Shown here: piece by piece, positions 1 through 14,294 of the stretch | Layout: each line of letters begins with the position of its first letter | How positions within the stretch are numbered: the first letter of the stretch is position 1 | Assembly: GCA_046758745.1 (NCBI GenBank) | Contig: JBHIAV010000060.1 | Span: 1 to 14,294 of the forward strand | Length of the DNA: 14,294 nt | Direction: 5' to 3' | From: Gemmatimonadota bacterium | GTDB taxonomy: Bacteria; Gemmatimonadota; Gemmatimonadetes; Palauibacterales; Palauibacteraceae | Program-made: the position numbers and the translations under genes | The notes under the pieces: model-generated | The model's input: only the letters and a program-made list of their open reading frames with translations | Told to the model about the DNA's origin: nothing | Database searches by the model: none

Positions 1-118
1 CTCGTCTGTCGGGAGAGGCCCGAGCGCGCCTGTCGGGGATCTCCCCTCCCGCATGTCTGTGGCGGGTTCTGCAGCAACTGGCAGCGCCCCGGGGCGGGAC
101 CAGGACCGACTGGCTCGC

Positions 119-369
119 TCGTACACCGCGACGCTGCTCGCGGAGGGAGCGGCGGCGGCACAGAAGGTGGCCGAGGGGGCGGTGGAGACGGCCTTGGCGG
201 CGGTCGCCCAGTCGGAACGCCTAGCGGAGGAGTCCGCGGACCTCCTCTTTCACCTGCGCGTCCGTGGCGCGCTGGCGGAGTCGAGCCTGAGGAGGTCGCA
301 GCCGTGCTTGCCGCGCGCCGCGGGGGTCGTACCTCTGGCGGCCTCGGTCGCGAGCTTCAGCCTAAGTGA
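119..369 (+). pseudogene. hisE: Degenerate phosphoribosyl-ATP pyrophosphatase (HisE) remnant
   Basis: The frame of ORF 53..382 reads SYTATLLAEG-AAAAQKVAEGAVETALAAVAQSERLAEESADLLFHL, matching the HisE pattern SYTxxL..KxGEEAxE..ExADLLYH. After a 1-nt frameshift at ~263-264 the other frame reads WRAGGVEPEEVAAVLAARRG (HisE C-terminal helix) to TGA at 367-369. The GEE motif is changed to AEG and no recognisable N-terminus is present. Confidence 0.8.
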
Positions 370-414
370 TGAAGCTCCGTAGCGTTCTGCGCCGGACGGG
401 CCATCCCGCGCCCT

Positions 415-756
415 TTAGTCGAGTGCAGCCAGACCCTCGACCCCGGTCCGGATCTTCGTCACGCCGAGGACGGGATGAACGGAAACGATGCCATCACCCC
501 GCCGCCCTGTCCGGGCCGCCCGGGCGATGATCTCCGTGTACATGCCGCATTGCTCACCTGCGCATATGAAATGCACCATCGCTTTGTCCACGAATTCGGT
601 GCCTTCCTCGAAAGAGATCTTCGCGTACGCGGGATCCACGCCAGACCCGATCGCGTGCACCCACTCGACGCTGAGCCGGGGAACCCCCGACTCCTTCAGG
701 CAGTGCACCACGCGATCGAGCATCTCCGTGCGCACGATGGCACGTATCTCCACCAT
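415..756 (-). CDS. P-II family (GlnB-like) protein, metal-efflux-associated PII type
   Basis: MVEIRAIVRTEMLDRVVHCL...ARAARTGRRGDGIVSVHPV..KIRTG matches the PII N-terminus, B-loop (TGxxGDG) and C-loop (RIRTG). ATG 756 gives 113 aa; an alternative ATG at 792 has a purine-rich RBS. Lies directly downstream of cusA. Confidence 0.88.
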   Translation of the reverse strand: MVEIRAIVRTEMLDRVVHCLKESGVPRLSVEWVHAIGSGVDPAYAKISFEEGTEFVDKAMVHFICAGEQCGMYTEIIARAARTGRRGDGIVSVHPVLGVTKIRTGVEGLAALD

Positions 757-814
757 CGCCTGAGATTCTTCAATCCTCTTGGTCTTCCCCATCCTTCTCT
801 CCCGATTGACCGCG

Positions 815-3800
815 CTAGTCGGCCGGAACGAGCGCCATCTCATCTCGCAAGGCCTCACGGACGGCCTCCTCGGGCCGGCGTCGCACCTGCCACTGGCGCC
901 ACAGGAGGTAGATCGCGGGTATGACGGCCAAGGTGAGCCCGGAACCTGACAACATTCCTCCCACCATCGGCGAGGCGATCCGCTTCATCACATCCGCCCC
1001 GGTTCCGCTGCTCCAGAGGATCGGAGCCAGACCAGCTGTGATCGCCGCGAAGGTCATCACGACCGGCCGAAGCCTGTCCAGAGCGCCCTCGCGCACGGCC
1101 TCGGCCACGTCGGATGCCGTCCGCATCCGGCCTTCTAGGCTCCGGCGGTGGAACGATTCGTCCAGGTAGATCAGCATCACAACGCCCGTCTCCGCGACCA
1201 CGCCGGCCAGGGCGATGAACCCCACCCAGACGGCGACGCTGGTGTTGTAACCCAGCAGCCATAGGAACCACACGCCACCCACCAGCGAGAACGGGAGCGT
1301 GAGCATGACGATGAGAGACTCGAAGACCCCGCGGAAGTTGAAATAGAGCAGCAGAAAGATGATGCCCAGCGTGACGGGCAGGACGATACGCAGCTTCTGC
1401 GTCACCCGCTGCATGAACTCGTACTGTCCGCTCCAGGTTAGGGTGTAGCCGGGCGGCAGGCTCAGCTGCTCGGCGACCACCCGCTTGGCCTCGTCCACGT
1501 AACCACCCACGTCGCGACCTGTGATGTCCACGAACACGATCGTGACGGGAAAGGCATTCTCGGTCTTCACGGCCATCGGCCCCTGGAGAGGCTCGATCCG
1601 CGCCACCTGGCCCAGGGGAATCTGGGCGCCGCTCGGCGCGGGAATAATCACCTCGCGCAGCTTCTCAATGTCGTCGCGAAGCTCGCGGGGGTATCGCACG
1701 TTCACCGCGTAGCGCTCCCGTCCCTCCACGGTGATTGTCGCGTTTATGCCGCCGACCGTGGCCATGATGGCGCTGTGGATATCGCCCACGTTGAGGCCGT
1801 ACCTGGAGGCTTCTTCGCGGTCGATGTTTATGTCGACGTAATAGCCCGACACGCCTCGCTCTGCGAAGACGCTCCGCGTTCCCGGTACCTGCTGCATGAT
1901 CCGTTCGACCTGCTCTCCCAATGCTTGCAGGGTGTCCAGATCGGGACCGAATATCTTGATTCCCACCGGGGTGCGGATACCGGTGGCGAGCATGTCGATG
2001 CGGCCCTTGATCGGCATCGTCCAGGAGTTCGTCACTCCCGGCAACGCCACCTCCCGGTCCATTTCCGCGATCAAGCGCTCGTACGTCATGCCCGGCCGCC
2101 ACTTCTCCTTCCGTTTGAGCGTGATCGTGGTCTCCAACATGTCGAGGGGGGCGGGGTCGGTGGCGGTCCCTGCTCGGCCCGCCTTCCCGAGCACCGTCTC
2201 CACCTCCGGGAAGGAAGCGAGCACGCTGTCCTGGTAGCGCATGATCTCCCTCACCTGCGCGATGGAGACGCCTGGTACCGTCGACGGCATGAAGAGCAGG
2301 GATCCCTCCTTCAGGGGCGGCATGAACTCGCTCCCGAGGCGTTGCCAGGGAAAGACGGTCCCCGCCAGGATGACCCCAGCTGCGGCGATGACCAACCAAG
2401 GCTGCCGCAGCACGAAGTCGATGACCGGACGGTAGGCGCGGCGCAGCGCGCGGTTCACGGGGTTCTGCGCCTCCGGCCGGACCCGCCCCCGCACAAGATA
2501 GCCCATGAGCACCGGAACGAGCGTGATGGCCAGCAGCGCCGATCCCCCCATGGCGAACGTCTTGGTGTACGCCAGGGGCTTGAAGAGACGACCCTCTTGC
2601 TGCTCCAGGGCGAAGACGGGCAGGAAGCTGAACGTGATGATGAGAATGGAGAAGAAGAGCGGGGCCCCCACCTGCTTGGCACTCTCGTACACGATCTCCC
2701 AGCGGGACGTTTCCCCGTCGGCGCGCTCCAGGTGCTTGTGCATGTTCTCGATCATCACGATCGCGCCGGGAATCATGGCGCCGATGGCGATCGCGATCCC
2801 GCCCAGGCTCATGATGTTCGCGCCTACGCCGATCACTCGCATCACGATGAAGGAGATCAGGATGCCGAGCGGAAGCGTGATGATGGCCACCAGCGCCGAG
2901 CGGAAGTGCAGCAGGAAGATCACCGCGACAATCGCGACGATCGAGGACTCCTCGAAGAGCTTGTGCGTCAGGGTTTCAATCGCCTGATCGATCAGGTCGC
3001 CGCGGTCATAGGCTGGCCGCAGCCGGGTTCCGGGCGGGAGACCCTCCTGGATCTCGACCAGCCGCTCCCTGATGGCCTTGATCGTCTTCAGCGCATCGGT
3101 GCCGAAGCGCATCACCACGATACCCGCCACCACCTCGCCCCGCCCGTCGAGGTCGGCCGCGCCGCGCCGGGGCGCCGGCCCGATCTGGACCGTGGCCACG
3201 TCGCCGACTCGGATCGGAGTCCCGTTGGGGGTCGCTCCGACTGCCACGTTCTCGATGTCCTCTATGCCTTTGAAGTATCCGAGACCGCGGATCATGTACT
3301 CGCGCCCGCCCATCTCCAGCACTCGCGCCCCGATGTCGATGTTGTGGGCGCCGATCGCCTGCGCCACGCGGGTTACCGGGATGTTGAAGGCCCGGAGCCG
3401 CTCCGGATTCACTTCGACCTGGTACTGCTTCACGAAGCCACCCAGGCTCGCCACCTCGGAGACGCCGGGGACGGCCGTGAGCTGGTAACGGATGTACCAG
3501 TCCTGGAGCGTGCGCAGTTCCGACAGATCCAGGCTGTCCGACTCCAGCACGTATTCGTAGACCCAGCCGACCCCGGTGGCGTCCGGACCGAGGGTGGGCT
3601 CGACCCCGGGCGGGAGCTGCTGTCGGATGCCGTTCAGATACTCCAGGACGCGGGAGCGGGCCCAGTAGATGTCGGTCCCGTCCTCGAAAATCACATACAC
3701 CAGGCTGAGCCCGAAGAAGGAGTAGCCGCGCACGACACTCGCTCCAGGAACCTTGAGCATCTCCGAGGCGATGGGATACGTGACCTGGTCCTCGACGATG

Positions 3801-3976
3801 TCCGGCGCCTGCTCGCGGAAGTCCGTCTGGACGATGACCTGGACGTCAGAGAGGTCCGGAATCGCGTCGAGGGGAGTGCGGCTGATTGCTATCAAGCCGC
3901 CACCGACCACCGCGACGGTCGCAAGGAGAACGAGGAACCGGTTCTGGAGCGACCAGGCGATGATCCGGTTAATCAT
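815..3976 (-). CDS. cusA: CusA/SilA-type heavy-metal efflux RND permease (Cu(I)/Ag(I) type) with altered proton-relay residues
   Basis: 1053 aa with signatures DAIPDLSDVQVIV, GPDATGVGWVYEY, NIMSLGGIAIAIG, EGRLFKPLAYTKT and GSEFMP. Met triad M563/M613/M662 corresponds to E. coli M573/M623/M672. ATGA overlap with cusB at 3973-3976. Confidence 0.97.
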   Translation of the reverse strand: MINRIIAWSLQNRFLVLLATVAVVGGGLIAISRTPLDAIPDLSDVQVIVQTDFREQAPDIVEDQVTYPIASEMLKVPGASVVRGYSFFGLSLVYVIFEDGTDIYWARSRVLEYLNGIRQQLPPGVEPTLGPDATGVGWVYEYVLESDSLDLSELRTLQDWYIRYQLTAVPGVSEVASLGGFVKQYQVEVNPERLRAFNIPVTRVAQAIGAHNIDIGARVLEMGGREYMIRGLGYFKGIEDIENVAVGATPNGTPIRVGDVATVQIGPAPRRGAADLDGRGEVVAGIVVMRFGTDALKTIKAIRERLVEIQEGLPPGTRLRPAYDRGDLIDQAIETLTHKLFEESSIVAIVAVIFLLHFRSALVAIITLPLGILISFIVMRVIGVGANIMSLGGIAIAIGAMIPGAIVMIENMHKHLERADGETSRWEIVYESAKQVGAPLFFSILIITFSFLPVFALEQQEGRLFKPLAYTKTFAMGGSALLAITLVPVLMGYLVRGRVRPEAQNPVNRALRRAYRPVIDFVLRQPWLVIAAAGVILAGTVFPWQRLGSEFMPPLKEGSLLFMPSTVPGVSIAQVREIMRYQDSVLASFPEVETVLGKAGRAGTATDPAPLDMLETTITLKRKEKWRPGMTYERLIAEMDREVALPGVTNSWTMPIKGRIDMLATGIRTPVGIKIFGPDLDTLQALGEQVERIMQQVPGTRSVFAERGVSGYYVDINIDREEASRYGLNVGDIHSAIMATVGGINATITVEGRERYAVNVRYPRELRDDIEKLREVIIPAPSGAQIPLGQVARIEPLQGPMAVKTENAFPVTIVFVDITGRDVGGYVDEAKRVVAEQLSLPPGYTLTWSGQYEFMQRVTQKLRIVLPVTLGIIFLLLYFNFRGVFESLIVMLTLPFSLVGGVWFLWLLGYNTSVAVWVGFIALAGVVAETGVVMLIYLDESFHRRSLEGRMRTASDVAEAVREGALDRLRPVVMTFAAITAGLAPILWSSGTGADVMKRIASPMVGGMLSGSGLTLAVIPAIYLLWRQWQVRRRPEEAVREALRDEMALVPAD

Positions 3977-5226
3977 CGTCGGGCTCCCCCCGAACTGGTG
4001 TCCCGCGCCGAGGGTCGGTCCTCCGAATCCCCGGCGGAGCCGCTGCCCACGTGCTGCATCCCCACCATCTCGCCACCCGTTCCGGCCAGCCGGGACTCGG
4101 CGTCGACCAGGAAGTTGGCGGAGGCCACGATCGTCTCCCCCTCGGACACTCCTTGGAGGATGTGTACGCGGCCTCCCGCGCGGGACCCGAGGACGACCTC
4201 CCGGGGAACCAACATGCCCTCCTCGTCTCGGAGAAAGACCACGTTCCGCTCACCGGTCACGACGACGGCCTCGAGGGGAACCGTCACTCCATCGGCGATC
4301 GCCTGCACGTCGAAGAAGACTGTCGCGAACATTCCCGGCTTCAACCGCAGATCCGGATTCGGCACGCTGACGCGCACCCGGTTCGTCCGGCTCTTCACGT
4401 CGACGGTCGGGTACACGAAGCTCACGGTTCCCATCACGTGCTCGCCCGGATACGCAGCCAACTCGATGTGGGACCGGGATCCTTCCCGCACGAACTGCAG
4501 ATCCTGCTCGAACAGCTCGCCCTCGACCCAGACCATCGAGAGGTCCGCGATCCGGTACAGACGCATCCCGGGCATCACACGCTGGCCCTCCCACACGTCC
4601 TTCTCCAGGACGATGCCGCTCGCCGGCGCGACCAGGGTGAGCGTCTTCATCACCTCCCCGGTGCTCTCCAGTCGATCGATCTGCTCGGAGGTGATATCCC
4701 AGTATCTCAGTCGGCGCCGGGCCGCTTCGAGCATGTCTCCGGCGCTAGCCCAGGCCTCGCCCGCCGTCGGATCAACTTGCGAGACGAGACGCTTGGCGGT
4801 GAGTAGCTCCTCCTGGGCGGCTACGAGCATGGGGCTGTACAGGGAGAGGAGCGGCTGTCCCTTCCCCACGGTCTCCCCGGTGGTATTCACATACAGCCGC
4901 TCCACGAATCCGCTGATCTTAAGGGTGACATCGGAGACATCGGGTTCCGGTGCCACGACAAAACCGACCGTGCGAATCGTCCGCATGAGGGTCTCGCGGC
5001 GGGCCGTCGTGTAGATCACACCGAGCGCTTGCTCCTGCGCGGGGGTGAGGTGCACGGGCCGGCGGATCGCCGCCCCCGTGCTGTCCATCGCCCCCTGCGT
5101 GCCACCGGCCTGCATCCGGGCATGTTCCTCGGCCGTCATGCCGAGCGTGTCTGAACTTCCTTCGTCCGGTCCGCAGGCCACGAGGAGAACCGCAGTCAGC
5201 AGCAGGGCGGCCGCTCGCACCTTCAT
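3973..5226 (-). CDS. cusB: CusB-type RND periplasmic adaptor (membrane fusion protein), lipoprotein
   Basis: 417 aa with lipobox LVAC (Cys18), YSPMLVAAQEE hairpin, IADLSMVWVEG, LKPGMFATV and ANFLVDAESRL. Met/His-rich termini. ATGA overlaps with both neighbours. Confidence 0.95.
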   Translation of the reverse strand: MKVRAAALLLTAVLLVACGPDEGSSDTLGMTAEEHARMQAGGTQGAMDSTGAAIRRPVHLTPAQEQALGVIYTTARRETLMRTIRTVGFVVAPEPDVSDVTLKISGFVERLYVNTTGETVGKGQPLLSLYSPMLVAAQEELLTAKRLVSQVDPTAGEAWASAGDMLEAARRRLRYWDITSEQIDRLESTGEVMKTLTLVAPASGIVLEKDVWEGQRVMPGMRLYRIADLSMVWVEGELFEQDLQFVREGSRSHIELAAYPGEHVMGTVSFVYPTVDVKSRTNRVRVSVPNPDLRLKPGMFATVFFDVQAIADGVTVPLEAVVVTGERNVVFLRDEEGMLVPREVVLGSRAGGRVHILQGVSEGETIVASANFLVDAESRLAGTGGEMVGMQHVGSGSAGDSEDRPSARDTSSGGARR

Positions 5227-6530
5227 CTGACACCTCCCGGGTCGGCGCCGACAAGCGCCTCCACCTGCGCAAGAGCGCGCTGGTAGTCGGCGGCGAGGCG
5301 CACGCGATCGATCTCGTATCGGTTCACAGTCATCTCGTTCTGTACCAGCGTCATGAAATCCACCCTCCCAACCCGGTAGGCAGAGAGCGCCGATTCTACG
5401 GCAGCCCGAGCCTGTGGCAGCACCGAGGTCGCGTAGAGTTGCGTGAGGTTCCGGGCTCGTTCCGCCTCTGCCCTGAGCTCGGTGATCCGCGCGTAGGTCT
5501 CGTTATAGAGGTCGATTTCCCTGGCCTCCTCCATGCTCAGCGTGGCGCTCATCTGACGGCGAAGCGGGAGCTGGCGTGAGCCTGCCCACACTGGAATGCT
5601 GACCCCCAGCATCAGGGTGAGGAAGTCATCGAACTGCGGACGCTGTCCATAGCCGAGGGTGACCGTGAGATCGGGATAGAGGGCTCGTCGAGCCGCCTTG
5701 TAGCCGGCTTCCGCCGCCTGCGCCCGCGCTCGGGCGGCGCGCAGGGCGGGACGCCGCCGGGCGGCCAGGGCCATCAGCGAGTCCACCGGCGGCAGGTCGC
5801 CCGCCGGCACCGGCAGTTCGAGGGCTCCGACCGGCGCGGTGGCCTGGCGGCCGAGAAGCGCGTTGAGTCGGGCGGCCATCGCCAGGCGATCCTGCTCCAT
5901 CACGGTGATCTCCTCGGTCATCTGGGCGACCGACACCTGGGCCTGGAGAACATCCTGCTGAAGGCCAGTCCCCACGCTGTACATGGTAGAGGACACATCG
6001 AGGAATTCGCGTAGCAGCTGCCGCGTGTCCTCCAGGATCCCGAGGGCGCGGTCCACGTAGGCCAGCCCGTAATAGACGGACTTGACGCCGGCGACGAGCG
6101 ATACCCCGGACTCCTCCGCCTCCAGCTCCGCCGCCTGGGCGAGGTACCGTGCCCGCTCCTCGGCGAACCCCAGCTTGCCCGGCCACGGGAAGCGCTGCGT
6201 GAGCTGCACGCTGTTCATCGTCATGGATTGGTCGGTCCTCCCCAGGTCCACGACCGGCCGATTCAGGAAACCGAAGGAGAGCTGCGGGTCGGGGAGCGCG
6301 CCGGCCTGGGGAATTCGCTCAATCGCAGCGTCCGCGCGAAGGCGGACCGCCTGCAAGAGCGGATTCGCCTCCCGAGCGAGCGCGACTGCATCCTCGAGGG
6401 TGAGGGTGTCTGCAGCCTGCTGGGCGAACGTCGGGCGCGAGAAGGCCAGGAGCGCCGTCGCGAGAGGAGGCATGCACACCCACCTCATCGGTAGCCCACT
6501 AATCGCTGGTGTGGCAAGATGATTCCCCAT
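5223..6530 (-). CDS. TolC-family outer membrane efflux protein (CusC role)
   Basis: Signal peptide ending TFA-QQ, LTLEDAVALAREANP, LPDPQLSFG, QRFPWPGK, YPDLTV and AYRVGRVDFMTLV (two OEP repeats). First gene of a C-B-A operon. Start uncertain (ATG 6530 or 6488). Confidence 0.93.
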   Translation of the reverse strand: MGNHLATPAISGLPMRWVCMPPLATALLAFSRPTFAQQAADTLTLEDAVALAREANPLLQAVRLRADAAIERIPQAGALPDPQLSFGFLNRPVVDLGRTDQSMTMNSVQLTQRFPWPGKLGFAEERARYLAQAAELEAEESGVSLVAGVKSVYYGLAYVDRALGILEDTRQLLREFLDVSSTMYSVGTGLQQDVLQAQVSVAQMTEEITVMEQDRLAMAARLNALLGRQATAPVGALELPVPAGDLPPVDSLMALAARRRPALRAARARAQAAEAGYKAARRALYPDLTVTLGYGQRPQFDDFLTLMLGVSIPVWAGSRQLPLRRQMSATLSMEEAREIDLYNETYARITELRAEAERARNLTQLYATSVLPQARAAVESALSAYRVGRVDFMTLVQNEMTVNRYEIDRVRLAADYQRALAQVEALVGADPGGVR

Positions 6531-6661
6531 CCAATGAAGGGGGGTCTGTCCGAATGGCGGTGGACCGACCCGGTTCTGAGGAGGCTTCTTTCTGTCATCC
6601 GGCTCCGCGGCAGAGACGGCCCCCCTGCCAAGGAGCCGTGCTACTTGATCGTCTGGGCCTC

Positions 6662-6715
6662 AATGTGAGTTGGGCGGGCTTAAGATTCCCCTAAGTCGCC
6701 TCTAAGATTTCTTAG
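6662..6715 (-). promoter_or_regulatory. Putative response-regulator boxes and -10 element for the tolC-cusB-cusA-PII operon
   Basis: TAAG recurs at 6681, 6692 and 6703 (11-bp period: TTAAGATTCCC/CTAAGTCGCCT/CTAAGATTTCT). On the minus strand the proximal box ATCTTAA is followed 12 nt later by CACATT (6667-6662). Same geometry as 10570-10631. Confidence 0.65.
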
Positions 6716-6880
6716 TTATCGGACCCGGGGAGAAGACGACTTGAAGACGGCGAGCACATGGGGGCTGGTGAGATCAAGTCGAGGAGAAGTTTATGAAGTC
6801 AACGGACCCAAACTGAAGACCTGCGGCACAGCCAGGCCGGTGAAGGCGAGATTCGGGCGGCCCGGTTGGCTCGCCGATCC

Positions 6881-7738
6881 TCAGTTGATGCGCGGGTTCG
6901 GGTACGACGGCACCGTGACGAGGCCCGGAATCCCGAACACCCGGGAGAAGCCGACAATGAGTTCGACGTTGCCTCGCCCCCGCTCCCACTCGTCGAGCCG
7001 CGTGGCAAGCCCGAAATCGAGTACGCTCAGGTTCGTCAGCTGCCAGCGGGACCCCAGCTCCAGCCAGACGCGGCTGCGGCCTGAACCGTTCGGCACCTCG
7101 GCGTAGATGTCCCCCATGATCGCCCTGCTGAACAGGCCGATCGGATAGTCGAACGCCATGCCCCCCAGCCAGAAGTCGCCGCCGTCGGCCGCGCTCGCTG
7201 CCGCGTAGCCGCCGTTCAGGTGGATGCGAAGGCGCCCGAAGGACCGGGTCGCGAGGCCCTTCCCCGAGATCGCCCAATTCTCCCTTCCGAGTCTCCCGGC
7301 TCCCGGACTCTCCACATCCAAACGCGCGGCGAACGCAGGCCAGCTCCAGGTCTCGCGGTTGAAGTTGTACAGGAGGTGCGCGCCAGCGCTCTCGATCCCC
7401 CCTGCCGTGCTTCCCTCGGCGTCCTCCCCTCCGGCCTTGATCTCCAAGCCTACCTGCCCGTTCAGGAAGAGCCCCGTCTTCAGCTCACCGATCCCGGACA
7501 CGCCGTCTCCACCCTCTCGGAGCGCACCCCGAATCCCCAACTCGACCTCCCACTCCCGGAACTTCACGGGGTACGCGTCCTCGACCTGAATCGGCCGGTC
7601 GAGGTCGGCCGAACGGAAGTCTTCCTGTGCGGTGACCGGTGATACGGATCCGGCGATCGCAGCAAGGCCAGCCGCCACCGGTCCGAGCAGGCCCGCCCGA
7701 AAAGGTCCGGCAGACGCCGAGGCGATTCGATTCTTCAC
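6881..7738 (-). CDS. Putative outer-membrane beta-barrel (porin/transporter-like) protein
   Basis: 285 aa with signal peptide (..VTA-QED) and many alternating amphipathic strands (WEVELGIRG, HLLYNFN, LRIHLNGGY, WLGGMAFDYP, WLELGSRWQL, LDFGLATRL, LIVGFSRVF). GTGA overlap with the upstream gene at 7735-7738. Confidence 0.75.
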   Translation of the reverse strand: MKNRIASASAGPFRAGLLGPVAAGLAAIAGSVSPVTAQEDFRSADLDRPIQVEDAYPVKFREWEVELGIRGALREGGDGVSGIGELKTGLFLNGQVGLEIKAGGEDAEGSTAGGIESAGAHLLYNFNRETWSWPAFAARLDVESPGAGRLGRENWAISGKGLATRSFGRLRIHLNGGYAAASAADGGDFWLGGMAFDYPIGLFSRAIMGDIYAEVPNGSGRSRVWLELGSRWQLTNLSVLDFGLATRLDEWERGRGNVELIVGFSRVFGIPGLVTVPSYPNPRIN

Positions 7739-8865
7739 CGATCCATCCCTTCGTGCCGGGGGTGTGCGGGCACGCTGTCGGTCGGCAGCTTCTCCAGCCG
7801 GACACCCAGCGGCATCCTGAACTCCTCCATCGTGGCCAAGCGCGCGTCGGGATGACCCTGCGGGAGCCAGCTTCCGTCGGGCAGTCGCGTGGGGACACGC
7901 ATGGACCCCTCGCTCATGCTGTGTCCGGTCATCGGCATGCCGGGCGCGGTCACGGCGTCCTGAGCCGCGTAGGTCATGTTCCGACGCATCCTCTCGATCT
8001 CCGCCTCCTTCTCGGCCCGCGAGAGCGAGGCGTCGGCCATGATGTCGTTCACCACGTCATGCATCATGTGGAGGTTGTCGAAGATCTGGGCCGCGGCCGG
8101 CAACATGCGCGAGAAGCGAGGGGCCATCTCGGCCGCCAGGGGCATCACCTTCGGCGGATTCCTCAGCACCGAGTCCTTGAAGACGGCGATGACCCGATTA
8201 AGCTCCTGCCGTCGAGCCTCCGGATCGGGCTCCATGAGCGCCTCGTAGACCGCCGCGTGATGCCAGTGGTACGCCCACAGGATGCCATTGATGCCGGGGT
8301 ATTTCTTGCGAAAGGTGCCGGCCCAGGCGCCGCCTCCCTCCATCCAGCGGTGACCGTATCCGCGCGTGGAAAACGCGGTGTTGGCGCGCGACAGGTAGTA
8401 CGCGATCGCGCGCTCGCCGGCAGTCTTCTTATCCCTCACTCGATCGTCTGTGAGGATGTCGTAGAGCTGGGAGTGGAGCATGTGGGTCCAGTCCATGGCG
8501 CGCCCGGTCTCGAACGCCATCTTCGACCAGTTGGGCGCGATAACCTCGGCGGGTGGCTCGAAGCGCGGCGGATGGTCCAGGTACTCCACGACACGCGCGC
8601 GGAACGTCTCCATCTCCGCCACCGCGTCCTCTCCGCGATTCAAGAGGGTCTCGTACGCTCCGAAGTGCGCGTAATGTGCCGCGTAGAAGGACCGCGCCGC
8701 CTCGTTGTAGGTATCGTAGAACGCGAAGTTGTAGGCGGCGGGAAGCCGGTAGACCTCGTTCCGCTGCGGCGCGCTGCTGCAGGCAGAGAGAAACAGCGCG
8801 GCTCCCAGAAGCGTCACGCGATCAGCGCGGGCCGGGATCACATCCCGGAAAGTCATCTTCTCCAT
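7735..8865 (-). CDS. Uncharacterised His/Met-rich lipoprotein with four HxxH helical repeats; putative metal-binding protein
   Basis: 376 aa with lipobox LSAC (Cys29). HxxH at 64/67, 128/131, 200/203 and 266/269, plus a Met/His-rich tail (GMPMTGHSMSEGSM, HPRHEGM). Translationally coupled to the barrel gene. Confidence 0.85.
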   Translation of the reverse strand: MEKMTFRDVIPARADRVTLLGAALFLSACSSAPQRNEVYRLPAAYNFAFYDTYNEAARSFYAAHYAHFGAYETLLNRGEDAVAEMETFRARVVEYLDHPPRFEPPAEVIAPNWSKMAFETGRAMDWTHMLHSQLYDILTDDRVRDKKTAGERAIAYYLSRANTAFSTRGYGHRWMEGGGAWAGTFRKKYPGINGILWAYHWHHAAVYEALMEPDPEARRQELNRVIAVFKDSVLRNPPKVMPLAAEMAPRFSRMLPAAAQIFDNLHMMHDVVNDIMADASLSRAEKEAEIERMRRNMTYAAQDAVTAPGMPMTGHSMSEGSMRVPTRLPDGSWLPQGHPDARLATMEEFRMPLGVRLEKLPTDSVPAHPRHEGMDR

Positions 8866-8894
8866 ACCGAACCCCTGTCCTACCAGCCGGTCCT

Positions 8895-8939
8895 TCTCTC
8901 TCTCACTCTCTCTCTCTCTCTCTCTCTCTCACTCACTCA
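8895..8939. repeat. (TC/GA)n dinucleotide microsatellite
   Basis: (TC)5-AC-(TC)12-ACTCACTCA on the + strand, filling most of the 71-nt gap between two co-oriented genes and abutting the upstream TGA. Confidence 0.97.
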
Positions 8940-9494
8940 GACGTCTCGACTTCCCAGCGGAAGCAAGCCCAAGCCAAGTCCTCCGGCCAGACCCACCAGG
9001 AGGCCGATCACGCCCCATTCGGCGGCACTCCGGTTGCGTTCGATTCGGATGTCGTCCGCCCGGACCCCTCCATCGCCCACGTCATGGCGGTACGAAGCCC
9101 AACTCTCCGTGGCCAGCTTGTGTTCGTTCTCATCGACGCTCCTGCGGGCCCCCAGCACAGTCAGGTCCAGCGTGGCTACCGCGTCCCCATCGGCGGCAAT
9201 TGCCGTCACCCGGTAGGCTCCAGAGGTGACGCCTAGCGGAATGATCAGTTCGAGCGAGAACCTGCCCGCGGAATCTGACTGCACCTGCCGGAGCTCGTAC
9301 TCGCGCAGCGCCCCCACGAGCCTTAGAAGGTAAGTTTGCTTCTTGCTGAAGTCGCTGCCGTGGAGCTCCAGTACCTCACCCGCCACGACGGACGACTGCG
9401 GGCTCGTCAAGACCGCATCCTCGTGCGAGACGGCCCGCCCTGCCGATGCGAGCAAGAAGCTCAGAAACAGCGTGAGGACCTTTGCCACATTCAT
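8937..9494 (-). CDS. Secreted Ig-like-domain protein with C-terminal membrane anchor and probable mature N-terminal His
   Basis: 185 aa, AAAGGA RBS. Signal peptide ends AVS|HED. Beta-strand-rich core (VVAGEVLELHGSDF, SDSAGRFSLELIIP, GAYRVTAIA) and C-terminal TM WGVIGLLVGLAGGLGLGLL. Starts 18 nt after the cyt b stop. Confidence 0.8.
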   Translation of the reverse strand: MNVAKVLTLFLSFLLASAGRAVSHEDAVLTSPQSSVVAGEVLELHGSDFSKKQTYLLRLVGALREYELRQVQSDSAGRFSLELIIPLGVTSGAYRVTAIAADGDAVATLDLTVLGARRSVDENEHKLATESWASYRHDVGDGGVRADDIRIERNRSAAEWGVIGLLVGLAGGLGLGLLPLGSRDV

Positions 9495-9512
9495 ACTTTG
9501 CCGTCCTTTGGG

Positions 9513-10553
9513 CTACATGCCAAGATGCTGCTGGCGCGCACCAAACGCCCCGTACAGCCAGAGGGCGAGGACCGCGAGCCCGAGCAGGAGCCCCACCCAC
9601 CCCACCCAGCCGTGCCTTCCAGGCCTATCGTCGCCCCCGCGATCCAGGAGCGGGATGGTTGCGAGAAAGCCGAAGAGGATGGCGGGTCCGATAATCATGC
9701 CCCAGGTGCCCAGGAGGTTCTCGAGTCCGTAGACCCAGAGCACCGGCCAGAACGGCTTGGTGACCTCCACACCGGCAACGGCCGGATAGCCCAAGTTTTC
9801 GGGTGCAACGACCGCCAGGAGCCCTATGGTCGCGAAGGCGAGCGATGCGACGCCCGCAAGCCGTATGGCATGTGTCCGAAAGACGCTAGTCTCCGAAGCA
9901 TCGGCGTGAATACCCAGATGGCGGATAAGCCAGAAGTGAAGTCCCATGAGGCCGATGAGAGCGAGCGGCAGGAGGCTCGTGTGAAGGCTGAAGATCCGCG
10001 AGAGCAACGAGGTGCTCCGCGTGAAGCTCTCGGTGAAGAAGGCACCCAGCGCGCCCGTGAGCTCGCCTCCTGTCACGAAATGCGACAGCGCCTCGAATCC
10101 TTCCTGGTCGTTACGCAGTGCTGTGCCAGTCACGATGAGGAGGAAGAGTAGCCCGGCCATTCCGACGCCGGCCCACCAGGTAACCTCACGCGGCTTCTTG
10201 TAGGAGCGTCGCCAAAACACGTAGATGAGGTGTGTCGTGATGGTCACGGTCACCGCGCCCGCGGACCAATAGTGGAGGCTCCGCACCCAGTCCCCGAGCG
10301 GCGCACGAGCGATGATATACAGGACGCTGTCGTGGGCTCCGATCGGGTTTGGATTGTAGAACTGCGCGAGGTAGATGCCGGTGAGCAGAAGGAGAATAAT
10401 GAAGAATGCGGTCAGCCCTCCCAACATGTACGTCCAGCGGTTGGTCACTTTCGGGATGGGATAGTCGAGCGCCTTGAGCGCTGCTCGCTCCGCTAGCCAG
10501 CTGGCGTACGAATCGCTCTCGCCTGCCTCGTCAGCCACGTTCACCCCCGACAT
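9513..10553 (-). CDS. Cytochrome b of the bc1/b6f family (b6 + subunit IV-like fusion, ~7 TM), orphan
   Basis: 346 aa with YMLGG, TGIYLAQFYNP, RSLH94..H108, YKKPREVTWWAG and H191..H206 (four heme ligands, 13/14 spacing). KPFWP sits at the PEWY position. No Rieske or CxxCH protein in the window. Confidence 0.92.
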   Translation of the reverse strand: MSGVNVADEAGESDSYASWLAERAALKALDYPIPKVTNRWTYMLGGLTAFFIILLLLTGIYLAQFYNPNPIGAHDSVLYIIARAPLGDWVRSLHYWSAGAVTVTITTHLIYVFWRRSYKKPREVTWWAGVGMAGLLFLLIVTGTALRNDQEGFEALSHFVTGGELTGALGAFFTESFTRSTSLLSRIFSLHTSLLPLALIGLMGLHFWLIRHLGIHADASETSVFRTHAIRLAGVASLAFATIGLLAVVAPENLGYPAVAGVEVTKPFWPVLWVYGLENLLGTWGMIIGPAILFGFLATIPLLDRGGDDRPGRHGWVGWVGLLLGLAVLALWLYGAFGARQQHLGM

Positions 10554-10569
10554 AGAAAGGACGGAGTGA

Positions 10570-10635
10570 AGCCTAGCCGACTATGGACTAAGATCGCCCC
10601 AACTTCTCGTTAAGATCTCTTTAGAATCTTACAAT
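10570..10635 (-). promoter_or_regulatory. Putative response-regulator boxes and -10 element for the cyt b operon; divergent promoter region
   Basis: CTAAGAT (10588) and TTAAGAT (10610) lie 22 bp apart, with an inverted copy AATCTTA at 10625-10631. On the minus strand the proximal box is followed 12 nt later by TAGGCT (10575-10570). Plus-strand TACAAT at 10630-10635 could serve the regulator gene. Confidence 0.65.
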
Positions 10636-10772
10636 CGCCCTGGAAACCGAAGGAGAGGGTTCTTAGCGGGGCCTCATCGCCTATTTTGGGATCGCAGCGA
10701 GGCAAGATTTTCACCTCCAGAGGACCGGGGAGGAGGATCGATCCGTCCCCCTTTCCGGCTCGGCGTAGGGCC

Positions 10773-11456
10773 ATGAAGATACTTCTCGTCGAAGATGACG
10801 CTCGGGTGGCCCGCTTCATCGAGAAAGGACTGCGGGAGGAGGGTCATGTGGTTGACCTGGCTACCGACGGCGTTGAAGCCGTGGCGCTCGCGCACGTGAC
10901 CGACTACGACGTGATCGTGCTCGACGTGATGCTCCCCGGCAAGAGCGGCTTTCACGTGACCTCCGAGCTTCGCTCCCAAGGCAACCCCACCCCGATCCTC
11001 ATGCTGACGGCCCGGGATTCCCGGGAGGACATCGTGCAGGGCCTCGACGTCGGGGCTGACGACTATCTGACTAAGCCGTTCGACTTCGAGGAGCTGCTAG
11101 CGCGCATCCGCGCGCTCGCCCGGCGCATTGGCGCTATCGACGAGGGCACGCTCCGCTTCCAGGACATCGAGTTGGATCGACTCCAGCACGAAGCGCGGCG
11201 CGGCGGCCAGCGCATCAACCTCACGCCGACCGAGTTCAAACTCCTCGAGGCCCTGATGCGCAAGCCTGGACAGGTGGTGAAGCGCCTCGAGCTCTTGGAT
11301 CGCGTGTGGGGGATGAGCTTCGATCCGGGCACGAACCTGATCGATGTGCACATGGCGAACCTTCGGAAGAAGCTGGAGAAGGAGGGGGGGAGCCGGGTTA
11401 TCTCCACTGTCCGCGGTGTCGGATTCCGGCTGGCGAGCGTAGAAGGCCATGAGTAA
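10773..11456 (+). CDS. OmpR-family response regulator (CusR/CzcR-like)
   Basis: MKILLVEDD..YDVIVLDVMLP..PILMLTAR..GADDYLTKPF receiver domain and LTPTEF..IDVHMANLRKKL..TVRGVGF winged helix. ATG 10773 (227 aa) is preferred over the ORF-track start at 10686. Confidence 0.96.
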   Translation: MKILLVEDDARVARFIEKGLREEGHVVDLATDGVEAVALAHVTDYDVIVLDVMLPGKSGFHVTSELRSQGNPTPILMLTARDSREDIVQGLDVGADDYLTKPFDFEELLARIRALARRIGAIDEGTLRFQDIELDRLQHEARRGGQRINLTPTEFKLLEALMRKPGQVVKRLELLDRVWGMSFDPGTNLIDVHMANLRKKLEKEGGSRVISTVRGVGFRLASVEGHE

Positions 11457-12921
11457 GCTCGGTCGTTCCTTTCGGGGGCGCCTTGCCCTCCGCTTCGGAG
11501 CCACCGTCATGCTGGTCGCCGCCGCAGGCTCCCTCTTCGGTTACCTGGTACTGCGCAGTCTGCTAATCGACCAGCTCGACAGGACGCTTCTGCGTTTGGC
11601 AGGGATCGAGGCAGCTGCCGCCGCCGACACTCCGGACTCCACAGTACATTTCCACGACGAGGTCTTCCTCGCTGTCGGCCCCGGACACAAGGCGATCCTG
11701 AGCCGTTACGCGGAGGTGTGGAGCCTGGAGGGAGAACCGGTCCTGCGAACCGAGAACCTGGCAGGCGGCAATCTTCCGCTCGACGGGGAGGTTCGAAGCC
11801 GCGTCGTCTCTACCGGTGACCCGGAGCTCTTCAGCTTCGAGTGGGGGGGCACCGAATACCGGAGCGTTCTCTACCCCCTGGGTCTGGTGGGTCCGCAGCA
11901 TGAGCCGCATCTGCTTCAGGTGGCCGCTGCCACCGACCAGACAAGGGCTGTGCTCGGCAATTTCTTGAAGGTGTTGGCCGTGCTTGCGTTCCTGGGGGCT
12001 CTGGCGGGTCTAGGATTGGGATGGTGGGTGGCCGGATCCGCCATCCGGCCGGTGATGGAGATCACTCGGCAGGCGGAATCCCTCGAGATGTCGCGGGGCA
12101 AGCACCGGATCATTGCGCAGGCAGAGACCGAGGAGATGAGCCGACTCGTTTCCGTTCTGAACTCCATGCTGGGAAGGATCGATACCGCATTCGAAAGTCA
12201 GCGACGCTTCCTCGCCGATGTCGGACACGAAATCCGCACGCCCCTCACCGTGCTTCGCGGAGATGTCGAGGTTGCCCTCCGCCGGCATCGCTCACTGGAA
12301 GAGTACGAGGCGATCCTGGGACAGACGTTGGAGGATCTCAAGGATGTCTCAGCTCTGGCCGATGACCTCATCACCCTGGCCCGCGGAGAGAGTGGCGCCC
12401 TGACCCCCGAGTTTCGCCCCATCCAAGCGGAGAACCTGCTCCGCGAGGTCGCCGAACGGTACCAGGGAGCCGCCGAGAAAGGGGGAGCCTGCCTCAAGAT
12501 TGGAAGCGACCCATCGGCCGTGGTCGTGGGGGACCGTACGCTGCTCGCGCGGGCCTTGGGCAACCTTGTGGACAACGCCATCAAATACGGAGGCGACGGA
12601 GAGATCACCGTTGGAGCCAGCTTGGCGGACCATGGCAGCGTCGAGATCCGCGTGGCAGATGAGGGCCCCGGAGTCCTGCCAGATGAGCTGCCGCACCTCT
12701 TCGACCGCTTTGTCCGCGGGGAAGCGGGCCGGCGGGTTGGGAGAGGCTCCGGGCTCGGCCTATCAATCGTCAAGGCGATCGTGGAGAGCCATGGCGGAAC
12801 GATCCAAGTGGATAGCGTCGTCGGCCGCGGAACGACTTTTCGGCTCCACCTACCTGCCGTGGCTCACAGGCAAATCCGATCGCGGAAGGTCGATGTCGTG
12901 GGGACCCACTCCGGAGATTAG
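11449..12921 (+). CDS. Sensor histidine kinase (2 TM, periplasmic sensor, HAMP, HisKA, HATPase), heavy-metal-sensor type
   Basis: 490 aa with H-box FLADVGHEIRTPL, N-box NLVDNAIKY, G1 DEGPG, F-box LFDRF and G2 GSGLGL. 8-nt overlap with the regulator. Confidence 0.96.
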   Translation: MSKLGRSFRGRLALRFGATVMLVAAAGSLFGYLVLRSLLIDQLDRTLLRLAGIEAAAAADTPDSTVHFHDEVFLAVGPGHKAILSRYAEVWSLEGEPVLRTENLAGGNLPLDGEVRSRVVSTGDPELFSFEWGGTEYRSVLYPLGLVGPQHEPHLLQVAAATDQTRAVLGNFLKVLAVLAFLGALAGLGLGWWVAGSAIRPVMEITRQAESLEMSRGKHRIIAQAETEEMSRLVSVLNSMLGRIDTAFESQRRFLADVGHEIRTPLTVLRGDVEVALRRHRSLEEYEAILGQTLEDLKDVSALADDLITLARGESGALTPEFRPIQAENLLREVAERYQGAAEKGGACLKIGSDPSAVVVGDRTLLARALGNLVDNAIKYGGDGEITVGASLADHGSVEIRVADEGPGVLPDELPHLFDRFVRGEAGRRVGRGSGLGLSIVKAIVESHGGTIQVDSVVGRGTTFRLHLPAVAHRQIRSRKVDVVGTHSGD

Positions 12922-12933
12922 CCAGTCCGCGGT

Positions 12934-13137
12934 TCAGCGAAGCTCCCGTCCCTTCCGCTCGAACTCCTCCCGGTCGATCTCTCCCCGAGCGTAGCGCTGC
13001 TAGAAGATCTCGACGGCGGACTCGGGGCTGCCGACTGTCCCTGTTCGCCCGAAGAGCAGCCGCCAGAGGGCGAAGACGATCAGTACGAGCAGAACGCTCC
13101 AAAGGAGCATCCAGAGGAAACCCCACGGCGTCCACAT
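12934..13137 (-). pseudogene. Small membrane protein with SHOCT domain, interrupted by an in-frame TAG
   Basis: Hand translation: MWTPWGFLWMLLWSVLLVLIVFALWRLLFGRTGTVGSPESAVEIF*QRYARGEIDREEFERKGRELR*. TAG at 13002-13000 falls in the SHOCT motif (ALEILKERYARGEIxxEEF). Not in the ORF track. Confidence 0.88.
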
Positions 13138-13169
13138 CGTGTGGTGCTGCAGCTTCTGCCGGTAATCGG

Positions 13170-13590
13170 ATCGAGCTCGACGCGTCCCTTCCGTTGGAGC
13201 TGCTGGATGGTTTCATGAACGTGCAGGGGGGGACAGCATCGCGTCCGCGACAGTGCGGTCTCGAGCACCGAGGAGTCGCGCAGGCGAGGGTTCAATTCCG
13301 CTCGCCCGTGCTTGACCTCGCCGATGATCAGATCCATCCCGGCAGTTGGGATCTTCAGTGCCGGGTCTACCTCGAGCCGGATGGGCTCAAGCGGGCTTCT
13401 GTTCTTCCCACCGCCACGAACTGGAATTTCGTGTGCCGTGTAAGGGAATCGAAGGGCAAGAATGTCGATGCCGGTGGCGCTGCTATAGCGCTGACCCCGG
13501 GCGGAGGCTTCCACGACCGGGAATTCCGTGATCGTAAATTAGCCGTTCAGCTGAACGGTAAGCACGCACGATCTGCACCGCGTTGTCCTC
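13170..13590 (-). pseudogene. Disrupted conserved hypothetical gene with a PD-(D/E)XK-like motif
   Basis: RBS AAGGAG, then (GAG)DNAVQIVRAY, a +1 frameshift at ~13557, VQLNG*(TAA 13541-13539)FTITEFPVVE..ATGIDILALRFP..DLIIGEVKHGRAELN..CC. Start codon lost. The 3' end is approximate and appears to run into the SHOCT remnant. Confidence 0.7.
13543..13558. repeat. Perfect 16-bp palindrome CCGTTCAGCTGAACGG
   Basis: Self-complementary by direct reading; coincides with the frameshift in the pseudogene. Confidence 0.95.
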
Positions 13591-13619
13591 CGCTCTAAGC
13601 TCCTTGTCGCGCACTCGCC

Positions 13620-14105
13620 TTAGTGCTCCCGTTCCGATGCCGCGTCGGCCGCCGCACAGAGACGTGTGCAGACATCTCGCAGAGAATGCTGCCATTCACC
13701 CCGCAGGGAGACACCCAGCTCCACACGTCCGGTGGGAATCGCGATTCGGCAATGCGTCACGTGCGGGAGGTCGAGCAGCTCCCTTCTCAGCGCCTCGAGA
13801 CGTCCGGAAGAGCCGACGAGCCAGGTCGTCACGCGCGCCTCGGCCATATGCACCGAATAGCCGCGACGCTCGAGGATCCGTATAACCTCTTCCAACCACG
13901 GTAGGGCGTCGACCTCGATCGACACCGTGTCTCGCATGGGATTGACCGCCGCCCCTCGCACCCCATCCAGCTTCCTCAGAGTCCGCTCGAGCGGTGCTCC
14001 CTCCGACGCACAGCCAAGCTCCGAGATCGTGAGGCAGACTCGGAAGCCGGACGCGCCGGCCACGGCGTACGGCGTTTGCTCTTCAGGGGAACCGGTTTCG
14101 CTCAT
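13620..14105 (-). CDS. Protein with two degenerate HMA (ferredoxin-like) domains
   Basis: GGAGG RBS before ATG 14105. LTISELGCASEGAPLERTLRKLDGVRGAAVNP..GYSV is an HMA domain with CxxE instead of CxxC. The second repeat (LRRELLDLPHVTHCRIAIPTGRVEL) lacks the CxxC loop. Confidence 0.72.
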   Translation of the reverse strand: MSETGSPEEQTPYAVAGASGFRVCLTISELGCASEGAPLERTLRKLDGVRGAAVNPMRDTVSIEVDALPWLEEVIRILERRGYSVHMAEARVTTWLVGSSGRLEALRRELLDLPHVTHCRIAIPTGRVELGVSLRGEWQHSLRDVCTRLCAAADAASEREH

Positions 14106-14228
14106 GCTTCCTCCGGCGCCGGATCCCGCCGACCTGCGATGGGCCTCGTCGCCTCCGGGCAGGTCGCTCTCCGTCCGAAGCACCAGGATCGCCCGTCCCA
14201 GCAGTGCAGCGCTCCTCCCGTGGAACTA

Positions 14229-14294
14229 TCAGGAGTCCGCGACGTAACGGCCCGGTTCCTTCTCAAACCGCCTCCGACAGGCCATCGTGCAAAA
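14229..14294 (-). CDS. 3' end of a YHS-domain protein (partial; runs off the window)
   Basis: Hand translation FCTMACRRRFEKEPGRYVADS** matches the YHS C-terminal motif FCSxxCxxxFxxxPxxY. Ends TGA TAG. Confidence 0.85.
   Translation of the reverse strand, partial: FCTMACRRRFEKEPGRYVADS

Follow-up and report, generated by a model that had tools for sequence, protein, structure and literature searches.

Proline at the TM4 proton-relay aspartate site of a CusA-type pump in a Gemmatimonadota bacterium

Introduction

Pumps of the HME-RND family are recognised by a central aspartate in TM4 (D405 in Escherichia coli CusA, D408 in CzcA), by the Glu-Asn pair of the (V/I)EN motif in the same helix and by an invariant arginine in TM11. 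The best match among solved structures for the pump described here is E. coli CusA (PDB 3k07, 3t51, 7kf5). This member of the Cu(I)/Ag(I) efflux system CusCFBA carries a periplasmic three-methionine site with a glutamate (M573/M623/M672, E625), three pairs of TM methionines (M391-M1009, M403-M486, M410-M501) and, as relay partners of D405, E939 and K984. According to the accessible text of PMC8092243, T987 is the hydrogen-bond partner of D405, and a D405 point mutant is unable to transport metal ions (citing its reference 13). The parts of a review available to us state that exchange of the acidic residues at the centre leaves the RND pumps that were studied without activity, and that relay mutants of MtrD, non-functional as they are, still assemble with their partners (PMC8277102; for MtrD, section 6.3.3).

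The divalent-cation pumps CzcA, ZneA, CzrA and NczA are described in the accessible part of PMC3637150 as having valine where CusA has K984, a relay without Lys, a TM4 Asp accompanied by a second Asp in a DFG-DGA-VEN motif, and no copper methionines. PII-NG proteins, a group described as proteobacterial and encoded by small PII-fold genes adjoining HME-RND pumps, have been associated with czcCBA operons (Sant'Anna et al. 2009, cited in PMC7726332, available in part). Our literature search, which covered what could be seen of main texts outside subscription journals, gave no account of a natural CusA-type pump that lacks the TM4 Asp.

Results

The window, i.e., the whole stretch of 14,294 nucleotides that was analysed, comes from an uncultured bacterium and contains an HME-RND operon and a response regulator-kinase pair, with the following features.

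415..792, minus strand: PII-like gene, 22 nt downstream of the stop codon of cusA (Pfam P-II 36.5 bits, cut-off 25)
815..3976, minus strand: cusA-like HME-RND permease gene (P0001, 1053 aa; TIGR00914, ACR_tran and E. coli CusA matches)
3973..5226, minus strand: cusB-like periplasmic adaptor gene (P0002; Pfam HlyD_D23 254 bits, NCBIfam CzcB/CusB subfamily matches)
5223..6530, minus strand: outer-membrane factor (OMF) gene (P0003; Pfam OEP 145 bits)
10686-11456, plus strand: OmpR-type response regulator (Pfam Response_reg and Trans_reg_C)
11449-12921, plus strand: histidine kinase (Pfam HisKA and HATPase_c)

P0001 scored 1149.2 bits against TIGR00914 (CusA/CzcA) over residues 1-1036, above the curated cut-off of 701.45, and 774.7 bits against Pfam ACR_tran; its closest solved structure in the phmmer search was E. 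coli CusA (3t51/3k07; 1107 bits, query residues 1-1027), against only 550 bits for ZneA. The reading frame is full length and shares 4 nt (3973-3976) with the cusB-like gene, and an overlap of the same size joins the cusB-like and OMF genes, so that the CusB-type adaptor and OMF typical of an HME4 operon are both present, as in E. coli. In contrast to the E. coli system, no cusF was seen at the locus, and cusA is followed by a PII-like gene. A trimeric protein with 12 TM helices and two large periplasmic loops may be predicted from the alignment to CusA, which runs the full length with few gaps, helix boundaries and depths being taken here from sequence and standard RND topology. Judging by their position, the response regulator and kinase (10686..12921) are likely regulators of the cus operon or island.

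The PII-like gene probably starts at the ATG at 792, preceded by GGGAGAGAAGG, and its product scores only 34 and 29 bits against the GlnB and GlnK equivalogs (cut-offs 202 and 181). It thus resembles PII-NG in being a non-GlnB/GlnK gene of PII fold adjoining an HME-RND pump, a likeness of fold and position rather than a phylogenetic placement in that clade, and it differs from the group as described in following a cus-type instead of a czc-type pump and in its occurrence in Gemmatimonadota (PMC7726332, in the part available). The preliminary description had asked whether this gene goes with the proline form of the pump, a link that did not hold up: the gene also lies downstream of Asp-form cusA in L018, L019 and L024, and the proteobacterial Pro loci lack it.

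The residues on which the comparison with CusA turns are the following.

2768..2770, minus strand: codon CCC, Pro403, at the E. coli CusA D405 site in TM4 (phmmer alignment; X1 unitig)
2765..2773, minus strand: Ile402-Pro403-Gly404; residue 402 is Val in 165/166 Asp-bearing close relatives
1061..1063, minus strand: codon GTC, Val972, at the E. coli K984 site in TM11 (phmmer alignment), the usual state in the clade
1190..1192, minus strand: Glu929 (E. coli E939, TM10), the mid-membrane carboxylate that is left, retained in all tabulated non-Asp forms
2747..2749, minus strand: Glu410 (E. coli E412) in the IEN motif, cytoplasmic end of TM4, in 372/372 aligned sequences

In P0001, TM4 reads GAM-I402-P403-G404-AIVMIEN and TM11 reads RLRP-V972-VMT; translation of the reading frame and the phmmer alignment to CusA confirmed both codons as first described, and the central TM4 Asp of HME-RND pumps is replaced by Pro403. 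The preliminary description had further held that the proline was no read error. This is borne out by run X1, the possible source sample, in which an 81-nt unitig (2736-2816) spans the CCC codon at a depth of 13.1 with 0 differences, reaching 32 nt to one side of the codon and 46 nt to the other, and neighbouring unitigs have depths of 7.8 and 11.7; the coverage evidence from runs X1-X3 consists of Logan contigs rather than raw reads.

The (V/I)EN pair and the TM11 arginine are present as E410, N411 and R970, the periplasmic copper site as M563, M613 and M662 with E615, and the three TM methionine pairs as M389-M997, M401-M476 and M408-M491; equivalents of E939, K482 (K472) and T987 are also found, in agreement with the initial reading of an intact, full-length gene overlapping cusB. 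P0001 differs from E. coli CusA, apart from Pro for D405 and Val for K984, in having P269/N745 for the periplasmic pair M271/M755 and D939-E940 for R949-H950 (phmmer alignment). With the divalent-cation pumps it shares the valine at the K984 site and the non-Lys relay; unlike them it lacks the TM4 Asp and carries the copper methionines (PMC3637150, accessible part). The Asp-bearing CusA-type pumps of Gemmatimonadota (e.g., P0006, L018, L019) are 79-85% identical to it, have the same length and operon, valine at the Lys site and D939-E940, and some are followed by the same PII-like gene; they differ in Val-Asp at 402-403, Leu444, Ala927, Val976 and, mostly, Glu967.

Valine at the Lys site is nothing unusual, whereas a pump that has lost the TM4 Asp is an exception. 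Among 172 close relatives the K984 site holds Val in 126 and Lys in 45 (120 Val and 45 Lys when the Asp-bearing ones are counted), and Lys occurs in only 55/150 family representatives and in 54/89 of those with the Met triad, i.e., it is not constant in the HME4 subgroup. The proposal that Lys had been lost as the co-evolved partner of the Asp is contradicted by these counts; a weaker statement stands, that Asp loss was observed solely on Lys-less backgrounds. The TM4 Asp was present in 149/149 family representatives having a residue there, and it is the sole relay position invariant across the 150 sampled. Six of the 172 close relatives deviate at this column, compared with 0 or 1 at the other 38 of 39 family-conserved columns (≥95%). 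Natural relays with a single carboxylate do occur: there are representatives with the Asp only, which have Q or L where CusA has E939 and V where it has K984.

Parsimony on a tree of 372 sequences placed Asp at the root and at least 8 changes on the branches, five of them to Pro, and later scans added two more Pro lineages. We judge the resulting seven lineages, from Gemmatimonadota, Proteobacteria and a Geopsychrobacter MAG, to be independent. Unbiased codon scans of 185,579 species genomes with a fixed TM4 motif, covering replacements of Asp other than Glu, returned 8 Pro, 1 Asn and 1 Ala, and the passage from an Asp codon (GAY) to Pro takes two base changes. The question raised at the outset, whether a Pro clade exists, is answered by these lineages and by one multi-species Pro clade; within the MLPGA clade the Pro codons differ synonymously (CCC vs. 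CCG). A single CusA-type gene was found in each of the six genomes checked (G000, G001/G009, G002, G067, G068, G069), and other Pro loci lie in cusCBA operons adjoining DUF411 or a P-type ATPase. Two ideas were dropped: for the clustered base changes, no repeat perfected by the Pro form that would point to a quasi-palindrome or template switch was seen by eye, and avoidance of the restriction site GTCGAC, which codes for Val-Asp in many relatives, is unable to explain a non-synonymous change.

Ten non-Asp sequences were tabulated, and in all of them E929, E410, N411, K472, R968 and R970 are unchanged and the Met triad, E615 and the six TM methionines are intact; likewise, Pro forms of the seven lineages with a full-length sequence retain Glu929, Glu410, Lys472, Arg970 and the copper methionines. 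Changes accompanying the loss of Asp lie close to the site.

2645..2647, minus strand: Ile444, TM5; Leu in 362/362 Asp forms, altered only in Pro forms, in three lineages
1196..1198, minus strand: Val927, TM10; Ala in 166/166 Asp-form close relatives, change common to the G009 Pro form
1049..1051, minus strand: Phe976, TM11; Val in 165/165 Asp-form close relatives with the residue, change common to the G009 Pro form
1076..1078, minus strand: Asp967, one turn ahead of the invariant Arg970; Glu in 134/166 Asp forms
1157..1162, minus strand: Asp939-Glu940, cytoplasmic end of TM10; acid here in all seven Pro lineages with a readable region

L444 is altered in Pro lineages 1, 2 and 7 only, T975 (E. 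coli T987) deviates in Pro forms only, and none of the six non-Asp forms of the clade has Glu at position 967, with E967 changed to D or G in five Asp-less lineages. In clades with N939-Q940 an acid was gained in all three Pro lineages (N939D twice, Q940E once), compared with 2/196 Asp forms. An acid at 939/940 is common family-wide (56/89 Met-triad representatives), and because of this base rate the family-level signal was dropped and only the within-clade gains count; the signal is a post hoc one, and 72/572 control pairs shared at least one identical parallel change.

Purifying selection on the Pro forms, about which the preliminary description had asked, is of the normal kind (dN/dS 0.05-0.11, dS up to 1.06): the value was 0.112 at dS 0.92 between the window and the G009 Pro form, and 0.072 at dS 1.06 and 0.046 at dS 0.40 in the MLPGA clade, as compared with 0.094-0.152 for Asp-Asp pairs at similar depth. 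The window and G009 proteins are sisters in the full-length (support 0.996) and masked (0.987) trees, and this pair is absent from the tree of the periplasmic domain alone; because of this failure the case for long persistence is not rested on the pair alone. A marker search did not place G009 as the sister genome of G000, the genome of the window, since SecA identities within the family are star-like (76% for G009, 77% for the top genomes), G009 lacks rpoB and a search of G000 yielded no gyrB. Owing to the tree conflict and to the lack of placement from genome markers, the duration of the Pro state in the window lineage is not certain. P0001 deviates at 9 near-invariant columns, at the high end but within the range of equally isolated Asp forms (1-42, median 5), and some relaxation may have occurred; as a sign of decay, a surplus of such deviations was not significant against those forms.

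Discussion

We consider P0001 to be, with a probability of about one half, a working CusCBA-type Cu(I)/Ag(I) exporter whose proton relay has been naturally rewired. The same swap arose and was kept in several unrelated bacteria, so that the Pro form has the look of a functioning variant and not of a gene that is broken. The TM4 Asp, held to be essential in RND pumps, has been swapped for Pro, here as Ile-Pro-Gly; the swap recurs in unrelated lineages, persists under purifying selection and is accompanied by repeated changes in adjacent helices. The mid-membrane carboxylate that is left, Glu929 of the pseudo-symmetric helix TM10, may now be the carrier of protons. Lys472 would act on the periplasmic side, and the exit may be a cytoplasmic-side cluster formed by Glu410/Asn411 (TM4), Asp939/Glu940 (TM10 end) and Asp967/Arg968/Arg970 (TM11 start), while Pro-Gly could provide a built-in TM4 hinge in place of the electrostatic switch by which TM4 is coupled to the methionine channel. 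Against such a rewired relay counts the fact that proline is unable to bind a proton. The available data on the D405 mutant and on other RND pumps (PMC8092243, PMC8277102, both seen in part) also count against it.

It is possible, if unlikely, that the pump has lost its coupling to the proton gradient and been retained for another function, as a periplasmic Cu(I) acceptor or scaffold or as a gated conduit. The lost residue is the one whose mutation halts transport in E. coli (PMC8092243, accessible text), strong purifying selection indicates that the protein matters, all copper-binding methionines are retained, and non-functional MtrD mutants still join their partners (PMC8277102, in part). 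An uncoupled protein should nonetheless relax at E929, K472, E410, N411, R968 and R970, which are unchanged even at dS ~1 in the MLPGA clade; the changes found with Asp loss cluster round the relay (444, 927, 967, 975, 976, 939/940), which looks like repair and not abandonment, and the gene is the sole CusA-type copy in the six genomes checked. As an acceptor or scaffold the protein would be independent of the proton motive force and, as a scaffold, hold the CusB-OMF assembly together. The uncoupled reading as a whole corresponds to that in the preliminary description minus PII. Nothing was found in favour of the conduit or importer uncoupled from the proton motive force that was first put forward; as the other proton-path residues and the copper methionines are unchanged in the ten non-Asp sequences, continued coupled export fits better.

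A further, improbable reading takes the Pro(-Gly) forms for a distinct mechanistic class of RND pumps, in which the TM4 carboxylate switch would be given up altogether. The lone TM10 glutamate might then do all the proton work; more boldly, an unwound Pro-Gly in TM4 might alter what drives the cycle, e.g., by another coupling ion or stoichiometry, or metal might pass the TM methionine channel without one proton per cycle at the TM4 site. The same two-step substitution would on these terms have been reached repeatedly because it is advantageous in the habitats of these organisms.

Decidedly improbable is the reading that the allele has lost its function and, being neutral or slightly deleterious, drifts in lineages that can do without the pump. 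Other routes of copper export do exist in the genome (G000), which has three copper-type P1B ATPase genes scoring over the family cut-off and, as its second HME-RND pump, one that bears the Asp; the Gemmatimonadota clade shows other erosions of the relay (D to A or T, D to G in a garbled stretch, E929Q in two lineages), and non-Asp forms rank high in deviations at near-invariant columns. Their surplus, however, makes them no outlier among equally isolated Asp forms, no stop codon or frameshift was seen in any Pro form examined, and dN/dS equals that of Asp forms over dS 0.4-1.06; nor would random inactivation pick the same two-step change from Asp to Pro in seven lineages, or strike the otherwise invariant Leu444 three times. 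An artefact of sequencing, assembly or binning, such as a chimeric join within the conserved TM4 stretch, is hardly credible, for although the assembly graph forks on either side of the codon, with contigs of other organisms joining at 2772-2779, and an X3 contig that may itself be chimeric is 99.65% identical over 2774-3637 and has a diverged, Asp-form TM4 from 2774, the X1 unitig crosses the codon without a difference and independent assemblies from other studies have Pro there too, flanked by codons that differ.

The TM4 Asp is the one relay residue of RND pumps treated as universal and indispensable, and the natural Pro series is a ready-made experiment on their proton coupling. It bears on which of the remaining residues take over and whether TM10 can replace TM4, and on the role of the changes at 444, 967, 975 and 939/940. 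It also advises caution with metagenomes, in which single catalytic residues are a poor guide to whether metal-resistance genes are dead or alive.

Proline in place of the TM4 aspartate

The replacement of Asp by Pro at the position of E. coli CusA D405 is real, recurrent and selected, and is accompanied by local remodelling of the permease. The window permease is encoded in a minus-strand operon with translationally coupled genes; genes for a cytochrome b, a regulator/kinase pair and an HMA-domain protein flank this cus operon.

Features of the window (coordinates, strand, description)
415-792, minus, small PII-like gene (Pfam P-II 36.5 bits, far under the GlnB/GlnK cut-offs)
815-3976, minus, CusA-type permease gene (1053 aa)
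3973-5226, minus, CusB-type adaptor gene
5223-6530, minus, outer-membrane factor gene
9513-10553, minus, cytochrome b gene
10686-12921, plus, OmpR-type regulator and kinase
13620-14183, minus, HMA-domain protein

Large ORFs at 7639-9216 (+) and 7735-8865 (-) had no Pfam match. The permease scored 1149 bits against TIGR00914 CusA/CzcA (cut-off 701), and its best solved relative was E. coli CusA with 1107 bits, ZneA reaching 550 bits. The genome carrying the window (G000; 3.08 Mb, 87% complete) shares its family with a named Gemmatimonadota MAG and also encodes a second HME-RND pump (L002, contig C28; 38% identity) with the canonical TM4 Asp (MMVDGGVVMVEN) and three copper-type P1B ATPases above the family cut-off (C28, C42, C8). 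Runs containing the window stretch are labelled as hydrothermal vent metagenomes.

Both residue changes named in the preliminary description (D405 to Pro, K984 to Val) were confirmed, with CCC at 2770-2768 encoding Pro403, aligned to D405, and GTC at 1063-1061 encoding Val972, aligned to K984. The permease retains the equivalents of E939, E412, K482 and T987, all three methionines of the triad together with the accompanying Glu, and the three TM methionine pairs, but it lacks the periplasmic pair M271/M755 of E. coli CusA. Metagenome run X1, possibly the source sample, yielded an 81-nt unitig over 2736-2816 with an exact match and a depth of 13.1 (adjoining unitigs 7.8 and 11.7), hence CCC at 2768-2770 sits in the read k-mers and is neither an invention of the assembler nor a read error. 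Further contigs connect at 2772-2779; these have GTC, read as GAC (Asp) in the coding direction, and are diverged sequences from other organisms. A contig of run X3 (record 22) differed from the window at 3 of the 864 nt in 2774-3637 (99.65% identity); its next 48 nt encode a diverged Asp-form TM4 (V-D-S-A-I-V-M-V-E-N), and it is either a chimera or a recombinant close strain.

Conservation of the site and recurrence of proline

The D405 site was Asp in all 149 family representatives with a residue there. Among the 39 columns with at least 95% family-wide conservation, that of D405 had 6 deviants in 172 close relatives, the other 38 having 0 or 1. Non-Asp proteins in the first search were the window protein, P0012 and P0113 (Pro), P0034 (Ala), P0072 (Thr) and P0095 (Gly); P0034 and P0072 are sisters reading M-V-A-T-V and M-V-T-T-V where M-V-D-A-A is expected, and P0095 reads GATMPM in a stretch that looks locally shifted or erroneous. 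Both searches together gave 175 Asp, 3 Pro, 1 Ala, 1 Thr and 1 Gly in 181 sequences, a count that excludes eleven unparsed by the pattern. Pattern scans for the Pro form retrieved the genome of P0012, an Alphaproteobacteria-labelled MAG and three metagenome contigs.

Asp was present in 119/119 relatives of the Pro locus L013, in 76/77 parsed relatives of L014 (the exception, at 96% identity, belongs to the L014 lineage itself) and in the nearest relatives (83% identity) of the Pro form from a Geopsychrobacter MAG. Parsimony on a 372-sequence tree placed Asp at the root, with a minimum of 8 changes that includes five to Pro. A less biased spectrum came from scanning 185,579 genomes, one per species, for the fixed TM4 motif with any codon at the site outside the GAN (Asp/Glu) box: a codon not beginning with G occurred in 9 genomes (8 Pro, 1 Asn), and G followed by a base other than A in one (Ala). 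Since GAY to Pro takes two base changes, such a Pro-rich spectrum is unlike random damage. Seven Pro lineages were distinguished, namely the window with its counterpart in genome G009, P0113, L013, the MLPGA clade (named after its TM4 motif), L016, L134 and L135; L016 and L134 appear independent on distance only, at no more than 72% to any compared sequence. Four species-level genomes and two metagenome contigs make up the MLPGA clade, with 93-98% identity among members (truncated L012, 88%).

Other replacements of the TM4 Asp were Asn (MMNAA) in L131, from a Chloroflexia MAG, and Ala (MIAGA) in L137/L139 (Nitrospinaceae MAG, G070), and G070 carries one more CusA-type gene, L142, in which both Asp and Lys are present. 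Several Pro-form records or runs are labelled hydrothermal, subseafloor or low-oxygen marine, which may point to a habitat link.

The lysine site and the second carboxylate

The preliminary description had read the absence of Asp and Lys as a co-evolved loss, which is unsupported because Val is the clade norm at the Lys site. Residue 972 was Val in 126 of the 172 full-length close relatives (79-85% identity) and Lys in another 45, the two states being scattered across their tree in a way that implies many switches or recombination. Of 150 wider-family representatives, 55 had Lys and 44 had Val at the K984 site, which was Ile/Val in 120/120 Woeseiaceae-type CusA proteins and Val/Ile in 75/77 marine gammaproteobacterial-type CusA loci; Val972 is thus ordinary, in agreement with the entries for CzrA and NczA tabulated in PMC3637150. 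In E. coli this position, which switches between Lys and Val in the clade, has been termed a proton sweeper. Asp loss was observed only on backgrounds without Lys.

The CusA E939 site was variable as well, with E, Q, L, D or S in the representatives, some of which have the opposite single-carboxylate relay, where Asp stands alone and the E939 and K984 sites hold Q/L and V, respectively. Within the same Gemmatimonadota CusA clade, P0182 and P0025/P0026/P0029 form two lineages that keep the TM4 Asp and have Gln at the E939 site; P0182 and the Pro form P0113 are sisters (91% identity). The tabulated Pro forms keep the Glu and Gln forms keep the Asp, so the two carboxylates are seemingly lost alternately; joint loss was never seen among the sequences examined.

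Changes accompanying the loss of Asp

The ten tabulated non-Asp sequences all retain E929, E410, N411, K472, R968 and R970, as well as the Met triad, E615 and six TM methionines, and the accompanying changes were located in TM4, TM5, TM10 and TM11. Leu444, found in 362/362 Asp forms, is I, I, V or M in the Pro lineages of the window, P0113 and L135, and Thr975 is replaced solely among Pro forms, by Ser in P0113 and by Ala in L014 and L047; its equivalent T987 is given in PMC8092243 as the hydrogen-bond partner of D405 in CusA. Glu967 became Asp or Gly in five Asp-less lineages; in the Gemmatimonadota set, 134 Asp forms have E at this residue, 26 have D and 6 have G. In place of Val, residue 402 is Ile in the window, Met in L016 and Thr in L140, and the residue following the site is Gly in 5/7 Pro lineages, including L013, vs. 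Ala in 119/119 of the L013 relatives.

An acid occurs at residue 939 or 940 in 7/7 Pro lineages. Asp forms of the two proteobacterial sets had N939 in 191/196, D939 in 2/196 and mostly Q at 940, and the three Pro lineages in these sets show N939D, N939D and Q940E. A tie between this acid gain and the loss of Asp is suggestive, since the pattern was found post hoc, an acid is common there family-wide (56/89) and 72/572 control pairs had some identical parallel change. The Leu444 and Thr975 patterns are the stronger signs of co-adaptation, both sites being otherwise invariant.

The PII-like gene

Control of the pump through a PII protein had also been proposed. The PII-like gene starts 22 nt past the cusA stop, likely at the ATG at 792, with GGGAGAGAAGG ahead of it. 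Such a gene lies directly 3' of cusA in the window and in four related Gemmatimonadota genomes (L010, at 5274-5639, L018, L019 and L024), with Pro and Asp pumps alike, following an Asp-form cusA in three related genomes; none was found within 1.5 kb in the remaining Gemmatimonadota loci, nor at the proteobacterial Pro loci. A PII link specific to the Pro form does not hold, given its presence after Asp-form cusA and its absence from proteobacterial Pro loci. PII-like genes adjoining HME-RND pumps are a known association, according to PMC7726332, which cites Sant'Anna 2009.

Function of the Pro-form pump

We consider the window pump, with a probability of about one half, to be a functional exporter of Cu(I)/Ag(I) whose proton relay has been rewired. 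Glu929 in TM10 would be its sole mid-membrane proton site, protons would leave through a cytoplasmic cluster formed by E410/N411, D939/E940 and D967/R968/R970, and the Pro-Gly pair would turn TM4 into a hinge. Against an exporter stand the E. coli D405 mutants, which do not transport according to PMC8092243, and the general statement of PMC8277102 that exchanging the central acidic residues abolishes activity in the RND pumps studied. An uncoupled protein retained for another role, close to the pmf-uncoupled pump first proposed, is conceivable but doubtful; the D405 mutants and the retained copper methionines speak for it, the retained Glu929 against it.

A drifting null allele is improbable. 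The Pro forms are under purifying selection, with dN/dS of 0.072 at dS 1.06 (426 codons) and 0.046 at dS 0.40 (1045 codons) in the MLPGA clade and 0.112 at dS 0.92 between the window and G009 genes, Asp-Asp pairs of similar depth giving 0.094-0.152. The Pro codon varies synonymously among MLPGA members and is CCC in the window and CCG in G009, and every Pro genome that could be checked has a single CusA-type gene. An artefact is highly improbable, with the codon present in the X1 read k-mers.

The literature searched, supplements and subscription journals excepted, contained no account of a natural CusA-type pump that lacks the TM4 Asp; judged by its sequence, the window permease is a CusA-type HME-RND member failing one feature regarded as defining. 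The window and G009 proteins are sisters in the full-length tree (support 0.996) as well as in the masked one (0.987) and have I444, V927, F976 and D967 in common at otherwise near-invariant sites; the pair was not recovered in the periplasmic-domain tree, and genome markers are star-like for the relationship of G000 and G009. If their Pro had one origin, it would have persisted for long; if it had two, the proteins would have converged at several sites.

Follow-up and report, generated by a model that had tools for sequence, protein, structure and literature searches.

This locus raises the question of whether four closely packed genes, lying between regulators of a heavy-metal type and a CusCBA pump, encode a single copper pathway across the cell envelope. 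The genes were found in a 14,294-nucleotide stretch of DNA from a Gemmatimonadota bacterium, here called the window. According to the ORF listing they run in the same direction (10553-6881, minus strand) and code for a cytochrome b6-like protein (9513..10553, 346 aa), an Ig-like protein (8937..9494, 185 aa), a six-His helical lipoprotein (7735..8865, 376 aa) and an outer-membrane barrel (6881..7738, 285 aa). The spacings are 18 nt and 71 nt, followed by a 4-nt GTGA overlap, just as an earlier sequence-only reading of this DNA had described.

Profile matches of the flanks confirmed the setting that was proposed for the four genes, between a metal-type two-component system and cusCBA. The gene that diverges from the cytochrome b gene encodes an OmpR-family response regulator of heavy-metal (CusR/CopR-like) type (10686..11456, plus strand, Response_reg and Trans_reg_C domains), next to a sensor histidine kinase of heavy-metal (CusS/CopS-like) type (11449..12921, plus strand, HisKA and HATPase_c domains). 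Their best NCBIfam models were TIGR01387 for the regulator, at 245 bits and below the cut-off of 279.2, and TIGR01386 (heavy metal sensor kinase) for the kinase, at 258 bits and below the cut-off of 292.6. An HMA-domain ORF is present at 13620-14183 of the window. On the other side, all on the minus strand, are a CusC-like outer-membrane factor (5223..6530, PF02321, E 3.4e-42), a CusB-like periplasmic adaptor (3973..5226, PF16576, E 8.3e-76) and a CusA-type heavy-metal RND pump (815..3976) that matched TIGR00914 at 1149 bits, above cut-off. The pump scored 1107 bits against E. coli CusA and 550 bits against ZneA, and it has Met aligned at CusA positions M573, M623 and M672, which we take to be the Met triad of the CusA binding site. 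Judged on its sequence, by closeness as well as by the Met triad, the flanking pump is thus a true CusCBA of CusA type. The absence of CusF, suggested earlier, also held, as PF11604 had no match in the window's own genome (87.4% complete) in a search whose control found the family in E. coli. The same genome holds two multicopper-oxidase-type domains.

The promoter regions of cusC and of the four-gene set have an operator-like box in common. Upstream of cusC the box reads ATCTTA-N16-ATCTTA (6681..6708, minus strand), and upstream of the cytochrome b gene the same arrangement is accompanied by one inverted ATCTTA at 10626-10631 (10589..10631, minus strand). The paired copies start 22 nt apart in both cases (6681/6703 and 10589/10611), giving one 28-nt layout for both promoters. 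The window contains six copies of ATCTTA where 1.3 are expected; one of 200 shuffles reached six, and five of the six copies fall in the two upstream regions. These results uphold the claim of promoter boxes common to the four-gene set and cusCBA, and the shared motif suggests that a CopRS/CusRS-like system may drive both promoters. An exact copy of the box was absent upstream of the relatives' genes, with a single other match in 1.68 Mb of fetched loci, and a consensus promoter scan gave no match. None of the RNA runs searched contains the stretch. All datasets that do hold it are labelled hydrothermal vent metagenome.

With the genes co-oriented and tightly packed behind a single box-bearing promoter, the four proteins could form one obligatory linear route, in which the cytochrome b reduces copper bound to the Ig-like protein and the copper then moves to the multi-His lipoprotein and on to the barrel. 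Some relatives fit such a route. All four genes lie together at L124, with the regulator pair, and at L125, with cusABC; they also cluster in the unpublished genome G157, judged by coordinates, and partially at L063 and L066. Among the 11 sampled genomes that have both modules, four have them adjacent and one within 10 kb. The wider sampling, however, argues against it. A cytochrome b or Ig gene was near only 2 of 80 helical-protein loci, of the 27 genomes in which the Ig match was solid only 11 had the helical protein and 16 lacked it, and the two occur unequally in the sampled genomes (helical protein 108/401, Ig protein 31/401). Moreover, the gene order differs where all four co-occur, and in the window the pairs meet at a (TC)n tract that only one contig bridges. 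We therefore consider one joint route rather improbable. Because synteny pairs the genes separately, the four genes are two independent two-gene modules and not a fixed operon: each pair recurs beside copper genes, but all four come together in few genomes, and the single four-gene pathway of the sequence-only reading was not borne out.

The junction deserves a closer look, since the adjacency itself could be an assembly artefact that joins unrelated contigs. The (TC)n/(GA)n low-complexity tract (8888..8945, no strand) fills the spacer between the Ig gene and the helical-protein gene. Contigs of the runs X2 and X3 end within it and only a contig of X1, possibly the source of the assembly, spans it, which is what a false join would give. 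On the other hand, contigs of the other runs enter the same repeat from both sides, as those of true neighbours would, read depth is even over the junction in X1 and X2, and the modules are adjacent in other genomes with no need for such a tract. An artefact is accordingly very hard to credit.

In module 1, the cytochrome b protein matched PF00033 (E 3.6e-22, 79.6 bits vs a cut-off of 27.2) and has about seven transmembrane helices by hydropathy. Among solved structures it comes closest to cytochrome b6 (6rqf, E 1e-23). The four His that ligate two b haems on helices B and D (H94, H108, H191 and H206) line up with the ligands of b6 and do not vary across 21 sequences, nor do H158, an EVTKPFWP..W.Y..EN loop and H343, and M346 of the C-terminal H-x-x-M tail is nearly invariant (at least 90%). 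H158 and the H343/M346 tail probably face the periplasm. None of the 21 sequences has the PEWY quinol-oxidation motif; they carry an invariant KPFWP.LW.Y..EN, in which KPFWP probably holds the position of PEWY. Among the nine main window proteins neither Pfam nor NCBIfam gave a Rieske Fe-S or c-type cytochrome domain, and the cytochrome b stands in the window as an orphan with no Rieske partner. Its own genome has a separate cytochrome b on a 566-aa ORF.

The Ig-like protein has no Pfam match (E up to 0.1), no NCBIfam match and no match to a copper family model, and the Ig/IPT-like leads are weak only, with rows of E 0.17 or worse in the profile search of solved structures. It begins with a signal peptide, and cleavage at an AxA-type site is predicted to leave His24 as the mature N-terminus. 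This His is nearly invariant directly behind the signal peptide throughout the family, and a single C-terminal hydrophobic helix (157-181) follows the domain, in agreement with the earlier description of an Ig-like anchor with His as residue 1. E65, D102 and D104 are also nearly invariant, G103 is invariant, and a juxtamembrane motif and a Gly-rich helix are conserved; a second conserved His, Met or Cys was not found in the family. In 26/26 solid loci (Ig-profile E of 1e-21 or better; 26 of the 30 loci returned) the Ig gene is immediately preceded by the cytochrome b gene on its own strand. With wide flanks, 11 of 21 such loci had cus genes and/or the window-type response regulator and kinase nearby, and 10 had neither. 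The genome of the window carries the pair a second time (77% and 54% identical), behind metE, and no metal gene was seen there.

We propose that the cytochrome b6-like protein and the anchored Ig-like protein form one membrane complex, in which the two b haems would cross the membrane and the Ig domain would sit on the periplasmic face. By analogy to YcnI, this domain may offer Cu(II) a suitable site at a single N-terminal His, and the reaction that we infer as most likely is quinol-driven reduction of the bound Cu(II) to Cu(I). Since N/O ligands hold Cu(I) poorly, Cu(I) would be released from the Ig site, and Met-rich acceptors could then take it up, as could CusCBA, whose only substrates are Cu(I) and Ag(I).

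Possibly, the electrons run the other way. Module 1 would then be a cuprous oxidase that takes electrons from periplasmic Cu(I) and delivers them via the b haems to the quinone pool, a detoxification like that by multicopper oxidases but O2-free, with Cu(I) held by His158 of the cytochrome b, by its His343/Met346 tail and by the Ig domain. The two invariant His and the near-invariant Met are ligand types suited to Cu(I), and the vent setting given for all holders of this DNA may be poor in O2. Protective oxidation of periplasmic Cu(I) is moreover an established reaction of CueO and PcoA. The same protective reaction is reported for CutO (PMC8456105). Thermodynamically, however, it is hard for Cu(I) to pass electrons to a low-potential quinone. 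In addition, the genome already has its two multicopper-oxidase-type domains, and the module appears to share its regulation with a pump that requires Cu(I) and not Cu(II). We regard both the reversed reaction and this mode of Cu(I) holding as improbable and keep quinol-driven Cu(II) reduction as the working proposal for module 1.

The helical protein of module 2 carries an LSAC lipobox and HxxH motifs at residues 64, 128, 200 and 266, which substantiates the lipoprotein with four HxxH motifs noted earlier, and one more HxxH is found in its tail at 368. Six His (H67, H128, H131, H200, H266 and H269) together with E72, D136 and D270 are invariant in the family. The model is all-alpha (pLDDT 80.4), and the protein is internally duplicated, with a probability of 98.9% (E 4e-17) for the alignment of one half to the other. 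The tail contains Met, and distant members bear Met/His-rich tails. No Pfam family was matched in 35 members, and no fold match was obtained (Foldseek best E 0.41, VIA best Z 5.5). The barrel protein has a signal peptide and was modelled as a 12-strand beta-barrel (pLDDT 85.8) with a conserved N-terminal segment ahead of strand 1, in line with the predicted outer-membrane barrel. The window protein had no Pfam match, and 7 of 31 relatives matched PF13557 weakly (best E 5.2e-5).

The two genes of module 2 are adjacent and co-oriented in 74/80 loci, with five of the six misses at contig ends, and in 9 of 150 representative clusters a full barrel and the helical domain are fused in a single ORF. 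Near the 80 helical-protein loci we observed a copper-type P1B ATPase in 13 (TIGR01511 at 576 bits, above cut-off), a response regulator of at least 50% identity in 10, CusA of at least 50% identity in 6 and CopCD in 3. Directly upstream in 19 loci were CutF-like small ORFs with a signal peptide, a Cys motif and a C-terminal PPP; these were recognised by eye from sequence and are without Pfam or NCBIfam match. The window has no CutF-like/DUF2946 leader ORF. Altogether, 40 of the 80 loci have a recognised copper neighbour and the other 40 have none. Some lie beside MetH/MTHFR genes (4-5) or NosR-like/ApbE genes (4-5).

The loci without a recognised copper gene, about half of them, together with neighbourhoods that contain metE, MetH/MTHFR or NosR/ApbE, would suit modules that are not specific for copper. 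Module 1 could be a general quinol-linked electron-transfer unit that merely rides in metal islands, which we think unlikely yet worth bearing in mind, and the same holds for module 2 as an uptake or export channel whose periplasmic partner, an enzyme or a binding protein, serves another substrate, be it another metal or a hydrophobic or peptide cargo of the COG4313/FapF kind. Neither of the nearest barrel folds, FapF, which carries amyloid subunits, and the COG4313 channel, is one for metals, and a duplicated helical bundle bearing six His and Glu/Asp would suit a binuclear Fe, Zn or Mn site as well. Against this, the recurrent neighbours are of copper types (Met-triad CusA, copper P1B ATPase, CopCD and CutF-like leaders), the tails are rich in Met and His, and the box is held in common with cusC. 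A copper role of both modules is well supported by context. For module 2 we propose a periplasm-to-outer-membrane copper-handling pair, analogous to the PcoA/PcoB or CutF-CutO sets, with folds that are unrelated to theirs. Copper would be bound by the helical protein via its Met/His tail and a pseudo-symmetric His cluster, and the barrel may pass copper through the outer membrane.

Taken as a whole, the first interpretation was right about undescribed families, three of the four being without a Pfam or NCBIfam family and the fourth being the orphan cytochrome b, and about the copper setting, to which relatives are repeatedly linked, and it was not supported on the joint pathway. The evidence is about evenly poised for a copper-responsive envelope island, in a Gemmatimonadota genome of Longimicrobiales type, assembled from shuffled modules in place of one four-gene machine. 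Because conserved undescribed pairs recur beside copper genes, both pairs are good candidates for new copper-handling machinery.

Compared with known systems, the cytochrome b resembles cytochrome b6 and bc-type cytochrome b in its PF00033 domain, the same spacing of the four haem His and a subunit-IV-like C-terminal extension of three helices. Unlike bc1/b6f, its constant neighbour is the Ig protein, while the window encodes neither a Rieske nor a cytochrome c/f partner, and unlike b6 it has KPFWP for PEWY, Met for the Cys that holds haem ci, the extra His158 and the H-x-x-M tail. The idea of a membrane redox protein giving electrons to periplasmic copper is shared with CrpH, a PepSY_TM haem-b membrane metalloreductase acting on periplasmic copper (PMC13038864), and with the Fe-S protein CcoG. 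The families are unrelated, and those proteins serve copper acquisition for oxidases, whereas module 1 lies beside an efflux pump. In YcnI of Bacillus subtilis (DUF1775) a mono-His brace binds Cu(II) (PMC8424229), and the Ig-like protein is like YcnI in a signal peptide whose predicted removal leaves His as residue 1, a putative beta-sandwich outside the membrane, a single C-terminal transmembrane helix and its genomic association with copper genes. It differs in lacking PF07987 or any other Pfam match, in that the Glu/Trp partners of YcnI could not be mapped onto it, and in having a cytochrome b as partner in place of CopCD/YcnJ.

With its twelve strands and the segment ahead of strand 1, the barrel resembles FapF in fold (Z 24.8, rmsd 2.2 over 217 residues) and also the COG4313 channel 4rl8 (Z 22.1, rmsd 2.6 over 217 residues), and it differs from FapF and COG4313/PF13557 in having no Pfam match and in its partner and context. 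It is far nearer to these folds than to PcoB (7pge, Z 13.5, rank 47), and neither fold nor Pfam places it with PcoB/CopB. Unlike PcoA, CueO and CutO, the helical protein has no cupredoxin domains and is six-His and duplicated; its all-alpha model and the lack of a Pfam match in 35 members speak against a multicopper oxidase. In organization, module 2 is nonetheless like PcoA/PcoB, CopA/CopB and cutFOG of Rhodobacter capsulatus (PMC8456105), which combine a periplasmic copper protein with an outer-membrane barrel under CopRS-type control, and its relatives share with the cutFOG sets the CutF-like leaders directly upstream and the Met/His-rich segments.

Our results show that the window is best read as a modular copper island, in which two protein pairs lie between a regulator pair and a Cus-type efflux operon. 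On the minus strand, the genes for a cytochrome b (346 aa, 10553-9513, Pfam PF00033) and an Ig-like protein (185 aa, 9494-8937), hereafter module 1, are followed by those for a helical six-His protein (376 aa, 8865-7735) and a barrel protein (285 aa, 7738-6881), module 2; the Ig, helical and barrel proteins have no Pfam or NCBIfam match. Gaps of 18 nt and 71 nt and a 4-nt overlap in the ORF listing confirmed the four tightly spaced, co-oriented genes of the sequence-only reading. After a 350-nt gap the barrel gene is followed by cusC, cusB and cusA (6530-815, minus strand), and a two-component pair of response regulator and histidine kinase (10686-12921) lies divergently upstream of the four genes, all of these being named by Pfam and NCBIfam. 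The RND protein is CusA-like and not CzcA/ZneA-like (1107 bits vs. 550 bits) and, counted along the alignment, three of its Met residues match M573, M623 and M672 of E. coli, which form the Cu(I)/Ag(I) site of CusA.

The window's own genome (G000, Gemmatimonadota) comprises 3.08 Mb in 130 contigs and is 87% complete, and the closest relatives of the window proteins carry the labels Gemmatimonadota, Longimicrobiales or Candidatus Palauibacter. All holders of window DNA are labelled hydrothermal vent metagenome under one study code, and no RNA runs holding the stretch were listed. The Ig and helical-protein genes are separated by a 58-nt (TC)n/(GA)n tract (8888-8945), which was crossed by a contig of one sequencing run only (X1, a possible source), contigs of two other runs (X2 and X3) stopping within it. 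The tract length might differ between cells and thereby alter the coupling of modules 1 and 2. Directly after cusA, and overlapping its end, there is a P-II-like ORF (415-858, minus strand; PF00543, E 6e-9) that may extend the cus transcript to four genes. An HMA domain (PF00403, E 3e-6) is encoded by an ORF at 13620-14183 (minus), past the 3' end of the kinase gene and on the opposite strand, with no obvious CxxC in its translation.

Upstream of both cusC and the cytochrome b gene we found ATCTTA-N16-ATCTTA on the coding strand, within a stretch of about 40 nt of like layout. ATCTTA occurs six times in the 14.3 kb vs. 1.3 times expected, a count reached in one of 200 shuffles, and five of the six copies fall in these two upstream regions. 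The enrichment and the matching layout support the earlier proposal that cusCBA and the four genes have promoter boxes in common, and the layout would fit direct-repeat binding by an OmpR-family regulator. When the exact box was searched for in 137 sequences (1.68 Mb) with one mismatch allowed, only the window's own copies and one in L131, another of the loci, were retrieved; the exact box was not found near relatives, so this search lends no support to conservation of the operator. A scan for consensus promoters and terminators found nothing, and an Rfam search of the window gave no match. The cusC leader contains a 16-bp GC-rich hairpin (6600-6640, minus strand) between the box and the start codon, and as a whole it folded no better than shuffles (z -0.82).

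The cytochrome b of module 1 is b6-like (6rqf, E 1e-23) with all four haem His present, and its many relatives are annotated by pipelines as bc1 cytochrome b subunits. Among 21 sequences His158, in the loop after helix C, is invariant, as is the loop EVTKPFWP.LW.Y..EN, which probably stands where bc-type proteins carry PEWY. The C-terminal tail ends in Q-x-H-L-G-M, of which the His is invariant and the last Met almost invariant. To the six hydrophobic helices detected the haem-bearing helix B adds one more, making seven; if the N-terminus is inside as in b6, the tail would therefore be periplasmic. A separate cytochrome b, a 566-aa ORF, lies on contig 36 of the same genome. In the Ig family, residue 1 after the AxA-type cleavage site is a nearly invariant His, G103 is invariant and E65, D102 and D104 are kept in at least 90% of the sequences, together with a conserved juxtamembrane motif and Gly-rich anchor helix; the protein has no Cys and no second conserved His. 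Sequence and Atlas look-ups gave weak Ig/IPT-like leads only. In the analysis as a whole, every Atlas lead was an unnamed cluster, from Gemmatimonadota, Nitrospirota or Chloroflexota. The closest architectural precedent for the Ig protein is YcnI, in which a signal peptide is followed by an N-terminal His, a beta-sandwich and a C-terminal helix, and one Cu(II) is bound via a mono-His brace (PMC8424229).

Ig-family profile matches were found in 31 of 401 sampled Gemmatimonadota genomes, a tally that includes the unpublished genome G157. In all 26 loci with E ≤1e-21, out of 30 returned, a cytochrome b gene lies directly upstream of the Ig gene on the same strand (one of these, L094, is from G157); the four weakest matches, which are partial, have no cytochrome b gene in that place. 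Wide flanks were available for 21 loci, the second copy of module 1 in G000 included, and 11 of these have cus genes and/or a window-type regulator pair near module 1 (L117, L118, L119, L121, L123, L124, L125, L126, L130, L132 and L134), the other 10 having neither nearby. The second copy, on contig 18 of G000 just after metE, is 77% (cytochrome b) and 54% (Ig) identical to the pair in the window. At that locus (L086, 6418-10378) it begins 2 nt past the stop of metE, which encodes the cobalamin-independent methionine synthase. Contig 9 of G369 (L114) retains 45 residues of the Ig anchor region as a remnant, some 290 nt upstream of a cusC that shares 67% identity with that of the window, which suggests that module 1 was lost from a related island.

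The two proteins of module 1 would form a complex in the membrane and carry electrons between the quinone pool and copper bound at the periplasmic face. The direction we favour is reduction of Cu(II) to Cu(I), since the Ig protein offers ligands suited to Cu(II), Cu(I) is what the co-regulated pump takes and no CusF was found in the 87% complete genome. The same complex run in reverse, oxidizing Cu(I), is a serious alternative. For another family, CrpH, it has been proposed that haem-b membrane proteins act on periplasmic copper (PMC13038864). A missing multicopper oxidase as the explanation of the module is ruled out by two Cu-oxidase_3 matches in the own genome.

The helical protein of module 2 belongs to a family for which a profile search over 1.84 billion representative proteins gave 580 members at E ≤0.001, each a cluster at 50% identity; it is present in 108 of the 401 sampled Gemmatimonadota genomes (unpublished G057 and G157 included), and 218 relatives were confirmed in species-representative genomes, the best 80 being retained together with their flanks. 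Pfam gave no meaningful matches on 35 members, in which H67, E72, H128, H131, D136, H200, H266, H269 and D270 are among the invariant residues. Residues 40-170 and 175-305 align with each other (98.9% probability, E 4e-17, 115 columns), and the core is thus a tandem duplication, each half with one H...YE helix and one D..HxxH....D helix. The predicted structure is all-helical and fairly confident (pLDDT 80.4); no convincing match was found by Foldseek (best E 0.41) or VIA (best Z 5.5, 48,161 chains), which does not by itself prove a new fold. The lipobox is restricted to the window's clade, with an ordinary signal peptide elsewhere, and distant family members have long Met/His-rich tails. P0156 (594 aa, from the profile search) and two loci of relatives (L047, 11548-12078; L078, 2571-3152) have, either fused to the helical domain or after it, a DUF2231-like membrane protein that carries the motif HP.xxHFP and a linker rich in His.

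The barrel protein was modelled with 12 strands (pLDDT 85.8) and superposed best on FapF (Z 24.8, rmsd 2.2, 217 residues) and on the COG4313 channel 4rl8 (Z 22.1, rmsd 2.6, 217 residues), whereas PcoB (7pge) was far below FapF with a Z of only 13.5. A weak PF13557 match was seen in 7 of 31 barrel relatives, and the segment QxDYRNLDxDRPxxxEDAYP, N-terminal to strand 1, is conserved. In 74 of the best 80 of the 218 helical-protein loci a barrel relative adjoins the helical gene in the same orientation, with the helical gene first in 39 and the barrel gene first in 35. Of the six loci without a barrel, five are at contig ends, and L032 alone has room for one but lacks it. Fusions in one ORF, with a complete barrel N-terminal to the helical domain, were seen in 9 of 150 listed matches and also in ORFs of L060 and L069, which argues that the helical protein and the barrel work together.

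Neighbours of module 2 were collected by running a crude ORF caller on the same 80 loci, clustering the ORFs and scanning representatives. A copper-type P1B ATPase (TIGR01511, 576 bits, above cut-off) was found in 13 loci, CusA at ≥50% identity in 6, a response regulator at ≥50% identity in 10, and CopCD and a small metal-binding protein (SMBP) in 3 each. Directly upstream in 19 loci are small ORFs that combine a signal or anchor segment with His/Cys motifs and end in a PPP tail, and by these features they resemble CutF-like leaders, which lie beside copper oxidase genes (PMC8456105). Together with the kinase and cytochrome b/Ig genes, these neighbours cover 40 of the 80 loci. The half with none of them counts against a copper reading, as do the 4-5 loci beside MetH and a homocysteine methyltransferase-MTHFR gene and the 4-5 beside NosR-like/ApbE genes. 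In one Longimicrobiales group (L018, L020, L024, L033 and L034) module 2 is flanked by a divergent NosR-like (FMN_bind + Fer4_5) gene and ApbE, with a DUF5916/CBM9 protein and an SMBP downstream. Judged by its pairing, its fusions, the leaders upstream and the Met/His-rich tails, module 2 would be a copper-handling pair that reaches from the periplasm to the outer membrane.

The sequence-only reading had joined the four genes in a single copper redox and trafficking module with a quinol-linked Cu(II)/Cu(I) path. The link to copper and the novelty of the families stood, whereas the single four-gene pathway did not: a cytochrome b or Ig relative lies near the helical gene in only 2 of the best 80 of the 218 loci, and of the 27 genomes whose Ig match is solid only 11 have the helical protein. 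In 4 of these 11 (G000, G093, G310 and G157) the modules lie side by side, in G043 about 9 kb and in G142 27 kb lie between them, and in the remaining five they are found on separate contigs or replicons; since kin genomes are not independent of one another, these and the other locus and genome counts are descriptive. The four genes do occur together near the regulator pair in L124 (G310; regulator pair, barrel, helical, cytochrome b, Ig) and near cusABC in L125 (G093; cusABC, barrel, helical, cytochrome b, Ig). Within copper islands the four are thus reunited, in another order, and they are not an obligate unit. In L124 the set is preceded by a 495-aa ORF (3925-5412) with a Met/His-rich N-terminus, possibly another outer-membrane protein, and followed by an ORF (9026-9547) that starts with AHDFW after the signal peptide, giving an N-terminal His again.

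In a far-reaching joint reading, the cytochrome b6-like/Ig pair would represent a novel class of periplasmic copper oxidoreductases coupled to the respiratory chain; as a quinol:Cu(II) reductase it would replace CusF and hand Cu(I) to CusCBA. The duplicated six-His helical protein would have a novel binuclear copper fold and be docked on or fused to a FapF/COG4313-type outer-membrane channel, and the two together would provide a route for copper redox and export across the envelope that is specific to Gemmatimonadota and neighbours. We consider this rather unlikely in its entirety. For both modules, metal binding, redox, transport and induction are all steps of chemistry that we infer, and because all four proteins are of a small size and can be expressed, the hypotheses lend themselves to direct testing.

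Taken together, we file the window as a regulator-controlled copper-resistance island with accessory envelope proteins, built from two undescribed protein pairs; no description of either pair was found in the open-access literature. Periplasmic copper defence as known consists of CusF, multicopper oxidases, CopC/CopD and PcoB-type barrels, and to these the island would add two building blocks from a phylum that has been little studied. One is a di-haem cytochrome b linked to a YcnI-like single-His protein; should copper be what it acts on, copper detoxification would be tied directly to the quinone pool and one family of "orphan" cytochrome b genes would gain a function. The other is the helical six-His family, without a Pfam model or solved fold, that is paired or sometimes fused with an outer-membrane channel. 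Although it is not a member of those families, module 2 would act in the manner of the PcoA/PcoB or CutF-CutO sets.

What the first reader, a model, noticed from the sequence alone, without database searches (positions are those of the whole stretch)
8032..8721. Hidden four-fold repeat in the lipoprotein: aromatic-x14-HxxH-x3-(Y/N)-(D/E)
Seen: F49..H64YAH67FGAYE72; W113..H128MLH131SQLYD136; F185..H200WHH203AAVYE208; F251..H266MMH269DVVND274. The aromatic-to-first-His spacing is exactly 15 in all four. Repeats pair as 1~3 and 2~4 (linkers HPPRFEPPAEVIAPNWSKM vs NPPKVMPLAAEMAPRFSRM), indicating two rounds of duplication. Inference: a pseudo-symmetric helical bundle placing 8 His and 4 carboxylates around a multinuclear metal centre. 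The spacing differs from the HxxxH/HxxxE of hemerythrin and tyrosinase and from Cys-lined Csp storage proteins, so this may be a new metalloprotein class (storage or oxidase).
Basis: partly seen in the sequence, partly recalled or inferred. Interest (0 to 1): 0.8.

Follow-up and report, generated by a model that had tools for sequence, protein, structure and literature searches.

The report
Histidine-lined cap on an outer-membrane channel
This lipoprotein belongs to an unstudied family built from four repeats that each carry a conserved pair of histidines, and it probably binds copper and sits on a small outer-membrane channel encoded by the next gene.

Summary
The 376-aa lipoprotein (7735-8865, minus strand) carries four aromatic-x14-HxxH-x3-(Y/N)-(D/E) motifs at the stated residues, and all 16 motif residues are invariant in 36 close homologues. 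Profile comparison supports a four-fold repeat made by duplicating a two-repeat unit.

No Pfam, NCBIfam, PDB-sequence or PDB-fold match explains it. The family has at least 386 clusters at 50% identity and is all "hypothetical". It occurs in Gemmatimonadota, Nitrospinota and Nitrospirota.

Family-wide the core is usually (D)xxH / HxxH / Hxx(Q) / HxxH; the eight-His form is a minority. About a quarter of complete members replace the histidines with Arg/Gln/Glu.

New here: the gene is translationally coupled to a 12-stranded FapF/COG4313-like outer-membrane barrel. That barrel is adjacent in at least 67 of 80 related loci and fused in some. A controlled complex prediction places the protein on the barrel's periplasmic mouth (0.83 against 0.00).

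Copper genes recur nearby and the tails are Met/His-rich.

An earlier scan note had flagged the same module in another genome.

The parts
7735..8865 (-). Gene of the 376-aa His-motif lipoprotein (the finding)
   Evidence: ORF. No Pfam or NCBIfam family. 618 homologues, all unnamed. Single copy in its own genome.
8779..8865 (-). Signal peptide and lipobox (residues 1-29, L-S-A-C29)
   Evidence: Sequence read. Cys29 is the only Cys and is invariant in 36 of 36 close homologues. Many distant members have a plain signal peptide instead.
8572..8748 (-). Repeat 1 (residues 40-98): F49, H64-x2-H67, Y71-E72; helices 54-77 and 82-97
   Evidence: Family-wide, position 64 is mostly Asp (57 of 101 covered rows) and 67 is His (81 of 101).
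8356..8571 (-). Repeat 2 (residues 99-170): PPxFEPP linker, W113, H128-x2-H131, Y135-D136; helices 118-139 and 146-158
   Evidence: H128 is His in 93 of 122 rows, H131 in 93 of 121, and D136 is Asp in 119 of 122.
8158..8355 (-). Repeat 3 (residues 171-236): F185, H200-W-H202-H203, Y207-E208; helices 190-209 and 215-233
   Evidence: H200 is His in 108 of 135 rows. Position 203 is Gln in 94, His in 20 and Glu in 16 of 135. Positions 64 and 203 covary as D/Q, H/H and E/E.
7966..8157 (-). Repeat 4 (residues 237-300): PPxxMP linker, F251, H266-x2-H269, N273-D274; helices 256-277 and 283-297
   Evidence: H266 is His in 110 of 122 rows, H269 in 98 of 122, and D274 is Asp in 116 of 121.
7738..7965 (-). 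C-terminal Met/His-bearing tail (residues 301-376; P308, H315, M317, M322, W333, H338 conserved in the close clade)
   Evidence: Tails of family members are enriched in Met + His: median 11.3% against 6.9% in the core, for the 77 of 151 representatives with a tail of at least 30 aa.
6881..7738 (-). Partner gene: 285-aa 12-stranded outer-membrane beta-barrel, whose start overlaps the lipoprotein's stop by 4 nt
   Evidence: AF2 pLDDT 86 with 12 strands. Foldseek finds FapF 5o65 at E 2.8e-8 and the COG4313 channel 4rl8 at E 1.7e-6. Adjacent on the same strand in 67 of 80 loci. Fused to the His domain in P0133 and P0142. Complex prediction 0.83 against 0.00.
815..6530 (-). cusC/cusB/cusA-type heavy-metal RND efflux genes downstream (5223-6530 OEP, 3973-5226 adaptor, 815-3976 CusA/CzcA pump)
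   Evidence: Pfam and NCBIfam, (TIGR00914 at 1149 bits, cut-off 701).
8937..10553 (-). Upstream genes on the same strand: 185-aa exported protein with a C-terminal membrane helix (8937-9494) and a b-type cytochrome (9513-10553)
   Evidence: Neither is conserved beside the module elsewhere: orf185 in 0 of 80 loci and the cytochrome b in 1 of 80.
10686..12921 (+). Divergent heavy-metal two-component system (CopR/CusR-type regulator 10686-11456, sensor kinase 11449-12921)
   Evidence: NCBIfam TIGR01387 (245 bits) and TIGR01386 (258 bits) are the best models, both slightly below their cut-offs of 279 and 293. Pfam domains.
10610..10625 (+). Direct hexamer repeat (TTAAGA-N4-TTTAGA), a candidate regulator box in the divergent promoter region
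   Evidence: The degenerate pair pattern occurs only here and at 6690-6706. The pattern was derived post hoc from these two regions, so the shuffle expectation of 0.075 is not an independent test.
6690..6706 (-). Second copy of the hexamer pair (CTTAGA-N5-CTTAGG) in the 350-nt gap before the cusC-type gene
   Evidence: with the same caveat.

Best explanation
The gene encodes a member of an uncharacterised family of exported all-helical proteins, lipid-anchored in this clade. The family is built from four tandem ~65-residue repeats of the form (R1-R2)x2.

Each repeat is a helix hairpin. Its long first helix carries a core-facing (H/D)xxH pair followed by Y-(E/D). Because the hairpin loops are short (4-6 residues), the four motif helices should run parallel and hold their His pairs at the same depth. 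Together they would form a His-rich, carboxylate-backed metal site or metal path, most likely for copper.

The face formed by the N-terminal ends of these helices, together with the N-terminal segment behind the lipid anchor, docks on the periplasmic mouth of a dedicated 12-stranded outer-membrane channel. That channel is encoded by the translationally coupled downstream gene. The Met/His-bearing tail would collect periplasmic copper.

In this window the pair sits in a minus-strand gene array with cusCBA-type efflux genes, divergent from a heavy-metal two-component system. I therefore read it as an outer-membrane copper-handling gate used in copper detoxification.

Shown: the repeats, their conservation, the lack of any known family, the barrel fold of the partner, and the gene linkage and fusion.
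Predicted by model: the helical fold and the docking.
Inferred: parallel helices, His convergence, copper as the ligand, and the direction of transport.
For: - Motif and repeats.
- Core-facing register: positions -4 and +10 around each HxxH are 87-100% hydrophobic family-wide.
- Equal depth: the helices start at 54, 118, 190 and 256, and the first His lies at 64, 128, 200 and 266. Hairpin loops are 4-6 residues.
- Ligand-like substitutions that covary: positions 64/203 are D/Q in 37, H/H in 8 and E/E in 6 of 72 complete rows.
- Partner barrel: adjacent on the same strand in 67 of 80 loci by tblastn, and 6 more loci carry a divergent homologue. There is a 4-nt overlap here and a fusion in P0133 and P0142.
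- Complex prediction: ipSAE 0.80, 0.83 and 0.85 against a best control of 0.00. That mark was reached by 116 of 157 solved complexes and 2 of 215 mismatched pairs. Runs share at least 56% of their contacts and partner pLDDT is at least 76. The interface is target 29, 32-50, 100-118, 151-159 against the barrel's N-terminal stretch, one set of turns and the C-terminus.
- Copper context: window genes. In 64 loci whose target ORF my crude caller recovered, a copper P-type ATPase (TIGR01511, 587 bits) occurs in 11, CusA-type RND in 8 and a CopC-CopD fusion in 5. The union is 20 of 64.
- Met/His-rich tails, and MDHSKMPGM-type motifs in 4 of 353 held family proteins.
- A small Cys/His-rich ORF lies upstream in 16 close-clade loci.
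Against:
- About 20 of 72 complete family rows lack most of the histidines (Arg/Gln/Glu instead), so the family's core function may not need a metal.
- Copper genes are absent within +-4 ORFs in 44 of 64 loci. The cytochrome b and orf185 of this window are not conserved partners.
- The partner's structural relatives carry hydrophobic molecules (COG4313; abstract seen in the listing) or amyloid subunits (FapF), not metals.
- The coupling analysis gave no usable helix-helix contacts.
- The complex score is a model's confidence obtained with my own alignments, so the calibration counts hold only roughly.
Confidence: 0.5

Rival explanations
1. It is a metalloenzyme rather than a binding or gating protein. 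A dinuclear or multinuclear Cu, Fe or Mn centre in the helical core oxidises a periplasmic substrate, for example Cu(I), Fe(II), Mn(II) or a small organic molecule. Electrons pass to cytochromes.
For: - The His-rich, carboxylate-backed set of ligands on four helices recalls hemerythrin, type-3 copper and ferritin-like centres (recalled chemistry; motif).
- Redox fusions exist: an N-terminal cytochrome c in P0180 and a PQQ-type propeller in P0178.
- A b-type cytochrome is encoded two genes upstream here.
- The family occurs in Nitrospirota, including a Candidatus Manganitrophus genome.
Against: - Redox fusions are rare: 1 cytochrome c and 1 PQQ among the 57 proteins scanned.
- The cytochrome b neighbour is found in only 1 of 80 loci.
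- The one constant partner is a passive-looking 12-stranded barrel, not a redox protein.
- His-free members persist in the family.
Confidence: 0.15
2. It is a non-metal periplasmic cap, plug or chaperone for the barrel. The barrel moves a hydrophobic molecule or a peptide, as COG4313 and FapF channels do. The histidines form a buried hydrogen-bond or pH-sensing network, and the copper genes nearby are a coincidence of island structure.
For: - The partner's fold relatives are FapF and a COG4313 channel.
- About 20 of 72 family rows swap the His residues for Arg/Gln/Glu, as if a polar network were enough.
- 44 of 64 loci have no copper gene within +-4 ORFs.
Against: - Six to eight invariant histidines with covarying Asp/Gln/His/Glu replacements are typical of metal ligands.
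- The tails are Met/His-rich.
- The recurrent non-partner neighbours are almost all copper genes.
- This window is a heavy-metal island.
Confidence: 0.2
3. It binds metal and works with the barrel, but the metal is not copper (zinc, nickel, cobalt, manganese or iron), or the direction is uptake rather than export.
For: - The RND pump matches the generic CusA/CzcA model, which also covers Zn/Co/Cd pumps.
- His and carboxylate ligands suit Zn(II), Ni(II) and Fe(II) as well (recalled chemistry).
- An ABC-3 type metal permease neighbours the gene in 2 loci.
- CopC-CopD neighbours (5 loci) are often discussed as importers (recalled).
Against: - The P-type ATPase neighbour passes the copper-specific model (TIGR01511, 587 bits against a cut-off of 397).
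- CopC-CopD are copper proteins.
- Met-rich tails favour Cu(I) (recalled chemistry).
Confidence: 0.15

Closest known systems
PcoB/CopB outer-membrane copper channel with its His/Met-rich periplasmic N-terminal region (works with PcoA)
   Same: An outer-membrane beta-barrel in a copper-resistance operon is coupled to a periplasmic His/Met-rich element needed for copper efflux (abstract of PMC12509749). The wiring beside two-component and efflux genes is similar.
   Different: Here the periplasmic element is a separate, folded, eight-helix repeat protein, not a disordered extension. The barrel shows no Pfam match at all, CopB family included, and its nearest folds are FapF and COG4313. Neither copper efflux nor binding has been shown here.
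Hemerythrin / HHE cation-binding four-helix bundles
   Same: The helices carry a mostly-histidine ligand set plus carboxylates, and the H-x4-(D/E) spacing from the second His resembles one hemerythrin motif (recalled). The protein has an internal duplication.
   Different: The spacing is HxxH, not HxxxE/HxxxH. There are eight main helices instead of four. There is no Pfam hit and no fold match.
Ferritin-like diiron proteins (E...ExxH x2)
   Same: The ligand motifs have i, i+3 spacing on the helices of a duplicated helical unit. Weak fold rows exist for ferritins: 7vp8 at Z 4.0, rmsd 4.8, 128 aligned, and 7die at Z 3.8.
   Different: His replaces Glu at the first position, and there are four motifs instead of two. 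A Z of 4 is within noise for helical models (note). No sequence match.
Periplasmic copper-binding helical proteins (CopM/DUF305, Csp copper storage)
   Same: These are exported helical proteins in copper homeostasis with metal ligands lining helices (recalled).
   Different: No Pfam match to any family. There is a single Cys, which is the lipid anchor, so it is not Cys-lined like Csp. It is a repeat protein with a barrel partner.
FapF and COG4313 (Pput2725) 12-stranded outer-membrane channels (for the partner gene)
   Same: The partner model has 12 strands plus an N-terminal extension. Foldseek gives E 2.8e-8 (5o65) and 1.7e-6 (4rl8). Fused relatives pass the Phenol_MetA_deg Pfam threshold: P0133 at 25.5 bits and P0142 at 23.3 bits, cut-off 22.
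   Different: The window's own barrel gets no Pfam hit even at E <= 10. Known members are linked to amyloid subunits or hydrophobic molecules, not to a His-lined cap protein or to copper genes.

Membership tests
Bacterial lipoprotein (Lol/Lgt substrate) | Signal peptide ending in a lipobox [LVI][ASTVI][GAS]C | tested here: met
   L-S-A-C29 follows a hydrophobic stretch. Cys29 is invariant in 36 of 36 close homologues. Lipidation itself was not tested.
Hemerythrin / HHE cation-binding domain (PF01814) | Match to the family profile | tested here: not met
   There is no Pfam family at E <= 0.01. At E <= 10 the only row is ANIS5_cation-bd, at 15.8 bits against a cut-off of 29.3.
Hemerythrin / HHE cation-binding domain (PF01814) | H...HxxxE...HxxxH...HxxxxD motif spacing (recalled definition) | tested here: not met
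   All four motifs are HxxH with D/E at +8 from the first His.
Ferritin-like diiron superfamily | Four-helix bundle with E + ExxH on each helix pair; profile or fold match | tested here: inconclusive
   No Pfam or PDB sequence match. The only fold rows are weak: 7vp8 at Z 4.0, rmsd 4.8, 128 aligned.
Type-3 copper (tyrosinase/hemocyanin) | CuA/CuB His motifs and a profile match | tested here: not met
   No Pfam hit. Not listed in the fold searches; that absence alone is not proof.
Csp copper-storage four-helix bundles | Cys-lined bundle core | tested here: not met
   There is one Cys in 376 residues, the lipobox Cys29.
CopM / DUF305 | Match to PF03713 (accession recalled) | tested here: not met
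   No Pfam family for the target. None for the core domain of 57 relatives.
COG4313 / Phenol_MetA_deg / FapF-type barrel (partner gene 6881-7738) | 12-stranded barrel with an N-terminal extension; fold or profile match | tested here: met
   12 strands in the AF2 model, pLDDT 86. Foldseek gives 5o65 at E 2.8e-8 and 4rl8 at E 1.7e-6. The profile match is seen only in fused relatives, not in the window's own protein, so this establishes fold-level membership only.
PcoB/CopB outer-membrane copper protein (partner gene) | Match to the CopB family profile | tested here: not met
   No Pfam or NCBIfam family for orf285.
New family defined here (His-motif repeat protein) | Four repeats, each with F-x14-(H/D)xxH-x3-Y-(E/D) | tested here: met
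New family defined here (His-motif repeat protein) | Adjacent or fused 12-stranded barrel | tested here: met
   There is a 4-nt overlap with orf285. The barrel is adjacent in 67 of 80 loci.
New family defined here (His-motif repeat protein) | Binds metal at the motif histidines | not testable with these tools
   This needs ICP-MS, spectroscopy or a structure.

The most novel reading that the evidence does not exclude
The four parallel motif helices form a single-chain, pseudo-fourfold, histidine-lined conduit: two rings of His, then a ring of Tyr, then a ring of carboxylates. This conduit is bolted onto the periplasmic mouth of a 12-stranded barrel. That would be a new class of outer-membrane metal gate, passing copper between periplasm and outside by ligand exchange. 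It would be independent of the Cus tripartite pump and unrelated to PcoB.
Probability: 0.25. Interest if true: 0.85.

Novelty: new variant of a known kind. Interest (0 to 1): 0.72.

Why it matters
How copper crosses the outer membrane is one of the least understood steps of bacterial copper homeostasis. PcoB/CopB is the only dedicated barrel studied, and its mechanism is still open (abstract of PMC12509749).

This family offers a second, unrelated two-part solution: a folded, repeat-built, histidine-lined protein predicted to cap a small barrel. It is present in a quarter of the sampled Gemmatimonadota genomes and also in Nitrospinota and Nitrospirota. Those groups matter for N2O reduction, nitrite oxidation and manganese oxidation, and they depend on copper enzymes (recalled).

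The protein has no match to any solved fold that stands above noise, so a structure would probably add a new metal-binding architecture. The natural His-to-Arg/Gln/Glu variants provide ready-made controls. The two genes are small and easy to express, so the idea can be tested directly.

Tried and rejected
- **Known families.** Pfam and NCBIfam on the target gave nothing. Pfam at E <= 10 gave only a sub-threshold ANIS5_cation-bd row. PDB sequence searches with the single protein and with the profile gave nothing significant: 0 hits, then E 0.1 and 1.2.
- **Fold searches.** Foldseek against the PDB found no match at E <= 0.001; the best was E 0.5. VIA-align over 48,161 chains gave a best Z of 5.7 (9e03_A, rmsd 4.8, 132 aligned). 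The second look gave a best Z of 5.4. The remaining rows are mostly GPCR-like up-down bundles at Z about 4, which is below the level the tool calls meaningful for helical models.
- **ESM Atlas.** It returned only unnamed clusters from Gemmatimonadota and Nitrospirota.
- **Contact prediction.** Mean-field DCA (Neff about 160-177) was dominated by gap and indel artefacts and said nothing about the packing of the motif helices.
- **Literature.**
  - HxxH / copper / helical bundle found nothing relevant.
  - DUF2231 found one unrelated database paper.
  - Two searches aimed at the CopA/CopB octapeptide found nothing on it.
  - No search found a paper on this family, but the family has no name to search for.
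- **Leader ORF.** The small Cys/His leader ORF seen upstream in relatives was looked for in the window and not found; the best tblastn E was 0.006, in an unrelated place.
- **Heme-binding reading (bis-His).** I considered and dropped this without a test. The paired His are three residues apart on the same helix, and there is no CxxCH.
- **Imelysin-like lipoprotein (two four-helix domains, HxxE).** There is no Pfam hit, and it is not among the fold rows shown. That absence is not proof.
Full report
**The observation**

The minus-strand ORF 7735..8865 encodes a 376-aa protein, and the finding's coordinates 8032-8721 map to residues 49-278. HxxH lies at 64/67, 128/131, 200/203 and 266/269. F49, W113, F185 and F251 each lie exactly 15 residues before the first His. 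A fifth HxxH (368/371) lies in the non-conserved end.

The protein has 15 His and one Cys. That Cys (C29) ends a lipobox, L-S-A-C.

In 200,000 shuffles of the sequence, 243 had four or more HxxH. None had four full motifs, and the maximum was two.

In an alignment of 36 homologues of 60-75% identity, all eight His, the four carboxylates, the four aromatics and C29 are invariant.

**The repeat**

Smith-Waterman scores against shuffles:
- Halves 37-170 against 171-300: z = 12.8.
- R2 against R4: z = 12.6.
- R1 against R3: z = 4.0.
- R1 against R2: z = 3.5.

I then cut a 160-row family alignment into the four repeats and compared them with hhalign. All six pairs align in the same register on F...HxxH...Y(E/D):
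- R2-R4: 99%, E 2e-18.
- R1-R3: 97%, E 5e-11.
- R1-R4: 94%.
- R3-R4: 90%.
- R2-R3: 76%.
- R1-R2: 48%, E 2e-4.
- The two halves: 99.6%, E 2e-24.

The protein is therefore (R1-R2)x2. The recent duplication is certain. The older one is likely.

**No known family explains it**

- Pfam and NCBIfam give nothing for the target. At E <= 10 there is only a sub-threshold row.
- No Pfam model covers the core domain of 57 relatives.
- PDB sequence searches find nothing significant.
- The AF2 model is confident (pLDDT 85.1, pTM 0.81) and all-helical.
- Foldseek finds no PDB match at E <= 0.001.
- VIA-align over 48,161 chains peaks at Z 5.7 (rmsd 4.8, 132 aligned). The other rows are mostly seven-helix up-down bundles at Z about 4. 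The tool itself says such values are not meaningful for helical models.

**Size and range of the family**

- 618 proteins at E <= 1e-3 in the word-indexed search. Every name given is "hypothetical".
- 386 clusters at 50% identity at E <= 1e-3.
- 608 proteins with the profile, named only by their fused domains.

Of the 80 genome loci fetched, most are Gemmatimonadota. Several are Nitrospinota or Nitrospirota, including a Candidatus Manganitrophus genome, and one is labelled Bacteroidetes.

In a sample of the window's phylum, 50 of 201 genomes have a match. This tally includes the unpublished genomes G157 and G057; without them it is 48 of 199. The window's own genome has one copy.

**What the wider family says about the motif**

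Over 160 aligned rows:
- Position 64 is Asp in 57, His in 20 and Glu in 10 of 101 covered rows.
- Position 67 is His in 81 of 101.
- Positions 128 and 131 are His in 93 of 122 and 93 of 121.
- Position 200 is His in 108 of 135.
- Position 203 is Gln in 94, His in 20 and Glu in 16 of 135.
- Positions 266 and 269 are His in 110 and 98 of 122.
- The four carboxylate positions are D/E in 93 of 102, 121 of 122, 131 of 135 and 116 of 121.

Among 72 rows complete at all key columns, positions 64 and 203 covary: D/Q in 37, H/H in 8 and E/E in 6. About 20 rows have replaced most histidines by Arg, Gln or Glu.

The eight-His arrangement is therefore a clade variant of a more common 6 His + Asp + Gln core. 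The positions behave like one coupled set.

**Geometry that can be argued without coordinates**

- Each motif sits in a long helix (54-77, 118-139, 190-209, 256-277) with the first His ten residues in. A 4-6-residue loop and a return helix follow each one. The eight helices therefore alternate up and down, and the four motif helices should be parallel with their His pairs at one level.
- Family-wide, positions -4 and +10 relative to the first His are 87-100% hydrophobic. Position +7 is Tyr in three of the four repeats. His(0) and His(+3) thus occupy consecutive a and d positions of the core stripe.

I could not measure distances, because the tools do not give out coordinates. My coupling analysis was uninformative.

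**The partner gene**

The next gene (6881-7738) starts 4 nt before the target's stop. Its AF2 model (pLDDT 86) has 12 strands and an N-terminal extension. Its best PDB matches are FapF (5o65, E 2.8e-8) and the COG4313 channel (4rl8, E 1.7e-6).

A homologue lies next to the target on the same strand in 67 of 80 loci by tblastn. Six more loci carry a divergent homologue. The order is reversed in the distant clade. In P0133 and P0142 the barrel is fused in front of the His domain.

The controlled complex prediction with my alignments A2 and A3 gave:
- ipSAE 0.80, 0.83 and 0.85 against a best control of 0.00.
- That mark was reached by 116 of 157 solved complexes and 2 of 215 mismatched pairs.
- The runs share at least 56% of their contacts, and partner pLDDT is at least 76.
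- The counts hold only roughly, because my own alignments were used.

The interface is target residues 29, 32-50, 61, 65, 100-118, 151-159, 167, 257 and 303. These are the N-terminal segment behind the lipid anchor and the end of the bundle where the motif helices begin. On the barrel it is residues 56-62, the turns at 89-93, 125-135, 166-169, 199-204 and 233-237, and the C-terminus 267-280. That is the end of the barrel carrying both termini, taken to be periplasmic. This orientation agrees with the fusion order and with a lipid anchor in the outer membrane.

**Why copper**

In the window the pair lies on the minus strand between two gene sets:
- Upstream: a b-type cytochrome and a 185-aa exported protein.
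- Downstream: OEP, CusB-type adaptor and CusA/CzcA-type pump.

It is divergent from a heavy-metal two-component system, and an HMA-domain gene lies nearby.

Elsewhere, I looked at the 64 loci in which my crude ORF caller recovered the target (16 loci were dropped). The recurrent neighbours within four ORFs are:
- A P-type ATPase that passes the copper model (TIGR01511, 587 bits, cut-off 397), in 11 loci.
- CusA-type RND, in 8 loci.
- OEP in 6 loci and a CusB-type adaptor in 5.
- A CopC-CopD fusion, in 5 loci and directly downstream in 4.

The ATPase, RND and CopC-CopD together cover 20 of 64 loci. The other recurrent clusters are unrelated housekeeping genes.

Further pointers:
- Sixteen close-clade loci have a small Cys/His-rich ORF just upstream. 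The window lacks it.
- Tails after the domain are enriched in Met + His: median 11.3% against 6.9% in the core, for 77 of 151 representatives with a tail. Twenty are at 15% or more.
- Four of 353 held family proteins carry an MDHSKMPGM-type motif. It resembles the octapeptide repeats I recall from Pseudomonas syringae CopA/CopB; I found no paper for this in the library.
- 14 of 57 relatives give sub-threshold matches to the Met/Gly-rich STI1 DP model.

Against copper:
- 44 of 64 loci show no copper gene nearby.
- The His-free members exist.
- The barrel's structural relatives are not metal channels.

**Reading**

I commit to the following at about 0.5. This is a histidine-lined, probably copper-binding, periplasmic cap protein of a dedicated outer-membrane channel, used here in copper detoxification together with cusCBA.

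The closest functional precedent is PcoB, an outer-membrane barrel whose His/Met-rich periplasmic region is needed for copper efflux (abstract only, PMC12509749). Neither protein here belongs to that family.

Rivals:
- A redox metalloenzyme. Rare cytochrome c and PQQ fusions exist, and there is a cytochrome b here.
- A non-metal cap for another cargo.
- Another metal, or uptake instead of export.

My results agree with it and add the four-fold repeat, the family-wide ligand pattern, the barrel fold and the docking prediction.

**Novelty**

The family, its fold (as far as PDB searches can tell) and its motif are undescribed. The general kind is known: a periplasmic metal-handling protein working with an outer-membrane barrel in copper operons. 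I therefore file it as a new variant of a known kind. The bolder reading, a new class of single-chain His-lined gate, is kept at about 0.25.

Noticed in passing
window 8937-9494 (-): A 185-aa protein with a signal peptide and a C-terminal membrane helix. A His (H24) lies close after the likely cleavage region. It has no Pfam or NCBIfam family. The topology recalls membrane-anchored copper-binding proteins such as YcnI or CopC (recalled, not tested). It is not found beside the module in any of 80 related loci.
   Followed up: partly
window 9513-10553 (-): A b-type cytochrome (Cytochrome_B, 3.6e-22; best NCBIfam row ExtP-like, below cut-off) heads the same-strand gene array in front of a heavy-metal efflux cluster. 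It is a neighbour of the module in only 1 of 80 loci (L041).
   Followed up: partly
window 10610-10625 (+) and 6690-6706 (-): Pairs of TTAAGA-like hexamers about one helical turn apart occur only in the two intergenic regions: upstream of the cytochrome/module unit (and the divergent regulator) and upstream of the cusC-type gene. They are candidate response-regulator boxes. The pattern was defined post hoc from these two regions.
   Followed up: partly
window 13620-14183 (-): A 187-aa protein with an HMA domain (E 3.1e-6, 27.9 bits). The usual metal-binding loop holds only one Cys (…LGCASEG…) instead of a CxxC pair, so it looks like a degenerate or atypical HMA.
   Followed up: no
L001, L003, L006, L008-L014, L018 (about 70-85 nt upstream of the target) and L015, L019-L022: A small (~108-150 aa) exported Cys/His-rich ORF with a conserved C-terminal PPPR end lies directly upstream of the His-motif gene in 16 close-clade loci. 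It has no Pfam family and is absent from this window. An earlier scan note compared it with CutF-like leaders.
   Followed up: partly
family proteins P0131, P0189, P0331, P0350, P0351; P0130, P0153, P0305, P0327; P0180; P0178: The His-motif domain is fused several times to the membrane domain DUF2231 and to SnoaL-like/DUF4440 domains. It is fused once each to a cytochrome c and to a PQQ-type beta-propeller. DUF2231 has no literature in the library.
   Followed up: partly
family alignment, rows such as E-R-E-R-Q-D...R-L-E-E-H-Q-D: A subgroup (about 20 of 72 complete rows) replaces His67, His128 and His200 by Arg and the other motif His by Gln/Glu. It keeps D136, E208, D274 and mostly H266. This looks like a salt-bridge network standing in for a metal site. 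I did not check whether these members keep the barrel partner.
   Followed up: no
partner barrels, mature N-terminus (window orf285 residues ~38-62): All barrel homologues share a strongly conserved acidic N-terminal segment right after the signal peptide (…D-x-x-R-P-x-x-x-E-D-A-Y-P…). D40, D54 and A55 are invariant in 29 sequences. Part of it (residues 56-62) lies in the predicted interface. It may be a plug or the contact to the cap.
   Followed up: no

Follow-up and report, generated by a model that had tools for sequence, protein, structure and literature searches.

Genes and features of the locus

The window, meaning the whole stretch of 14,294 nucleotides that was analyzed, carries a cytochrome b gene that is described here together with the gene immediately downstream of it, p185 (Table 1). 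The open reading frame of the cytochrome is genuine and lies on the minus strand; translation of the plus-strand frame at the same coordinates runs into stops. It is the first gene of its operon in the window, as a reading made from the letters alone (the sequence-only reading) had proposed, with the interval 10554-10772 being intergenic and facing a divergent response-regulator gene. A scan for consensus promoters and terminators over positions 6400-10900 returned none, including no sigma-70-like site. Profile matches identify in the window a CusA/CzcA-family permease (TIGR00914, 1149 bits against a cut-off of 701), a CusB-type adaptor (HlyD_D23, E 8e-76), an outer-membrane factor (OEP, E 3e-42), and a heavy-metal two-component pair, whose best matches, TIGR01387 with 245 bits and TIGR01386 with 258 bits, lie below the respective cut-offs of 279 and 293. 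The products P0003 and P0004 gave no match in Pfam, NCBIfam, PDB-sequence, or Atlas searches.

Table 1. Positions of the genes, domains, motifs, and single codons discussed in the text
Feature	Position	Strand	Remarks
CusC-, CusB-, and CusA-type heavy-metal RND efflux genes	5223-6530, 3973-5226, 815-3976	-	Profile matches
P0004 (285 aa), secreted protein, no known family	6881..7738	-	Gene overlaps the P0003 gene by 4 bp
P0003 (376 aa), His/Met-rich predicted lipoprotein, no known family	7735..8865	-	Same transcription direction as the cytochrome
Partner gene p185 (P0002, 185 aa)	8937..9494	-	18 bp downstream of the cytochrome b gene
p185 C-terminal transmembrane helix, mature residues 134-153	8967..9026	-	AlphaFold2 model
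p185 Ig-like beta-sandwich, mature residues 1-93	9147..9425	-	AlphaFold2, pLDDT ~98 over residues 11-90
p185 His24 codon, predicted first mature residue	9423..9425	-	Sequence comparison
p185 predicted signal peptide, residues 1-23, ending AVS	9426..9494	-	Judged by eye from the sequence
Cytochrome b gene (P0001, 346 aa)	9513..10553	-	b6-type, seven predicted transmembrane helices, DQExxEAxxH clade
C-terminal QQHLGM	9516..9533	-	Predicted periplasmic side
P267-F-W-P270	9744..9755	-	ef loop, at the PEWY Qo motif position
H206 codon	9936..9938	-	Helix D ligand of inner heme, by phmmer alignment
H191 codon	9981..9983	-	Helix D ligand of outer heme, by phmmer alignment
cd-helix segment G143-TALRNDQEGFEALS-H158	10080..10127	-	Replaces canonical GYxLPWxQxxxW(G/A)xxV
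H108 codon	10230..10232	-	Helix B ligand of inner heme (bH/bn), by phmmer alignment
H94 codon	10272..10274	-	Helix B ligand of outer heme (bL/bp), by phmmer alignment
Shared intergenic control region	10554..10772		TAAGATC (twice) and TAGAATC, the last two 11 bp apart; candidate repeats, from sequence
Divergent heavy-metal-type (CusRS-type) two-component system	10686..12921	+	Regulator start probably ATG 10773; kinase 11449-12921

A b6-type cytochrome with a rewritten cd helix and Qo motif

The cytochrome belongs to the cytochrome b/b6 fold family. Both PF00033 (79.6 bits against a cut-off of 27.2) and PF13631 (59.3 bits) match it above cut-off in Pfam, cytochrome b6 is its best PDB match (phmmer, E 1e-23), and the Foldseek top 50 of its AlphaFold model, which is of low confidence (24 close relatives, pLDDT 55) and was used solely for the helix count and the fold family, are all cytochromes b or b6. 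PF00032 was unreported for the window cytochrome at E up to 0.01 and is weak in its relatives (E 2.7e-6 to 4e-3), and phmmer alignments to long cytochromes b extend to residue 302-335. The top NCBIfam match is ExtP (NF040969), a b-type cytochrome of a Geobacter selenite/tellurite cluster, with 135 bits over the b6-like domain; this is far under the cut-off of 290 and the context is different, and the NCBIfam cut-offs for b6 (119 against 325) and QcrB (64 against 500) were not reached either. Text passages on ExtP describe a short protein (23 kDa) with a gene adjoining that of the Rieske protein ExtO (PMC5877670). The best match in both sequence and fold is to cytochrome b6 with subunit IV, that is, the b6f and "green-clade" Rieske/cytochrome b complexes, with which the window cytochrome shares the four heme histidines, seven helices, and the KPRE(x)TW and xLGG motifs. 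Unlike in b6f, the b6 and subunit IV parts are found in one chain, the heme ci ligand Cys-35 is a methionine, the cd helix and the Qo motif are rewritten, a Rieske gene is missing in cis, and the protein falls outside the canonical clade.

The cytochrome residues named here were checked by codon translation. In phmmer alignments His-94, His-108, His-191, and His-206 align with the histidines that ligate the hemes in cytochrome b6, and the spacing within each pair is b6-like (14 residues for helix B, 15 for helix D), so that all four heme ligands are retained as the sequence-only reading had it. The canonical cd-helix/Qo signature G-Y-x-L-P-W-x-Q-x-x-x-W is absent and is replaced by GTALRNDQEGFEALSH; the b6 counterpart of the segment G143-TALRNDQEGFEALS-H158 is GYSLPWDQIGYWAV by phmmer alignment. 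The same reading had noted this rewritten segment after helix C together with the exchange of PEWY for PFWP, and both are borne out by codon translation and by the invariance of the signature residues in relatives. Met-43 aligns with the cysteine of the b6 motif YCLGG, the CxGG cysteine of heme ci being absent from a protein that contains zero cysteines, and His-74 and His-158 are both present. The rewritten residues sit on the predicted periplasmic face, distributed over the cd helix, ef loop, and C terminus, the docking area of the Rieske head in bc complexes.

Conservation and phylogenetic position of the clade

At least 503 homologs of the cytochrome exist, which form 91 clusters at 50% identity (E below 1e-30); the genome scan took in one genome per species. 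Among 24 relatives the mean column identity is 70%, and Met-43, His-94, His-108, Asp-149, Gln-150, Glu-151, Glu-154, His-158, His-191, His-206, Pro-267, Trp-269, Pro-270, and His-343 are invariant; the sequence features of the cytochrome are therefore not due to chance. Clade-wide residue counts were made for 73 non-canonical representatives in comparison with 28 canonical rows. His-94 is found in 72 of the 73 and in all 28 canonical rows, and the signatures of the clade are Glu-151 (66/73), Glu-154 (67/73), and His-158 (68/73). Glu-278 in the ef loop is present in 60 of the non-canonical rows, His-343 in 53 (with 11 gaps), and Met-346 in 27. Canonical rows carry proline at position 147 (24/28), where the clade has lysine or arginine, tryptophan at position 154 (22/28), where the clade has glutamate, and valine or isoleucine at position 158 (25/28), where the clade has its signature histidine. 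The commonest clade motif at the Qo position is P-P-W-x, with proline at position 268 in 43 of 73 rows. By these alignments, acidic and histidine residues conserved clade-wide replace the canonical hydrophobic and aromatic ones on the predicted periplasmic face. The methionine at the heme ci cysteine position, to which the earlier reading had drawn attention, holds by alignment and is lineage-specific only (20/73); of the extra outward-facing histidine and methionine residues that it listed, His-74, His-158, and QQHLGM are all present, His-158 is widespread, and His-74 is again confined to a lineage (16/73).

In the phylogenetic tree the window cytochrome branches outside the 28-row canonical PetB/QcrB clade, the SH-aLRT support of which is 98, and none of 30 diverse clade members reaches an NCBIfam cytochrome b cut-off. 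In other subclades, fusions join the cytochrome to unrelated tails that are helical and periplasmic. Text passages on the "PDWF-FeS" branch (Kao and Hunte 2014, PMC4122944) and on subfamilies K, H, and G' (Dibrova et al. 2017, PMC5600118) deal with cytochrome b homologs that have no Rieske protein next to them or whose function is unknown; these passages mention no DQExxEAxxH motif, N-terminal-His partner, or copper context, and the clade may sit among these groups. A search of the literature, which covered article text outside figures and supplements and subscription journals sparsely, yielded no description of the clade or of a cytochrome b paired with an N-terminal-His protein.

The partner protein p185

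With a profile HMM, p185 was detected directly downstream of the cytochrome gene and in the same orientation in 65 of the 67 family loci, compared with 0 of 11 canonical loci, and the two family loci without it are cut by contig ends. The cytochrome had been regarded as "stand-alone," a view that has to be given up because of this obligatory downstream gene, which is fused to it elsewhere. p185 matches no Pfam or NCBIfam family, and all its listed relatives are annotated as "hypothetical." A histidine occupies the predicted mature position 1 in 65 of 66 p185 sequences; in 53 mature sequences it is the sole invariant polar residue, and a second conserved ligand sought in the same set was not found, only glycine columns being invariant besides the histidine. 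One lineage has a valine preceding the histidine (AAV|H), which makes a poor signal-peptidase site, and a free N-terminal histidine is therefore uncertain in that lineage.

Foldseek matches of the sandwich domain are to generic macroglobulin, CARDB, and Ig sandwiches, and a weak Pfam match to MG2 is seen in 35 of 53 members. The linker at mature residues 106-120 has pLDDT values below 50, as expected of a disordered tether before the helix. Three or more methionines are found in the tether of 21 of the 53 members, and two or more histidines in that of 30; the C-terminal hydrophobic stretch is conserved in the family. Passages on YcnI describe a signal peptide, an N-terminal histidine, a copper-binding domain, and a C-terminal helix (PMC8424229). 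p185 resembles YcnI (DUF1775, PF07987) and CopC (PF04234) in its signal peptide, predicted first mature histidine, beta-sandwich, and copper-related neighborhoods, and its C-terminal membrane helix is as in YcnI; it is without a conserved counterpart of the Glu and Trp of YcnI or of the second His/Asp of CopC, and its partner is a cytochrome b in place of CopD. Membership in either family was rejected, as none of 53 members matched CopC or DUF1775 at E up to 1 and both were absent from the Foldseek top 50, and the likeness is kept as an analogy of layout only. A relationship with cytochrome f was likewise not supported, because p185 contains no cysteine and therefore no CxxCH, and cytochrome f was absent from the Foldseek top 50. 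The two proteins share a similar beta-sandwich and a C-terminal anchor.

In three representatives the cytochrome is fused to a p185-like module (hhalign probabilities 97.2, 97.2, and 95.3). Two of these fusions retain an AYA-H junction that resembles a signal-peptidase site, the remaining one has aspartate in place of the histidine, and the QQHLGM motif is retained internally in the fused cytochromes.

Gene neighborhoods

A bc-type Rieske motif is encoded in cis near 1 of 68 family sequences, compared with 9 of 11 canonical loci, which agrees with the expectation of the sequence-only reading that the clade consistently lacks Rieske neighbors. When the neighbors of 18 loci were annotated with Pfam, a Rieske domain was found in one canonical locus (L073) alone, and a further Pfam search identified one in family locus L015, where an orphan Rieske gene of the PetC-like type lies on the opposite strand at a distance of 2.6 kb. 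Genes preceding the cytochrome in its relatives are often those of multicopper oxidase, CopA, or cupredoxin and never that of a Rieske protein. Copper or heavy-metal genes occur in the flanks of 42 of the 67 family loci and in those of 1 of the 11 controls (Fisher p = 0.0018, with controls that are few and from other phyla), the commonest being multicopper oxidase genes (16/67). The flanks of the other 25 loci contain no recognizable copper gene, an example being a Longimicrobiales synteny group beside fumarase. Of the 67 loci, 12 encode P0003 in the vicinity of the cytochrome and 11 encode P0004. An insertion sequence interrupts the cytochrome gene in L065-L067, and the frames are broken in L025 and L064.

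Proposed function and alternative explanations

Few membrane proteins have been studied as thoroughly as the cytochrome b of bc complexes, for which association with a Rieske protein is treated as defining. For the clade described here we tentatively favor, with confidence somewhat short of even, a two-subunit, Rieske-less cytochrome b module that would link the quinone pool with a copper site in the periplasm. The cytochrome would retain the two-heme transmembrane wire of b6-type cytochromes, whereas the surface for quinol oxidation and Rieske docking would have given way to the conserved patch of Glu-151, Glu-154, and His-158 on the cd helix, Glu-278 in the ef loop, and His-343 at the C terminus. 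p185 would act as a tethered head, in which a secreted sandwich of the Ig-like type is joined through a flexible, Met/His-rich linker to a C-terminal membrane anchor; its one indispensable residue would be the histidine predicted to form its free N terminus. Histidine-brace proteins, YcnI and CopC among them, bind copper through such an arrangement of a free N-terminal histidine. In contact with the cytochrome, p185 could present copper at the remodeled outer face, near the outer heme, so that electrons would be exchanged between the quinone pool and copper in the periplasm. Transfer from menaquinol to Cu(II) would be the most likely direction, being thermodynamically favorable, and it would supply Cu(I) to the CusCBA exporter encoded alongside. 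The earlier idea of a repurposed wire that works without a Rieske protein is thus kept on account of the tree, the absence of Rieske genes in cis, the rewritten periplasmic face, and the copper context, and modified in that the wire does not stand alone. A more specific form of the two-subunit copper module, which we regard as unlikely, has the Rieske head replaced by the tethered Ig domain, with the N-terminal histidine bringing copper into the old Qo/docking pocket and the Glu/His patch forming with it a redox-active copper site beside heme bL; the complex would then be a quinol:Cu(II) oxidoreductase, possibly still with a Q-cycle, and copper would be respired or detoxified by a bc-type machine devoid of both an iron-sulfur cluster and a c-type cytochrome.

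Judged by its residues, the Glu/His-rich patch of the cytochrome would fit Cu(II), and iron or a proton relay for quinol would fit equally well. The Rieske-less pair of cytochrome b and p185 could accordingly serve as a quinol-linked route to another periplasmic acceptor or donor, such as iron or a redox protein, or the patch could be a rebuilt quinol site to which the p185 histidine hydrogen-bonds as the Rieske histidine does. The loci without recognizable copper genes, the carboxylate-rich character of the patch, the MtrB/PioB-type porin and cytochrome c encoded upstream in locus L001, and the unrelated helical periplasmic tails of other subclades are all consistent with a role of this kind, but copper and heavy-metal genes are enriched around the pair and the N-terminal histidine and Met/His-rich tethers are typical of copper proteins, and we consider it a minority reading with a rather low probability. 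The same module could also run in reverse as an oxygen-independent cuprous oxidase, in which p185-bound Cu(I) would be the electron donor and a pmf-driven reversed Q-cycle would reduce quinone. Such an enzyme would complement the multicopper oxidases, which are Cu(I) oxidases and the commonest neighbors, and the Met-rich tethers of p185 would suit Cu(I). The bc1 complexes of Acidithiobacillus ferrooxidans can run in reverse. However, Gemmatimonadota use menaquinone, and the flow of electrons from Cu(I) to it would be uphill; a working Qo quinone site would moreover be needed, yet the Qo residues are those that have changed. In favor of the reverse direction, the P-P-W-x motif of the clade resembles the PPWY that text passages give for the A. 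ferrooxidans complexes (PMC4122944), but on balance a cuprous oxidase appears quite improbable.

The protein could, in a more conservative explanation, be part of an ordinary Rieske/cytochrome b complex, with the Rieske protein and cytochrome c encoded elsewhere and p185 a mere accessory subunit. A Rieske gene need not lie beside a cytochrome b gene, according to text passages of one survey (PMC5600118), and passages of another describe the Qo motif as varying widely in nature (PMC4122944), so that PFWP alone is no proof of lost quinol oxidation; the orphan PetC-like gene near L015 would fit as well. Set against this are the 67 of 68 family sequences without a Rieske gene in cis, when most canonical loci have one, the replacement of the cd-helix tryptophan and of hydrophobic docking and Qo residues across the clade, the position of the cytochrome outside the canonical clade, and the failure of the window protein and of the 30 diverse clade members to meet any NCBIfam cytochrome b cut-off, which together make an ordinary complex more doubtful still than a cuprous oxidase. 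Split and frame-broken copies, as in L065-L067, L025, and L064, are what would be expected of a decaying, functionless paralog, but this reading can scarcely be credited, as it is already contradicted by the conservation: the number of homologs, the column identity among the 24 relatives, the invariance of heme ligands and new motifs, and the conserved gene pair.

The clade is large and uncharacterized, and it would offer a directly testable natural experiment on what the Qo/Rieske interface requires. As the heme wire is kept while the Rieske surface gives way to a patch of Glu and His and to an obligatory partner with an N-terminal histidine, the clade would represent a new mode of transmembrane electron transfer, and the data suggest an undescribed way in which electrons pass between the membrane and periplasmic copper. 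The recognized steps of periplasmic copper homeostasis are multicopper oxidases and efflux pumps; if the favored copper module is correct, a quinone-linked redox step would be added to these. Di-heme transmembrane metal reductases, among them cytochrome b561/Dcytb and the ferric-reductase-domain and PepSY_TM proteins, pass electrons over two stacked b hemes through the membrane to a metal ion at the outer face, and by analogy the proposed module would share this working principle. Unlike these reductases, it belongs to another fold family and its presumed donor is quinol, not ascorbate or NAD(P)H; PF01292 and PF01794 appear merely as sub-threshold Pfam matches in some of the cytochrome relatives.

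A conserved b6-type core with a rewritten surface

The sequence-only reading had the open reading frame and its features right, and the residues it named are all present when checked codon by codon, but the gene lies on the minus strand, the plus-strand frame containing stops. The database copy has 341 residues, 5 fewer than the frame, and the start of the protein is therefore uncertain. The product scores above cut-off against the Pfam models for the cytochrome b N terminus, PF00033 (79.6 bits) and PF13631 (59.3 bits), and among solved structures it is closest to cytochromes b6 (E 1e-23). In alignments to solved b6, the heme ligands pair with His-94 and His-108 of helix B and with His-191 and His-206 of helix D, at spacings of 14 and 15, which we take to be the b6-type pattern. 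Met-43 occupies the position of the cysteine in the b6 YCLGG motif, and GTALRNDQEGFEAL-S-H158 stands where b6 has GYSLPWDQIGYWAV. Both hydropathy and an AlphaFold model show seven transmembrane helices, with basic loops predicted to be cytoplasmic and acidic loops outside; the 50 best structural matches to the model, itself weak (pLDDT 55), are all cytochrome b or b6 chains. The window protein belongs to the cytochrome b superfamily.

Scoring of 8000 candidates yielded at least 503 homologs with E no higher than 1e-5; the top 120 have identities of 65–100%, and those with a name are all from Gemmatimonadota. When the representatives clustered at 50% identity were searched exhaustively, 3229 matched with E no higher than 1e-3 and 91 with E no higher than 1e-30; sequences bearing GYLLPWDQ and P(E/D)WY came in only near E 1e-27 to 1e-24. 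The heme ligands and unusual motifs are invariant across 24 relatives, and G[TS]xL[KR]xDQE[GA]xEAxxH, TKPxW[PYL] and a C-terminal xHxGM are common to most of the 150 best representatives. The phylogeny against PetB and QcrB that the sequence-only reading had proposed places the window protein outside the canonical clade (28 of 101 rows, SH-aLRT 98, including every Rieske-linked control) and in a nine-row clade with a support of 100, in an unrooted tree from a quick search with sampling biased towards the query. No NCBIfam cut-off was reached by the window protein or by 30 diverse clade members.

Comparison of the 73 non-canonical with the 28 canonical rows locates the changes. Glutamate is found at position 151 in 66/73 non-canonical rows (variable in canonical rows), at 154 in 67/73 (Trp in 22/28 canonical) and at 278 in 60/73 (Leu in 12/28 and Arg in 8/28), and histidine at position 158 in 68/73 (Val or Ile in 25/28), at 228 in 54/73 and at 343 in 53/73, with 11 gaps. 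Met-43 (20/73) and His-74 (16/73) are lineage-specific and therefore unable to carry a general mechanism. The cd helix, ef loop and C terminus are rewritten clade-wide, and the two-heme b6-type core is conserved.

A tethered periplasmic partner and no Rieske gene in cis

The next gene, which starts 18 bp downstream of the cytochrome gene, encodes p185, comprised of a signal peptide, a sandwich domain modelled as eight strands (pLDDT about 98), a disordered linker and a C-terminal helix. With a profile of 53 homologs, p185 is detected in 65 of the 67 family loci, immediately after the cytochrome gene and on its strand, the other two (L007 and L066) ending at contig ends, whereas it is found in none of the 11 canonical loci. 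Natural fusions of cytochrome and a p185-like domain occur in three representatives from other lineages (hhalign probabilities 97.2, 97.2, and 95.3), with the junction AYA-H in two and AYA-D in one. p185 is an obligatory periplasmic partner, tethered and in some lineages fused, and the description of the cytochrome as stand-alone does not hold; the rest of that interpretation is partly supported, by the absence of a Rieske gene in cis, the position outside the canonical clade and the copper context.

Among the polar residues of p185 only one is invariant, a His directly after the predicted signal-peptide cleavage site, kept in 65/66 sequences, the exception (L064) being frame-broken. The tether has at least three Met in 21/53 members, often in MPGM-like repeats, and at least two His in 30/53. 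Searches of Pfam and NCBIfam with p185 gave no match; weak MG2 matches occur in 35/53 members and CopC or DUF1775 matches in 0/53, the structural neighbours are generic Ig-like domains only, and relatives are annotated as hypothetical. p185 is outside every described family. In P0142, P0143, and P0151, from another subclade, the same type of cytochrome continues into a C-terminal extension that is long, helical, acidic and repetitive, in place of a p185-like sandwich, so the periplasmic module varies across the clade.

In the proposed check for Rieske neighbors of DQEGFEAxxH relatives, a bc-type Rieske box occurs in 1/68 family sequences, compared with a box directly upstream of the cytochrome in 9/11 canonical loci (confirmed by Pfam for L073). 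The single case, in L015, is an orphan gene that lies 2.6 kb away from cytochrome/p185, flanked by genes for Big_5 Ig-like proteins, and has no cytochrome b gene beside it.

Copper context and a possible mechanism

Copper neighbors of the pair are frequent. The flanks include one or more recognisable genes for copper or heavy metals in 42/67 family loci, compared with 1/11 canonical control loci (Fisher p = 0.0018; the controls are few and from other phyla). These genes encode multicopper oxidase (16/67), DUF305 (15/67), CopA-type ATPase (10/67), heavy-metal response regulator (9/67) and sensor kinase (7/67), CusB (5/67) and CusA (3/67).

We consider a copper mechanism a hypothesis about as likely to be right as wrong. 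p185 would stand in for the Rieske head, with its predicted N-terminal His binding copper by analogy with YcnI, which has the same layout and provides a copper-binding precedent (PMC8424229). p185 would dock at the Glu/His patch close to heme bL and so let the quinone pool exchange electrons with periplasmic copper. Transfer from quinol to Cu(II) is favored because it runs downhill and would supply the Cu(I)-specific pump CusCBA, Cus pumps being specific for Cu(I)/Ag(I). The reverse electron direction is a rival to this assignment. Metals other than copper could also be involved; 25/67 family loci, such as a Longimicrobiales group adjoining fumarase, show none of the copper or heavy-metal genes.

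A Rieske protein encoded elsewhere in the genome might also serve the cytochrome. ExtP, the top NCBIfam match of the window cytochrome, is found next to a Rieske protein (PMC5877670). The window cytochrome departs from Rieske/cytochrome b members in several defining tests (Qo/cd signature, cis Rieske gene, clade placement and curated cut-offs). Qo motifs vary widely, and one cytochrome b branch is described without a Rieske protein (PMC4122944); the functions of subfamilies K, H, and G' are obscure according to section 8 of PMC5600118. In the literature searched (running text, mostly from outside the subscription journals), the clade and p185 were not found described. With p185 in place of the Rieske head, the interest of the clade would be that the textbook cytochrome b/Rieske partnership is replaced.

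Gene order in the window and related loci

Features of the window and of related loci
Feature	Locus	Position	Strand	Remarks
PRA-PH-type pyrophosphohydrolase	window	53-382	plus	left end
P-II-like protein	window	415-858	minus	PF00543, 36.5 bits; overlaps cusA end
Gap, P0004 to outer-membrane factor gene	window	6531-6880		350 bp
P0004, secreted protein	window	6881-7738	minus	overlaps P0003 by 4 bp
P0003, predicted lipoprotein	window	7735-8865	minus	His/Met-rich; Met/His-rich C-terminal tail
p185 (P0002)	window	8937-9494	minus
Cytochrome b	window	9513-10553	minus	346 aa
Divergent control region	window	10554-10772		AT-richer
Response regulator, longest ORF	window	10686-11456	plus	TTG start, 29 residues extra
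Heavy-metal-associated (HMA) domain protein	window	13620-14183	minus	near right end
Porin, cytochrome c and DoxX genes	L001	3638-7330
SnoaL-like/DUF4440	L008	9607-10050		directly after p185
Orphan PetC-like Rieske	L015	11558-12025	minus	weak PetC-anchor match; opposite strand to pair
SnoaL-like/DUF4440	L036	9862-10560	minus	downstream of p185, opposite strand
SnoaL-like/DUF4440	L042	9594-10097		directly after p185
SnoaL-like/DUF4440	L058	10374-10991		one gene beyond p185's next position
Interrupted cytochrome b	L067	about 7995-10383

On the minus strand, the cytochrome gene is followed by p185, P0003, P0004, the gap, and CusC-, CusB- and CusA-type genes. P0003 has four HxxH-type motifs (HYAH, HMLH, HWHH, and HMMH); searches of Pfam, NCBIfam and PDB sequences gave no match for P0003 or P0004, and these two genes recur close to the cytochrome gene in 11–12 of the 67 loci. 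No convincing small ORF was seen on the minus strand of the gap, and the genes from the cytochrome to P0004 may be transcribed separately from cusCBA. Upstream of the cytochrome gene, and divergent from it, is a heavy-metal-type two-component pair. Two copies of TAAGATC (10589 and 10612) and one TAGAATC (10623) lie in the control region, the copy at 10612 and TAGAATC being 11 bp apart, and could form a response-regulator box; a consensus scan of the region gave no sigma-70-like promoter. The ATG at 10773 (MKILLVEDD), with which the receiver domain begins, is the more likely response-regulator start.

The genes in L001 lie just upstream of cytochrome/p185 and cusCBA; they include an 893-residue MtrB/PioB-type outer-membrane porin and hint that the same island encodes an outer-membrane electron conduit. 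The SnoaL-like/DUF4440 entries of the other loci are NTF2-fold proteins. A 417-residue unannotated protein follows multicopper oxidase in 5/67 loci. In L065, L066, and L067 (Marinacidobacterales) the family cytochrome b is split by an insertion sequence with an rve-type transposase, while p185 keeps its downstream place and a gene for a multicopper oxidase lies upstream.
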